NCBI GenBank assembly: GCA_034437635.1
Contig: DAOTTT010000053.1
Span: forward strand, 1-50,257
Direction: 5' to 3'
DNA from: Anaerolineae bacterium
GTDB lineage: Bacteria; Chloroflexota; Anaerolineae; Aggregatilineales; Phototrophicaceae
DNA length: 50,257 nucleotides
A program made the translations under genes and the position numbers. Below are positions 1 through 50,257 of this stretch, in pieces. How positions within the stretch are numbered: position 1 is the stretch's first letter; the number at the start of each line of letters is the position of its first letter. A model generated the notes under the pieces. It made no database searches, was not told where the DNA came from, and saw only the letters and a program-made list of their open reading frames with translations.

Positions 1-137
1 CGTATTTTACCAAGAAGCATGACAAAGCATGGCAAGCTATTATGGAAACTTAACGTTTAGCCTATCCTATCAATAACATAGGCTAAAAAACAAAAAAAGG
101 AGTATGATAAGGGTAGAGTAACGTTGAAAAGAAAATA

Positions 138-2072
138 TTGATGAGTTTATCTAACACCGTTAAACACCGTTTAAAAACAACAGCCCAAAAGAACGATATC
201 ACATGCGATGAGTTGGTCATACGCATGATCGAGCAATTTGAAGCAGAGCAAGAAGCAATCCAAAACGTAGATACCAATAAGACAACCGCGCAGGAATTTC
301 TATGCGTCCTGACGTTATCCGGGCACATCACCCATACGAATGCCGACTTTCGGGATGTCATCGGCGCGGATGTCACAAACTTCTTCGACTGCATCCCGGC
401 GGAAGACCGCAACAACTTACGCTTGATGTTCTTACACAACGCAGACCACCCGCTGCATAACTGGCACAATCGAATCTTTACAGCCGATGGCTTAGAGCAA
501 TGGATAAGTTGGAACATCACCGTTAATGAAACACAAAAAACCTGGCACTTTACCGGGCATCGCATCGCGCCTAAGGAAAAATCACTTCATCTCATCAGCA
601 GCATTCTGGAGAGCATCACCGATGCCTTCTTCGCCCTGGATGACACGTTCCGGTTTATTTATGTCAACGCCGAAGCAGAGAAATTGCTCCAACAAGAGCG
701 GAATCACCTGATCGGTCGAAGCATTTGGGCCGCATTCCCGGAAGCTATCAATAGCACGTTCCAAACACAATACGAAAAAGCGCTCAAAACGCAGCAAAAA
801 TCTGAATTTTTGGAATATTACGCACCACTCGATATCTGGTTGGAGGTCAATACATATCCATCGACCGTCGGCCTATCCGTTTACTTCCGTGATGTAACAC
901 ATCGTAAACGCTTAGAGCAACGCCTCAACGAAATTATCAATACGCTAGAAGACCATGCGGAGCAGCGCACAGAAGAACTTACGCTATTGATGCACAAGCA
1001 AGCCCGCTTTGTTCAAGTCCTGGAACTCACAAGCGATCTTGTGTCGATGTGCGACAGCAACGGCTGGCTGACTTACATCAACCAAGCCGGTAAAGATATG
1101 ATCGGCATTGCGCATGATGCAAGCGCCCAAAAGTACCGCACAAAAGACTTTTACGACGATGAAACATGGCAGCACATCAACGATGAGATCATACCGCATG
1201 TGAACCGTGATGGCATTTGGCAAGGCGAAATTACGATCACCACACTAAACAATAAACGAATTATCACATCACAAGTTATTTTGCGACATCAGACCGATAA
1301 TGAAGTCATTTACTCTGCGGTTGGCCGCGACATCACCGCACAAAAACAGACCGAAGAAGAACTGCGCAATCTGCTACAAAAGCAGAAGGAACTAGCCGAG
1401 CTAAGAAGCCGGATCACGTCGATGGTCTCGCACGAGTTCCGCACGCCCCTCGCGACGATACGCTCATCCAGTGACTTGCTCCATAGCTATCATGACCGTA
1501 TGACACCGGAGCGACAACGCGAGTATATCGAAAAGATCCAAGCGCAGATCACACACTTATCCATGCTGATGGATAGCGTCGTAACGATCAATCGAGAGGA
1601 ATCTATCGGCGTGACGTATACCCCGAAGAGGCTTCACATCGCGGGTATTTGCCGCGAAATCGTCATGGACATACAGCTTTTGTATCGGGACAGTCATACG
1701 ATTGGTTATAGCGTCGTCGGGGAAGACATCGCCCACCAGTGGGACGAACGGCTTATCCGGCAGTTGGTGATTAACTTGTTATCTAATGCTATCAAATACT
1801 CGCCGAAAGAAACCCATGTGAGTATGACGCTTGCACACGAAGCCGAAGAGGTTATCATCACCGTGACTGACCAAGGCATCGGTATTCCAGAAGATGACTT
1901 TGATCGCATCTTTGAGAGCTTTCATCGCGGGAGCAACGTCGGCACGATAGAAGGCACCGGCTTGGGGATGCCACTCATCAAGCAAGCCGTAGACGCGCAC
2001 GGCGGCACAGTGGATATTCAAAGCGCCGTTGACCAAGGCTCAACGTTTACCGTGACATTGCCCATCCGCTAA
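138..2072 (+). CDS. Cytoplasmic multi-PAS sensor histidine kinase (PAS-PAS-HisKA-HATPase_c)
   Basis: 644-aa ORF with no TM segments. H-box SHEFRTPLATI, N-box NLLSNAIKYS and G-box GTGLGMPL are present, with PAS-like blocks upstream. TTG at 138; first ATG at 141. Confidence 0.85.
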   Translation: MMSLSNTVKHRLKTTAQKNDITCDELVIRMIEQFEAEQEAIQNVDTNKTTAQEFLCVLTLSGHITHTNADFRDVIGADVTNFFDCIPAEDRNNLRLMFLHNADHPLHNWHNRIFTADGLEQWISWNITVNETQKTWHFTGHRIAPKEKSLHLISSILESITDAFFALDDTFRFIYVNAEAEKLLQQERNHLIGRSIWAAFPEAINSTFQTQYEKALKTQQKSEFLEYYAPLDIWLEVNTYPSTVGLSVYFRDVTHRKRLEQRLNEIINTLEDHAEQRTEELTLLMHKQARFVQVLELTSDLVSMCDSNGWLTYINQAGKDMIGIAHDASAQKYRTKDFYDDETWQHINDEIIPHVNRDGIWQGEITITTLNNKRIITSQVILRHQTDNEVIYSAVGRDITAQKQTEEELRNLLQKQKELAELRSRITSMVSHEFRTPLATIRSSSDLLHSYHDRMTPERQREYIEKIQAQITHLSMLMDSVVTINREESIGVTYTPKRLHIAGICREIVMDIQLLYRDSHTIGYSVVGEDIAHQWDERLIRQLVINLLSNAIKYSPKETHVSMTLAHEAEEVIITVTDQGIGIPEDDFDRIFESFHRGSNVGTIEGTGLGMPLIKQAVDAHGGTVDIQSAVDQGSTFTVTLPIR

Positions 2073-2175
2073 AGCGATGAGTCTACTTCGTAGAGAAATT
2101 GCGCCGCGTCGTCAACGGTAAGGGCGATATAGATCTGTTTGCGCATGATGCGCATAAAATGAAGGATAAAATGCT

Positions 2176-3150
2176 ATGCGTTGGTTATTTTTCGCGTTGA
2201 TGGTGATGCTATCAGGTATCGGTATTCATGCACAAGAAGATGCCCCATCGCTCACCTGCCCGGAGGACTTCGCCGGGTATTTAGCCCCACGCTTGAGTGT
2301 CGGTAATTCCGCCCGTGTGCTGACCGTGCCGCTGAACCTCCGGCCGGAGGCCAGCACCGCCCGCGCCCGTTTGGATCAACTACAACCGGGGACAACGGTG
2401 CAGATCACCGATGGGCCGCGCTGCAATGAGGGCTATGTATGGTGGCAGGCCGTCCACAACGCGCAAACCGGGTGGATTGCGGAAGGCACCAGCGCCGACA
2501 ACACCTATTGGACACAACCACGCGGCGAACTGGTCTATCTCGACGGGGGAGACGGCATCGCCCGCCCTTACATCCGCCGGGCAGATGACACGCTTGAGCC
2601 TGCCGGGTGCATCCGTCCACCGGATAATTACAACCGCGTTTCTATTGGCTATGCCACGCTCAACCAGCGCACGCTATTTATGCTGGAACAAGCCTCCAAC
2701 ACCTGGCAATCGTTCGGCGGGGTGTATCGCTTCCGCGATCTCATCACGCAGGGCGGCTATAACAACGGCGCAGTCGAAGCCAGCTTCGGCACGCATGACG
2801 GCGGCGGCGCGGTGGATATTTCCGTGCGGAGCCGTGTAGATTGGAGTGTGATGTGGGCGGAAATCCCGTATATGATCGAGGCATTGCGCATCGCCGGGTT
2901 TGCCGCATGGGTGCGCGAGGACGGCGAACTTTACCCCAATTCGCCCATACACATTCATGCCATCGCCGTCGGTGACGCGGAATTATCGCCTGCCGCCCAA
3001 GCTCAGATCGACGGCGAACGCGGGTATCTGCGCGGGTATAACGGCCTACCGGCAAGCTACGGCGAGCCGATCCCGGATAAATGGGGCGAGCCGGTCATCT
3101 GCCAATGGATGATCGATGATGGTTGGCCGGATTTGCGTGTAGCGGGGTAA
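2176..3150 (+). CDS. Secreted SH3b-domain / LAS-type (M15-like) zinc peptidase, probable cell-wall DD- or LD-peptidase
   Basis: Signal peptide MRWLFFALMVMLSGIGIHAQ. SH3b-like block GTTVQITDGPRCNEGYVWWQAVHNAQTGWIAEG. Zn-ligand motifs H-x6-D (HDGGGAVD) and HxH (HIHAIA). Confidence 0.6.
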   Translation: MRWLFFALMVMLSGIGIHAQEDAPSLTCPEDFAGYLAPRLSVGNSARVLTVPLNLRPEASTARARLDQLQPGTTVQITDGPRCNEGYVWWQAVHNAQTGWIAEGTSADNTYWTQPRGELVYLDGGDGIARPYIRRADDTLEPAGCIRPPDNYNRVSIGYATLNQRTLFMLEQASNTWQSFGGVYRFRDLITQGGYNNGAVEASFGTHDGGGAVDISVRSRVDWSVMWAEIPYMIEALRIAGFAAWVREDGELYPNSPIHIHAIAVGDAELSPAAQAQIDGERGYLRGYNGLPASYGEPIPDKWGEPVICQWMIDDGWPDLRVAG

Positions 3151-3165
3151 CTATTCGCGGCGACC

Positions 3166-4719
3166 TCACTCGTCGTCGGCATGTCTTTCGCGGGTCTTGC
3201 GGTCGATAATCGCCAGTTCTTTGGTGGCCGGGCGGCGGTTGCGCTGGATAAGCGGGATACGTGGGCGCGTGGAACGACTGTGACTTTCGGTTTCATCGGA
3301 TTCATCGCGGTTCGGGTCGTACACCGGGATCGTCACGGAGAAAGTCGTGCCCTCATCCGGGACACTTGTCACGCTGATTGTACCATTATGCGCTTCTGCG
3401 ATCCACTTCGCAATGGACAAGCCCAAGCCGAAGCCTTCGTTATCGTAATGATGACGCGAGGTTTCCGTCTGGAAGAAGCGTTCAAACACATGCTTCGTGT
3501 CCTCTTGGCTGATGCCGATGCCCGTATCTTTGACCCACAACACCGCATGATCGTTAATGTTCTCCAGGCCAATGACGATTTCGCCGCCGTCCGGCGTAAA
3601 CTTGACGGCGTTATTGACGAGATTATAAATCACCTGCTTGATGCGGTCAGCGTTCCCGTTGATGCGCACTGGCTCAAAATGCCCCAAACGCACTGTAAGG
3701 TCACGGTCTTTTGCCAACACTTCACATTGCTGGAAGGAATCCATCACCACGACATCGAGATCAAGCGGATACAATTCAACATCAACACCGCCATAATCCG
3801 CCCGTGCCAGCATCAGCAGATCGCTGACTAAGCGCGACATCCGCCCGATTTCACTTTCGATGGCTTCTGCGGAGAGTTCATCCATACCATAACGCCGCAT
3901 CAAGTCAAAGTGACCTTGGATGGCCGTCAACGGCGTGCGCAACTCGTGGCTTATATCCGCCACGAAACGCTTCTGCACGCTAAACAGATGCTCGATGCGC
4001 TCCATCATCTTGTTGAAGACGTTAGTCAGTTTGCCGAGTTCGTCGTTGGGGCCGCTCCAATCTAAGCGGGTTTGTAGGTCATTGGTGTTGGCGATGCTGG
4101 CTGCCGCGTTAGTAATATCACCGATGGGCTGCAAGGCGCGATGGGTAAACCACATACTGAGCAAACCCGCGCCGACAATAGCAAAGCCACACGCCACCAG
4201 CGTAATCACCAGTAGCGTATCTGTCGCAACGTTGACTTGATCTAAGGGGACGGCAACTTGAATATTGCCGACAATCTGCGCACCGCCACCGCTTGCCGTG
4301 ATAGGCTTCGTCAGCACGCGCATATTCAGCCCGGCGACCATCGTACTGTGGATGGTCGCCGTCACAGCGCCGAGTGCCTCTGCGTCAAGCGGCGTTGACC
4401 CTAGCCCCTCCGCAGTGAGCGAAGCGGCTTTAAACTCGTAACCATTATCCACAAATTCCCATGCTTGGACATATACCCCAGGGGCACGCAGCATATCCAG
4501 CGGTGCAAGGTCAATATTGACCCTTGGCGAATCGCCAAAGGTCGGCTCCGAGTAAATACGGCTGTTGCGCGTGATGAGGCTGGCGGTTTCCGCCAGCCCG
4601 CTGTCAATATTGCTAATCATCGTGAACCGCATCACGCCGTATGTTGAAACACCAAACACGATAATAATCATGGTGAGCAGCACGGCATAATACAGCGTGA
4701 GCCGCTTACGAATTGCCAT
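3166..4719 (-). CDS. Membrane sensor histidine kinase (2 TM, periplasmic loop, HAMP, HisKA, HATPase_c)
   Basis: 517 aa. H-box SHELRTPLTAIQGH, N-box NLVNNAVKFT, G-box GFGLGLSIA. Lies 24 nt downstream of an OmpR-type regulator on the same strand. Confidence 0.9.
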   Translation of the reverse strand: MAIRKRLTLYYAVLLTMIIIVFGVSTYGVMRFTMISNIDSGLAETASLITRNSRIYSEPTFGDSPRVNIDLAPLDMLRAPGVYVQAWEFVDNGYEFKAASLTAEGLGSTPLDAEALGAVTATIHSTMVAGLNMRVLTKPITASGGGAQIVGNIQVAVPLDQVNVATDTLLVITLVACGFAIVGAGLLSMWFTHRALQPIGDITNAAASIANTNDLQTRLDWSGPNDELGKLTNVFNKMMERIEHLFSVQKRFVADISHELRTPLTAIQGHFDLMRRYGMDELSAEAIESEIGRMSRLVSDLLMLARADYGGVDVELYPLDLDVVVMDSFQQCEVLAKDRDLTVRLGHFEPVRINGNADRIKQVIYNLVNNAVKFTPDGGEIVIGLENINDHAVLWVKDTGIGISQEDTKHVFERFFQTETSRHHYDNEGFGLGLSIAKWIAEAHNGTISVTSVPDEGTTFSVTIPVYDPNRDESDETESHSRSTRPRIPLIQRNRRPATKELAIIDRKTRERHADDE

Positions 4720-4743
4720 ATGTTCTCGTCAGCCTACCTGCTT

Positions 4744-5424
4744 TTATTCCTCGCGGAGGACATAACCGACCCCACGCACTGTATGGATTAAGCGACTTTC
4801 TTCTTCGGATTCGGTCTTCTGGCGCAAATAGCGCACATAGACTTCAATGATGTTGCTCTCTCCGCCGAAGTCGTAGCCCCATACACGATCAAAAATAACA
4901 TCGCGGGTCAATACCTGACGCGGATTGCGCATGAAGAGTTCGAGCAATTCGTACTCTTTGGCAGTCAGGTCGATCGCACGATCACCACGATGGGCGCGGT
5001 GTGTGCCTGTATCCAATGTAAGATCAGCGAAACGCAGTACCTCCGGGCGTGATGTCGGCGTTACACGGCGGAACATTGCCCGCACACGCGCCATAAGTTC
5101 ATCTACGGAGAAAGGTTTAACCAAATAGTCATCTGCACCAGCGTCCAGCCCGGTCACCCGGTCGTTAATGTCGTCTTTAGCTGTCAACATCAAAATCGGG
5201 ACTTCGCTAGCCGCACGCAAACGCTTGCAGACCTCTAGGCCATCAATGCCGGGCAGCATCCAATCCAAGATCACCAAGTCCGGCGGGTTGTCCCGCGCGA
5301 TGGTTAATCCTGTTTGCCCATCACGGGCAACATTGACACGGTACCCTTCGTAGATCAGGCCACGCTCGATAAATTGTGCAATTCTTGCTTCGTCTTCAAT
5401 GACGAGAATACGTTCACCAGACAT
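4744..5424 (-). CDS. OmpR/PhoB-family response regulator
   Basis: 226 aa. Receiver motifs [21 protein letters not shown] and LTAKD. Winged-helix C-terminus ([18 protein letters not shown]). Confidence 0.92.
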
Positions 5425-5515
5425 ATATAAACTTCCTCTGCGTTGTCTCTAATCGTAAACTTTGAGAATGAGCAGGATACATACCCTGCATTAAAAATCG
5501 GTAAATCTCGCTGTA

Positions 5516-7432
5516 TTATTCCCATCTTACTGCAATTATGCCGCCCGGACGCTGAAGAACGGACAATTCATCACCGTTGACAATCACCAGTTGATCCGTA
5601 TCACCACTCACCCCAGCCACTTGTAGACCATCAGCGGAGAGCCGCGCCGCACGGATAAAGCCGAGATCGGCCAGGGGGGTAAAGTCCCCGCCTGTGATGG
5701 GCACGAAGCCTAATGTCACACGGTCAGGGCCGAACGTCTGCCGCGTGCGAACAATCGCCCTAAACGTCCCAGGGTCGAACTGCGCCGCGTCCACAATCTC
5801 GAAGGCGTTCGTCGTCCATAACGGTAACACGCTGATCGGGTCAACGCGACTGTCAATTAAGGCGAGTTCGGTCCCTTGCGGCGCATTGCGCCAAGCCAAC
5901 ATACGCCCATCGACTAACCATAATGCTCTATCATACGTGTCTATCGTTAATAATGCCTCAGAAACCGGATCAAAAACGGCGATTTCTGGGCTTTCACTCA
6001 CCAGATGGATGAGCAAAGCATTAACATTGGGCGCGAAAGCCGGGCGACGGACGTTCACCCCTTCACTATTAGGCAGAATCAAGGTCGGCGCGTTTAACTC
6101 TGCGGTGGGTGTGGTGGCTACCTGCCACAGGCCGCCATCCACAATGTTGGTCGTCACATAATACAGTAACGTGCCATCCGCACTAAAAGTTAAATCAGTG
6201 GCCGTATCGTTGACCTTCGCCAGTTCGACGGGTTCATCCCCGGTTTGCAGCCACAACGACCCGCCGCTGCTATACGCGACCGTATCCCCACGCAGGGCGA
6301 AATCAACCACATCAAAATCGACCTGTGTCAGTTGTTGGCGCGGGGAGCCATCCGCAGGCAAGCGCCACGCTTGCATCACGCCGAAGCTCGGCGCACGGAA
6401 CGTCACATCTTGCCCGGTGGCGATGCCCTCTTGCCCAACCGGGAGCAACGCCCCCCAGCCAAACGCGACGGCGCTCCCCACAGGCAGCGCAAAGCCGACC
6501 CCTTCCAGCGGCAGCACCAACGAGAGCGCCCCATCACGAAACGACAGCATCAACTCCCCGCGTGGCACCCAGCTTAAGCCCGTCACATCGAGATCGTTTT
6601 CGCTGGTTGTCTCCACCGTGCCCGTCGCCGCGTCGATCACTTGATAAAACGCGCCGCTCTCCCCGATGACGGGTTCGTCCGGTTGGCGGGATAGCACGGC
6701 AATCCGTCCATCCGGGCGCACATACGGATAACGATATAAGCGGTTGGCCGGGCGGATGACCGTCTGTGTGTTCACGTTATCGAGATCCAGCAGCAACAGG
6801 CCGCCTTCCGCCGGGGCGAAGACCAAGCGCCCGCCATCCAGCCACGACGTGCCAAACGAGAACGGCAACGCCCCGGTGATGGGCATCGCGTTAGCTTCGC
6901 GGCGATACAGCCACCACACCCGCGCTTCCGCCTCCGCTGCGAGATACCGACCATCCAGCGACCACGCCAGATGCCGCAGCGGGCTAACGGCAATATCCGT
7001 AAACTGTGTGCCCGTCGCGCTGAGGTTAAACGCGACCCGTGCGCCGTATTCGGTAGTATACGCCAGCGCATCCCCTGTAGGCGACCAGTCAAGGGTCTGC
7101 CCGCCGGTGCGCAGCGGCGGGAAGTTGGCCGTCGTGCCTTCCACTTGTAGCGGGTCGCTTTCGGGCGCTTCCATATCGTACAAATAAAGGCCGTCCGCGC
7201 TGCGATACGCGATCCAGCGGCCATCCGGCGCGACAGCAAAATCAACGACAAAAACATCCGGTGGTGTGACCGCTTGCACACCTGCCGCCCCCAAGCCGAC
7301 TCGCTCTACACGGCCTTCATTGAGTAGAATATACAATCCGGTCGGCAGGTCTTGTCCATCACTCTGTGCGGCCACACGCCCCACAGCAAGCAACAACAAC
7401 AAACACCCAACCAGAACCAACTTTCGTAACAT
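5516..7432 (-). CDS. Secreted TolB-like beta-propeller protein, function unknown
   Basis: 638 aa. Signal peptide ending VAAQ. Repeated PDGR/SPDG-type blade motifs (APDGRWIAY, SLDGRYLA, RPDGRIAV, SADGTLLYY). RBS GGAGGG. Confidence 0.6.
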   Translation of the reverse strand: MLRKLVLVGCLLLLLAVGRVAAQSDGQDLPTGLYILLNEGRVERVGLGAAGVQAVTPPDVFVVDFAVAPDGRWIAYRSADGLYLYDMEAPESDPLQVEGTTANFPPLRTGGQTLDWSPTGDALAYTTEYGARVAFNLSATGTQFTDIAVSPLRHLAWSLDGRYLAAEAEARVWWLYRREANAMPITGALPFSFGTSWLDGGRLVFAPAEGGLLLLDLDNVNTQTVIRPANRLYRYPYVRPDGRIAVLSRQPDEPVIGESGAFYQVIDAATGTVETTSENDLDVTGLSWVPRGELMLSFRDGALSLVLPLEGVGFALPVGSAVAFGWGALLPVGQEGIATGQDVTFRAPSFGVMQAWRLPADGSPRQQLTQVDFDVVDFALRGDTVAYSSGGSLWLQTGDEPVELAKVNDTATDLTFSADGTLLYYVTTNIVDGGLWQVATTPTAELNAPTLILPNSEGVNVRRPAFAPNVNALLIHLVSESPEIAVFDPVSEALLTIDTYDRALWLVDGRMLAWRNAPQGTELALIDSRVDPISVLPLWTTNAFEIVDAAQFDPGTFRAIVRTRQTFGPDRVTLGFVPITGGDFTPLADLGFIRAARLSADGLQVAGVSGDTDQLVIVNGDELSVLQRPGGIIAVRWE

Positions 7433-7524
7433 AGTCCCTCCATACTGAGTCCAAGCATTTCTATTATACGGTTTGTCTGCAAACTATGCTTGGTTCACAT
7501 GCGGAACAATAAGATCACCCCCGG

Positions 7525-7553
7525 TTGACCATAAAATTAACCCATGTTAAAAT
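7525..7553 (+). promoter_or_regulatory. Sigma70-type promoter for the metal ATPase
   Basis: TTGACC (7525-7530), a 17-nt spacer, then TAAAAT (7548-7553), about 44 nt upstream of the ATG at 7597. Confidence 0.55.
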
Positions 7554-7596
7554 AGAGTCATTAAACAAGAAATTCTATACACAACAGGAGTTGTGA

Positions 7597-9576
7597 ATGA
7601 TTATCAACACTGGGTTAAACCCCGTCATACACGATCAACACGAAGACGACAACAACGGACATGCAATTTTTTCGCAAGAATGGCTCGAACCGCGCTTAGT
7701 CGGCGTAACAGCCGCTGCGATTGTCGCCAGCTTCATCGGCGGGCAGGTGGGCATCCCGGCATGGCTGGATGGCGTATTGGGCTTAATCGCCTATATCGCC
7801 GGGGGCTTGTATGGCTTGCAGACGGCCTTACACTCGCTTTTTGTGGAGCGCGTGCTGGATGTTGACCTGTTGATGATCTTAGCGGCGTTGGGGGCGGCGT
7901 TCATCGGCGCATGGCACGAAGGCGCTATTTTGCTGTTCCTGTTTTCGCTGTCTAACGTCTTGCAGGATTACGCCATCGGGCGCAGCCGCAACGCCATCAA
8001 GAGCCTGTTTAAGCTCTACCCGGAAGAAGCCCGCGTCAAGCGTGGCGACACCGTGCAGACCATCAAATTCGACCAAATCCGCAAGGACGATCTGGTTTTG
8101 ATCGAACCGGGCGAGCGCATCCCGGTGGATGGTGAAGTCGTCACGGGCGCGTCAGCGGTGGACGAAAGCCCCATCACCGGCGAGAGTATGCCTGTAGAAA
8201 AGCAGATAGGCGATCAAGTCTTCGCCGGGACGCTCAACAAGCAAGGCGCGTTAGACGTGCGAGCGACCAAGACCGCCAGCAACAACACCCTAGCGCGGAT
8301 CATCCAGATGGTGGAAGACGCGCAAGAAAACCAAGCGCCGACCGAACGCTTTTTAGAGACGTTCGAGCAGTATTACGCCGGGTTCATCGTGTTCAGCGTT
8401 TTGCTCATTATCATCATCCCGCCGCTGCTGTTCAACGCGAATTTTGACGCGAACTTCTACCGCGCAATGGTCTTGATGACCGTCGCTAGCCCGTGCGCGT
8501 TGGTGATTAGCGTACCGGCATCGTTTATCAGCGCCATTGCTGCCGCCGCCCGCATGGGTATCTTGTTTAAAGGCGGCGCATATCTGGAACAAATGGCGAC
8601 TGTGAAAGCGATTGCCTTTGATAAAACGGGCACGCTCACCAGTGGCAAGCCCGCCGTGACCAACATCGTCACGCACGAAATCAGCGAAGCCGACCTGATA
8701 CACATCGCCGCCAGTGCGGAGGCCCGCAGCGAGCATCCACTCGCCAAGGCCATCGTCCGCGAAGCCGAGACACGCGGCATCACTTACGACACCATTGATA
8801 GCTTCGAGGCGAAATCCGGGCAAGGCGTGGAAGTCGTGCTCAATGGGCAGACGATCAACGTGGGCAGCCCGACCTACTTGCAGGCGATTACGCCCATCCC
8901 GCCCGCGCTAGACGACCAACTGCACGCGCTGGAAAGCGACGGGAACACCGTCATCGGCGTGATCCAAGCAGGGACATGGCGCGGCTTGATCGCGTTAGCC
9001 GACCAACTGCGCCCCGAGGCGGTGCAAGTCGTCCAAGGCTTAAAAGCACTCGGCTTAAAAGTCGCCATGTTCACCGGGGATAACCCGCGTGTGGCTGAGG
9101 CAATCGCGGCGCAAGTCGGCATTGATCGCGTCCACGCCGGGCTGATGCCCGAAGAAAAGGTCACGGCGCTGCGCCAACTCCAAGACGAGATCGGCGCGGT
9201 GGCGATGGTCGGGGATGGCGTTAACGATGCCCCGGCGCTAGCGACTGCTCAGATCGGCATGGCGATGGGTGCCGCCGGTACAGACGTGGCGCTCGAAACG
9301 GCGGACGTGGTGCTCATGGGCGACAAGCTCGCGCTCATTGAACAGGCTATCGCCCTGAGCCAGAAGGCGCGGCGCGTCGTTTGGCAGAATATCGTCTTCT
9401 CGCTGGCCGTCATCGTGATGCTAGTCTTAGGCGCACTGTTCATCAATCTGCCGCTGCCGCTCGGTGTGCTAGGGCACGAGGGCAGCACCGTGATCGTCGT
9501 CCTCAATGGCTTGATCGCCCTGCTCATCCTGCCGGAAGTCGCCCGTCGCAAGCGGGAACGCCAACACGCTACATAG
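7597..9576 (+). CDS. Heavy-metal P-type ATPase, P1B-4 subgroup (Co/Zn/Cd-type exporter)
   Basis: 659 aa. DKTGTLT phosphorylation site, TGES, GDGVNDAPAL. SPC in TM6 (VASPCALVIS) and HEGSTVIVVLNG in the last TM. No N-terminal HMA domain. RBS AGGAG. Confidence 0.88.
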   Translation: MIINTGLNPVIHDQHEDDNNGHAIFSQEWLEPRLVGVTAAAIVASFIGGQVGIPAWLDGVLGLIAYIAGGLYGLQTALHSLFVERVLDVDLLMILAALGAAFIGAWHEGAILLFLFSLSNVLQDYAIGRSRNAIKSLFKLYPEEARVKRGDTVQTIKFDQIRKDDLVLIEPGERIPVDGEVVTGASAVDESPITGESMPVEKQIGDQVFAGTLNKQGALDVRATKTASNNTLARIIQMVEDAQENQAPTERFLETFEQYYAGFIVFSVLLIIIIPPLLFNANFDANFYRAMVLMTVASPCALVISVPASFISAIAAAARMGILFKGGAYLEQMATVKAIAFDKTGTLTSGKPAVTNIVTHEISEADLIHIAASAEARSEHPLAKAIVREAETRGITYDTIDSFEAKSGQGVEVVLNGQTINVGSPTYLQAITPIPPALDDQLHALESDGNTVIGVIQAGTWRGLIALADQLRPEAVQVVQGLKALGLKVAMFTGDNPRVAEAIAAQVGIDRVHAGLMPEEKVTALRQLQDEIGAVAMVGDGVNDAPALATAQIGMAMGAAGTDVALETADVVLMGDKLALIEQAIALSQKARRVVWQNIVFSLAVIVMLVLGALFINLPLPLGVLGHEGSTVIVVLNGLIALLILPEVARRKRERQHAT

Positions 9577-9600
9577 GGCAAATCACAACATCAAAATGTT

Positions 9601-9637
9601 ATCCCGTTCTGCATTAGGGCGGGATTTTTTGTTTTTT
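9601..9637 (+). terminator. Rho-independent terminator after the ATPase
   Basis: ATCCCG...CGGGAT stem followed by TTTTTTGTTTTTT. Confidence 0.55.
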
Positions 9638-9687
9638 CATCTTACACTCACCAAGCATATATAAGCCCTGACTTATGACAGCTATAA

Positions 9688-9793
9688 GCAACTGATAAGC
9701 CTATATCCCGCATCGGCTCAAAGCCGATGGCTACATTAAACGCTAGGAAGCCCGTAAAGGGCTAGTCAGCGCGAAAGATCAATTTTATACAGC
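9688..9793 (+). mobile_element. MITE-family copy A (left part only, degenerate end, internal module inverted, right end missing)
   Basis: Aligns to copies at 32286 and 50150 (CCTATATCCCGCATCGGCTCAAAGCCGATGGCTACATTAAACGCTAGGAAGCCCGTAAA). The left TIR is reduced to GCAACT..GATAAGCC. Confidence 0.75.
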
Positions 9794-9800
9794 ATTTTTT

Positions 9801-9941
9801 ATCTTCGAGGAATGGCAAGACGAAGCCGCGCTCGAAGCGCACTTCCAGACACCGCACATGGCCGACTTCCAGCCACAGTTTGCCAGCATCGGCGCAACGG
9901 ACTTTAGCGGCATCAAGCGTTACAACGCGACCCCGGCTTAA
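9801..9941 (+). pseudogene. 3' remnant of an ABM-domain (antibiotic biosynthesis monooxygenase-like) gene
   Basis: The in-frame translation IFEEWQDEAALEAHFQTPHMADFQPQFASIGATDFSGIKRYNATPA* matches only the C-terminal half of ~100-aa ABM proteins. There is no start codon or N-terminal half, and it abuts MITE copy A. Confidence 0.65.
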
Positions 9942-11518
9942 TGCAGTTGATCGCGGCGGATGACCTGCCGGACGGCGGTCTGCGCTTTGTGCGCCAGCGG
10001 CAACCAGACCGTAAACTGGGGGCCCTGGCCTTCGATGCTCTGCACGTTGATTTTGCCGCCGTGCATCTGCACGATCTCATAAGTAATCGCCAGCCCTAAG
10101 CCCGTGCCGCGCTTGGGGCCGCGTGCTTTATCCACCTGATAAAACCGCTCGAAGATGCGCGGCAAATCATCCTTGGGGATGCCCATGCCGTTATCTTGCA
10201 CGATTACCTCTACCCCGCCTTCGGATGTCCGCGCTTTGACTTGCACTTGGCCGCCCTCTTGCGTGTATTTGATGGCGTTGCCGATGAGGTTGTTAAACAC
10301 CTGCACCAGACGGTCACCATCCCCGGCGACCTCCGGCAAAGTGACATCGGGCATGGTCAGCGCGATGTTTTTTCGCTGTGCCATCACTTGCAGGTTTTGC
10401 ACCACCGCCTTGACCAGATCACAAACGTCCAGGTGCGAGATTTGCAGCGACAATTGCCCGGCCTGCAAGCGGGTTAAATCCGTCAAAGTGTTGACCAAGC
10501 GCGTCAAGCGGGCGGCTTCGTCGTAGATTACCGATGCGGCGCGTTCTGGCTCTTTGGCGGTGCCGTCGATAATGGCTTGCGAAAAGCCCTGGATGGTCGT
10601 CAGCGGCGTTTTGAGATCGTGCGAGACATTGCCCAAAAAGTCGTGCTGTGCTTGCTGCGTCATGCGAACTTCGTGGCTCATGTAATTGAACGCCTCCGCC
10701 ACTGCCCGCACTTCGGTAGGGCCTTCCACCAGGGCAAGATGATCGTGATCGCCGTGTGCGATAGCTTCTGCCGCCCGGCTGAGGGCTTGCAGAGGCCGGG
10801 CAATCGTCCGCGTGATGAGATAGGCCAAAATAAAGGCGATAATCAAGCTGACCGCCGCCGCTTGCATCAAGGGGAAAATCAAGTCCGTACCGAAATCAAC
10901 CAACACATCTTGGAGCGATTGCGTCGGGCGCACCGTCGCCACCATAATCGTCGTCACGCCATCGCGTTGAGCGCCTGCCGCAGGGCGGTTGGTGTCATTA
11001 TCCAGCAAAGAACGGTCTATCGGCTGCCCGCGAAAGCCGCTAAACAGCCATTCTTCACTGCCATGCACAAACCCGCCGTGTACTTGTTCCAAGCCACCCG
11101 GCAGCATCGTCAGGATGCTTTGGCTATCCGGCGCACCGCGTCGAAATTCAACCGATACCGGGAGCGTTTGCGCTGTCTGGAAGATCGCCGCGCTATCGTA
11201 CAGCACAAACGTCTCTTGTTGCGCGTTGGTGCGCAGCCAAATCACACGGGCACCGGATGAGTCGCTAAAGTAATCTAAAACGTCCGCAACAGAGCTTGTA
11301 TTTTGCTCGCTGCCAGGGGGCAAATTCTGCGCGAAGCCGCGTAACAGAGTGCCCCAATCCAGCCCCCGCGCCACCGCTGTCAGGCGTTGCCATGTCGTCT
11401 GTGGGGGCGCTTTGCGTGCGCCCGTCGTGATGACCACCATCGCCAAAATAGCGATCAAGGTCACCATCAGCAACATCACATAAGAGGTCAGCAAGCGTGC
11501 CCGTAGTGATCGCATCAT
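9938..11518 (-). CDS. Membrane sensor histidine kinase (large extracytoplasmic domain, HAMP, HisKA, HATPase_c)
   Basis: 526 aa. H-box SHDLKTPLTTIQGF, N-box NLIGNAIKYT, G-box GTGLGLAI. Its start overlaps the stop of the upstream 96-aa ORF (ATGA). Confidence 0.9.
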   Translation of the reverse strand: MMRSLRARLLTSYVMLLMVTLIAILAMVVITTGARKAPPQTTWQRLTAVARGLDWGTLLRGFAQNLPPGSEQNTSSVADVLDYFSDSSGARVIWLRTNAQQETFVLYDSAAIFQTAQTLPVSVEFRRGAPDSQSILTMLPGGLEQVHGGFVHGSEEWLFSGFRGQPIDRSLLDNDTNRPAAGAQRDGVTTIMVATVRPTQSLQDVLVDFGTDLIFPLMQAAAVSLIIAFILAYLITRTIARPLQALSRAAEAIAHGDHDHLALVEGPTEVRAVAEAFNYMSHEVRMTQQAQHDFLGNVSHDLKTPLTTIQGFSQAIIDGTAKEPERAASVIYDEAARLTRLVNTLTDLTRLQAGQLSLQISHLDVCDLVKAVVQNLQVMAQRKNIALTMPDVTLPEVAGDGDRLVQVFNNLIGNAIKYTQEGGQVQVKARTSEGGVEVIVQDNGMGIPKDDLPRIFERFYQVDKARGPKRGTGLGLAITYEIVQMHGGKINVQSIEGQGPQFTVWLPLAHKAQTAVRQVIRRDQLH

Positions 11519-11805
11519 GAGTCTATCCCTTGGCTTAATACGTTCTCAATGCGCAACGGCGGCGCAATAATCAGCGAATAGTCCCCCCAACGCAACGCCA
11601 CCCGGTCATAACGCGCTGTCATCAACACGGTACGCACGCGCTCCCAATCGCACAGCGGCAGATGAATATCCCCTAGCACAACCGGCGTTTGAGTTGTGTG
11701 TCGTTGTACCGGGTCGTAAAGCATATTATGAAAGCGCACAAAATCCGTAGCAGCGCCGATATACCCAGCCTCATACAACCAGTTATCACCAAATTGATAG
11801 ATCAT
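11515..11805 (-). CDS. Hypothetical 96-aa protein embedded between regulator and kinase
   Basis: ORF with ATGA stop/start overlaps at both ends (11805 and 11515-11518). No TM segment and no motif I recognise. Confidence 0.55.
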   Translation of the reverse strand: MIYQFGDNWLYEAGYIGAATDFVRFHNMLYDPVQRHTTQTPVVLGDIHLPLCDWERVRTVLMTARYDRVALRWGDYSLIIAPPLRIENVLSQGIDS

Positions 11806-12491
11806 CAGGCTTCCAGCTTATAGCCAACGCCCCACACCGTTTCAATTATGGGGGTCATGTCCTTTAGTTTGTGGCGCAAGTGGGCGATGTGTACATCAAC
11901 GGTGCGTGTCTCCCCGGCGAAATCATACCCCCATACGATCTCTAGCAGCTTTTCTCGGCTGAATACAACGCCCTTATCCCGCGCCAACGTGAGCAAAAGG
12001 TCAAACTCTTTCATGCGGAGTTCGATTAAATCGCTATCGACCTTAACCGTGCGGCGCTCCGGGTCAATGGCGAGATTGCCCAGGGCCAGCACCGCGTTGC
12101 TCATGTCGGAGTCACGCCGCCCGCCGACCCCACCACGCCGCAAAATCGCCTTGATGCGTGCGACCAACTCACGCGGGTTAAACGGCTTGGTTAAATAGTC
12201 GTCCGCGCCAAGCTCCAAGCCGACGATCTTATCAATATCATCGCTGCGTGCCGTGAGCATAATGATCGGCACGTCGCTTTCTGCCCGCACCCGGCGGCAA
12301 ATTTCCAGCCCGTCCATGTTGGGCAGCATCAAATCCAGGACGATCAAACCCGGCGCATCCGCTTTGATTTTATTATAAGCCTCTAAGCCATCGGTGCTGC
12401 TTTGAACGGTGTAGCCCTCTTGCTCTAAGTACATCTGGGCTAAATCAATAATCCGTTGTTCATCATCTACGATTAGAATTGTCTCTGACAT
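11805..12491 (-). CDS. OmpR/PhoB-family response regulator
   Basis: 228 aa. ILIVDDE, LIVLDLMLPNMDG, LTARSD. Winged helix (MKEFDLLLTLA, VWGVGYKL). Confidence 0.92.
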   Translation of the reverse strand: MSETILIVDDEQRIIDLAQMYLEQEGYTVQSSTDGLEAYNKIKADAPGLIVLDLMLPNMDGLEICRRVRAESDVPIIMLTARSDDIDKIVGLELGADDYLTKPFNPRELVARIKAILRRGGVGGRRDSDMSNAVLALGNLAIDPERRTVKVDSDLIELRMKEFDLLLTLARDKGVVFSREKLLEIVWGYDFAGETRTVDVHIAHLRHKLKDMTPIIETVWGVGYKLEA

Positions 12492-12575
12492 AGTAGCCTC
12501 CCAGGTTACAATTCTATTCTAACCGCAGTTACGCGCAGTTTACACACATTTTGCACTTCAATGACGAATGGATGA

Positions 12576-12968
12576 TTGATGAACCAGCCGCATTGTACCC
12601 ACACATATGACGAAACAAACGATATTCATGCTTATACATTCCACGAGCCATCACGCCGCGCTGTTGATGAATGGCTTGACTTAATGGAGTTGGTCTACCA
12701 AGAACGCCGCAAAACGCCGGATAAGCGCGTTAAAATTATGATGGACATCGGCGAATTTACGCTGCCTGTGCGGTATACTATACGGTCGATCCGTAAATGG
12801 CAAAACGACCGCCCGGACCGCGCAACGACGAATATTGCCGTTTTGTATCATGATAACCCCATGCTAGCGATGGTCAAGACGATGGTCAATAACATGCCTA
12901 TGGTCGATACGCTCCACTTTTATCCGGCAGAGCAAAAAGAGAAAGCGCGAGCGTGGCTCACACGATAA
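12576..12968 (+). CDS. Hypothetical protein (130 aa)
   Basis: Intact ORF in a gene-sparse gap, with no recognisable motif. The layout is vaguely STAS/SpoIIAA-like; this is not demonstrable here. Confidence 0.45.
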   Translation: MMNQPHCTHTYDETNDIHAYTFHEPSRRAVDEWLDLMELVYQERRKTPDKRVKIMMDIGEFTLPVRYTIRSIRKWQNDRPDRATTNIAVLYHDNPMLAMVKTMVNNMPMVDTLHFYPAEQKEKARAWLTR

Positions 12969-12975
12969 AGGGATC

Positions 12976-13149
12976 GTGTGGGATATATTAGATGGTCTCA
13001 ACGTCTTCTATGCGCTAGAGCAAGTGCGCAAAGCCGCGCCACCTGCTGCGGACAGGCAACAGTTAAAAGTACGCTATACGCCAGAAACGCGGCTCGCGCT
13101 CCGGCAGCAGATTAACGCACTATATGAGCGCGGCGATCCATCCGCTTGA
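12976..13149 (+). CDS. Possible small ORF (57 aa, GTG start)
   Basis: I translated it by hand: VWDILDGLNVFYALEQVRKAAPPAADRQQLKVRYTPETRLALRQQINALYERGDPSA*. It starts 8 nt after the preceding stop. No homology is recognised. Confidence 0.2.
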   Translation: MWDILDGLNVFYALEQVRKAAPPAADRQQLKVRYTPETRLALRQQINALYERGDPSA

Positions 13150-13161
13150 GCAGGCGTAAAA

Positions 13162-13470
13162 TCAGTCATCGGCCTGCTGCGCTAGGTAGTCGGCTTCATC
13201 GACCAAGGTCCCGTTCGTCACGACGCTGTTGGTGATGTTTTTCTTATTATCCATATAGATTTCAATCTCTGCTTGGAACGGGCAGCGGGTGGCGCTGGCG
13301 ACCTTGCGCACAAAATACCCTTTGCCATCGTCGGTCAAGCTCGGATCGTTCATCAAGTTAATGCGCACCTGCAAGATTTCTTGGCAGTGCTTGGGCTGTA
13401 CGTAGATATACAATGCGTTGCGATCGGCAGGTTGGCCGCCACCACCGAACAGATTTTTTAGGAAATTCAC
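13162..13470 (-). CDS. Hypothetical protein (102 aa)
   Basis: GTG start preceded by GGGGAG. It is the last gene of a three-gene minus-strand unit. No recognised motif. Confidence 0.5.
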   Translation of the reverse strand: MNFLKNLFGGGGQPADRNALYIYVQPKHCQEILQVRINLMNDPSLTDDGKGYFVRKVASATRCPFQAEIEIYMDNKKNITNSVVTNGTLVDEADYLAQQADD

Positions 13471-13486
13471 GATTACTCCCCGAAGA

Positions 13487-14491
13487 TCAACCAGAATTTA
13501 GCCCAATTATACCGCGTGCGCGGTCGATGCCATACCATAAGGCGGCAGCGCCTTGGGGCGCGATGCGCGTATGCACATCATCGGGCAGGCCGTCGAGCGT
13601 ATCCAGCGGGATAACGTGCGTGGCTTGGCGCTCCGTGTGGATGGCCGCTTGGAGCACGGCGGCGTTGCGTACCGCCCAATCATCATGGATGATAAGCACC
13701 GCGCAGAGTTCCGGGCGCAGCGAGAGCGCATTAAAAGCGATGCCGGTAGGGTGCAGTTCGGCGCGGCCATCGTTGAGCATTGCCCGTAGCTCGCGCACAC
13801 GCGGATGCTGGTAGAAGTGCGTCGGGTGGTTGAGTTCCGGCATGGCGAACAGTTCTTCGGCGTATTCCCGCACGATGTGACGCACAAACGACCACTCCGC
13901 CGCCGCAGTCTCGCGGAAAGCAGGCTGCATGACAAAGGCCGGCATCACATGGAACAAGCCCGCGCCCGTTGCCAAGTTCGGGTCACGCTGCACCAAGAAG
14001 AAGACGTATTCCCCGCCCTGCTTGAACACCGTCAGCACCGCCGCGCCGACGACGGCACAACGTCCGCTTAAGTCGTTGGTGATCCGCGTCAGGGGGATGT
14101 GAGCGTGTAGGGCATCACGCAGGGGCGTAGCCGCGCCATCACGCAATTCATGGTCGAGTGCGTCACAGGTCGCCATCATATCGAAGTAATAACCCAACGC
14201 GCCGCGTATCTGCGGCGGGTCGTGCTGTAGGGCGTTGCCGATATAGCATAAGCCGTTGGTCAAATGGCGCGTGGCTTGGCGTTGCGCTAAATGCGCCTCA
14301 TCATAGATGACATAATCGGCGCGGGTCTGCAAGGCCGTTGGTGGCGCGGGGTGCAGCAGATCATCCACCGCTTGACCGGGTGCCGCCGGGAACATGATTA
14401 CCGGATACGTCGCGCCCCGGCGTTGCAGCAGGCGCTCCCCATAGAGCGCCTGAAGTTGGCTGATTATCCGCGTATGCTGATCGGCACTCAT
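13487..14491 (-). CDS. Hypothetical protein with a possible degenerate Nudix-like fold
   Basis: I moved the start to the ATG at 14491, which forms an ATGA overlap with the WD40 stop. VVGAAVLTVFKQGGEYVFFLVQR ... VREYAEELF resembles a Nudix strand plus an REx2EE box, but the glycines are missing. Confidence 0.4.
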   Translation of the reverse strand: MSADQHTRIISQLQALYGERLLQRRGATYPVIMFPAAPGQAVDDLLHPAPPTALQTRADYVIYDEAHLAQRQATRHLTNGLCYIGNALQHDPPQIRGALGYYFDMMATCDALDHELRDGAATPLRDALHAHIPLTRITNDLSGRCAVVGAAVLTVFKQGGEYVFFLVQRDPNLATGAGLFHVMPAFVMQPAFRETAAAEWSFVRHIVREYAEELFAMPELNHPTHFYQHPRVRELRAMLNDGRAELHPTGIAFNALSLRPELCAVLIIHDDWAVRNAAVLQAAIHTERQATHVIPLDTLDGLPDDVHTRIAPQGAAALWYGIDRARGIIGLNSG

Positions 14492-16386
14492 GGCACCTGC
14501 CACAAGGTCACGTTGCCGTTAGACGTGGCAACCGCCAAAGTCTGCCCGGTGGGGCTAAAGGCCACATCGCTGATCGGCTCGCGGGTGGTGTTGATCTGCG
14601 CCAGTTGTGCGCCGCTTTGCGCGTCGATGACCAACACGGCGTTACGGCCATCGGCGGTCTGCCCGGCGAGTGCCAACACGCGCCCATCCGGGCTGATGTC
14701 CAGCCAATCATGGGCTACATTGAGGTTGACCAAGGGCAGCGCATAGGGTTGCTCCGCGAAGCCGCCCGCCACTGCGTTAAGGATCAACACGCGGCCATCC
14801 TCACTGAATAGGGCGATGCGATTGCCGTCATCCGGCACGACAAATTGCTGATAAACGCCGCTTGTGGGGATGCCCTGTTGACTGTTAGCCGCGAGATCAA
14901 TAGCCATCAGGTCAGCCTGCGCTCCGGTCAAGACGATTAAGGTGTTATCGCTCGTCCAGGCGACGGAGCCGACAACAGGATCAACTGCCGTGCGGAACAA
15001 CTCCGCGCCGGTGATGAGATCCAACACCAAGAGCGTCCCGGTGTTGCTGTTGGGTTCCGCGACGACCAACGCCAACCGTGAACCGTCCGGGGAATAGGCG
15101 GCGCTCACGCCGCTAATGCCATCGTTGAGCGGCTGACGGCCTACTTCTTCCAGCGAATTTACATCATGCTGTGTCAGGTTATCACCCACAACCGCCACTT
15201 GTGCGGACGACACCGCAAAGGCCAAGCCGAATTGCACGTCAACTTTGCGCGAGAGCAAGTGTTGACCTTGCTGCGTCCAGGTGTTGAGTGTCGGCCAAGC
15301 AAACGCAAGGCCGTCGCTGCTGGCGATATACACCATAGACGCATCCGGCGACCATGCCACACCCTCAGTTGCCCCGCTGAACCCGGCCACCGTCGATAGT
15401 GTGTTACCGTCGATGGCGTTCCACACGCGCAAGGTCGCATCCGCGTGCGCGGTGATGATGCCCGGACGTAAGGGCGACCAATCCGCAGCGAAGGTCGCGC
15501 CCAATTCGTTATCGCCATCCGAGGAAGGGAACTGCCCGGTATACAGCGGCAGGCGTTCCGCCAGGGTGACTCCATCAAGGACACTGACCCAATCCCGCGT
15601 GCCAAAGACAAATTGTGATGAATCCGGCGACCATGCCACACTGACGAAATCCGCCGTTATCACACGATCCGCAAACCCGGCGGCCATCTCCGCATCGGTC
15701 ATGCCATCGAGCAAGGCGAGGCCGTTCGTGCCTTGCGTCAACAAAAAGCGGCCATTGGGCGACCAACTGACGAAATCGCGATACCCGGCGTTCAACATGC
15801 GCCCCTCGTTGAGCATCAAATTCCAGCGCATGACCTCTGCTTCTGACGCGGAGGCCAATTCCCCCGTGAGCGACCAATCCACGCTGAGGACGGACGCGGT
15901 ATGCCCGGCCAAGCGGAAGACTTCTGTGCCGTCGTTCGAGTCCCAAATGCGCACGGTGCCATCATCACCGCCAGTGGCGAACTGCGTACCATCCAGCGTA
16001 AAGACGACATCGTTAATCGCGCCATCATGCCCGGAAATGAGCAAGCGCCGCTCCCCGCTGACGGCATCCCACACGATCAAGCCGCCGTTGCTATCCCCGA
16101 CGACGATCACGCCATTAGATGACCAGGCGATAGCCTGCATATTGCCGTTGGCATCCAGGCGGCGCGGATTTTGAAAGGTGGGGTCAAAGAGCAGCACCCC
16201 GGTAGCCGTCGCCACAGCGACCTGATTACCATCCGGCGAATAGGTGAGATCGTTGATACGACCATAGCCCACTGTACCCACTTGTGTGAGTAACGCGGCA
16301 TTTTCCGGCGCGATGACCGGGGCTTGCTCCTGCGCGGTGATGGGCATCACCAACAGGCCGACCAACAGCATTAAAAGTAAACGCAT
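14488..16386 (-). CDS. Secreted WD40-repeat beta-propeller protein
   Basis: 632 aa. Signal peptide MRLLLMLLVGLLVMPITAQ. Repeated WD-type blade ends (LIVWDA, VRIWDS, LRVWNA, VTLWQV) and SPDG motifs. RBS GGAGGG. Confidence 0.8.
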   Translation of the reverse strand: MRLLLMLLVGLLVMPITAQEQAPVIAPENAALLTQVGTVGYGRINDLTYSPDGNQVAVATATGVLLFDPTFQNPRRLDANGNMQAIAWSSNGVIVVGDSNGGLIVWDAVSGERRLLISGHDGAINDVVFTLDGTQFATGGDDGTVRIWDSNDGTEVFRLAGHTASVLSVDWSLTGELASASEAEVMRWNLMLNEGRMLNAGYRDFVSWSPNGRFLLTQGTNGLALLDGMTDAEMAAGFADRVITADFVSVAWSPDSSQFVFGTRDWVSVLDGVTLAERLPLYTGQFPSSDGDNELGATFAADWSPLRPGIITAHADATLRVWNAIDGNTLSTVAGFSGATEGVAWSPDASMVYIASSDGLAFAWPTLNTWTQQGQHLLSRKVDVQFGLAFAVSSAQVAVVGDNLTQHDVNSLEEVGRQPLNDGISGVSAAYSPDGSRLALVVAEPNSNTGTLLVLDLITGAELFRTAVDPVVGSVAWTSDNTLIVLTGAQADLMAIDLAANSQQGIPTSGVYQQFVVPDDGNRIALFSEDGRVLILNAVAGGFAEQPYALPLVNLNVAHDWLDISPDGRVLALAGQTADGRNAVLVIDAQSGAQLAQINTTREPISDVAFSPTGQTLAVATSNGNVTLWQVP

Positions 16387-16430
16387 CGTTTACCCTCCAT
16401 ATTAAGCCATAATTCGCTGTATTGTAGCAG

Positions 16431-16458
16431 GAAAAATCCGCACGTAACCTGACGGATG
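16431..16458 (-). terminator. Rho-independent terminator after the esterase gene
   Basis: Minus strand reads ATCCGtcaggttacgtgCGGAT followed by TTTTT, about 25 nt past the stop at 16483. Confidence 0.5.
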
Positions 16459-16482
16459 TTCAACGGTTTTGCAGTGATAGTG

Positions 16483-17286
16483 CTAGACTTCGTCTATTTG
16501 CGCGATAAACCGCGTCACACAATCAAAGACGGCTTCGTGCTCCGTATCTTGCGTGAGGATATGGCCGCTTTCTTTAAATGTGTGGGCGGTCACGGTGGGG
16601 CTGCCGATATGTGTCATCGCATAATCAAAGTTGTGGAAGGGTACGGTCTGGTCGGCCTCGGAGTAGAGCAGCAAGGCCGGGGCGGTGATCTGCGTAAGGG
16701 CTACCCGCGCAACATGCATCAGCTTATGCAGTTGATGCACGCCATTAGTCGGCATACGGCTATAGCGCACACGCCCGCGTTCGGCGGAGGGTTCGGCACG
16801 GCGGCGGCGTTCCGCCCGGAGGCGATGCGGGAAGTCGGTTTGATCGGCGTAATCCATCGTGCGCCATAGGTGTTTTATTGCACCGGCGTAGGGTAGCAGT
16901 TTGGCCTCCGGCAGATCAAACGGCGCGGCCATAATCGCCACGCCATCAACGGCTTGCCATGTGCCTAAAAGCGTCGCCAGCAAACCGCCCATGCTCAACC
17001 CGGCGACGAACACGCGCTCACATTGTGCCCGCAAGATATGGTAAGCGTCCAGCGCGGACGTGTACCAGTCTTGCCAGCGGACATGCCGCATCATCTCGTG
17101 GTCGGTGGTGCCGTGCCCGGCGATGCGCGGCGCATAGACCGTGTGCCCTTCTCCAGCGAGATGCTCCGCCAACCAGCGCACCTCATCCGGGGATGCGCCC
17201 AACCCGTGCAGGCACAAGCAGCCCACATCCCCGCCGCGTGCAAAGTACGGTTCTGCACCGGGCATAATGTCAATATAATGCGTCAT
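16483..17286 (-). CDS. Alpha/beta-hydrolase (esterase/lipase family)
   Basis: Nucleophile elbow GLSMGG, with HG oxyanion-type LCLHGLG. I chose the start at the ATG at 17286 (MTHYIDIMPG) because it forms an ATGA overlap with the upstream stop. The longest ORF begins at 17328. Confidence 0.8.
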   Translation of the reverse strand: MTHYIDIMPGAEPYFARGGDVGCLCLHGLGASPDEVRWLAEHLAGEGHTVYAPRIAGHGTTDHEMMRHVRWQDWYTSALDAYHILRAQCERVFVAGLSMGGLLATLLGTWQAVDGVAIMAAPFDLPEAKLLPYAGAIKHLWRTMDYADQTDFPHRLRAERRRRAEPSAERGRVRYSRMPTNGVHQLHKLMHVARVALTQITAPALLLYSEADQTVPFHNFDYAMTHIGSPTVTAHTFKESGHILTQDTEHEAVFDCVTRFIAQIDEV

Positions 17287-17699
17287 TCGTCGCTTTTGTC
17301 CTTGTGCCATTGCGTGATGAACGTCCATGCGTCATCATCCGTCCTTACAATCCGCTTGCGCTCTTGCCCCGGCGTAGACCGCAACGAGACACGCACCATC
17401 TGTTCTTGCATCGGTGTTTCGACAATCAAGGCCACCGGGATATGATCGAGACTATAGCGTGCGTTCAGGCGATAGCTTTCGCTCTGGGCCGTCGGCAAAT
17501 TCCCGGCGATGAACCGCTCCACAGCGCGGAAATCCAGCAAGAGGCCACGCACGTTTTCTACGCCAACCGACTTGACAATCTTGGTGCCTTCAGCATAGAC
17601 TTTCGCCGTAATCTCTGGGGTTAGAATTTTGCCGTAAATACCCACGATCACCCCATCCTCAAATTTGAGGTCAAACCCATCGCCTTGTACTGTCGTCAT
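17283..17699 (-). CDS. Hypothetical protein (138 aa)
   Basis: Intact ORF translationally coupled to the esterase. No recognised motif. Confidence 0.5.
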   Translation of the reverse strand: MTTVQGDGFDLKFEDGVIVGIYGKILTPEITAKVYAEGTKIVKSVGVENVRGLLLDFRAVERFIAGNLPTAQSESYRLNARYSLDHIPVALIVETPMQEQMVRVSLRSTPGQERKRIVRTDDDAWTFITQWHKDKSDE

Positions 17700-17745
17700 T
17701 GTTTAAGTCCTAAACTCTAATTTTGAGATTGATAGTTTCAGGCAG

Positions 17746-17807
17746 TGGGCTAGCCCCCGGTTTTGAACCGGGGCAGTAAGCAAATCAGAGCATACCTGAA
17801 TAGTTAC
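17746..17807 (+). mobile_element. MITE-family copy B (right half only)
   Basis: GGGCTAGCCCCCGGTTTTGAACCGGGGCAGTAAGCAAATCAGAGCATACCTGAATAGTTAC matches the right end of the copy at 32286-32474, including the TIR with one mismatch. Confidence 0.8.
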
Positions 17808-17876
17808 ATGATTATAACAATTAAAGGACTTCATTTTTAGAGAAAACAGTTAATAGCCTGGACACCCAAGATTACG

Positions 17877-18611
17877 TTAGTAAATGCCTAGCCCCTGCGC
17901 GACCAAAACAAGAAGCGGCGCGACAACCAACGCCGGGAGGAAGTTCGCCACCCGCACAGGTTTGATTTCCAGAATGACCAAGGCCAAGCCGATGAGAATC
18001 ACCCCCCCGGCAGCGGTCATCTCCGCGATCATCGCCGCCGACATGAACTCGCCCGCCAAAAAGCCGAGCAACGCCAGCCCACCCTGAAAGAGAAAGATCG
18101 TCAAAGTGGTGAATAGCACGCCAATGCCGAAGGTCGCCGCAAACGCCATCGCCGCGAAGCCGTCTAATGTGGATTTAATCGCCAGATTATCAAACCCGGC
18201 CTGTAAGCCCATGCCATCCTGGATTGAGCCGAGAATGGTCAACGGGCCGACACAAAAGACCAAGCTCGCCGTGACAAACCCGGTGATAAACCGCTCGCGT
18301 GGAGAAAGCCCCTCTTGCGGTGCGTCGTCCTGCGTTTGACCGCCAAAGCGCAACTGCAACCACCCGGCGAGCCGCTCTAACTGCGCATCCAAGCGCAACA
18401 ATTCACCAATCGCTACGCCGATGACGACGCTCAATAAGGGCACAAGGAGATTGTTGGTCGCGGCGGCGTTGTCCAGCCCGACGACAATCGTAATTAAGCC
18501 GATACCAATCATCACCGACTCGCGCACGCGCTCCGGCAGGTGATCGCCGATGAATAAGCCCAAGACCGACCCTAAAGCGACGGTCACCGTGTTGAGCAGG
18601 GTTCCCCCCAC
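17877..18611 (-). CDS. DUF554-family integral membrane protein
   Basis: 244 aa, polytopic. The N-terminus GTLLNTVTVALGSVLGLFIG is typical of YdfK/YqgA-like DUF554 proteins. The GTG start directly abuts the upstream TAA. Confidence 0.7.
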   Translation of the reverse strand: MGGTLLNTVTVALGSVLGLFIGDHLPERVRESVMIGIGLITIVVGLDNAAATNNLLVPLLSVVIGVAIGELLRLDAQLERLAGWLQLRFGGQTQDDAPQEGLSPRERFITGFVTASLVFCVGPLTILGSIQDGMGLQAGFDNLAIKSTLDGFAAMAFAATFGIGVLFTTLTIFLFQGGLALLGFLAGEFMSAAMIAEMTAAGGVILIGLALVILEIKPVRVANFLPALVVAPLLVLVAQGLGIY

Positions 18612-18968
18612 TTAATTATCGTCCTGTTCCAAGGTAATCAACGAACTGAGCATTGATTTGCCGCCGTTGGCGATCTGGTCGGTGAGGTTTTTTTGCTCAT
18701 CACTAAGCGGACCGTCGTCTTCATCCAGCAGCATTTCCGCATAGCCGATAATCGACGCGAGATGCGAGCGCGTCTCGAAGCTGACCAACTGCCGCGCCCC
18801 GGCCAGCATGTCATCGGGCACGACGAAGATCAACGACAACAACGAATTAATCTCCGTCGCTAACGCGCTGATGAATTGCTCTTGGGCAAAGTTCCAATCC
18901 GTTTTTGAGCGCAATTGATGCGCCGCGTCCTGCATCTCCTGGAGTTTTTTTGCAAGTTCTTCTACCAT
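18612..18968 (-). CDS. Stand-alone HisKA/DHp-like protein (no ATPase domain)
   Basis: H-box-like ETRSHLASIIGYAEMLLDEDDGPLSDEQ with no HATPase. I chose the start at ATG 18968 (MVEELAKK, RBS GAGAGGA). It is a paralogue of 31804-32205. Confidence 0.55.
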   Translation of the reverse strand: MVEELAKKLQEMQDAAHQLRSKTDWNFAQEQFISALATEINSLLSLIFVVPDDMLAGARQLVSFETRSHLASIIGYAEMLLDEDDGPLSDEQKNLTDQIANGGKSMLSSLITLEQDDN

Positions 18969-19522
18969 GTTTTCCAATCCTCTCGTAACAAAGACCACAT
19001 CGTCATATCATGAAATTGTCCGTTCCAGATCGCCCGCTGTCGCAAGACACCTTCTCGGGCAAAGCCGCATTTCGTCAGCACCCGCACAGAAGCGGCGTTA
19101 TGCACTTCAACTTGGGCTTCTACACGGTTTAACATCATCTCTTTAAAGCCAAATTCCACGATCCCGTCAACCGCTTCAGACGTTAACCCCCGGTTCCAGT
19201 AATACGGCAGCAGATCATAGCCGATGTCGGCGTAACGTTCACTACGCATCCACACGTTGAAGCCTGCCGTGCCGATCAACTTGCACGGGGTATCAGCCAG
19301 GCGTACCGCCCAGCGCACACCAACTTTATCGACAAATCGCTTGTCAATAAAGCGCAATAGCCAACGGGCATCTTCTAAGCTGCGGAACGTTTGAATATCA
19401 TTATACTGCGTCACGGTTTCATCGCTATATAGATCATATAACGCCTGTAGATCGTCATCAGCGATAGCATCTAAACGCAGCCGGGGTGTTTCTAACGTAG
19501 GGAAGTAAGCAAAGTTAAACAT
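18962..19522 (-). CDS. GNAT-family N-acetyltransferase (RimJ/RimL-like)
   Basis: LETPRLRLDAI...YNDIQTF...VGTAGF...RNAASVRVLTKCGFAREG. I chose the start at ATG 19522 (RBS GGAGAA) rather than 19573. Confidence 0.85.
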   Translation of the reverse strand: MFNFAYFPTLETPRLRLDAIADDDLQALYDLYSDETVTQYNDIQTFRSLEDARWLLRFIDKRFVDKVGVRWAVRLADTPCKLIGTAGFNVWMRSERYADIGYDLLPYYWNRGLTSEAVDGIVEFGFKEMMLNRVEAQVEVHNAASVRVLTKCGFAREGVLRQRAIWNGQFHDMTMWSLLREDWKTW

Positions 19523-19631
19523 GATTTCTCCTATTGCTCGTCTATAATACCCCAAAAATAACAGAAGACACACTCGCCGGTGTGCCTTCTAAGGTTATAG
19601 GAGAAACGCTGTTGCGCAAATTATGCGTACT

Positions 19632-20645
19632 CTAGTATTCCAGTTCGCTGTCCAACGTCACCCGTTGGCGGAATACCCAGTACGTCCACCCTTGATAGAG
19701 CAAGACGACAGGCACGAAAAACAGTGCTACAACCGTCATGATCTTGAGTGTGTAATCTGTAGAGGAAGCGTTGTAAACCGTCAGGTTGTACGCTTCGCTG
19801 ATGCTGGATGGCATCACGTTGGGGAACAAACTGCTGAACAGGAGCATCGTCACGAAGACGATCACCAAGCTGCTGCCCACAAACGCCATCGGGTAGCGTT
19901 GGTTGAAGATCATATACCCGGCATAGAGTAGACCGCCGACGGCCCCCACTAAGGCCACGATCTGCACGATATTGATCTCATCAAAGATGGTGGTATCCAC
20001 AAAGCTGAACAAGACAAACGCGACGATCAAGCCAGTAGTCGCTATCCAGAGCGGCTTTATCAGCACTTGCACGCGATCTTGGATGACCTTATCGGCTTTC
20101 ATCTCCAAGAAGAGCGCCCCATGCAGGGTAAACAGCACTAATGTCACCAGACCGCCGACCAACGAATACGGATTCAGCAGATCCCAGAAGGTGCCGATAT
20201 AATTCATGTCAGCATCAATCGCCAGCCCGCGCACGACGTTAGCGAAGGCCACGCCGAACAGCAGTGCCGGTAAGAAGCTACCGATGAAGATGGCATAATC
20301 CCATGTCTTGCGCCAACGTGGATCGTCCGCTTTGCTGCGGAATTCAAAGGCCACACCGCGCAAGATCAAGCCGACGAGGATGACGAACAATGCCAGATAA
20401 AAGCCGCTGAACATCGTCGCATACCAATGCGGGAATGCGGCAAACATCGCGCCACCAGCCGTCACCAACCACACTTCATTTGCATCCCACACCGGGCCAA
20501 TGCTGTTGATGACAACACGCCGTTCTTTGTCCGTTTTGCCGACGAAGGGCAGCAAAATCCCTACGCCATAGTCAAAGCCCTCGAGGAAGAAAAACCCCGT
20601 AAACAGCACCACTATTAACATGAACCAAAGTTCGCTCAATTCCAT
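19632..20645 (-). CDS. cydB: Cytochrome bd ubiquinol oxidase subunit II
   Basis: 337-aa polytopic protein directly downstream of cydA. N-terminus LSELWFMLIVVLFTGFFFLEGFDYGVG is typical of CydB. Confidence 0.92.
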   Translation of the reverse strand: MELSELWFMLIVVLFTGFFFLEGFDYGVGILLPFVGKTDKERRVVINSIGPVWDANEVWLVTAGGAMFAAFPHWYATMFSGFYLALFVILVGLILRGVAFEFRSKADDPRWRKTWDYAIFIGSFLPALLFGVAFANVVRGLAIDADMNYIGTFWDLLNPYSLVGGLVTLVLFTLHGALFLEMKADKVIQDRVQVLIKPLWIATTGLIVAFVLFSFVDTTIFDEINIVQIVALVGAVGGLLYAGYMIFNQRYPMAFVGSSLVIVFVTMLLFSSLFPNVMPSSISEAYNLTVYNASSTDYTLKIMTVVALFFVPVVLLYQGWTYWVFRQRVTLDSELEY

Positions 20646-20718
20646 TGTTCATTTACTCCCGTGTTTTCTGGGGCATCGTTTACGCCGATGCCCTCGCAAA
20701 TTATCATGTTAAGCTGAC

Positions 20719-22128
20719 TTAGTACACGCCTTCGGCGGCAGGTTCCATGTCGGGCTGCGGGTCCGGCAAGAGTTCATCACTGCCATCTTTGCCGAACTTC
20801 CACAGCAGATACACATCTGCGACCATCAGCACACCGTAAAGCAGGGTGTAGCCAATTAAGGTGATCCACAGCGCCGCAACACCCACGTTCGGGCTGACGG
20901 CTTCTTCTACGCGCATCTCGCCGAATACGATCCAGGGTTGGCGACCAATTTCAGTCAACAGCCAGCCAGTAGTATTCGCCAAGTACGGCAGCAAGATCGC
21001 CGCGACCATCACCTTGAGGAAGAAACGCCGTTGTAACAGCGTGCCACGATAGCGGAAGAACGTCCCCATCAGCGCCAAGAAGAACATCAGCGTACCGGCA
21101 CCCACCATCGCGCGGAAGCTCCAGTAGGTCAACCAGATCATCGGCGGCACATAGTCCGTGTCAGGGCCATATTTATCCGCAAATTGCACTTGATAGTCGG
21201 CATTCAGGCTGTTGATGCCGCGCACCATGCCGTCCGGCGTGTTGTATGTGAGGAAGCTCAACAACGATGGAATGCGGATGTTGAGCACTTCTTCGCGGGC
21301 TTGCTCATCGCCAATCTGGAGCATGGAGAGTGCCGCCGGGTCGTCGTCTTCCCAAAGCCCTTCAGCCGCAGCCAATTTCATCGGTTGGTAGTTTGCCATG
21401 TGCTGGCCTTGCGCGTGACCGAAGCCCATACCGATAACCACGCTCACCAAACCGAAGACCAACGCCACGTTAAACGACTTGCGGAACATGACAGTCTTAG
21501 CATTTTCATTGCGCAGTAGGTGGAAGGCGCTCACGCCTAAAACGAAGAACGCGCCCGTCATGAAACCGCCCATAATAACATGCGGGAATTGCAACAGAAC
21601 GTTCGGGTTAGTTATCAATTCTACAAAGTCGGTCATCTGTGCGCGGCCATCCACGACTTCGTAACCGACAGGGTTTTGCATGAAGCTATTGGCAACCAAA
21701 ATCCAGAAAGCGGAGAGATTAGCACCAATCGCGGCGAGCCAAATCGTCGCTAAGTGCACACGCTGCGGCAGTCTGTCCCAGCCGAAAATCCATAACCCCA
21801 AGAATGTTGATTCTAAGAAGAAAGCCATCAAGGCTTCAATCGCCAACGGTGCGCCGAACACGTCGCCCACGAAGCGCGAGTATTCCGACCAGTTCATGCC
21901 GAATTGGAATTCCTGCACGATACCCGTCACAACGCCCATAGCAAAGTTGATGAGGAACAACTTCCCCCAGAACTTTGTGGCTTTTTTGTAATTTTCATCG
22001 CCTGTGCGGACCCACTGCGTCTGGAAAATGGCCGTCAAAATGGACAAACCCAAGGTCAGCGGGACGAAAAAGAAGTGATATACCGTAGTCACGCCAAATT
22101 GTAATCTGGCGAGGTCTAATGCTTCCAT
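20719..22128 (-). CDS. cydA: Cytochrome bd ubiquinol oxidase subunit I
   Basis: MEALDLARLQFGVTTVYHFFFVPLTLG matches the conserved CydA N-terminus. A Q-loop region is present. The longest ORF extends to a GTG at 22155. Confidence 0.92.
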   Translation of the reverse strand: MEALDLARLQFGVTTVYHFFFVPLTLGLSILTAIFQTQWVRTGDENYKKATKFWGKLFLINFAMGVVTGIVQEFQFGMNWSEYSRFVGDVFGAPLAIEALMAFFLESTFLGLWIFGWDRLPQRVHLATIWLAAIGANLSAFWILVANSFMQNPVGYEVVDGRAQMTDFVELITNPNVLLQFPHVIMGGFMTGAFFVLGVSAFHLLRNENAKTVMFRKSFNVALVFGLVSVVIGMGFGHAQGQHMANYQPMKLAAAEGLWEDDDPAALSMLQIGDEQAREEVLNIRIPSLLSFLTYNTPDGMVRGINSLNADYQVQFADKYGPDTDYVPPMIWLTYWSFRAMVGAGTLMFFLALMGTFFRYRGTLLQRRFFLKVMVAAILLPYLANTTGWLLTEIGRQPWIVFGEMRVEEAVSPNVGVAALWITLIGYTLLYGVLMVADVYLLWKFGKDGSDELLPDPQPDMEPAAEGVY

Positions 22129-22293
22129 CAGTTCAATTATCCTCATATTAATCACAAAAACCCGTTGCTGCTATGTTAATCTATGGCTCATATAAGACAT
22201 AGTGATGACAATCATATGAGAATATGACATATGTAATGGGCGTTTTTTGGGTTACAATGTTGATAATGCGATCGGCATCCTGAAAGAAAAATA

Positions 22294-23439
22294 ATGCCTG
22301 ATAGAACAATACCTCTTACACAGTTAAAAGCAATTGCAAGTGCAGTAATGCACGCGGCAGAAGCAGGCTCATTAGATGAAGCCTTACAACGCATTGCGGA
22401 TACCTCCCGCGAGTTGGTCGAGAGTCGTTATGCTGCGCTTGGTGTGCCAGATGGCAACGGCGGGCTAACACATTTTATCGTCTCTGGCATCAGCGATAAG
22501 CGCATCCGCGAGATTGCGCACCCGCCCTTAGGCCGGGGCTTACTCGGTACGATTATGCACGAGCGTAAGCCGATCCGCTTGGCGCATATGAATGACGACG
22601 ACCGCGCAGCAGGCTTCCCGGAAGGCCACCCGCCGATGGATGCCTTTTTAGGCGTGCCTATCCAAGTGGGCGGGGATGAATTGTTCGGCATGTTGTATTT
22701 GACGGACAAAATCGACGGTGAGCCGTTCACAGAGTCCGATCAATGGCTGGTCGAATCACTCGCCGGGTACGCCGCGCTCGCCATCGCCGGGGTGCAATTG
22801 CGCGATCAACAACATCGCCTTACCCTACTGGAAGAACGGCAGCGCATCGGCATGGCCCTCCACGATGGCATCATCCAATCACTTTATGCTTTGGGGATGC
22901 ACCTTGACTTGATCCGCTTAAAGTCCGATATGCCGACGGAGACCTTTAGGCCAGTGATTGACGGCTTAAACACCGTTATTGAAGACATCCGCACCTATAT
23001 TATGGATTTGCGCCGTGCCAATGATACGGAAAAACCCTGCCGCGAGACGCTGCAAGATGTCGTCAGAAATTTGTACATCCCAGAAGATTTACACGTTATC
23101 ATCAACGCGCCGGATACCACCCTGCCGTTTAAAGAAGAAGACATGCAATCAATCAAGATGATTGTGCGCGAAGCCGTGAGTAACGTCGTGCGCCATGCGG
23201 AAGCCAGCACCGTCACCATCACCGTATGGCAAAACCCCGATCATGTCGCGCTTATCATCAGCGATGACGGCATCGGCTTTGACCCTGAATGCCTTAAAAA
23301 TCAAAACGGCCTCGGTGTAAAAAATATGACGCACCGCGCCTTGATGCATAACGGGATGCTTGAGGTCTACAGCAAGGACGGCCAAGGTACAACCGTCGAT
23401 ATTAAAATCCCAACGCCGACTTACGTTAGCACGAGCTAG
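22294..23439 (+). CDS. GAF-domain sensor histidine kinase of the HisKA_3 (NarL-partner) class, orphan
   Basis: 381 aa, no TM. N-terminal GAF-like domain. HisKA_3 box ERQRIGMALHDGIIQSLYAL. HATPase (NVVRHAEAS, DDGIGFD, GLGVKNM). No response regulator adjacent. Confidence 0.85.
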   Translation: MPDRTIPLTQLKAIASAVMHAAEAGSLDEALQRIADTSRELVESRYAALGVPDGNGGLTHFIVSGISDKRIREIAHPPLGRGLLGTIMHERKPIRLAHMNDDDRAAGFPEGHPPMDAFLGVPIQVGGDELFGMLYLTDKIDGEPFTESDQWLVESLAGYAALAIAGVQLRDQQHRLTLLEERQRIGMALHDGIIQSLYALGMHLDLIRLKSDMPTETFRPVIDGLNTVIEDIRTYIMDLRRANDTEKPCRETLQDVVRNLYIPEDLHVIINAPDTTLPFKEEDMQSIKMIVREAVSNVVRHAEASTVTITVWQNPDHVALIISDDGIGFDPECLKNQNGLGVKNMTHRALMHNGMLEVYSKDGQGTTVDIKIPTPTYVSTS

Positions 23440-24316
23440 TTTGTGCCGCGAGTTCGGCAGCGGTCAAGAAGCCGTCAGCCGCGCCCGCCACGCCAATTTT
23501 ATACGACGCAAACACGACCGCCTGCTTAAGTGCGTCGTGCGCATGGCCGGATTGCATATAGCCGTGTACAAATGCGCTGAACAGCGCATCCCCCGCGCCG
23601 ACCGTGTTGACGATGGGGCGTGTGTGCACTGCGGGAACGTGCACGGCAGACGCGCCCCGCTCTCGCAAGATCGCGCCTTGCGCACCACACCCCACCACAA
23701 CTACCGCCGGATCATAACGTTGGCCGATTTGCTGCGTCCATGCTTGCGGCGTAGTCGGTAGATTTTCGTGGCTCTGGAACAGAATATCAGCGGCGGCCAT
23801 GTAATCCTGGTTATAGTCGTCGTCAATGGCGCTGATGGCATGAACGTCCGTTGCGATGGGCACCCCAGCGGCCTGTGCCATACCGAGCAACCCCCGCGCA
23901 AAATTGATATTGCAAATCACCGCGCATTGCACGTCATCAAACGCCTGCTCCGCCGCTATGGTGCGCTCTTGCAGGTCTTTGAGGTCGGTAAAAATTGCCC
24001 GTTTGCCCTGCGCATCGTACAGGATGACCGATTGGGCCGTGTGGGGTGCATCGCGGACGATATGTGCGGATGAGACATTGAGCGCCTCAATCGCTGTAAT
24101 GACCTGATCGCCTGCGAGGTCGTGCCCGATGAGTGAAAGAAAGCGCACGTCATCGCCCAAGGTCTTCAGCGCCTTAGTGATGTTATAGCCCACCCCGGCG
24201 ACGGTGGTAGTCACACCGAAAAACGGATACCGCACCGGGGCGTATGTAACCGGGAACGCATCGACTTTGAGCGTGGTTTCAATGTTAATCAACCCGGCGA
24301 CTAAAATCTTCATCAT
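23426..24316 (-). CDS. PfkB-family carbohydrate kinase
   Basis: C-terminal motif TVGAGDALFSAF. Ribokinase-like length. Start at ATG 24316 (MMKILVAG) after AAAGGA. Confidence 0.8.
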   Translation of the reverse strand: MMKILVAGLINIETTLKVDAFPVTYAPVRYPFFGVTTTVAGVGYNITKALKTLGDDVRFLSLIGHDLAGDQVITAIEALNVSSAHIVRDAPHTAQSVILYDAQGKRAIFTDLKDLQERTIAAEQAFDDVQCAVICNINFARGLLGMAQAAGVPIATDVHAISAIDDDYNQDYMAAADILFQSHENLPTTPQAWTQQIGQRYDPAVVVVGCGAQGAILRERGASAVHVPAVHTRPIVNTVGAGDALFSAFVHGYMQSGHAHDALKQAVVFASYKIGVAGAADGFLTAAELAAQTSSC

Positions 24317-24338
24317 CGTCATCCTTTGGTGCAAATAG

Positions 24339-24536
24339 GTAACTACTCAGCTAACGTGTATATTGCCCGCATCGGCTCAAAGCCGATGGCTACATAAACT
24401 CTTGGAAGCCCATAAATGGGCTGTATACAATGATACTTCTCACTAATTGCCCCATTTATGGGTCGCCCGTTTACGGGCTTTGCAGTTAGCTAGTCCCCGG
24501 TTTTGAACCGGGGCAGCATACAAATCAGCACGTTAC
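24339..24536 (+). mobile_element. MITE-family copy C (full length, diverged right end)
   Basis: Starts GTAACTACTCAG and contains all the hairpin modules. Flanked by GCAAATAG (24331-24338) and GAAAATAG (24537-24544), a 7/8 target-site duplication. Confidence 0.8.
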
Positions 24537-24594
24537 GAAAATAGGCGTTAATCGTAGATGTTACTTATTTTTTATATTACAATGTAATGAGCGG

Positions 24595-24933
24595 CTATAA
24601 ATCAGAGGTCAGACCATACAGCGTGGTAACCACACCCAAAAGCCCTACAAATAAATAACCAAAGTTATCTATAGAAGCACTTTGGATCAAATTTGAGACT
24701 TCACCCACGCCAAGTTGAAGCAGGAAGGGGCTAAGGAACAATGAGGTTTTTTTCCAAAAGTTGTTTTTGTGTCCATACAATTCTTTGTGTGCTTGCTGGA
24801 TATGATGGGGGTTGACTGCTGTATTTGACCATGACTTAGAGGCGATTTCACTAGCACGAAGTTTGATGTTCATTCTGAATTGACTTGTGTATTCGCGGAG
24901 TTTTTCTTGCGCTTTTTCAGATAATTGGGTCAT
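24595..24933 (-). CDS. Hypothetical small protein: helical N-terminal domain plus two C-terminal TM helices (112 aa)
   Basis: ORF in the AT-rich islet. Hydrophobic stretches TSLFLSPFLLQLGVG and FGYLFVGLLGVVTTLYGL. Confidence 0.5.
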   Translation of the reverse strand: MTQLSEKAQEKLREYTSQFRMNIKLRASEIASKSWSNTAVNPHHIQQAHKELYGHKNNFWKKTSLFLSPFLLQLGVGEVSNLIQSASIDNFGYLFVGLLGVVTTLYGLTSDL

Positions 24934-24958
24934 TTATCACATAGCTTTACGGCAATCA

Positions 24959-25342
24959 CTATTTTTTAGCAGATGAAACCAGCTTTTTTTCCTGTTTATG
25001 ACGATACCAGTTTGTAGCAAATACACCAGCACTCAAGCCTAATGCTATACTCACCCAAGCAAGAATTGTCGATAAGCTATCATCAATTTGATTATCATTA
25101 AACAGTACAAAAATTATAAACAACACACCTGCCATTACGCAAATAGAAAGTGTAGCACCAAAAAATAGGCTCACATAGCGCAAACGATTGACGTTTAAAT
25201 CTGTTGTACTCTTGGGGTTAAGCATTGTCTTTTTACGCGGAATAAGGAATTCTTGGGCCTTTTTGTTATGTCGTGCGTCGTGGGTTTTTGTAGCTTGCAT
25301 TTTTTTGGCAACACGCTGTTTTTGTGCTAATTTTGGATTCAT
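24959..25342 (-). CDS. Hypothetical small protein: Lys/Arg-rich N-terminus plus two TM helices (127 aa)
   Basis: ORF in the AT-rich islet. TM stretches YVSLFFGATLSICVMAGVLFIIFVLF and LSTILAWVSIALGLSAGVFATNW. Basic tail. Confidence 0.5.
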   Translation of the reverse strand: MNPKLAQKQRVAKKMQATKTHDARHNKKAQEFLIPRKKTMLNPKSTTDLNVNRLRYVSLFFGATLSICVMAGVLFIIFVLFNDNQIDDSLSTILAWVSIALGLSAGVFATNWYRHKQEKKLVSSAKK

Positions 25343-25381
25343 TTATGATTGCATTTCATTTATCCATAATTCACAAAATGT

Positions 25382-25390
25382 ATTATAACA
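25382..25390 (-). promoter_or_regulatory. Extended -10 element (TGTTATAAT) for the islet genes
   Basis: Minus strand reads TGT-TATAAT about 40 nt upstream of the ATG at 25342. The -35 is weak. Confidence 0.4.
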
Positions 25391-25420
25391 CAACATTTAC
25401 GTAAAAAGGGATAAGAAAAA

Positions 25421-26908
25421 ATGACACGTTTCATTCTTGCACTCGACCAGGGAACAACCTCCTCACGCGCAATTTTGTTCGACCACAACGGGCAAATCGT
25501 CCGCGAAGCGCAGCGGGAATTCAAACAACATTACCCGCGCCCCGGTTGGGTCGAGCACGACCCCAACCAAATTTGGGAAACACAACTGGCCGTCGCCCGC
25601 GAAGTTGTCGATGGCAAGCCGCAAGAAATCGTTGCGATTGGCATCACCAATCAACGCGAAACAACCATCGTCTGGGATAAAGAAACGGGCGAACCGGTCT
25701 ATAACGCCATCGTCTGGCAAGATCGCCGCACGGCGAAATTATGCGATCAACTGATTGCAGAAGGCTTTGACCAAAATATCCTGGAAAAAACCGGGCTGGT
25801 GACGGATGCGTACTTCTCCGCGACCAAGATCGCCTGGATTTTGGACAACGTAGACGGCGCACGCGCCAAAGCGGAAGATGGCAAGCTGTTGTTCGGCACG
25901 GTGGATACCTTCCTTGTTTGGAAACTCACCGGGGGGCGCTTCCACATCACCGATGTCAGCAACGCCAGCCGGACAATGCTCTACAACATCCACAAGAAAT
26001 GGTGGAGCACGACCATTAGCGAGCGCCTGGGCATCCCCATGCAGATGTTGCCCCAGGTGACAAGTAGCAGCATGGCCTATGGGCACACCGACGCAGAGCA
26101 CCTGGGCGAGCGCATAACCATCGGCGGCATCGCTGGCGACCAACAAGCGGCGACATTTGGGCAAGCGTGCTTTATGCCCGGCCTGGGCAAGAACACCTAC
26201 GGCACCGGCGGCTTTATGCTGCTCAACACCGGGGATAAGCCGCAGACCTCCCACAATAAGTTGCTGACCACCGTCGCCTGGCGGCTCAATGAGCAGGCCA
26301 CACAATACGCCCTAGAAGGGAGTATCTTCATCGCCGGGGCAGCGGTGCAATGGCTGCGCGATGAGATGAAGTTTATTAAGGACTCCGCCGAGTCGGAAGC
26401 CGTCGCCCGCAGTGTCGATAGCACCGATGGCGTGTACGTCGTCCCCGCGTTCGTGGGCATGGGTGCGCCCCATTGGGATCAGTACGCACGCGGAACAATC
26501 CTCGGCCTCACACGCGGCAGCGGGCAAGCGCAAATCGTCCGCGCTACGCTGGAAGGTATCGCCTACCAAACCCGCGATGTCATCACCGCGATGGAAGCCG
26601 ACAGCGGCATGACGCTCAACGCCTTGCGCGTGGACGGCGGCGCGACACAAAACAACTTCCTGATGCAGTTCCAAGCGGATATTCTCGGCGTGCCTGTCGA
26701 GCGTCCCGCCATCACAGAGACGACCGCCCTCGGCGCGGCGTATCTGGCCGGGTTAGCGGTGGGTTACTGGTCATCGCAAGAGGAAATCGCCCAACAATGG
26801 CGCGTGGAAAAGACCTTCGAGCCGGAGATGGGCGAAGATCAACGCGAAAAGCTGTTTGCTGGTTGGCAGAAGGCTGTCCAACGGGCGAAGGCGTGGGCGG
26901 AAGAATAA
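25421..26908 (+). CDS. glpK: Glycerol kinase
   Basis: 495 aa. [38 protein letters not shown] and [20 protein letters not shown] are classic FGGY/GlpK signatures. Confidence 0.97.
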
Positions 26909-26923
26909 CTATTAAGCATCTTA

Positions 26924-26954
26924 AACAAAGGCGACACTATGTGTCACCTTTGTT
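26924..26954 (+). terminator. Long hairpin after glpK
   Basis: AACAAAGGCGACAC-tat-GTGTCACCTTTGTT, a 14-bp stem with one mismatch and T-rich 3' side. Confidence 0.5.
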
Positions 26955-27045
26955 TAAATCCCAACTAAACATTGACCAAAACTTATCTTATACTCATAGA
27001 TGCATATTAAATTTACGCTGATATTTATGAACATTTAGAGGCAAT

Positions 27046-27440
27046 ATGCGCAAGCTCGCTATTTTATTCGTCTTAGTCATGTTGGCGATGGTTTCCATCG
27101 TCGCAGCACAAGATGAAGAAGACGAAAGCTTCACCATTACAATTCTGCACACCAACGACAGCTACGCCAACCACGAACCCCAAAGTGACGGTATCGGCAG
27201 CGTTGCCCGGCAAGCCACCGTCGTGAACCAGATCCGCGAAGATGTGAGCGAAAACCTACTGCTCCTGAGCGCGGGCGACCGCTTCACCGGGACGCTATTC
27301 CACCAACAATATCGCGGCGCGGAGCAAATCGACATCCGGCCTGGATTTCGCTGAACGATAGTGGCGAATACGAAGCCATCGACCCGGCAGGCACCTACTT
27401 TGTCGGCACCAACGACTTTATGCCCAATGACGGAAGTCGC
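27046..27440 (+). pseudogene. Decayed 5'-nucleotidase/UshA-family metallophosphatase
   Basis: Signal peptide plus N-terminal motifs (ILHTNDSYANHE, LLLSAGDRFTGTLF) end in a stop at 27354. A shifted frame then reads SGEYEAIDPAGTYFVGTNDFMPNDG, a C-terminal-domain end. About 400 aa of a normal enzyme are missing. Confidence 0.7.
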
Positions 27441-27465
27441 CGGGCGCTAAGTCGTCCAAGATTTG

Positions 27466-27498
27466 AAAGGGCGATGGCGTTGTGTCATCGCCCTTTTT
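27466..27498. terminator. Bidirectional rho-independent terminator
   Basis: AAA-GGGCGATG-gcgttgtgt-CATCGCCC-TTTTT, between the pseudogene (+) and the hemolysin-III gene (-). Confidence 0.7.
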
Positions 27499-27503
27499 AA
27501 CCA

Positions 27504-28163
27504 TCAAACGACCACATACAACAGCAACGCCAAGTAGAACATCCCCCCGGCAGCCATGACGAATAAATGCCAAATATCATGATGATTGAAATAATGCGGG
27601 TGCGGGTTCGGCCAACTAAGCGAGTAAATGACCGCCCCAGTGAGATACAAGCCACCGCCCATAAAGCATAAGATCACCCCGGCCTGTGGCGCAGCGGCGA
27701 TAAACTGCGGCGCGGCCACGATCCCGGCGGTACCCATTGCCACATAAAACAGCGTTGAGATATAGCGCGGCGACACGCCCCGCACATAATAGCGCATCAC
27801 ATAAACACTCCCGACCAACGCCGCCCCCCACATCGTGACCAAGATCATGACGCGCCAACTCCCGGTGAGGAAATACACGGCAAAGGGTGTATACGTCCCG
27901 GCGATTTGCAGGAAGATGCCCACGCGATCATACTTGACCAAACGGTTGAGCGTGATGACATCGCCTTGACTCATATGATAAAAACCGCTGGCAAGATACA
28001 AAAAAACACAACTGACACTATAAATGCTGATGATAATCAACTTGGTCACATCACCCCAAGCGACGACCAATAAGGCGATCCAGCCTATCACGCTAAAGAG
28101 AGCGGCGGCGAAGTGCGTTAAGCTGCTGGTTGGGTCACGAAAGCGAGTAAGAAAGTTTTGCAT
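27504..28163 (-). CDS. Hemolysin III / PAQR-family membrane protein
   Basis: 219 aa, 7 TM. SALYH-like SGFYH and C-terminal HHDIWHLFVMAAGGMFY motifs. Confidence 0.88.
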   Translation of the reverse strand: MQNFLTRFRDPTSSLTHFAAALFSVIGWIALLVVAWGDVTKLIIISIYSVSCVFLYLASGFYHMSQGDVITLNRLVKYDRVGIFLQIAGTYTPFAVYFLTGSWRVMILVTMWGAALVGSVYVMRYYVRGVSPRYISTLFYVAMGTAGIVAAPQFIAAAPQAGVILCFMGGGLYLTGAVIYSLSWPNPHPHYFNHHDIWHLFVMAAGGMFYLALLLYVVV

Positions 28164-28270
28164 GAGCGTTTTGCCTTTCGATTGTTCGCCTATCAGACCA
28201 CAGCTTTGTTTGAAAAGCTACAAACTGTGTTATATTTCATGTGGTTTTTAGATTTTGGATGGAGGGACTT

Positions 28271-29743
28271 ATGCGCGTGTATCGTGCGCTTATTTTTATA
28301 TGTGTTTTGATGATTTTATCGTTGCCTGCACAAGCTATTGACGAAGAAGACACCCTTTTAGTATGGCTGGCCGATGGCTTGCGCCCTGGCGAACTAGCAA
28401 GCAATAGCGAACGCGGCAGCCTCGCCTTGATGAACGGCGCGGGCGAAATCAGCGAGACGATTTTAGAGCTACCCGCTAACGCGGTCAACGTGGCAGCCTG
28501 CACGGAGCAAGCCACCGCCCCGGATGGCAGCGCCTTTGCCTATTACGTCGGCAACGATACCAGCGGCTCGGTATATGTGATAAACGCCGCCGGAGAAGCC
28601 GCACAGATCCGCAATGTGGGGCGGCGCTCCTGCTTGGGATTAGGCACGCTCCAATGGACCGACGACAGCGGCACACTGGCCCTACTCAACGCGGACGCGA
28701 TCGCCAATACGGAAATGATCCAGGGGACGTTGGCACTTCACCCCGCTGATGCCCTTGACGAAGCCAGCTTCGAGCGGGATAACGTCGCCGCGTTTAAGCT
28801 CAACGATGACAATGTGGCCTTTATTGAGGTCTTTAACGATTATGTGAGCATCTACGAAGGCGCACCCGATGATTTGACGGAAGTCACGCGGTTATATAGC
28901 GCCCGCGAGAATTGCGGCTTCCGCGCCAGCGACATCGCCTATGTCAATGACGGCACATTGGCGGTCATCCTGGGGCAGAACTGCACCGGCAGCAATACCT
29001 GGGATCTCTACCGTGTGGACATCGCCAGCCGCAGCGCCAACCGCTTATTACGTGAAGACACCCGCGCCGGGTTCTTCAGCCAAGCCGCCGCTATGCACAT
29101 TATTAGCGCCGGTGGGAACACGGTCTACGCCGGGACACCGGACGGCCTGCTCGGTAACTTCAGCGCAGAACTCCGCCGTATTGACATGGCAAATCCCATC
29201 GTAGATGACCCGGTATTTGATTTTATCGTCACCCCGCGCCAACCTGCCGGGACGTTCAGCACGGCACCACGTTTTAGCCCGGATGGGCGCTACATAGCGA
29301 TAATCCGACAAACGGCTGACGTGCAATCAACGCTGGTGATTATCGACCTACGCACTACCGACACGGTGACAGAAGTCAGCGGTGGCAGCGCCGGGAGCAC
29401 GATCTCCGCGATGGCGTTTGATAGCTCCAACAGCTTGTATTATCTGGTGGGCGGCGTGGACGGTGCCGACAACCTGCTCCGCAATGTGGACTTAAGCAGC
29501 GGCGACGATACCGACATCGTGCGTGGCAACTTCATACCACCGCTGGTGCTCAACGCGGATGCTAGCGAAGCCGTTTTGCTCAACCGTGATCTTACCGGCG
29601 CGGATGATGACCCGTTCTTTGATCTGGTCGCAGCGAGTTTGAGCGATGGCAGCTTAAGCACGATTTACAGCGGCGCAGAACTGGACGACAGCGACGAGAT
29701 CACGACGCTGCGCTTCGCATCGCCGTTGTGGTGGCTGCCATAG
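28271..29743 (+). CDS. Secreted beta-propeller-like protein, function unknown
   Basis: Start at ATG 28271 (RBS GGAGGGA). Signal peptide MRVYRALIFICVLMILSLPAQA. SPDGRYIAI-type TolB-like blade motifs. Confidence 0.6.
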   Translation: MRVYRALIFICVLMILSLPAQAIDEEDTLLVWLADGLRPGELASNSERGSLALMNGAGEISETILELPANAVNVAACTEQATAPDGSAFAYYVGNDTSGSVYVINAAGEAAQIRNVGRRSCLGLGTLQWTDDSGTLALLNADAIANTEMIQGTLALHPADALDEASFERDNVAAFKLNDDNVAFIEVFNDYVSIYEGAPDDLTEVTRLYSARENCGFRASDIAYVNDGTLAVILGQNCTGSNTWDLYRVDIASRSANRLLREDTRAGFFSQAAAMHIISAGGNTVYAGTPDGLLGNFSAELRRIDMANPIVDDPVFDFIVTPRQPAGTFSTAPRFSPDGRYIAIIRQTADVQSTLVIIDLRTTDTVTEVSGGSAGSTISAMAFDSSNSLYYLVGGVDGADNLLRNVDLSSGDDTDIVRGNFIPPLVLNADASEAVLLNRDLTGADDDPFFDLVAASLSDGSLSTIYSGAELDDSDEITTLRFASPLWWLP

Positions 29744-29780
29744 CAGCGGCTCAAAATCCCCCTTGCCACATCAAGGAGGA

Positions 29781-30644
29781 TCACCGCTCAAGCAAAAAGT
29801 CCTTGACGACTTTAAAGTAAAGGTCGCGCTGGCTGGCCGCCGGGGAATGCCCCGCATTGTGGAAGACGTAACGCTCCGCCTGCGGATACAGCGCCCGCAC
29901 ACGCTCGCGGGTTTGCGCGTCGAACGTCGCGTCGTCGTCCGCTTCTAAGATCAGCATCGCGCCCGGCCACCCCGCCAGATCATCCGGCATGAGGGTGTAA
30001 TTATCAGCAAAATCCAGCAAGGCGTGGTAGGTGCTGGCAAGCGCGGCCTTATCCACGCGGTAACTATAGAGTTCGTCTAAGTAAGCGCGATAAAAATCGT
30101 GCATAGCTTCCGGCGGTTGCATGATGGTAAACATCGTCTCTTTGGCGTTTTCCATCACGACATCTTCCGGTGCAGCGTCGATCATGGCAATGCCTTGACG
30201 ATAACGCCCGGTTGACGCTTCATCGAGAACCGCCGTTGTAGAAAGTACCAGCTTATCCACAAATGCCCGGTGTCGCCGGACGAAAACTTGTGCCAGCATC
30301 CCGCCGAAAGACCCGGCCAGTACATGCGCAGATTGTACGCTTTCATGCTGCAAAACCCCGGCGATGCCGTCCGCAAGTTCGGCCATCGTATTCAACGCGG
30401 GGTAAGATGGTGCAATCACGCGGAAGTCGTCTTCCAGCAAGGGGATATTACGATATGCGGCATCGGCTTCCCTCAAGCCACCGACGAGCAACAGCAAAAC
30501 TTGATCGCCCGCACCACTGGCAATATAACGCCATGTCACGCCATTGACAACGTGCGTGCTTTCCGGGTGAGTCCGCCGGAATTGGTGCAGTTCTTCGCGT
30601 TGTTCTGCCGGGACACTGGCGTAAATTTCATCAAATGTGCGCAT
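29781..30644 (-). CDS. Alpha/beta-hydrolase fold protein
   Basis: Nucleophile elbow AGSFGG, with a C-terminal NAGHSP histidine. Start at ATG 30644 (MRTFDEIY, RBS AAAGGA). The longest ORF reaches 30677. Confidence 0.75.
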   Translation of the reverse strand: MRTFDEIYASVPAEQREELHQFRRTHPESTHVVNGVTWRYIASGAGDQVLLLLVGGLREADAAYRNIPLLEDDFRVIAPSYPALNTMAELADGIAGVLQHESVQSAHVLAGSFGGMLAQVFVRRHRAFVDKLVLSTTAVLDEASTGRYRQGIAMIDAAPEDVVMENAKETMFTIMQPPEAMHDFYRAYLDELYSYRVDKAALASTYHALLDFADNYTLMPDDLAGWPGAMLILEADDDATFDAQTRERVRALYPQAERYVFHNAGHSPAASQRDLYFKVVKDFLLER

Positions 30645-30793
30645 CGTATAATCCTTTACACGGGCGCGAAGAATCACGCCCCTACATTACGATTTTCATT
30701 GTTGTAGGGGCTGCAAGAATGCCGTCCAAGACGACAAAGACCTTGCTATCTTGTGGTCGCCCCGAAAGAGAACGAACAACCAATAACCCTATC

Positions 30794-31093
30794 TTACAGC
30801 CCCTTACCGCCCATCACATCAAGGCTTGCGCCGGACGGTTGCCCTACAAGTAAGGGCATCGCCTGCCCAATGAGGGCGCGGACTTCCGGCAACGTGAGCG
30901 CGGCATCATGCGCGTCTTTGCTATCCCATAGCTCCATCACCCAGACTTTACCCGCATCGTCACGATCTTTATTGATGATATAAAACTTACAGCGCTGCTG
31001 ATCGTCCATGAGTGCAGCGGCTTGCAGTAGAATGTTGATGAGTTTATCGCGGTTTTCCGGGGTTGTCGTCAAGTTGCCGACCATGCTAAACAT
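30794..31093 (-). CDS. ABM-domain (antibiotic biosynthesis monooxygenase-like) protein
   Basis: 99 aa. Ferredoxin-like pattern with VWVMELWDSKDAHDAAL (the E-x-W-x-S/D-x-x-A-x-x-AH block typical of ABM). Confidence 0.65.
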   Translation of the reverse strand: MFSMVGNLTTTPENRDKLINILLQAAALMDDQQRCKFYIINKDRDDAGKVWVMELWDSKDAHDAALTLPEVRALIGQAMPLLVGQPSGASLDVMGGKGL

Positions 31094-31191
31094 CGCTTTT
31101 TCTCCCTGTCGTCATCAGATGGAGAAATTATACCAGAACGAATGTTCAAGCACAAAAACACGGGACAATCCAGCGGATCGCCCCATAAGCG

Positions 31192-31749
31192 TTAGGCGTT
31201 TTCTTCTGTGGGGGTCGCGGCATCTTCTGCTGCGGCTTGTAAGTCTTTATCTTCGCTGGCGTGCCAAACGCGGTTGGCAATATCAATGTACAGTTGCCCG
31301 TCAAGATGGTCGATCTCGTGTTGGAACACCCGCGCTAGCCAGCCCTTCGCCTTGATGCGAATATCATCGCCGTGACGGTCTTGCCCGGTGATGACGATGG
31401 ACTCGTAACGGTCAACGTCGCCAAAGTAATTGGGGATCGACAAGCACGCCTCAACGCCTTCGACCATGCCCCGGCTATGCTTGATGATCTTGGGGTTGAC
31501 GACTACATATAAAATACCGGCATCGTCGCCGTATTCTTTTTTAGCGTCTTCGTCATCGGGCAGACGCACCACAATCACGCGCTGGCTGACGGCCACCTGG
31601 GGCGCGGCCAAGCCAACACCGGGGGCATCGAGCATCGTTTCGATCATGTCATCAATTAATTTTTGGAATTTGTCGTCAAAGCTGGTGACTTTGACCGCTT
31701 TTTTACGCAGAATAGGATTATCAGGTTGAATTATAGGTAATACAGCCAT
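31192..31749 (-). CDS. def: Peptide deformylase
   Basis: 185 aa. GVGLAAPQV, EACLSIP and HEIDHLDG, the three PDF motifs. Confidence 0.95.
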   Translation of the reverse strand: MAVLPIIQPDNPILRKKAVKVTSFDDKFQKLIDDMIETMLDAPGVGLAAPQVAVSQRVIVVRLPDDEDAKKEYGDDAGILYVVVNPKIIKHSRGMVEGVEACLSIPNYFGDVDRYESIVITGQDRHGDDIRIKAKGWLARVFQHEIDHLDGQLYIDIANRVWHASEDKDLQAAAEDAATPTEENA

Positions 31750-31803
31750 TGTCAGTTATCTCATGTTTATCATTTGCAGAGTGCCGTCTATTGTAGCGGA
31801 TAG

Positions 31804-32205
31804 TTACACGCCTGACGACTGTGCCATTTGTCGCGCTTGATTTACCAAATCATCGACAATATACCGCAAAATAGAGGTACTGTTGGCGATCTCTTGGACT
31901 TGTATTTTTTGCGCTGTGTTGAGCGTGTCCATCATGCGGGTGATGAGTAACTCGGAATAGCCGAACATCGGCGTAAGCGGGTTGCCTAGCTCGTGGCGCA
32001 ACTCGGACGAGACTTTATCCGGGGGTAAGGCGGAGAAAGCAGTCGCCACATGGATGAACTTTTCCGCATTGGCGAGAATTTTACGGATAAATTCGCCTTG
32101 ACGGGCATCAAGTGTGCCGTCTTCCTCTCGTAAGAGGGCTTCTGCATTTTGTACAATGGTGCTAATGTGATCCTGTAACGCTGCGTCCATAGGTATTCCT
32201 GTCAA
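31804..32205 (-). CDS. Stand-alone HisKA/DHp-like protein (no ATPase domain)
   Basis: 133 aa. ELRHELGNPLTPMFGYSELL is an H-box with no HATPase domain. It aligns by eye with the 18612-18968 product. Confidence 0.55.
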   Translation of the reverse strand: MTGIPMDAALQDHISTIVQNAEALLREEDGTLDARQGEFIRKILANAEKFIHVATAFSALPPDKVSSELRHELGNPLTPMFGYSELLITRMMDTLNTAQKIQVQEIANSTSILRYIVDDLVNQARQMAQSSGV

Positions 32206-32285
32206 AACAGACTGCGATTCAGACTCTATCTTACTAACAATTCAGGTTAAGCACAATTCAGGTTTTATTCTTTCACAAGTTTTTC

Positions 32286-32474
32286 GTAACTACTCAGGTA
32301 TATCCCGCATCGGCTCAAAGCCGATGGCTACATTAAACGCTAGGAAGCCCGTAAACGGGCTGTATAAAATGATCTTTCGCGCTGACTAGCCTGTTTACGG
32401 GCGGCGCATACATGGGCTAGCCCCCAGTTTTGAACCGGGGCAGTAAGCAAATCAGAGCATACCTGAGTAGTTAC
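32286..32474 (+). mobile_element. MITE, reference copy D (189 bp, perfect 16-bp TIRs, 8-bp TSD)
   Basis: GTAACTACTCAGGTAT (32286-32301) is the exact reverse complement of ATACCTGAGTAGTTAC (32459-32474). AGTTTTTC lies on both flanks (32278-32285 and 32475-32482). No ORF inside. Confidence 0.9.
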
Positions 32475-32493
32475 AGTTTTTCACAATCTTGGA

Positions 32494-33954
32494 GTGATGA
32501 TGATGCTCAAAAAGTATGAACCTTTGATTTTATATGTGCTGGTGTTCTTCGGCGGGTTTGCCAATCTCGCAGCGGAGATCATCGGCCCGCGTATGTTCGC
32601 GTCGTTGTTCGGTAATACGACAACCGTCTGGGCGGTGATGATCTCCGTGACCTTGGTCGGCCTGTCGGTCGGGTATGCCATCGGCGGACGCATCCAAGCG
32701 GAAAAAGCACGCGGGTTATTGCCGGCGGTCTTGCTGGTTAACGCGGTATGGTTGCTCATCATCGGTTGGGTCATCTGGGAAGTCCCGGCGGCAGCCGTAG
32801 CCGGGGGCACACGCATCGACGCAAGTATGTTACTCACGGTCAGTTCCGGCGCATTCTTCGTGCCGTCGGTGCTGTTTGGCATGATCTCCCCGGTGACGAT
32901 TACCCTGCTCTCTGCGGAAAAGGCCACGACCAATAGCAGCGAAACCGTCGGCAACGTCTACGCAATCGGCACAGTGGGCAGCGTAGCCGGAGCCTTAAGC
33001 GCGGCTTTCTTCCTTATACCCTGGGTGGGCTTGACGCAATCGCTGCAAGTATTTGCGGCGGGGTTGGTGTTGTTCGCGGCCTACTTCTGGGCGGATCGCT
33101 GGCGGTATGCGGTGGCAGCGGCGGCGGTCATCCCGTTGATTGTGCCGCAGCCGGGCTTTGTATGGCGTGAGGATGACGGGCTTGAACTCCTGGCGCAGCG
33201 CGAAGGCTATTATCAAACGGTGCGGGTATATGCCAATGATGAATTCGTACAGATGCACCTAGGGCCGACCTTCCACAGTCGCATGGATTTAGAGACAGGC
33301 TTGCCCACGTTCAGCTATGCGCAGACCATGCTCGACCTCATCCCCGACGATGTGAGCGACCAGCACACGCTGATTATCGGCGGTGCCGGGCATAGCCTCG
33401 CCCGTGAGCTAGAGCGGCGCGGCGCGACGACGGTCGAAGTAGAAATTGATCCGGTTGTGGTGGATCTCTCCGACGAATACTTCGGCACGATAGACGGCGA
33501 GATCGTCATCCAAGATGGGCGCGTATACATGGCCGGTGTTCCGGCGGGTAGCTTCGATTTTGTTATCGTGGATGCCTTCGACGGCGCGGCCACCGTCCCG
33601 CCGCAGTTGACCACGCAAGAATTTTTTCAGGAAGCGGCGCGGGCGCTCACGCCGGAGGGTGTGCTGTATTATAACTTTGTGGGCACGCCGGAGGGCGAGC
33701 GTAACCGTTCGTTTAAGGCGATAGCCACCACGATGGATGCCGTTTTCGCCTCGGTTGGGGCGCGGTCTTCTCGCGGGGATGGCTTGCTCCAGGGCGAAGA
33801 CTCGCAGAATATTATCTTTGTCGCGTCGAACGGCTCCTTGGGGGCGCTGCCGCTTTCGCCTGTGCCGGATGACGGCACGCTCCTAACGGATAACAACAAT
33901 CCAATGGAGATTTTCCTGGCCGAAGCGCGTGATTTCATCTATTACCGCCGCTAA
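32494..33954 (+). CDS. Fused polytopic-membrane / spermidine-synthase-like (class I methyltransferase fold) protein
   Basis: 486 aa. About 200 aa of TM helices, then IIGGAGHSLARELE, VEVEIDPVVVDL and FVIVDAFDG, as in aminopropyltransferases. Confidence 0.75.
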   Translation: MMMMLKKYEPLILYVLVFFGGFANLAAEIIGPRMFASLFGNTTTVWAVMISVTLVGLSVGYAIGGRIQAEKARGLLPAVLLVNAVWLLIIGWVIWEVPAAAVAGGTRIDASMLLTVSSGAFFVPSVLFGMISPVTITLLSAEKATTNSSETVGNVYAIGTVGSVAGALSAAFFLIPWVGLTQSLQVFAAGLVLFAAYFWADRWRYAVAAAAVIPLIVPQPGFVWREDDGLELLAQREGYYQTVRVYANDEFVQMHLGPTFHSRMDLETGLPTFSYAQTMLDLIPDDVSDQHTLIIGGAGHSLARELERRGATTVEVEIDPVVVDLSDEYFGTIDGEIVIQDGRVYMAGVPAGSFDFVIVDAFDGAATVPPQLTTQEFFQEAARALTPEGVLYYNFVGTPEGERNRSFKAIATTMDAVFASVGARSSRGDGLLQGEDSQNIIFVASNGSLGALPLSPVPDDGTLLTDNNNPMEIFLAEARDFIYYRR

Positions 33955-33969
33955 AAGCTGCACAGGCTT

Positions 33970-33997
33970 GCAACCTGCGGTATGATACAGGCGTATA
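33970..33997 (+). promoter_or_regulatory. ECF-type promoter (GCAAC-N17-CGT) upstream of the sigma factor
   Basis: AAC (33972-33974), 17 nt, CGT (33992-33994). About 40 nt upstream of the proposed TTG start at 34039. Confidence 0.4.
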
Positions 33998-34038
33998 TGA
34001 TTTAACGTGTGCTACGGCACACTGGGGGAGAAGAAACC

Positions 34039-34629
34039 TTGTCCGATCCAACAATCAGCCAGTGGGTAAACGCGGCGATTGCAGGTGACCATGAAGCATT
34101 TGCGGAGATTCTCTATAGCTTCCAGGATGCCGTTTACAACTTATGTTATCGCATGTTGAGCGATGCCGGAGAAGCGGAAGATGCCGCACAAGAGGCTTTT
34201 CTGAAAGCCTATAACAATCTCTCGCGCTATGACCATAATCGCTCATTTAAAACATGGATTTTGTCGATTGCGTCCAACCATTGCATCGACCGCTTGCGCA
34301 AACGGCGGATGCACTTTGTCAGCATCGACGAACCGATACCAGCCACATTGAGCTTGGCGAGTGATGACCCGTTGCCAGAACAAGCGACGATCAGCCATCA
34401 ACGCAGTGCGGAAATGCAAGCCTTGCTCGACGAACTCGAACCCGATTACTGCCTCGCGGTCATCCTGCGCTATTGGTACGATTACTCCTATGCGGAGATC
34501 GCCGAGCAGATGGAAACCACCGAGAGCGCCATCAAGAGCCGCTTGTTCCGCGCACGCAAGATGTTAGCGGCCAAAATCGAAGCCCAGAGCCCCGGCTCCG
34601 GCACCAGAAATTCACTAACGGAGGGGTAA
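34039..34629 (+). CDS. ECF (group IV) sigma-70 family sigma factor
   Basis: Region 2 (AQEAFLKAYNNLSRYDHNRSFKTWILSIASNHCIDRLRKR) and region 4 (YAEIAEQMETTESAIKSRLFRARKML). TTG start after GGGGGAG. The longest ORF starts at 34009. Confidence 0.88.
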   Translation: MSDPTISQWVNAAIAGDHEAFAEILYSFQDAVYNLCYRMLSDAGEAEDAAQEAFLKAYNNLSRYDHNRSFKTWILSIASNHCIDRLRKRRMHFVSIDEPIPATLSLASDDPLPEQATISHQRSAEMQALLDELEPDYCLAVILRYWYDYSYAEIAEQMETTESAIKSRLFRARKMLAAKIEAQSPGSGTRNSLTEG

Positions 34630-34633
34630 ACCA

Positions 34634-35182
34634 GTGAGTGACGAGCGTATAGAAAACTTGATGCAAGCGGCCTTAGACAATGAAGCCTCATCCCAAGAGG
34701 AAGCCGAACTTGCAGAACTACTTGACAACGACACCGAACAGGCGCAAGCGTTCGATGCCCAACGCCAAGTTGATGACATGCTGCGCTACCCCCCGCACGA
34801 ACGCGCCCCCAAACGCTTGGCTATGGCGATCATGGCGAAGCTCGCCCAGACGATACAAGAACAACAAACGGCACAATCCCCCGTGACAGAAGCCCAACTG
34901 CGGGTGGCCTTTCAACTCGTGACCGTCACCGCGTTGCCGCTTTTAGTCGGCGCGGGGTATATGCTGCTCAACGCCCAGACCAAGCAAGAAAGCGTCGAGG
35001 CCGTCTTAGAGCAAGTCGTCTTAATCATGATGATCATGTTGGAATCCATCAACGTTTTGCTGGACGAAGCCGAGCAAGTCTACCAAGAAGACCCGGAGAT
35101 GGCACTCGCTTTGTTGACTATGATTCCGTCTACGTTGCTCATTTTGGTGCAGGAAATCTTAGGTATCGAAGACGACGAATAA
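34634..35182 (+). CDS. Putative anti-sigma factor
   Basis: GTG start 5 nt after the sigma stop. Acidic N-terminal helix region, then hydrophobic segment(s) (VAFQLVTVTALPLLVGAGYMLL). The call rests on position. Confidence 0.55.
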   Translation: MSDERIENLMQAALDNEASSQEEAELAELLDNDTEQAQAFDAQRQVDDMLRYPPHERAPKRLAMAIMAKLAQTIQEQQTAQSPVTEAQLRVAFQLVTVTALPLLVGAGYMLLNAQTKQESVEAVLEQVVLIMMIMLESINVLLDEAEQVYQEDPEMALALLTMIPSTLLILVQEILGIEDDE

Positions 35183-35189
35183 GTACGAA

Positions 35190-35209
35190 GCGGGGTTATT
35201 TAACCCCGC
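35190..35209 (+). terminator. Stem-loop after the anti-sigma gene (weak U-tract)
   Basis: GCGGGGTT-ATTT-AACCCCGC, a perfect 8-bp stem 8 nt past the stop. Confidence 0.4.
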
Positions 35210-35295
35210 ACTCATCTCTTTCACCCCTTCTATGAGTGCCATCTAAGTGACGTGTAAAGTCTACTACGTATGCAAATAACACATTTTACAGTTGC

Positions 35296-35324
35296 TTTAC
35301 ACTTTTTCGATACGGTGCTTTAAT
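35296..35324 (+). promoter_or_regulatory. Sigma70-type promoter for the fasciclin gene
   Basis: TTTACA (35296-35301), a 17-nt spacer, then TTTAAT (35319-35324). It would give a leader of about 140 nt. Confidence 0.4.
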
Positions 35325-35471
35325 CTTTAACTCAATATCCAGAGCGAAAACTTTTAAATCGGCTTTAAAGATTGCTTTCGATTTAACTCATATAAGCCTG
35401 TGATGATCTAAATGTCTTATTTAACCAAGACACTTTAAATCAGTTACACGTTTAACAGGAGTAGTATTGAT

Positions 35472-36575
35472 ATGCGTAGACTATTTGCTCTACTTACGGT
35501 TTTAGCCCTTTTCGCGATGGCCTTCTCCGGCTTCGCCCAGGATGACGAAGAAAGCAACACCATTGCTGACATCGTTGTTGCCTCGGCAAGTGCAGAAGAA
35601 GGCGCGGAGTTCACCGTGCTGTTGACGGCTGTCCAGGCCGCTGACCCGATTGTGCTGGAACTGCTGGCTGACCCCGAAGCCGAAGTCACCGTTTTCGCCC
35701 CGACTGATGCGGCGTTCACCGCTCTGTTCGGCGCACTGGGTGAAGAAACCGTAACCGCCCTGCTGGAAGACCCCGCAGCCCTGACCGAAATCCTCACCTA
35801 CCACGTCGTTGAAGGCGCAGCCTTTAGCGAAGACGTTGCCGCGCTCTTGGTTGATGGCGACTTCTCCGTCGAGACCCTCAACGGCCAATATGTTGACGTA
35901 GCGACAACCGAAGAAGGTGGCATCACCCTGGACGATGCTAACCTGGTGCTGGAAATGCTGGACATCGAAGCCGATAACGGCGTGATCCACGTCATCGACG
36001 CAGTGCTGCTGCCGGAAGATCGCACCATTGCCGAAGTCGTCGTTGAGGCCGCTAGCGCAGAAGAAGGCGCGGAGTTCACCTCCCTGCTGGCCGCTGTACA
36101 AGCCGCTGACCCGGCAGTCCTGGAAGCACTCAGCAACCCTGATGCTGAACTGACCGTGTTCGCCCCGACCGACGAAGCATTCGCCGCTTTGGGTGAAGAA
36201 ACAATCTCCGCCGTCTTGGCTGACCAAGCCCTGGTGACCGGTATCCTGCTCTACCACGCTGCTGAAGGCGCAACCTACAGCGGTGACATCGTCGACTACT
36301 TCATGGGTGGTATGGACATGGAAGAAGAAGGCGACATGGAAGAGGGCGATGAAGCCGAAGACATGGACGAAGAAGGCATGGACGATATGATGTCTGACGC
36401 GCTGGTTGTTACCATGCTCGATGGCCTGGACGCTGAAATCACCGTGACCGAAGAAGGCGTGTTCATCAATGACGCACAGATCATCCTGACCGACATCGAC
36501 GCAGCCAACGGCGTAATCCACGTCATTGACGCAGTGCTGATGCCGCCGATGGACGACATGGGCGACGAAGAGTAA
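35472..36575 (+). CDS. Secreted tandem fasciclin (FAS1) domain protein with an acidic Met-rich insertion
   Basis: Signal peptide MRRLFALLTVLALFAMAFSGFAQ. Two FAS1 units (TVFAPTDAAF, LTYHVVEG / LLYHAAEG, NGVIHVIDAVLLP / LMP). Confidence 0.88.
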   Translation: MRRLFALLTVLALFAMAFSGFAQDDEESNTIADIVVASASAEEGAEFTVLLTAVQAADPIVLELLADPEAEVTVFAPTDAAFTALFGALGEETVTALLEDPAALTEILTYHVVEGAAFSEDVAALLVDGDFSVETLNGQYVDVATTEEGGITLDDANLVLEMLDIEADNGVIHVIDAVLLPEDRTIAEVVVEAASAEEGAEFTSLLAAVQAADPAVLEALSNPDAELTVFAPTDEAFAALGEETISAVLADQALVTGILLYHAAEGATYSGDIVDYFMGGMDMEEEGDMEEGDEAEDMDEEGMDDMMSDALVVTMLDGLDAEITVTEEGVFINDAQIILTDIDAANGVIHVIDAVLMPPMDDMGDEE

Positions 36576-36605
36576 GCCTGACTTTTTCCTCCTTAGATAA
36601 AATTC

Positions 36606-36640
36606 AAAAAGGCCGGGGCACTGCTCCGGTCTTTTTGTTT
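36606..36640. terminator. Rho-independent terminator after the fasciclin gene
   Basis: AAAAA-GGCCGGggcactgctCCGGTC-TTTTTGTTTT. Confidence 0.65.
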
Positions 36641-36700
36641 TGCTTCATAATATGTTAAGCTAATAAACGATCGTTAAGTAGTGATTTTACGAGATGGAAA

Positions 36701-38017
36701 ATGACACTTATTGAAAAGACAGACACCTATTGCATCGTTGGCGCAGGCTCTAGCGGCATCACAGCGGGCAAGGCGCTCAAAGAACACAACATTCCTTTTG
36801 AGATCATCGAACGTGAAGACGACATCGGCGGGAACTGGTACTACGACAAGCCCAATAGCAGCGTTTACAAAAGCACGCACCTCATTTCGTCCAAGACGAT
36901 GACGGCTTACACCGATTACCCCATGCCCGACGATTACCCGGACTACCCCAGCCATGAGGAAGTCTGCGCGTACCTGCGGGATTATTCCAAACACTTCGGC
37001 GTGACCGACTACATCCGCTTTAATACGTCCGTAGAGGACATTGTGCGCACGGATAAGGGCCTATGGGATGTATCGCTGGATGATGGCAACACCTATCGTT
37101 ATGCTGGCGTGCTCATCGCCAACGGCCATAACTGGGATCCTAAATTCCCGGATTTCCCCGGTGAATTTAACGGGGTTACATTGCATTCTGCGGAGTACAA
37201 AACGCCAGATGTGCTGCGCGATAAAAATGTGCTGGTCATCGGCGCGGGGAATTCCGGCTGTGATATTGCGGTTGAAGCCGCTCAAAACGCCGCGCAGACC
37301 TTCCACAGTACCCGGCGCGGTTATTGGTATGTGCCTAAATATGCGTTTGGCAAACCAGCGGATACCATCAACGAAATCCCGCTTAAGCTCGGCCTGCCCG
37401 TGTGGATGCGCCGCATGATTAACGGCATGATCTTACGTGTGCTGGTGGGCGACCTGCGGCAGTATGGGCTGCGCAAGCCGGATCACAAATTGCTGCAAAC
37501 CCACCCCATCATCAACCAGCATTTGACCTATTACATGGGGCACGGGATGATCGACCCGAAGCCGGACGTAGAAGAACTGTGCGGGGATAGCGTCAAGTTT
37601 AAGGATGGCAGCGTCGAAAAAATTGATGTGATCGTCTACGCGACGGGCTTTAACATCACCTTCCCCTTCATCGACTTGAAGTATCTGAACTGGGACGGCC
37701 ACCGCCCGGAGTTATACATCAACGCCTTCCACCGCACCTATGACAATATGTTTGTTGTGGGGTTGATCCAACCGGATAGCGGGCAGTTCTGGATTGCGGA
37801 TTTACAAAGTCAGTTGATCGCCCAATTCATCAAAGGGGTGGAAGCCAACAGCCCCGCCGCGCAAGAGTTCCGCCGGATTAAGGCCAGCGAAACCCCGGAT
37901 ATGGGCGGCGGCATCAAATACCTGGAGTCTACGCGCCATCTCGTAGAGATCGAGCATCACAGCTATCGGCAGCGCGTGAAGAAGCACCTGAAGGCATTTG
38001 AACAAGTCTACGCTTGA
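36701..38017 (+). CDS. Flavin-containing monooxygenase (class B FAD/NADPH-dependent)
   Basis: GAGSSGI (FAD), FNGVTLHSAEY (FMO motif FxGxxxHxxxY), GAGNSGCD (NADPH), ATGF. Confidence 0.88.
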   Translation: MTLIEKTDTYCIVGAGSSGITAGKALKEHNIPFEIIEREDDIGGNWYYDKPNSSVYKSTHLISSKTMTAYTDYPMPDDYPDYPSHEEVCAYLRDYSKHFGVTDYIRFNTSVEDIVRTDKGLWDVSLDDGNTYRYAGVLIANGHNWDPKFPDFPGEFNGVTLHSAEYKTPDVLRDKNVLVIGAGNSGCDIAVEAAQNAAQTFHSTRRGYWYVPKYAFGKPADTINEIPLKLGLPVWMRRMINGMILRVLVGDLRQYGLRKPDHKLLQTHPIINQHLTYYMGHGMIDPKPDVEELCGDSVKFKDGSVEKIDVIVYATGFNITFPFIDLKYLNWDGHRPELYINAFHRTYDNMFVVGLIQPDSGQFWIADLQSQLIAQFIKGVEANSPAAQEFRRIKASETPDMGGGIKYLESTRHLVEIEHHSYRQRVKKHLKAFEQVYA

Positions 38018-38652
38018 TCGTCCTTACCGTCGCGGCTGCTAGGATGCAAAAGCAGCGTCAGCTTATATAAGCGCTTATCAGGCGCGGCGGTATCTATATC
38101 ACGCTGAGTAAAGCCATATTCATCCAGCAGACCGCGCAATTTCTCGTAGAATTCTTCTGCGCGTTCCGGCGCGAGCGAGGCGCGGCTCTGCTGCAAGACC
38201 ATGCGCCGATGCGGGGGCGTTTGTGGGTCGTCATCGTCTTCGGGGATGCCAATGCTGCCCTTGATGAAGCTCTCGCGCACGTCTTCAAACGCACTACGGA
38301 AGATACCGTTGAGCATGACCTCTAAATTTTCGTCAAATTGTTCGTCTTTGGGCGAGAGCAACCCCCGCGCCAAACGATAGCGAAAAGCCGCCGCTTGATA
38401 ATGCTTTTCCACGATGCCAGAAACAAGGCGCGTGTCCACCATTTTGATGATGTTATGCTTTTCCAGCAGATTAAAGTGATAATAGAGTTTTGTGGGTGGG
38501 CGGTCGATTTTCTCGGCAACCTCTTTGACGGTGCTCGGCTCGCGTAGATACTCCACGATGTTTAATCGCAAAGGATCCGCCAGCACTTTGAGCGTTTCTA
38601 GGTTGTCGATAACGTATTCTTCCGCAGGGATAAAGGGTGTCTTTTCCATCAT
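38008..38652 (-). CDS. ArsR-like winged-helix transcriptional regulator with a C-terminal extension
   Basis: LKVLADPLRLNIVEYL...VKEVAEKIDRPPTKLYYHFNLLEKHNII is an ArsR-type HTH. Confidence 0.75.
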   Translation of the reverse strand: MMEKTPFIPAEEYVIDNLETLKVLADPLRLNIVEYLREPSTVKEVAEKIDRPPTKLYYHFNLLEKHNIIKMVDTRLVSGIVEKHYQAAAFRYRLARGLLSPKDEQFDENLEVMLNGIFRSAFEDVRESFIKGSIGIPEDDDDPQTPPHRRMVLQQSRASLAPERAEEFYEKLRGLLDEYGFTQRDIDTAAPDKRLYKLTLLLHPSSRDGKDDQA

Positions 38653-38959
38653 TCAAAATAAACTTTATGTTGAAAACAATTGTGTAGCCTATATTAACGT
38701 AATTTCGGCAAATTGCCTATAGTTTAACCCTATGCAACTTTGATGCTACGATACAGAAAACCGCGATCATCGCCACTGCAAACACAAGGTCTACAAGCTG
38801 GAAATCCGAGGTTTTACCGTTTGCGTAGATATTCACAGAAGCGAATGGTAAAAAGTAAAGAGGGTGTGTTGGCGTAATGGCAGTCCCGTCCTCTACGCCA
38901 AACACAGTCTAACAATTACCCTATGCCTAATTATAGGCAGAATACATAAGGAGTGCAAA

Positions 38960-40054
38960 GTGTACACCAAACGTTTAATTGCAGTAATGTTAATAAGTCT
39001 TTTGGCGCTGGCGCTGGTGCCGGTGGCCGCCCAGGACGACGACCCCGGCGTGCTGAATCTGTATTCATCGCGGCACTATGGCGCGATGGAAGGCCCCTTC
39101 GTCGCATTTGAACGCGATACCGGCATTGAACTGCGCGTGACCGACGGTTCCCCGCGTGATTTGCTGGCGCGTCTGGATGCGGACATCCAACGCGGCGGGC
39201 GCAGCGTGGCGGACGTGTTCCTCGCCATTGATGCTGGTGTATTGGGCATCGCCACCGAGCGTGGCCTGCTGCAACCCATCAGCGAAGAAGACGCACCCGC
39301 GCTTTACGAGAACATCGCGCCAGAATTACGTGATCCAGACGGTCACTGGTTCGGCTTGAGCATCCGCGCACGCACGGTCGTATATAACCCCGAAAACGTG
39401 ACCGAAGACGAGATCGACGCGCTGAACACCTACGCCGACCTTGCCGACCCCGTATGGGAAGGCCGTGTCTGTATGCGCCCGGCCAGCCACATCTACACTG
39501 TGTCCCTGTTTAGCAGCCTCATCAATAACCTGGGCGTGGATGAAGCGACCACCGTCGCGGAAGGCATCGCTAGCAACGTGACACGCTACATCAACAGCGA
39601 CACCAGTCAAATTCGCGCGGTCGCCGCTGGCGAATGTGACGTAGCGTTCGTCAACCACTACTACATGGGCCGCCTGGGGTCTAGCGAAGACCCGGCAGAC
39701 CAAGAGATATTTGAAGCCGTTGAACTCAAGTGGATGAACCAAGGCGAAGATGAAGCCGGTGTGTTCTTCAACATCAACGGGGCTGGCGTGGTGACTAACG
39801 CCCGCAATTACGAAAACGCCGTGACGTTCATCGAATACATGGCAGCATTGGAAAACCAGGGCGGCGAGTCCGAGGACTTCCCCGGTAGCAACTGGGAATA
39901 CCCCACCAACGCCGCCGCTGAACTGAACGAAGTCATTGCCACGTTTGGCGAGTTCGAGTATGACACAGGGTATGCGCTGTGGACATACGGCGACTTCCAA
40001 CAAGCCAGCGTGGAAATGCTGGAAAGCGTAGACTTCGGCTTTAGCGAAAATTAA
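38960..40054 (+). CDS. Fe(3+) ABC transporter substrate-binding protein (FbpA/AfuA-like)
   Basis: GTG start at 38960 after AAGGAG. Signal peptide ending VAAQ. NLYSSRHYGAMEGPFVAFERDTGIELRV is typical of the family. Followed by a fused permease and an ATPase. Confidence 0.8.
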   Translation: MYTKRLIAVMLISLLALALVPVAAQDDDPGVLNLYSSRHYGAMEGPFVAFERDTGIELRVTDGSPRDLLARLDADIQRGGRSVADVFLAIDAGVLGIATERGLLQPISEEDAPALYENIAPELRDPDGHWFGLSIRARTVVYNPENVTEDEIDALNTYADLADPVWEGRVCMRPASHIYTVSLFSSLINNLGVDEATTVAEGIASNVTRYINSDTSQIRAVAAGECDVAFVNHYYMGRLGSSEDPADQEIFEAVELKWMNQGEDEAGVFFNINGAGVVTNARNYENAVTFIEYMAALENQGGESEDFPGSNWEYPTNAAAELNEVIATFGEFEYDTGYALWTYGDFQQASVEMLESVDFGFSEN

Positions 40055-40164
40055 TTTCTTCGTGCCGGGCGGATTGCGATCCGCCCCTACGATTTAACCG
40101 AAGCCTGTAAGGGTGCATAGCAATGCACCCCTCGACTGAATACTGTAAGCTCTAGGAAAACACC

Positions 40165-41931
40165 ATGTCATTTTTAAACACCGTTGTCGGCGGCCTCACC
40201 CGTTACCTACCGGGCATCAAAGAAGTTGATGCGCGTTCGTCTTCTCCACTGCCGACGCTCACGCTTCCACGCTGGACATCGCTCATTTTGCCGATGTTCA
40301 TCACCGGACTGGTGTTAATTCCGATCAGTTATCTTGTAGCAGAAATCCTCACGCCGGATGTGGAAATGTGGCAGCGCATCTGGAATACGGTATTGCCGCG
40401 ATCCCTGGGCAACACATTGATGATTGTCGCCGGGGTTGGCATCGGCACGACCGTTATCGGCGCGGGCTTTGCGTGGCTAGTGACGGCGTATGAATTCCCT
40501 GGGCGCAAGTGGTTCGAGCGTTTATTCCTGCTGCCGTTGGCGATCCCTGGCTTTATCATGGGCTTTACCTTCGTGGCGATCTTTGAATATGCTGGCCCCG
40601 TACAGACCTTCATCCGTGATAACACCGGCAACGACACCGCCGGATGGTTCCCTAGCATTAACTCAATTTGGGGTTTGATCCTCGTGTTGACGCTGGTGCT
40701 TTATCCGTATGTCTACTTGCTGGCACGGGCGGCCTTCCGCGAGCAAGGCGCGAGCACATTTGAAGCGGCGCGGGTGATGGGCATGAGCCGTTGGGGAGCG
40801 TTCCGGCGTTTGGTGCTGCCGTTGGCGCGGCCATCCATCGCAGCGGGGGCGCTGCTGGCGATGATGGAAGCCATGACCGATTACGGCACGGTGAGCTTCT
40901 TCGGCATCCCCACCTTGAGCGAACGGGTCGTCGTGCTGTGGAACGCGGAGTTTAACAGCGGCCCCGCGTTTGAACTGGCTTCGATGCTGCTGTTTATCGG
41001 CCTGGCCTTTATGCTGCTGGAACGCATGATGCGCGGCAAAGCCCGCTACTATCAGCAAGGGGTGCGCGGACGGCGTTTGCAACGGCATCGCCTGCAAGGG
41101 CGCAGCGCATGGATGGCTTCCGGCGCGTCGTTTACGCTGCTGTTCGTGGCCTTTATCCTCCCGGTGTCGCAATTAGTGCTGTGGGTGCTCAACGAGATTC
41201 AATATCCAAGCACGCAGGTAGACGCGGCCACCTATTTAGAACTGGCGCAGAATTCGCTGCAACTCGGCCTCATCGCCGCCGGATTTGTGGTCACCCTAGC
41301 GTTGATCGTCGCCTATGGCGTGCGCCAAACCTCACTGACGAGCAAGCGCCGCCTGCCGCGTCTGCTCAGTCGTTTTGTCACGCTCGGCTATGCTATGCCC
41401 GGCGCGGTGATCGCCGCCGGGGTGCTGGCCTTCGTCAACCCCATTGATGCCCGCGTGACCGATTTCGTCGCCGAGCATGTGGACTTAGGCGATACGGTCT
41501 ACTTGCTGACGGGCACCATCATCGCCTTGATTTATGCCTACATAGTGCGCTTTATGGCGGTGGGTTTTAGCAGTGTTGAAAGCAGCATGGAAAAAGTCAC
41601 GCCGAACATGGAAGGCGCAGCGCGGACACTCGGCGCGGGGCCGGGGCGTGTGCTGCGGCGCGTGCATCTACCGCTCGTCAGCGCCGGGGCGATTGCCGGG
41701 GCAATCTTGGTCTTTGTCGATGTGATGAAGGAACTCCCGGCGACATTTTTGCTACGTCCGCATGGGCTACGCACCCTCGCCACAGAAGCCTATTTGATTA
41801 GCAAAGAGGGCATCTGGGACGGCGCGGCAATTTACGGCTTGACGATATTGGTGGTTGGTATTATCCCTGTATTGTTTTTAATGCGTATTGGAGAAGACCA
41901 GCGTGACAGGGACACGGATTCAGCTTGTTAA
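40165..41931 (+). CDS. Iron ABC transporter permease (duplicated BPD-type domain, FbpB/AfuB-like)
   Basis: 588 aa, about 12 TM. Two EAA-like loops (FEAARVMGMSRWGAFRRLVLPLARP and EGAARTLGAGPGRVLRRVHLPLV). Confidence 0.88.
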   Translation: MSFLNTVVGGLTRYLPGIKEVDARSSSPLPTLTLPRWTSLILPMFITGLVLIPISYLVAEILTPDVEMWQRIWNTVLPRSLGNTLMIVAGVGIGTTVIGAGFAWLVTAYEFPGRKWFERLFLLPLAIPGFIMGFTFVAIFEYAGPVQTFIRDNTGNDTAGWFPSINSIWGLILVLTLVLYPYVYLLARAAFREQGASTFEAARVMGMSRWGAFRRLVLPLARPSIAAGALLAMMEAMTDYGTVSFFGIPTLSERVVVLWNAEFNSGPAFELASMLLFIGLAFMLLERMMRGKARYYQQGVRGRRLQRHRLQGRSAWMASGASFTLLFVAFILPVSQLVLWVLNEIQYPSTQVDAATYLELAQNSLQLGLIAAGFVVTLALIVAYGVRQTSLTSKRRLPRLLSRFVTLGYAMPGAVIAAGVLAFVNPIDARVTDFVAEHVDLGDTVYLLTGTIIALIYAYIVRFMAVGFSSVESSMEKVTPNMEGAARTLGAGPGRVLRRVHLPLVSAGAIAGAILVFVDVMKELPATFLLRPHGLRTLATEAYLISKEGIWDGAAIYGLTILVVGIIPVLFLMRIGEDQRDRDTDSAC

Positions 41932-42940
41932 CGTCACCAAAAAATACGGCCAATTAACCGCCGCTGATGCGGTATCCATGACGATCCAACCGGGGGAGTT
42001 GTGGGCGCTGCTCGGCGCGAGTGGCTGCGGCAAGACCACCACCTTACGCCTCATCGCCGGGCTAGAACGCCCCGATGGGGGCAACATTACTTTAGGCGAA
42101 CGCCAAGTCGCCAACAAAACGTCATTTATCCCACCGGAGCAGCGGCGCGTGGGCTTGGTCTTCCAAGATTACGCGCTGTTTCCTCATCTCAACGTGGAAC
42201 AAAATATCCACTTTGGCCTCAACGATTATCGCGGCGACAAAAAAGCCCGGATGCGTGAGATGCTGACATTGGTCGGTTTAAACGGCCTGGAGCGCCGGAT
42301 GCCGCACGAGCTTTCCGGTGGGCAACAGCAACGGGTGGCTTTAGCGCGGGCGCTGGCCCCTGCCCCGGAGGTGCTGCTGCTGGATGAGCCGTTCAGCAAC
42401 TTAGACGCAGCACTGCGGGCACAAGTGCGCGGGGAAGTGCGCGACATTCTGCACAAGGCCGAGGTGACCGCCGTCTTCGTCACCCACGACCAGGAAGAAG
42501 CCCTGAGCCTGGCCGATCAAGTCGCGGTGATGGCACATGGCCGCGTAGAGCAGATCGGCACACCACAGCAAATTTACACGCAACCGCAGGCACGCCACGT
42601 CGCCGCATTTGTGGGCGAAGCCAACTTCATCAGCGGCCACGCGGACGGACTCACCGCACACAGTGCCCTCGGCACGCTGACGTTGACAGAGGCCGCCCAA
42701 GGCGCTGTTGACCTCATGCTTCGCCCGGAAGCGGTCGCCATTCATGCCGTCACCGTAGATGACACCGTACAAGCGACCGTCGAAGATGTGGAATTTTACG
42801 GCCACGATCAACGGGTGGTGCTGCGCCTGGACGATGACACGGTGTTGATCTCGCGCATGGGGGCATGGGAGACGTTCACACGCGGGCAGCGCGTGGGCGT
42901 TGCGGTGATCCACACGGCGCAGGCGTTTGACGCGAAATAA
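41903..42940 (+). CDS. Iron ABC transporter ATP-binding protein (FbpC/AfuC-like)
   Basis: Walker A GASGCGKTT, signature LSGGQQQRVALARAL, Walker B LLLDEP. GTG at 41903 after GGAGAAG. The longest ORF starts at TTG 41888. Confidence 0.92.
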   Translation: MTGTRIQLVNVTKKYGQLTAADAVSMTIQPGELWALLGASGCGKTTTLRLIAGLERPDGGNITLGERQVANKTSFIPPEQRRVGLVFQDYALFPHLNVEQNIHFGLNDYRGDKKARMREMLTLVGLNGLERRMPHELSGGQQQRVALARALAPAPEVLLLDEPFSNLDAALRAQVRGEVRDILHKAEVTAVFVTHDQEEALSLADQVAVMAHGRVEQIGTPQQIYTQPQARHVAAFVGEANFISGHADGLTAHSALGTLTLTEAAQGAVDLMLRPEAVAIHAVTVDDTVQATVEDVEFYGHDQRVVLRLDDDTVLISRMGAWETFTRGQRVGVAVIHTAQAFDAK

Positions 42941-43061
42941 CTACAAAAGGCTACCCCGGCTCAAAGCCGGGGCTAGCAGACCACAGCACATATAGGCGCA
43001 GCACGAAATACCATATCATACAGCCCATTTATGGGCTTTCAGGCATTTACAGTGTAGACCA
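42934..43061 (+). mobile_element. MITE-family copy G (diverged and rearranged)
   Basis: ATAACTAC..CCCCGGCTCAAAGCCGGGG, followed by the reverse complement of the AGCCCATAAATGGGCTGTAT... module. Overlaps the stop codon at 42938-42940. Confidence 0.6.
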
Positions 43062-43133
43062 TCACATTTTGAACATCCCCACCCCACGCGCTACAATCAG
43101 CACAAAAATTGTTCACTATTTTAGGAAAGCACA

Positions 43134-44141
43134 ATGTCTTACACTGCCTATGCTGCCCAAAGTCCGCATACCCCACTGGAAAGCTACACCTACGAGCCGG
43201 AGCCGCTCGGCGCTCATGATGTCGAGATCAAGATCACCCATTGCGGCATTTGCCATAGCGATGTCCATATCATTGATGGCGATTGGGGCGAAAAATACCC
43301 CGCCGTCGCCGGGCATGAAATCGTCGGCACCGTCACGCAGATAGGCGATCATGTCACGGGCTTGCAGGCCGGGCAGCGCGTGGGCGTAGGCTGGCAATGT
43401 GGCTGTTGCATGAAATGCGAATGGTGCATCGGCGGGGAAACCAACCAATGCGTGACCCCGGTCAACACCTGCCAGGGGCGGCATGGCGGCTTTGCGGATT
43501 ATATCCGCGTGGATGGCCGCTTCGCCTTCCCTATCCCGGATGCGCTCGCCAGCGAAAACGCCGCCCCGCTGCTCTGCGGCGGGATCACGGTCTATGCGCC
43601 GCTGCGCGAGTTCGACGTGAACCCGTCTATGCGCGTGGGGGTGATCGGCATCGGCGGCTTAGGCCATCTCGCGCTGCAATTCGCCAGTAAGTTCGGCTGT
43701 GAGGTCACCGCGTTTTCGTCATCCCCGGATAAAGAAGCAGAGGCGCGTTCGTTCGGGGCATATCACTTCGTCAACAGCCGCGACGAGAGCGCCATTAAGG
43801 CGGTACGGCGTTCCCTGGATATGATTATTTCTACGGTCAATGTATCGTTGGATTGGCGGCGTTATGTGCAGGCGCTGCGGCCAAAGGGTAATCTGGTCTT
43901 TGTCGGCGCGGTGGATGAGCCGATTAGCATACCCGTTGGCTATATTCTCGGCGGGCGTAAGTCCATCAGCGGCAGTAACATCGGTGACCGCCGCACCATG
44001 ATCGAAATGCTGGACTTCGCCGCGCGGCATCAGGTCGTCGCACAAACGGAGACGGTGCCTTTTGACCAGATCAACGCGGCGTTGGATAAAGTGCGCAACA
44101 ACCAAGCGCGGTATCGTATGGTCTTGCAAATGCCGGGGTAG
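43134..44141 (+). CDS. Zinc-dependent NAD(P) alcohol dehydrogenase (cinnamyl-ADH / YahK-like)
   Basis: 335 aa. GICHSDVH, GHEIVG, structural-Zn cysteines CGCCMKCEWC, GIGGLGH Rossmann motif. Confidence 0.92.
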   Translation: MSYTAYAAQSPHTPLESYTYEPEPLGAHDVEIKITHCGICHSDVHIIDGDWGEKYPAVAGHEIVGTVTQIGDHVTGLQAGQRVGVGWQCGCCMKCEWCIGGETNQCVTPVNTCQGRHGGFADYIRVDGRFAFPIPDALASENAAPLLCGGITVYAPLREFDVNPSMRVGVIGIGGLGHLALQFASKFGCEVTAFSSSPDKEAEARSFGAYHFVNSRDESAIKAVRRSLDMIISTVNVSLDWRRYVQALRPKGNLVFVGAVDEPISIPVGYILGGRKSISGSNIGDRRTMIEMLDFAARHQVVAQTETVPFDQINAALDKVRNNQARYRMVLQMPG

Positions 44142-44148
44142 TCATAAA

Positions 44149-44172
44149 GTGGACGGCATTTTTGCCGTCCAC
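44149..44172. terminator. Perfect 9-bp hairpin between the ADH gene and the phage-like cluster
   Basis: GTGGACGGC-ATTTTT-GCCGTCCAC. On the minus strand it is followed by TTTAT, 17 nt after the holin-like stop. Confidence 0.55.
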
Positions 44173-44188
44173 CAATGCGCCCAAATGC

Positions 44189-44470
44189 TCAGTCGCTCAA
44201 ACGATCCTCAACCGCATCAAGCACCGCGTCGATCACATCGCGCATGAGGTCGCTGATGTCGATGTCGGCGGGGAGTTGCTGCTGCCGGGCGATGGCCGCC
44301 GCTTCTGTGATGGTTTCGCCTGTGATGAGCGCCAACGCTAAGGTGATCGTCAATGTGAGCAATTCCGCCTGCACGCTGACCAACTGCGGCACCGCCATAA
44401 TCAACACGCCGACGCTAAACGCCGCCAACGCGATCACCACACGCGGGGATGTCAAAATCTCGCGTAGCAT
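44189..44470 (-). CDS. Holin-like small membrane protein (93 aa, 2 TM, acidic tail)
   Basis: The ATG at 44470 overlaps the upstream stop (TAATG). TM stretches VVIALAAFSVGVLIMAV and LLTLTITLALALITG. It follows a tail-fibre-like gene. The longest ORF (to 44596) overlaps the neighbour. Confidence 0.4.
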   Translation of the reverse strand: MLREILTSPRVVIALAAFSVGVLIMAVPQLVSVQAELLTLTITLALALITGETITEAAAIARQQQLPADIDISDLMRDVIDAVLDAVEDRLSD

Positions 44471-44916
44471 TAGCTCACCTCCCGCGCCCATACTTGGAAG
44501 ATACGCACGCTGCCTGTGCCGCCCGTGACCTTCGTCCGCAGCTTGATGCTGTGCGCCCCACTGCTTACACCTGTTATCAGACGGGCGCTGTTGCAAGGCG
44601 TGTTCTCCGCCGTGCCGCAGTAAACCAACGGATAATCCGTGCCGTCGATGTCGATGCGGACTTCGATATGCTGCCCGGAAGCCGCCCGGACGTAGCCAAT
44701 CACACCGACCATCACATCGCCGCCCGTAGTCGTCAAGTTAACGGTGGTATCCGACACATCGATGTAACTGGTACTGGTCACGCTCTGCAAACCGGCGGGC
44801 GTGGCGGTGTCTGTCGGTGGATTTTTAAGCGCGTTCATGTTGTCGCGGATTTGCGTGTTCATATCAATGGCGGTGAGCGGTTCGCTCGTCCATGTTTTGG
44901 GGGTTTGCCAAGTCAT
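44470..44916 (-). CDS. Phage tail-fibre / receptor-binding-like protein (148 aa)
   Basis: N-terminus TWQTPKTWTSEPLTAIDMNTQIRDNMNAL resembles the W..G..LTA..LN..IRDNL motif common at the start of phage tail-fibre proteins. The rest is beta-rich. RBS AAAGGAG. Confidence 0.5.
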   Translation of the reverse strand: MTWQTPKTWTSEPLTAIDMNTQIRDNMNALKNPPTDTATPAGLQSVTSTSYIDVSDTTVNLTTTGGDVMVGVIGYVRAASGQHIEVRIDIDGTDYPLVYCGTAENTPCNSARLITGVSSGAHSIKLRTKVTGGTGSVRIFQVWAREVS

Positions 44917-45039
44917 AGGGATTTACTCCTTTAGTAACCTTTGGTTAGTTTTTGGTTTTTAGTTATCAGTTTTTGGTCTTTAGAGATCAAGACTGTACAC
45001 TAAAAGCTGATAACTGTTTGCTTTTCGTTACGTTCGTTT

Positions 45040-46515
45040 TTAAATCGCCAGCAGTTGCGCGGCGCTGTCGATATTGCTGGTATTGATGATAAAAAATGTG
45101 GTCATATCCACCGGGCGCAGCGTCCAGGTGATGCGATGCACCGCGCCGCCCTGCGTCACATGATGTTCTTCTGCGATGATGACGTAAACGGCATTGTGCC
45201 CGGTGTGCGTCTCGGTGATCGTCACGCGGTCAAACAGCGTTAAATTCAACGCACCGGGATGAGCGGCGGCATAAACGGTCACGGTGTGAACGATGCCGCG
45301 TGGTTGGCTGCGGCGTTGTAGCTCATATGTGGCGATGCCGTCGCCCTCCTCTACGTTATTAAGCGCGGTGAGGTTTAGGCGCAAGGTGCGCAGGCCGTAC
45401 ACATGCGCGTTGAGCTTATCCGCTGCGATGACGGTCAACGCTTCGCCGCCGCTGAGGGGTGTCCCGCGTATGATGCAGGTCATCAGCCACAGGTCATGGA
45501 CCGCGCTCCGGTTGCGCACTTCGATCGCGTCATCCTGCAAGACGACCTCCAACAAGCCGGTACGGTCGGCGGTGCCGTCCGCGTTGAGCGCGGCGCTGTA
45601 ATCTATGCGCGGATCAACAAAAAGCGCCGCCGCTGGTTCGCCGGCAGCATCGATATACTGCACGGCGAAGCGGCGTGTCGCCCCGGCGCGGATGCGCTGC
45701 GGCACGTCCAACGCCCACAACACGCTGTTCGCTGCGCCGATGCTACGCGGGATCAAGCGGACTTCCACGCGGTTGATGTGGTCATCGCCATAGGTGTAAT
45801 CCAGCGTGTGCATGTCATCGCTCAGGGCGATGCTGTTGGGGGCATCCATCCATGCCGCATGACGATTGCGGAATACCGCCTGCCCGGTGCGGTCAAGGTA
45901 GAACGCGCCGCGCTCCGCCGCTGTCACCGCTTGGATGATGCGCCAGGCGGTCACGCCTTCGCGCTCCGCAACGTAGACAAAGCGTGATTTGCCTACGTCG
46001 AGATCACGCTCGACGTTTTCCCCGGCGATGATCGTCAAGCCGATGATGTTATTGCCGGGGCGGTCAATGATGCATATCTGCACAAGATCGTCCCGGCGCA
46101 AGATGCAAGCATCCAACACCTGCCCGATGACCGTATCCGCACGGACGTTTTGCAGCGTGGGCAAGCGCAGCCGGTTCTCCTTGAGCCATTGCTCCGCGCC
46201 TGCCACGTTGATAATCGCCCGGCGTTGGCCGTTAGCGCCCGCCTCCGGTATCACCTGCTGGATGAACCCGGTAAACAGCACCAAGCCCGCATCCGTGCGG
46301 ATTTGTAGCCGTTGCCCCGGTTGTAGCGGGGTGCGCTCCGGCGCGTAGTCGCCGCTGATGTTGTCCAGCGTGATCTGTGCGGTGCTGTCAGCGGGCATCG
46401 CGTCGTAAGCGTCCTGCATCCCGATGAACCAATGCAGTGCCAGCACATCCCCGGTGATGACGGCCTCAAACGTGCCGTTGTCGTCCTTATCCAGGGTGAT
46501 GACGTACTGTGTCAT
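45040..46515 (-). CDS. Phage tail/baseplate-like structural protein (491 aa)
   Basis: The ATG at 46515 (MTQYVITLD) overlaps the upstream stop (ATGA). The beta-rich sequence has the general look of siphovirus distal-tail / minor-tail proteins. No enzymatic motifs. Confidence 0.4.
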   Translation of the reverse strand: MTQYVITLDKDDNGTFEAVITGDVLALHWFIGMQDAYDAMPADSTAQITLDNISGDYAPERTPLQPGQRLQIRTDAGLVLFTGFIQQVIPEAGANGQRRAIINVAGAEQWLKENRLRLPTLQNVRADTVIGQVLDACILRRDDLVQICIIDRPGNNIIGLTIIAGENVERDLDVGKSRFVYVAEREGVTAWRIIQAVTAAERGAFYLDRTGQAVFRNRHAAWMDAPNSIALSDDMHTLDYTYGDDHINRVEVRLIPRSIGAANSVLWALDVPQRIRAGATRRFAVQYIDAAGEPAAALFVDPRIDYSAALNADGTADRTGLLEVVLQDDAIEVRNRSAVHDLWLMTCIIRGTPLSGGEALTVIAADKLNAHVYGLRTLRLNLTALNNVEEGDGIATYELQRRSQPRGIVHTVTVYAAAHPGALNLTLFDRVTITETHTGHNAVYVIIAEEHHVTQGGAVHRITWTLRPVDMTTFFIINTSNIDSAAQLLAI

Positions 46516-46973
46516 AGCGCCACCACCCACCGATGCCGGAACGCACAACCGACATATTCCACGCCGTTAAAGTTATACACGCCGGGGTCAATGCGGACGG
46601 TTGCGGGTTCGCGTAGCACACCACCCAATGTGACGGCGTTGCTCAATGCGGCGAAGTAAGCGTCAATGCGCGTGACGAGGCCGGGCAGATGATCGCGCAA
46701 TCCACGCCCAGCGCGGAAAGGCGCTTCTAACAAGAGGTGTGTCACCGCATAGGTGACGGTCTTCACACCATCGCTAAAGGCGACCGCTTCAAAAGCGGCG
46801 GCCCGATCCGCGAACAGGCCGTCATCGGCGATGGTATCCGGTTCAAGTGGCAGTACGAGCAGCACTGGCAGATTACCCCGCGCTAACGCTTGCGGCAGCG
46901 CGTCTATGCCGTAGTTATGCTGCACACCACTGACGGTCAACGCGGCTAAGGCGTTGAGAGCCGTTTGTAACAT
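46512..46973 (-). CDS. Phage-associated hypothetical protein (153 aa; possibly tail-completion-like)
   Basis: First gene of the coupled cluster. RBS GAAGGAG. The N-terminal pattern LQTALNALAAL....LP.LLVLP is reminiscent of tail-completion (DUF3168-like) proteins, which is weak evidence. Confidence 0.35.
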   Translation of the reverse strand: MLQTALNALAALTVSGVQHNYGIDALPQALARGNLPVLLVLPLEPDTIADDGLFADRAAAFEAVAFSDGVKTVTYAVTHLLLEAPFRAGRGLRDHLPGLVTRIDAYFAALSNAVTLGGVLREPATVRIDPGVYNFNGVEYVGCAFRHRWVVAL

Positions 46974-47060
46974 GCGTCTACTCCTTCGGTTACGTTCAAT
47001 AACCGCATTGTAGAACGCATGATCGCCTAGAGGTTGGCGATAGTGCCCGTTTTTTATGAA

Positions 47061-47082
47061 CGGACGGCAAAAATCGCGTCCG
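47061..47082. repeat. Second, inverted and slightly decayed copy of the 44149 hairpin
   Basis: CGGACGGCAAAAATCGCGTCCG. Its reverse complement CGGACGCGATTTTTGCCGTCCG matches GGACGGCATTTTTGCCGTCC at 44151-44170 except around the loop edge. Confidence 0.5.
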
Positions 47083-47098
47083 CTATTTCTTTATTTAG

Positions 47099-47215
47099 GT
47101 AACTACTCAGGTATAGCATCTGCCTTCCCCCTCACCCCAGACGCAAAGCGTCGAGGGTGGGAGAGGGGGACAGCGACATTTGTCGCAGGGGGTGAGGGGT
47201 GCGCTGAGTGGTTAC
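47099..47215 (+). mobile_element. MITE-family copy E1 (same TIRs, different 85-bp G-rich hairpin cargo)
   Basis: Left end GTAACTACTCAGGTAT; right end GCTGAGTGGTTAC. The interior has CCCCCTCACCCC ... GGGGTGAGGGG plus GACGC-aaa-GCGTC and GCGAC-attt-GTCGC hairpins. Confidence 0.7.
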
Positions 47216-47222
47216 TATTTAA

Positions 47223-47282
47223 ATAACTACTCAGGTAAAGCCTATATCCCGCATCGGCTTTGAGCCGATGCGGATAGATAGC
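47223..47282 (+). mobile_element. MITE-family copy E2 (left part only, first hairpin flipped)
   Basis: ATAACTACTCAGGTAAAGCCTATATCCCGCATCGGCTTTGAGCCGATGCGGATA. It starts 7 nt after E1. The loop is TTTGAG instead of CTCAAA. Confidence 0.7.
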
Positions 47283-47384
47283 TTGATGCTTCAGATTTAA
47301 ACGCCACGCCATGCTTTCGCTGAACAAATGTCTTTTTTTCTGCTAGAATGGGAGAATTATTCCGAAACGATTATCAATAACCAC

Positions 47385-48320
47385 ATGCGAAAGCTCGGCA
47401 AGATTAAGCCCAAGCCCCCCTATAATTTATCGCTCACCCTGGATGTGCTGCAACGCTACGCACACCCGGCGCTGGATGTCGCCCGCGATGGCGCATACTG
47501 GCGCTTGCTCTACTGTCAAAGGGGGTTAAACCTCGTGCGCGTGCGGGATGTCAGCAAATCCTCTGCTAAACCACGCTTAGAAGTCGCCCTGGCGATGTCC
47601 ACCGCCCCCGCCGATCCTAAAGCCATCCTCAAGACCGTCGAACACATTCTCGGCGCACAGGTGGATTACACGCCCTTCTACGCCTACGCCCGGCAGCATC
47701 CGGCGTTGTGGCGCGTGGTCGAGCCGCTGCAAGGCTTGCATTGGCTGCGCACAGAAAGCGTATTCGAGGCGTTGATGCTCACCATCATCGAGCAACAAAT
47801 CGCGTGGAAAGCCGCACAGCGGGCGCAACGCTGGTTAGTAGAATGGGGCAACCATACAATCACCTATGACGGCTATCAGCATTTTGCCTTCCCGCGCCCG
47901 TCGCAGATCGCCGCCGCGAGCCTTGACGACTTACACCCGCTCAAGATCACCTTTCGCCGTATGGCAGTCATGCGCGACATCGCCGGGCAGGTCGTCAATG
48001 GGACGCTCAAGCTGGAAAAATTGCGCAAGCAATCACCACAAAAGGCATATGTTAACCTGGTGGCGCTCAAAGGCATCGGCCATTGGACAGCCGCCTGGAC
48101 GCTCCAGCGGACGCAGCCCACACAGCATAATTACGTCGGGTATAATGACGTTGCCTTGCAAGCGGCGGCCAATCATTATTTTTATGGCGAGCAAGGCAAG
48201 CTCACGCCGGAGGCCACCCGCGACACGTTCGCCCAATTCGGCGCGTTCGCCGGGATCGCCGCTAATTACACCATTATGCGCTGGGTGTTGGATCGCTACG
48301 AGCAACAATCGGAGAGATAA
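47385..48320 (+). CDS. HhH-GPD superfamily DNA glycosylase (AlkA-like)
   Basis: Helix-hairpin-helix LVALKGIGHWTAAW, followed by an Asp-containing YNDVALQ. I preferred the start at ATG 47385 (MRKLGKIK). The longest ORF starts at 47328, directly at the MITE edge. Confidence 0.75.
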   Translation: MRKLGKIKPKPPYNLSLTLDVLQRYAHPALDVARDGAYWRLLYCQRGLNLVRVRDVSKSSAKPRLEVALAMSTAPADPKAILKTVEHILGAQVDYTPFYAYARQHPALWRVVEPLQGLHWLRTESVFEALMLTIIEQQIAWKAAQRAQRWLVEWGNHTITYDGYQHFAFPRPSQIAAASLDDLHPLKITFRRMAVMRDIAGQVVNGTLKLEKLRKQSPQKAYVNLVALKGIGHWTAAWTLQRTQPTQHNYVGYNDVALQAAANHYFYGEQGKLTPEATRDTFAQFGAFAGIAANYTIMRWVLDRYEQQSER

Positions 48321-48325
48321 GACAG

Positions 48326-48928
48326 ATGACAGACGATCATGATATGGTAGGGCGCGTATTACGCGCCAGCACACGCGGCATGGCCTGTGGCACGCACAGC
48401 AACCGCCTAGATGACAAGCACGACTTTGGCGCGTTCGTCAAAGCGCCCATCGCCAACAACAGCGATGTCTACGCGATTGGCCTCATCTATGCGGTGGAGA
48501 TTAAAGACGATATGTTGATTAACGAGTTGGTCATGGCGGATTCGGTCAACCCGAATGTGCTACGCGATCAACGCGAAAACCGCATGATCCCCGTAGAGAT
48601 CAGCGTGTTGAACGTGGGCTATGGGCGCGGCAAAGATTTTGTCCACAGCGTGCCGCCCCGCCCCCCGTTGAGCCTCTCTAAAGTCACGCTCTGCTCGCGA
48701 GAAGATGTGCTGTTCTTCACCTCTCGGCTGGATTTCTTCCGCTTGGTGGTCAACGCGAGTGAAGTCCCTTCAGATGATCTCATCGCGGCCATGATCCGCT
48801 ATGCACGCTACGCCTACCCGGAAGGCGAACAACACCGATTCTTAGTCGCCACCGGGCAGCACTTAGGGCGCTTACTCAGCGGCGACTCGCGCCGACTGGC
48901 CGCCGTTTTATCGCTCATCAAACCATAG
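48326..48928 (+). CDS. Hypothetical protein (200 aa) with an N-terminal small-barrel-like region
   Basis: RBS GGAGAG, 5 nt after the glycosylase stop. VGRVLRASTRGMACGT...FGAFVKAPI...VYAIGLIYAVEI resembles HerA-type HAS-barrel N-termini. There are no ATPase motifs. Confidence 0.45.
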   Translation: MTDDHDMVGRVLRASTRGMACGTHSNRLDDKHDFGAFVKAPIANNSDVYAIGLIYAVEIKDDMLINELVMADSVNPNVLRDQRENRMIPVEISVLNVGYGRGKDFVHSVPPRPPLSLSKVTLCSREDVLFFTSRLDFFRLVVNASEVPSDDLIAAMIRYARYAYPEGEQHRFLVATGQHLGRLLSGDSRRLAAVLSLIKP

Positions 48929-48938
48929 GAGTTATGCC

Positions 48939-49526
48939 TTGACCATCGAAATTATGCAAGGTGTCCCGCAAGATCAACGCGAACAAGCCGCCGCCATCTA
49001 TTACGATGCGTTTAAGCAAAAGCTAACGCCCTTCCTCGATGACGATCCACAGCACGCTATCGCCGCCATCGCGGACGATATGCAACTCGAAAACGCTTTC
49101 GTCGCGCTGCGGGATGGGCAAGTGTTGGGCTTGGTGGGCTTTCATCATGCCGGGAAGTTATTCGTTGATCTACAAATGCGCACATTGTTCAAACGGACGA
49201 ACATCTTTAAGGGCATATGGCGCGTGTTACTAGGGATATTGCTCACGCGCAAGCCGGGCAAGGGCGAGTTCCTGCTGGATGGCATCGCCGTTCATGCGGA
49301 CGCACGCGGGCAAGGCATAGGCACGCGCTTATTCGACGCGCTTTTCGCCTTCGCGGAAGCCAACGACTACACCACCATTCGCCTAGATGTAGTCAACACG
49401 AACCCGCGTGCGCAGCAACTTTACGAAAGACTCGGCTTTGAGGTCGTCAAAACCGAGTCCGTACCATTTTTAAAATTTTTGGGCTTTACCGCTGTTACGG
49501 AAATGCGGCGCGATGTCGCCCATTAG
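48939..49526 (+). CDS. GNAT-family acetyltransferase
   Basis: TTG start after TAGGAG. Acetyl-CoA motif GIAVHADARGQGIGTRLFDAL, with RAQQLYERLGFEV. Confidence 0.8.
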   Translation: MTIEIMQGVPQDQREQAAAIYYDAFKQKLTPFLDDDPQHAIAAIADDMQLENAFVALRDGQVLGLVGFHHAGKLFVDLQMRTLFKRTNIFKGIWRVLLGILLTRKPGKGEFLLDGIAVHADARGQGIGTRLFDALFAFAEANDYTTIRLDVVNTNPRAQQLYERLGFEVVKTESVPFLKFLGFTAVTEMRRDVAH

Positions 49527-49592
49527 ATTTACCGGATCAAACCGCTGCACCGCACCCATGTAGACCCACTCGCCTCAGCGCGGGGCGCATGT

Positions 49593-50027
49593 TTAAAACG
49601 GAATATCACGCATGTCTTGCGGTGGAGTATCGTTCCCCCCGCGATCATCATACTCTTGAGAATCACCACCACCGCCATAATTCCCACCGCCGCCATCACC
49701 GCCCTGCAAGAACTTCACATCACGGGCGCGGAGTTCCAGCGAGGCCGCTGCTTCTCCGGCGTTGTTCATGTAACCGCGTGCTTCCACATTACCCGTGACC
49801 ATCACTTGGCGGCCTTTGCTCAGGTACTTAGCGGAGTTTTCAGCAGCGGGGCCATACACCGCCACACGATACCATGTCGTTTTCTCGCGCCGTTCACCAC
49901 TTTGACGATCACGCCAAGTCTCGTTAACGGCGACGCTAAAGTTACACACCATCGTCCCGCTGGGCAATGACTTCAGTTCCGGGTCAGTGCCCAGGTTGCC
50001 GATGATGATGGTCTGATGAAATGTCAT
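49593..50027 (-). CDS. ssb: Single-stranded DNA-binding protein
   Basis: OB-fold N-terminus IIIGNLGTDPELK...TWYRVAVYG, a Gly-rich linker and the acidic tip DIPF. RBS GAGGAGAAA. Confidence 0.95.
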   Translation of the reverse strand: MTFHQTIIIGNLGTDPELKSLPSGTMVCNFSVAVNETWRDRQSGERREKTTWYRVAVYGPAAENSAKYLSKGRQVMVTGNVEARGYMNNAGEAAASLELRARDVKFLQGGDGGGGNYGGGGDSQEYDDRGGNDTPPQDMRDIPF

Positions 50028-50149
50028 GTTTTTCTCCTCAATGATGACGATAGCGCCCTATTATAGCAACCGTCACCCTCGTCTGCCTTTGGAACATTTA
50101 TTCTACCACAGGATCAAGGGCAATCGCCCCCCAAACAAGGGGTATTATG

Positions 50150-50257
50150 GTAACTACTCAGGTAAAGCCTATATCCCGCATCGGCTCAAAGCCGATGGCT
50201 ACATTAAAAGCTAGGAAGCCCGTAAACGGGCTGTATAAAATGATATTTCGCGCTGAC
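50150..50257 (+). mobile_element. MITE-family copy F (left part; runs off the window)
   Basis: GTAACTACTCAGGTAAAGCCTATATCCCGCATCGGCTCAAAGCCGATGGCTACATTAAAAGCTAGGAAGCCCGTAAACGGGCTGTATAAAATGATATTTCGCGCTGAC is nearly identical to copy D. Confidence 0.85.

Follow-up and report, generated by a model that had tools for sequence, protein, structure and literature searches.

Two tandem orphan reading frames for predicted small membrane proteins in an AT-rich spacer of an uncultured Anaerolineae bacterium

Described systems closest to the pair

Class II holins, or pinholins, carry two transmembrane (TM) helices in an N-in/C-in arrangement, as exemplified by S21 of phage 21. Small membrane toxin/antitoxin and abortive-infection effectors, represented among the PADLOC families, are likewise small, paired and carried on strain-specific DNA of atypical composition. 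Taxonomically restricted, orphan small membrane proteins include TM proteins that in yeast emerged de novo from non-genic DNA rich in thymine (Vakirlis et al. 2020, PMC7005711). Finally, the transmembrane histones, a minor category among bacterial histone-fold proteins, contain TM domains and lack DNA-binding residues (Schwab et al. 2024, Nat Commun 15:7950, PMC11390915).

Here we describe a tandem pair of reading frames, ORF2 and ORF1, from an uncultured Anaerolineae bacterium of Andean microbial mats, which shares features with each of these systems. Like class II holins, ORF2 is small, with two TM segments joined by a short loop, both ends predicted to be cytoplasmic, and a basic C-terminal tail; the weakly hydrophobic first helix of ORF1 and the adjacency of the two membrane-protein genes are further likenesses. 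Unlike these holins, however, ORF1 and ORF2 have long N-terminal domains (55–62 aa), no endolysin, spanin or phage gene lies nearby, the holin family phrog_20 was matched only at E = 0.62 and no relative was found in phage or viral collections. The pair resembles the small membrane toxin/antitoxin and abortive-infection effectors in size, pairing and atypical DNA, but it matches no PADLOC family and has no defence-island neighbors. With the taxonomically restricted orphan membrane proteins it has in common the lack of homologs, intergenic-like composition and k-mers, TM-dominated products, weak translation signals and periodicity, and an intergenic slot. It differs in that the host is a bacterium, in that two tandem ORFs of more than 110 aa each have an ordered architecture, and in that no non-coding ancestral ortholog was found, the nearest genomes being too divergent (GlpK 50–76% identical). 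Like the transmembrane histones, ORF1 is small, with an N-terminal helical domain that faintly follows the α2-L2-α3 pattern and is followed by TM helices, and it has none of the usual basic DNA-binding residues; in contrast to them, it lacks helix α1 and has neither a structural match nor a sequence relative, and its Pfam score lies below the cut-off, at the level of shuffled noise.

The islet and its two reading frames

The window, that is, the whole stretch of 50,257 nucleotides that was analyzed, contains an AT-rich islet between the divergent genes pfkB (minus strand) and glpK (plus strand). This spacer consists of the islet and a MITE copy and nothing else. The features of the locus are as follows.

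24335 to 24540, no strand assigned: repeat element with the MITE copy at 24339 to 24536; at least 40 copies in the same genome, 75–86% identity
24541 to 25420, no strand assigned: AT-rich islet, 0.366 G+C, single copy in the genome
24595 to 24933, minus strand: ORF1, 112 aa; gene call in all four other assemblies
24607 to 24666, minus strand: second hydrophobic helix of ORF1; 19-residue Kyte-Doolittle peak 1.63
24682 to 24747, minus strand: first hydrophobic helix of ORF1; borderline TM, contains E78; codon position 2 T 0.50
24790 to 24927, minus strand: ORF1 aa 3–48 against α2-L2-α3 of PF00808; sub-threshold, judged noise level
24959 to 25342, minus strand: ORF2, 127 aa, first of the tandem pair; gene call of the NCBI assembly
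25010 to 25072, minus strand: coding segment of predicted ORF2 TM2; mean hydropathy 1.42 in frame vs. 0.19 and −0.07 out of frame
25100 to 25174, minus strand: coding segment of predicted ORF2 TM1; codon position 2 T 0.68, A 0.00
25390 to 25382, minus strand: extended −10 element TGTTATAAT; the ORF2 ATG follows 39 nt downstream

The islet and its two same-strand ORFs of 112 and 127 aa, first noticed in a sequence-only reading, were reproduced, and the hand counts of G+C given there proved exact (17/60 for 24541–24600, 18/60 for 25081–25140 and 38/60 for 25501–25560). G+C is 0.35–0.39 over 24500–25400, as compared to 0.53–0.63 in the flanks. Genome-wide, only 4 of 7889 windows of 880 nt are as low in G+C as the islet (0.366) or lower, which lies 4 SD below the genome mean of 0.527 (SD 0.039, 880-nt windows). 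Short native intergenic DNA of the same genome has a mean G+C of 0.41; among ORF-free gaps of at least 600 nt the lowest other value is 0.39, and none is as AT-rich as the islet. The MITE named as one boundary of the islet is real; it sits between ORF1 and the same-strand pfkB, at the islet edge and outside the cassette. Four other independent assemblies carry the locus either unchanged or at 99.9% identity, which excludes an assembly chimera. Across these assemblies (99.9–100% identical) the islet contains zero SNPs, and dN/dS could thus not be obtained from them. No second copy of the islet was found in the genome, leading us to reject a repeated islet or a mobile-element passenger, and no flanking direct repeats beyond chance surround it. 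The neighboring genes are metabolic and regulatory (a GAF histidine kinase, a PfkB kinase, GlpK, HlyIII and CydA), with no endolysin, spanin, integrase, mobility, defence or phage gene among them. An Rfam search of 23500–26000 returned no ncRNA at E ≤ 1.

ORF1 starts 25 nt downstream of ORF2 and was called in full by three annotation sources, NCBI, JGI and ENA. ORF2 was called in full by NCBI only; in the JGI assembly and in one from ENA it runs into a contig end, leaving 88 aa. The ORF2 protein has a polybasic, low-confidence tail (aa 1–55), TM1 (aa 57–81), an acidic loop, NDNQIDDS, TM2 (aa 91–111) and a basic C-terminal tail, with a net charge of +14 and hydropathy peaks of 2.74 and 1.89 (Kyte-Doolittle, 19-residue); its charge distribution predicts an N-in/C-in topology. 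ORF1 has an N-terminal helix-loop-helix (helices 4–36 and 42 onwards) followed by weaker hydrophobic helices at aa 63–84 and 90–109, with peaks of 1.41 and 1.63 on the same scale. The single-sequence AlphaFold2 models are of moderate confidence (pLDDT 72.6 for the ORF1 monomer and 66.6 for ORF2), and in both the helices agree with hydropathy, consistent with the architecture first proposed for the two proteins, a soluble N terminus (55–62 aa) and a two-helix hairpin. ORF1 and ORF2 do not align with each other; their common architecture thus reflects no detectable duplication.

Several observations suggest that the pair is real coding sequence. A same-strand pair of ORFs of at least 112 aa arose in 0 of 5000 dinucleotide-preserving shuffles of the islet and in 1 of 5000 sequences simulated from its third-order Markov model, which argues against random ORFs in AT-rich spacer. 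The architecture of an N-terminal part plus hairpin was seen in 0.3–0.9% of composition-matched random stop-free ORFs. In all four hydrophobic segments of ORF1 and ORF2, both the hydrophobicity and the T content of codon position 2 are specific to the reading frame; for ORF2 TM1, mean hydropathy is 2.58 in frame vs. 1.15 and 0.38 when the frame is shifted. The charge distribution obeys the positive-inside rule. The beyond-chance ORFs, the rare architecture, the frame-specific signals, the charges and the gene calls together support coding. Across the genome, only four small ORFs of low G+C that lie outside long ORFs have two TM-like peaks, and two of these are the present pair. G+C by codon position in ORF2 follows the order 1 > 2 > 3 (0.45/0.35/0.31, p = 0.02), and codon-position heterogeneity in ORF1 is weak and not significant (p = 0.55). 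Codon-position-3 G+C is 0.31–0.42 in ORF1 and ORF2 vs. ∼0.70 in the flanking genes.

The extended −10 element TGTTATAAT reported upstream of ORF2 is present, with no recognizable −35 partner. We infer that it could act as a promoter from which the pair is transcribed, and that ORF1 and ORF2 are translated. A Shine-Dalgarno core is absent for both ORFs and present in at least 39% of long ORFs, and three tiny upstream ORFs, all out of frame, lie in the ORF2 leader. In simple scans for terminators and sigma-70 promoters, the signal was no higher than in shuffles.

Homolog searches and origin of the DNA

A word-based search of 5.8 billion clustered proteins with both ORFs, and a full HMMER search of 1.84 billion representatives with ORF1, returned self-matches only. 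No relative of the pair was found in 50,697 phage records (tblastn), 72,556 plasmids (blastn), or IMG/VR and JGI metagenome scans, and none of either ORF in phmmer searches against the PDB. Foldseek comparisons of both AlphaFold2 models with the PDB and BFVD yielded nothing below E = 0.9; the structural check suggested earlier for the single proteins revealed no recognizable fold relative. Pfam, NCBIfam, PADLOC and PHROGs gave sub-threshold noise only. Specifically, neither protein matched any PADLOC family at E ≤ 1, the best PHROGs E-value was 0.021 (phrog_20, holin, E = 0.62) and no holin family appeared in the Pfam or NCBIfam searches. Matches to PheRS alpha (18.7 bits vs. a 350-bit cut-off) and ABC2_membrane_5 (17.6 bits vs. 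a cut-off of 25) were discarded as noise. A search of 400 Chloroflexota genomes with ORF2 yielded no relative; its matches (E = 7e-5 to 0.01) fell in TM regions of multi-spanning frames of 500–1000 aa, APC/MFS-type transporter-like by eye; these were rejected as composition-driven.

Neither ORF was found by six-frame protein or DNA searches of 40 relatives, of which three belong to the same genus. Three relatives were compared at the slot upstream of glpK, and each has different genes there. The two genes are accessory, since relatives lack them; the accessory status proposed from the sequence therefore stands. GlpK of the nearest genomes is 50–76% identical, a divergence at which detectable non-coding homology is lost even within the genus.

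The islet had also been read as DNA of foreign composition, with a k-mer analysis proposed as the check. We scored it under 2- to 4-mer Markov models of native intergenic DNA, expressing the gain in nats per base. The islet gained +0.009 to +0.015, as compared to +0.001 to +0.005 for held-out native intergenic DNA and about −0.01 to −0.016 for foreign AT-rich coding DNA. It fitted the native-intergenic model better than 98–99% of the AT-rich coding chunks of other taxa, where the foreign controls were a limited set of taxa and a donor sharing the host signature, such as a same-lineage phage or plasmid, would fit equally. The low G+C was confirmed. A foreign composition is doubtful because the islet is the whole pfkB–glpK spacer, because native intergenic DNA of this genome is AT-rich too and because the k-mers are native-like. 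Import from a distant donor is less likely, and the native-like G+C and k-mers, the weak ORF1 periodicity, the missing Shine-Dalgarno core and the lack of mobility genes and flanking repeats favor a young or local origin.

Explanations for the pair

The explanation that we favor, with moderate confidence, is that the islet is a young, species-restricted two-cistron membrane-protein unit, ORF2 then ORF1. Both products would be genuine small inner-membrane proteins, each an N-in/C-in helical hairpin whose predicted periplasmic loop is only 6–10 residues long, leaving all soluble mass in the cytoplasm. In ORF2 this mass would be the 55-aa polybasic tail, which is probably disordered, and in ORF1 the 62-aa helix-loop-helix. 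The genes are orphans and most likely young; they probably arose or were remodeled in local AT-rich spacer DNA, with a mobile element of the same lineage as the alternative source. The two hairpins might associate with each other in the membrane, the ORF2 tail could bind an anionic partner, for example an acidic lipid or nucleic acid, and the ORF1 helical domain may mediate oligomerization. The outcome would be a small accessory or regulatory complex residing in the membrane, with a benefit that is marginal or depends on conditions; hetero-association and any physiological role are inferred. Metagenome-assembled genomes commonly encode small orphan membrane proteins, most of which are never examined. 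The present pair is a clean example, with a delimited spacer, ORFs beyond chance, no homologs and a host-like intergenic signature, and given confirmed expression and closer relatives, the locus could be used to test how bacterial membrane-protein genes originate. As it stands, it reveals no new defence, toxin or chromatin system.

A narrower form of the favored explanation, which we consider unlikely, is that the two tandem genes were born recently, de novo or nearly so, from the bacterium's own AT-rich intergenic DNA. If so, each member of the pair would already be ordered in its architecture, with a cytoplasmic domain ahead of the N-in/C-in hairpin, and the case would parallel in a bacterium the path by which thymine-rich DNA gave rise to TM proteins in yeast.

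It is similarly improbable that the ORFs are non-functional, being frames open by chance, or relics, in a long AT-rich regulatory or decayed spacer, where T-rich and A-rich tracts would produce the look of a membrane protein. TM-like peptides are indeed known from T-rich non-genic DNA (PMC7005711), and the lack of homologs in any search, the G+C and k-mer usage of native intergenic DNA, the ORF1 codon-position statistic (p = 0.55), the missing Shine-Dalgarno core and the tiny ORFs in the leader are all consistent with non-functional ORFs. Against this, the tandem pair was all but unobtainable in the null simulations (0/5000 and 1/5000), the architecture has p ≤ 0.009 per ORF, and the hydrophobicity is frame-specific, with no A at codon position 2 (0.00) in the ORF2 TM1 segment; moreover, an 880-nt non-coding spacer this AT-rich would itself be exceptional in the genome.

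We hold to be equally doubtful a horizontally acquired membrane effector and its partner, of the toxin/immunity, abortive-infection, superinfection-exclusion or holin/antiholin type, in which one hairpin protein would permeabilize or depolarize the membrane and the other restrain it. The extreme low G+C, most evident against the flanking genes at codon position 3, the variable slot adjoining a MITE, the absence of the pair from relatives and the adjacency of two small membrane proteins as one unit would fit such a module. ORF2 alone shows the class II holin layout, that is, two TM segments, N-in/C-in, and a charged C-terminal tail, with the topology taken from charges. However, PADLOC gave zero matches and PHROGs only E ≥ 0.021, the phage, plasmid and IMG/VR collections contained no relatives, no endolysin, integrase or defence genes are nearby, N-terminal cytoplasmic domains of 55–62 aa are atypical for holins and small membrane toxins, and the k-mers fit native intergenic DNA better than nearly all foreign AT-rich coding DNA. 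The toxin/immunity, abortive-infection or holin-like module suggested initially was therefore not borne out, the PADLOC, PHROG and phage searches being negative and the neighbors metabolic.

Highly unlikely is a further reading in which ORF1 would be a divergent transmembrane histone, its histone fold anchored in the membrane, with ORF2 as its nucleic-acid-binding partner and the pair tethering DNA or protein to the membrane; a histone fold for ORF1 was rejected on shuffled controls, the missing helix α1, the lack of a structural match and the lack of an HMfB alignment. The faint histone-fold resemblance seen by eye corresponds to an alignment of ORF1 aa 3–48 with positions 20–64 of the 65 in PF00808 (E = 0.056, 0.037 and 0.014), at 14.2, 16.5 and 16.1 bits vs. 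a gathering threshold of 21.4, and 2 of 7 reversed or shuffled controls matched unrelated families equally well (E = 0.013 and 0.056). In-frame TGA and TAA codons directly upstream of the ORF1 ATG make helix α1 impossible. The best Foldseek E-values were 1.7 (PDB) and 0.98 (BFVD) with no histone among the matches, phmmer against the PDB found none, BLASTP against a hand-typed HMfB sequence produced no alignment, and the 1.84 billion representatives contain no ORF1 relative. TM-bearing bacterial histone-fold proteins do exist as a described class (PMC11390915), and the ORF1 segment is the sole PF00808 match when the genome is translated in six frames; sub-threshold PF00808 matches occur in five control bacteria too.

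Composition and boundaries of the islet

The islet, an AT-rich segment (24541-25420) beside glpK, has a G+C content of 0.366, a value equaled or undercut in just 4 of the 7889 windows of equal length across the genome. G+C is 0.35-0.39 over 24500-25400 compared to 0.53-0.63 on either side, and the 60-nt counts of the sequence-only reading (17/60, 18/60 and 38/60) proved exact on recount. The window is contig C53 of a MAG (3.8 Mb, 488 contigs) that is 94% complete with 0.527 G+C.

Features of the islet and its borders (window coordinates)
Left of the islet, beyond the repeat, same strand as the ORFs: PfkB-family kinase gene (pfkB)
24335-24540: MITE-type structured repeat
24595-24933, minus strand: ORF1, 112 aa
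24959-25342, minus strand: ORF2, 127 aa
39 nt upstream of ORF2, minus strand: extended -10, TGTTATAAT, plausible by sequence
Right of the islet, strand opposite to the ORFs: glpK

Since pfkB and glpK flank the islet and repeat, the islet constitutes the whole divergent pfkB-glpK spacer minus the MITE. The repeat reported at its left edge (~190-198 bp) is real. Across the MAG, at least 40 copies of it were scored at 75-86% identity, from 188 candidates at first look; many lie at contig ends, and the repeat therefore probably adds to assembly fragmentation.

The extended -10 claimed upstream of ORF2 is likewise present. Its TATTATAA core (25382-25390) gives TATAAT when read on the minus strand and, on the plus strand, TATTAT, which could serve as a glpK -10 (TTTATC lies 16 nt upstream); two divergent promoters may thus overlap face to face in the 78-nt gap. 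Three tiny upstream ORFs, all out of frame (MDK, MKCNHK and MQS, each followed by a stop), lie in the predicted ORF2 leader (25343-25381, minus strand). No Shine-Dalgarno core precedes ORF1 or ORF2, compared to its presence at 39% or more of long ORFs (background 5%); the two share the start context ATAAATGA. On the plus strand, a 66-aa hydrophobic ORF (25188-25388) overlaps the lysine-rich 5′ part of ORF2 in antisense; it is probably no gene, arising instead from AAA/TTT complementarity.

Coding evidence and predicted architecture of the ORF pair

The two same-strand ORFs described earlier were borne out, separated by a 25-nt gap. Of 5000 dinucleotide-preserving shuffles none produced two non-overlapping same-strand ORFs of at least 112 aa, and a third-order Markov model trained on the islet itself produced them in 1 of 5000 sequences. 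The shared layout, a hydrophilic N-terminal part of 55-62 residues followed by two hydrophobic helices, was confirmed in both proteins and occurs in 0.3-0.9% of stop-free random ORFs matched in base composition. Genome-wide, the ORFs of 90-159 aa that are below 0.42 G+C and outside long ORFs number 20; four of them have two TM-like peaks, two of these being ORF1 and ORF2. In ORF2 TM1, codon position 2 has T = 0.68 and A = 0.00, and mean hydropathy is 2.58 in frame but drops to 1.15 and 0.38 when the frame is shifted; the remaining three hydrophobic segments are likewise frame-specific. Judged by sequence, both ORFs are very probably real coding sequences. ORF2 (codon-position heterogeneity, p = 0.02) is more secure than ORF1, for which codon-position heterogeneity falls short of significance (p = 0.55) and the first hydrophobic helix is borderline as a TM segment. 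These figures bear on the rival reading of chance or relic, non-functional ORFs, which we consider unlikely.

Kyte-Doolittle 19-residue peaks are 2.74 and 1.89 for ORF2 and 1.41 and 1.63 for ORF1, and the hydropathy-predicted helices agree with those of single-sequence AlphaFold2 models. The predicted topology of both is an N-in/C-in hairpin with a 6-10-residue loop and a cytoplasmic N-terminal domain, polybasic and low-confidence in ORF2 and helix-loop-helix in ORF1. The charges of ORF2 fit the positive-inside rule (protein +14, basic N-terminal tail, acidic loop NDNQIDDS, basic C-terminal tail); in ORF1 the signal is a KK ahead of the first helix.

Relatives and candidate functions

Against 5.8 billion clustered proteins both ORFs returned self-matches alone, as did ORF1 in a full HMMER pass against 1.84 billion representatives. 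Six-frame searches of 40 relatives (three same-genus) found no match at the protein or DNA level, phmmer against PDB and Foldseek against PDB and BFVD gave none, and no relationship between ORF1 and ORF2 was detectable. In 400 Chloroflexota genomes ORF2 drew TM-driven matches alone; these were rejected as relatives, falling in long multi-spanning frames that by eye resemble APC/MFS-type transporters. Orphan small-membrane-protein gene pairs are an ordinary kind of thing, here unusually cleanly documented.

An acquired toxin/immunity-like or holin-like module, as proposed from the paired membrane proteins and foreign composition, appears improbable. No tie to defence, lysis or toxin-antitoxin function was found: the neighbours are metabolic/regulatory (HlyIII, GlpK, PfkB, GAF-HisKA_3 kinase, CydA), Pfam, NCBIfam, PADLOC and PHROGs gave noise at most, and phage, plasmid, IMG/VR and JGI metagenome scans were empty.

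That ORF1 is a transmembrane histone, a minor category without DNA-binding residues already described (PMC11390915), is highly improbable. The Pfam histone-fold profile PF00808 echoes the resemblance first seen by eye, aligning its positions 20-64 of 65 with ORF1 residues 3-48 (whole protein, E = 0.056, 14.2 bits; N-terminal domain alone, E = 0.014, 16.1 bits; genome-wide six-frame scan, 16.5 bits), yet these scores fall under the 21.4-bit cut-off and sub-threshold matches also occur in five control bacteria. Moreover, 2 of 7 reversed or shuffled versions of ORF1's N-terminal 62 residues matched unrelated families equally strongly (E = 0.013 and 0.056), helix α1 is impossible because TGA and TAA lie in frame just upstream of the ATG, and the ORF1 model had no structural match to a histone. 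BLASTP against HMfB gave no alignment, which counts as a lead only.

Origin of the pair and its source population

Gene content immediately upstream of glpK differs among three Anaerolineae relatives (L021 (G003:C13), 2883-6463; L022 (G020:C8), 5410-6346; L027, 3402-3959), and the slot resembles a local gene-turnover hotspot. By reading of translations, glpK and the conserved GAF kinase are separated in the closest same-genus genome (76% identity in GlpK) by an AsnRS-like gene, two small ORFs and a CNNM/CBS-type gene; the slot contains an OsmC-like and an 84-aa Smr-like gene in the second relative and a 185-aa Uma2/DUF820-like gene in the third.

The claim of foreign composition was weakened: the islet's G+C is extreme, but intergenic G+C is natively low (short gaps, mean 0.41, 10th percentile 0.32) and the islet's k-mers are native-like. 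Low G+C alone is no proof of foreign origin in this genome. Markov models of order 2-4 were trained on ~100 kb of native short intergenic DNA excluding the islet, and in a repeat run also excluding MITE copies.

Markov gain in nats per base, relative to a score from each sequence's own base composition
Islet: +0.009 to +0.015
Held-out native low-GC intergenic segments: +0.001 to +0.005 (sd ~0.007)
Native low-GC large genes: -0.010 to +0.005
95 AT-rich coding chunks, other taxa: -0.010 to -0.016
AT-rich intergenic DNA, other taxa: -0.023
Random same-composition sequence: -0.022

Among the foreign coding chunks, just 1-2% attained the islet's gain, and a distant AT-rich donor is a poor fit. Young genes arisen or reshaped locally fit, because of the native-like k-mers, the absence of mobility genes among the neighbours and of repeats flanking the islet, the missing Shine-Dalgarno core, the upstream ORFs and the total orphan status; in yeast, TM proteins are documented to arise from thymine-rich DNA (PMC7005711). 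A donor sharing the host signature (for example a phage or plasmid specific to the lineage) is also compatible, and the Markov test does not separate it from local origin. The other most AT-rich segments (0.37-0.39 G+C; C185:1898-4126, C210:11620-13470, C389:5170-7380, C403:10396-11067) carry large genes, read by eye as a 742-aa STAND/TPR-like protein, a 616-aa methyltransferase/glycosyltransferase-like protein, a 736-aa membrane sensor kinase and a 223-aa ORF, with k-mers less native-intergenic-like than the islet's.

The original observation is confirmed and its interpretation partly supported. We favor, at about even odds, a real, young, species-restricted membrane-protein cassette. ORF2 and ORF1 would be co-transcribed from TGTTATAAT, the transcript possibly having run on into pfkB before MITE insertion; both products would insert into the membrane, where the hairpins may associate with each other and the polybasic ORF2 tail may contact an anionic partner. 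De novo gene birth in a bacterium is a further reading of the pair, of modest probability yet open to testing.

The best named relative of GlpK is from "Anaerolineae bacterium" (73% identity). Copies of the locus, identical or 99.9% identical, occur in GCA_964429505.1 (NCBI), 3300012009 (JGI metagenome) and two ENA microbial-mat assemblies (PRJEB25599), a project cited in a preprint on Andean microbial ecosystems (10.1101/870428). The window is matched at 100% identity by the JGI and NCBI copies, and over 2-2.6 kb the ENA assemblies differ from it solely at 23721, 23724, 24098 and 24451, three positions in pfkB, one in the MITE and none in the islet; the samples thus share a nearly clonal population.

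Follow-up and report, generated by a model that had tools for sequence, protein, structure and literature searches.

The 189-bp element at positions 32286-32474 of the analysed DNA (a stretch of 50,257 nucleotides, called the window below) is very probably a MITE derived from the single-ORF ISBst12 group of the IS66 family. The sequence-only reading had already called it a MITE, and the call was upheld: the element has no transposase ORF, its TIRs agree at 16/16 positions, copies of it are multiple and dispersed, and the 8-bp duplications that flank them differ from one copy to another. As such it is an ordinary bacterial MITE whose source is a known IS group.

Architecture of the 189-bp element

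The element and its perfect 16-bp TIRs were reproduced exactly, both in the coordinates that had been proposed for them and in the 16/16 complementarity of the ends, and the octamer that had been read as a perfect flanking duplication was found abutting both ends. The features of the locus are as follows.

32278 to 32285, no strand: left copy of the target-site duplication, AGTTTTTC, directly abutting the left TIR
32286 to 32301, + strand: left TIR, GTAACTACTCAGGTAT, an end of the ISBst12-group type, 16/16 with the right TIR
32302 to 32458, no strand: non-coding interior made of hairpin modules, 157 nt between the TIRs
32308 to 32326: hairpin 1 of the interior
32347 to 32361, pairing with 32388 to 32402: long stem of the interior
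about 32422 to 32440: CCCC...GGGG hairpin of the interior
32459 to 32474, - strand: right TIR, ATACCTGAGTAGTTAC, the exact reverse complement of GTAACTACTCAGGTAT
32475 to 32482, no strand: right copy of the target-site duplication, AGTTTTTC, identical to the left copy and abutting the right TIR, with an RBS and a Spermine_synth-like gene next

The two TIRs and the spacing of 157 nt between them give the total of 189 bp. The interior had been described as a chain of hairpins free of any ORF; the hairpins were found, and nothing coding for more than 36 aa, the length of the longest ORF within the element, was present. The predicted RNA fold of the whole element reached -82.8 kcal/mol, compared with -53.1 +/- 4.1 kcal/mol for shuffles (z = -7.2), and an Rfam scan of the same 189 bp gave zero matches, even at E<=1.

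The frequency of the end motif was compared with that expected. With up to 3 mismatches allowed, the window contained 7 occurrences of the 16-mer end where 0.06 were expected, a number that none of 100 shuffles reached; the relaxed end GTRACYRCTCAG also occurred 7 times, against 0.055 expected. Chance was therefore excluded. A tblastn search with two IS66-type transposases was carried out against the window together with 8.7 kb beyond it (about 59 kb), and no such transposase was found, the best E being 0.47. The earlier statement that no transposase is present in the window thus holds for the IS66 type, which is the only type covered by this search.

Copies of the element and their surroundings in the host strain

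A sensitive BLAST search of the element against the window was performed and each match was then read individually, with an extension past the window via a near-identical MAG contig (GCA_964429505.1). In about 59 kb of host sequence this gave three full-length copies, one variant and four fragments, and the window holds at least 8 copies or fragments. Apart from the element itself, they are:

24339 to 24536, + strand: older full-length copy, 198 bp, about 79% identity, right TIR partly deleted; its duplication, GCAAATAG at 24331-24338 and GAAAATAG at 24537-24544, matches at 7/8 positions
50150 to 50257, + strand: another young copy of full length (about 92% identity), interrupted by the window end
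47099 to 47215, + strand: 117-bp element with ends GTAACTACTCAGGTAT ... CTGAGTGGTTAC and an unrelated G-rich palindromic interior
47223 to 47275, + strand: truncated copy with left end ATAACTACTCAGGTAA and hairpin 1, its loop flipped
17746 to 17807, + strand: fragment limited to the 62 nt at the right-hand end (96.8% identity), with the right TIR present at 1 mismatch
9680 to 9793, + strand: decayed copy with a degenerate left end, holding element positions 14-70 and then an inverted copy of 74-106
42938 to 43040, + strand: strongly decayed copy with the degenerate end ATAACTACAAAAGG, detected through weak BLAST matches and read by eye

The copy that is cut at position 50257 was recovered whole at L122:11825-12025 (201 bp), where it is flanked by a perfect 8-bp duplication, GTATTATG. 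That the octamer is not part of the element was borne out by the flanks of the other full copies, which carry GTATTATG (8/8) and GCAAATAG/GAAAATAG (7/8); the duplications differ in sequence between copies, and the octamer is therefore target-derived. The youngest two copies were only about 92% identical to each other. Judged by sequence divergence, this difference of about 8% argues against a very recent amplification, so that the MITE family may no longer be active in this host.

The 117-bp variant at 47099-47215 is a second MITE type with the termini of the main family, and no in-register target duplication was seen for it. The truncated main-family copy at 47223-47275 begins 7 nt after the variant, and this adjacency, together with the missing in-register duplication, may reflect a nested or an adjacent insertion. 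Within one decayed copy, the segment between two GCCCGTAAACGGGC-type arms (window 9702-9793) was inverted relative to the full-length copies, which suggests recombination between the internal inverted repeats of the element. In the strongly decayed copy at 42938-43040, the stem of hairpin 1 had changed in a compensated manner and hairpin 2 was reversed. When the hairpin-1 pattern was used for a metagenome scan, two loci sharing only the 21-nt hairpin were returned, and no further copies.

The host strain was detected, at 99.9-100% identity, in metagenomes of Andean microbial mats and in one JGI sample, and the insertion at 32286-32474 was present in 4/4 independent contigs of this strain. Three metagenome contigs (L120, L121 and L124) end within copies of the element, as a multicopy repeat is expected to make them do. 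The MAG contig CAYSCQ010000001.1, almost identical in all else, starts 8,185 nt further in than the window and lacks window positions 1-8185; the window is therefore from a different, longer assembly of the same strain. The 26-mer of the reconstructed empty (pre-insertion) site (TTTCACAAGTTTTTCACAATC) gave 0 matches in the metagenome scan. RsgA homologues from Phototrophicales and Aggregatilineales MAGs were 67-72% identical to that of the host, and the one from Phototrophicus methaneseepsis was 64% identical. These homologues assign the host, an uncultured bacterium, to class Anaerolineae of the Chloroflexota, with the Phototrophicales and Aggregatilineales MAGs as its nearest neighbours. The closest long relative contigs (RsgA about 72% identical) showed no synteny and no ISBst12-type ends in 63 kb, and amplification of the element family would thus appear to be lineage-specific. 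MITEs with the same ends were found in related taxa, namely a 123-bp element in an Anaerolineae genome (L073, duplication ATACTACA) and a 218-bp element in Aggregatilineales (L115).

Two of the three full copies lie 22-25 nt upstream of a start codon, directly 5' of the RBS. For the 189-bp element, 25 nt separate the right end from the downstream ATG at 32500 (+ strand; RBS GGAG at 32490-32493), where the gene for a Spermine_synth-like membrane protein starts; for the 24339 copy, the left end precedes the start codon of the pfkB kinase gene (24316, minus strand) by 22 nt. From this position just 5' of the RBS, we infer that the Spermine_synth-like and pfkB genes would be transcribed from within or through the MITE; a scan for sigma-70-like promoters and intrinsic terminators detected neither.

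The same placement raises the question of whether the locus is a structured ncRNA gene, or a cis-regulatory 5'-UTR leader of the Spermine_synth-like gene whose ends merely close a stem. Such a reading would account for the very stable predicted structure, for the distances to the two start codons and for the few stem positions that change compensatorily between copies. It is nevertheless very unlikely: Rfam gave no match at E<=1, the copies adjoin unrelated genes and do so in both orientations, and the flanking duplications, along with ends common to transposase-bearing elements, indicate a transposon origin. The covariation, moreover, comes from only three sequences, too few to argue selection, and palindromes can stay paired without selection. 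An RNA role of the MITE would be at most secondary and exapted, not an alternative identity.

We also considered a REP/BIME-like or REPIN palindromic repeat, which would be spread by recombination or by a transposase of the RAYT (Y1 HUH) type instead of moving as a DDE-type MITE. The interior is indeed a GC-rich hairpin chain with a strong fold (z = -7.2), its modules recur separately in other intergenic regions, and some module copies lack recognisable TIRs while one carries a flipped segment. REP/REPIN elements, however, make no target-site duplications and do not have 16-bp TIRs common to DDE insertion sequences, whereas 3 copies here are flanked by differing 8-bp duplications and the same end bounds elements with IS66 transposases. 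The TIR-less copies keep degenerate end remnants, so they are better read as decayed MITEs, and a REP-type origin is highly improbable.

Some further observations were made around the MITE. To its left, tandem copies of ACAATTCAGGTT at 32237-32248 and 32253-32264, 16 nt apart, lie upstream of an ORF on the minus strand (31804-32190, 128 aa) that contains little beyond a HisKA phospho-acceptor domain and no ATPase domain; this HisKA-only ORF is divergently transcribed from the MITE-bearing spacer. The first ACAATTCAGGTT copy resembles the TIR core (TAACAATTCAGGT vs TAACTACTCAGGT, 11/13), and the motif occurs nowhere else in the window. The tandem motif might serve as a binding site for a regulator, be the decayed remnant of a solo end, or have arisen by chance. 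In a fasciclin-domain ORF (35472-36575), an internal repeat of about 70% identity was observed between 35558-35829 and 36023-36282, and it probably represents tandem FAS1 domains.

The 16-bp end in other prokaryotes and in IS66-family elements

A scan for the exact 16-mer GTAACTACTCAGGTAT was carried out with one genome per prokaryotic species, and none of the matches listed comes from the host. At least 117 loci were obtained. In nearly all matches listed, the 16-mer formed the sharp outer edge of a lineage-specific repeat, beyond which the flanks were unrelated and mostly AT-rich; the lineages included Opitutales, Methanosarcinales/Methanothrix, Nitrosotalea, Fibrobacter, Bacteroidales, Nitrospinota, Anaerolineae and others. 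Opposite ends were then paired when they lay up to 3 kb apart, which yielded at least 50 candidate elements. Among these listed pairs, the 8-bp flanks were perfect (8/8) in 15, matched at 7/8 in 8 and at 6/8 in 6, and the 15 perfect duplications were diverse in sequence; across the listed loci the duplications were about 70% A+T. Most of the paired elements among the matches listed measured only 67-500 bp and are therefore MITEs. Short non-autonomous elements with lineage-specific interiors were far commoner than transposase-bearing copies among the matches listed. One end pair (L069, 1616 bp) was rejected as a chance pairing, as it encloses an ordinary metabolic gene and has no duplication.

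In Methanosarcinales/Methanobacteriota MAGs (L053, L057 and L085), archaeal MITEs of 234-238 bp were seen that end in the identical 16-mer and are flanked by exact duplications of 8 bp. In Nitrosotalea, the repeats that bear the 16-mer end sit at contig edges (L036, L052 and L097). The archaeal matches carry the identical end, which is thus common to both prokaryotic domains.

The sequence-only reading had linked the element to IS66 through its GTAA termini and 8-bp duplications, and this link gained support, as the exact 16-mer bounds two elements that encode IS66 transposases. The first, from Cloacimonadales (L034:942-2575), is 1634 bp long with the duplication CACGAATC; the second, from Rikenellaceae (L107:292-1979), is 1688 bp long. 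Each contains a single coding-strand ORF of at least 100 aa and encodes one protein, of 468 or 490 aa. The two proteins matched NCBIfam NF033517 'IS66 family transposase' with 235 and 244 bits (equivalog cutoff 180) and Pfam DDE_Tnp_IS66 (PF03050) with E = 7e-32 and 4e-38, and both have DUF6444 at the N-terminus; they are 37% identical to each other. In the Cloacimonadales MAG the IS66-family element interrupts a membrane transporter gene (L034:360-3585). When the IS and one copy of its duplication were excised in silico, the flanking ORFs fused into one transporter ORF of 530 aa, which amounts to a computed empty site for this IS.

Transposase remnants adjoining the exact 16-mer end were found at 3 further listed loci. 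One of them, in a Bacillota MAG (L064:1765-2288), is a 524-bp element with only about 90 C-terminal transposase codons between its ends and no intact duplication; its structure fits a stage of internal deletion on the way from an IS to a MITE.

Named and annotated relatives carry the GTAACTACTCAG terminus as well. One is ISDge4 of Deinococcus geothermalis, an IS66-family element classified in the ISBst12 group that encodes one transposase of 449 aa; its TIRs are GTGACTACTCAGCA and GTAACTGCTCAGCA, its 8-bp direct repeat is CCTCGATG, its transposition was seen experimentally, and its donor copies are reported to be retained (PMC12898284). The following elements are carried by plasmids.

ISGst1, Geobacillus stearothermophilus pGS18: 1613 bp, terminus GTAACTATTCAG, 8-bp duplication AAAAGAAC
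IS66-family element, B. thuringiensis (annotated plasmid): 1628 bp, terminus GTAACTACTCAGCTT, 8-bp duplication AATAAATT
IS66-family element, Segatella copri (annotated plasmid): 1825 bp, terminus GTAACTACTCAGCACCCC, 8-bp duplication GAAGCGTT

All three (1613-1825 bp, one annotated CDS each) have ends of the form GTAACTA(C/T)TCAG, and a 12-base end core is common to the 189-bp element, ISDge4, ISGst1 and the B. thuringiensis and Segatella IS66-family elements.

Canonical IS66 elements have ends that begin with GTAA and make 8-bp duplications; their ends read GTAAGCG... and so differ from GTAACTACTCAG. Canonical members (IS66 and IS679; tnpA-tnpB-tnpC, 2-3 kb) share the transposase superfamily, DDE_Tnp_IS66, with the autonomous relatives found here, but the latter fit one ORF in 1.6-1.8 kb, with no TnpA or TnpB. 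The comparison of ends and coding capacity therefore supports a narrower attribution than had been proposed, to what is probably the single-ORF ISBst12 group and not canonical three-ORF IS66. The group was assigned because the ends are identical to those of the Cloacimonadales and Rikenellaceae elements and the terminus GTAACTACTCAG is shared with the named elements ISDge4 and ISGst1. With the ISBst12 group (ISBst12, ISGst1 and ISDge4) the 189-bp element thus has in common the terminus and the 8-bp target duplication. It differs in that autonomous members are about 1.6-1.8 kb long with one ORF of 450-490 aa, whereas the 189-bp element is devoid of a transposase gene and carries as its interior a hairpin cassette for which no similarity to the autonomous members retrieved was detected.

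Several IS families produce 8-bp duplications and no local transposase is there to decide, so that a MITE of another such family (IS1595, ISL3, IS256, IS6 or hAT-like) with a coincidental GTAA terminus might be proposed, but this is hardly credible: 16/16 terminal bases match two independent IS66-family elements whose transposases have diverged to 37% identity, the 12-base core recurs in all the IS66-family relatives named above, and no other transposase type adjoins the end among the matches listed (at least 117 loci).

In its architecture the ISBst12-type MITE resembles other bacterial MITEs, for example the IS982-derived MITE of Cardinium (PMC9769881) and MITEPsy1/2 (PMC3189936), which likewise consist of a small non-coding body between TIRs taken from an IS family, lie in intergenic DNA flanked by duplications, are present in many copies and are predicted to fold strongly; the parent IS family of these elements is a different one. 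No ISBst12-derived MITEs, and no papers containing the end sequence GTAACTACTCAGGTAT, were found in the literature searched, the coverage of which was incomplete and did not extend to ISfinder.

Proposed mobilisation and significance

The proposed mechanism follows from these relationships. A DDE transposase of the ISBst12 group would be supplied in trans, from an autonomous copy that lies elsewhere in the genome or was formerly present, and it would recognise the two 16-bp ends beginning GTAACTACTCAG. It would insert the element where the target, preferentially intergenic and AT-rich, is cut with a stagger of 8 bp, and gap repair would produce the 8-bp target duplication. Amplification has given the lineage many copies of the element, and these decay at different rates. 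Beyond the 16-mer, no subterminal or interior similarity was found between the 189-bp element and the autonomous ISs retrieved; the interior is unlike any of them, and an origin by internal deletion is therefore not demonstrated. This missing continuity bears on how the element arose and not on its mobilisation by such a transposase.

A bolder proposal would be that the hairpin cassette has been recruited to act as a promoter module or as part of a transcribed leader, and that the GTAACTACTCAGGTAT ends define an uncatalogued MITE superfamily of Bacteria and Archaea in which non-autonomous members greatly outnumber autonomous ones. We regard this as rather unlikely.

In this genome, the MITE accounts for an intergenic repeat family at which metagenome assemblies break and which has displaced the native sequence upstream of at least 2 genes. 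The general understanding of MITEs is unchanged by these findings. Their most noteworthy by-product is the 16-bp identity across phyla, together with the excess of MITEs over autonomous copies among the matches listed. The ISBst12-group terminus was identical over 16 positions in lineages very distant from one another, among them Chloroflexota, Verrucomicrobiota (Opitutales), Bacteroidota, Cloacimonadota, Nitrospinota, Methanosarcinales and Nitrosotalea among the matches listed, and the 16-mer offers annotators a simple sequence handle on a widespread and probably under-annotated class of MITEs. Conservation over 16 bp suggests that the poorly characterised transposases of the ISBst12 group may be unusually strict in recognising their ends.
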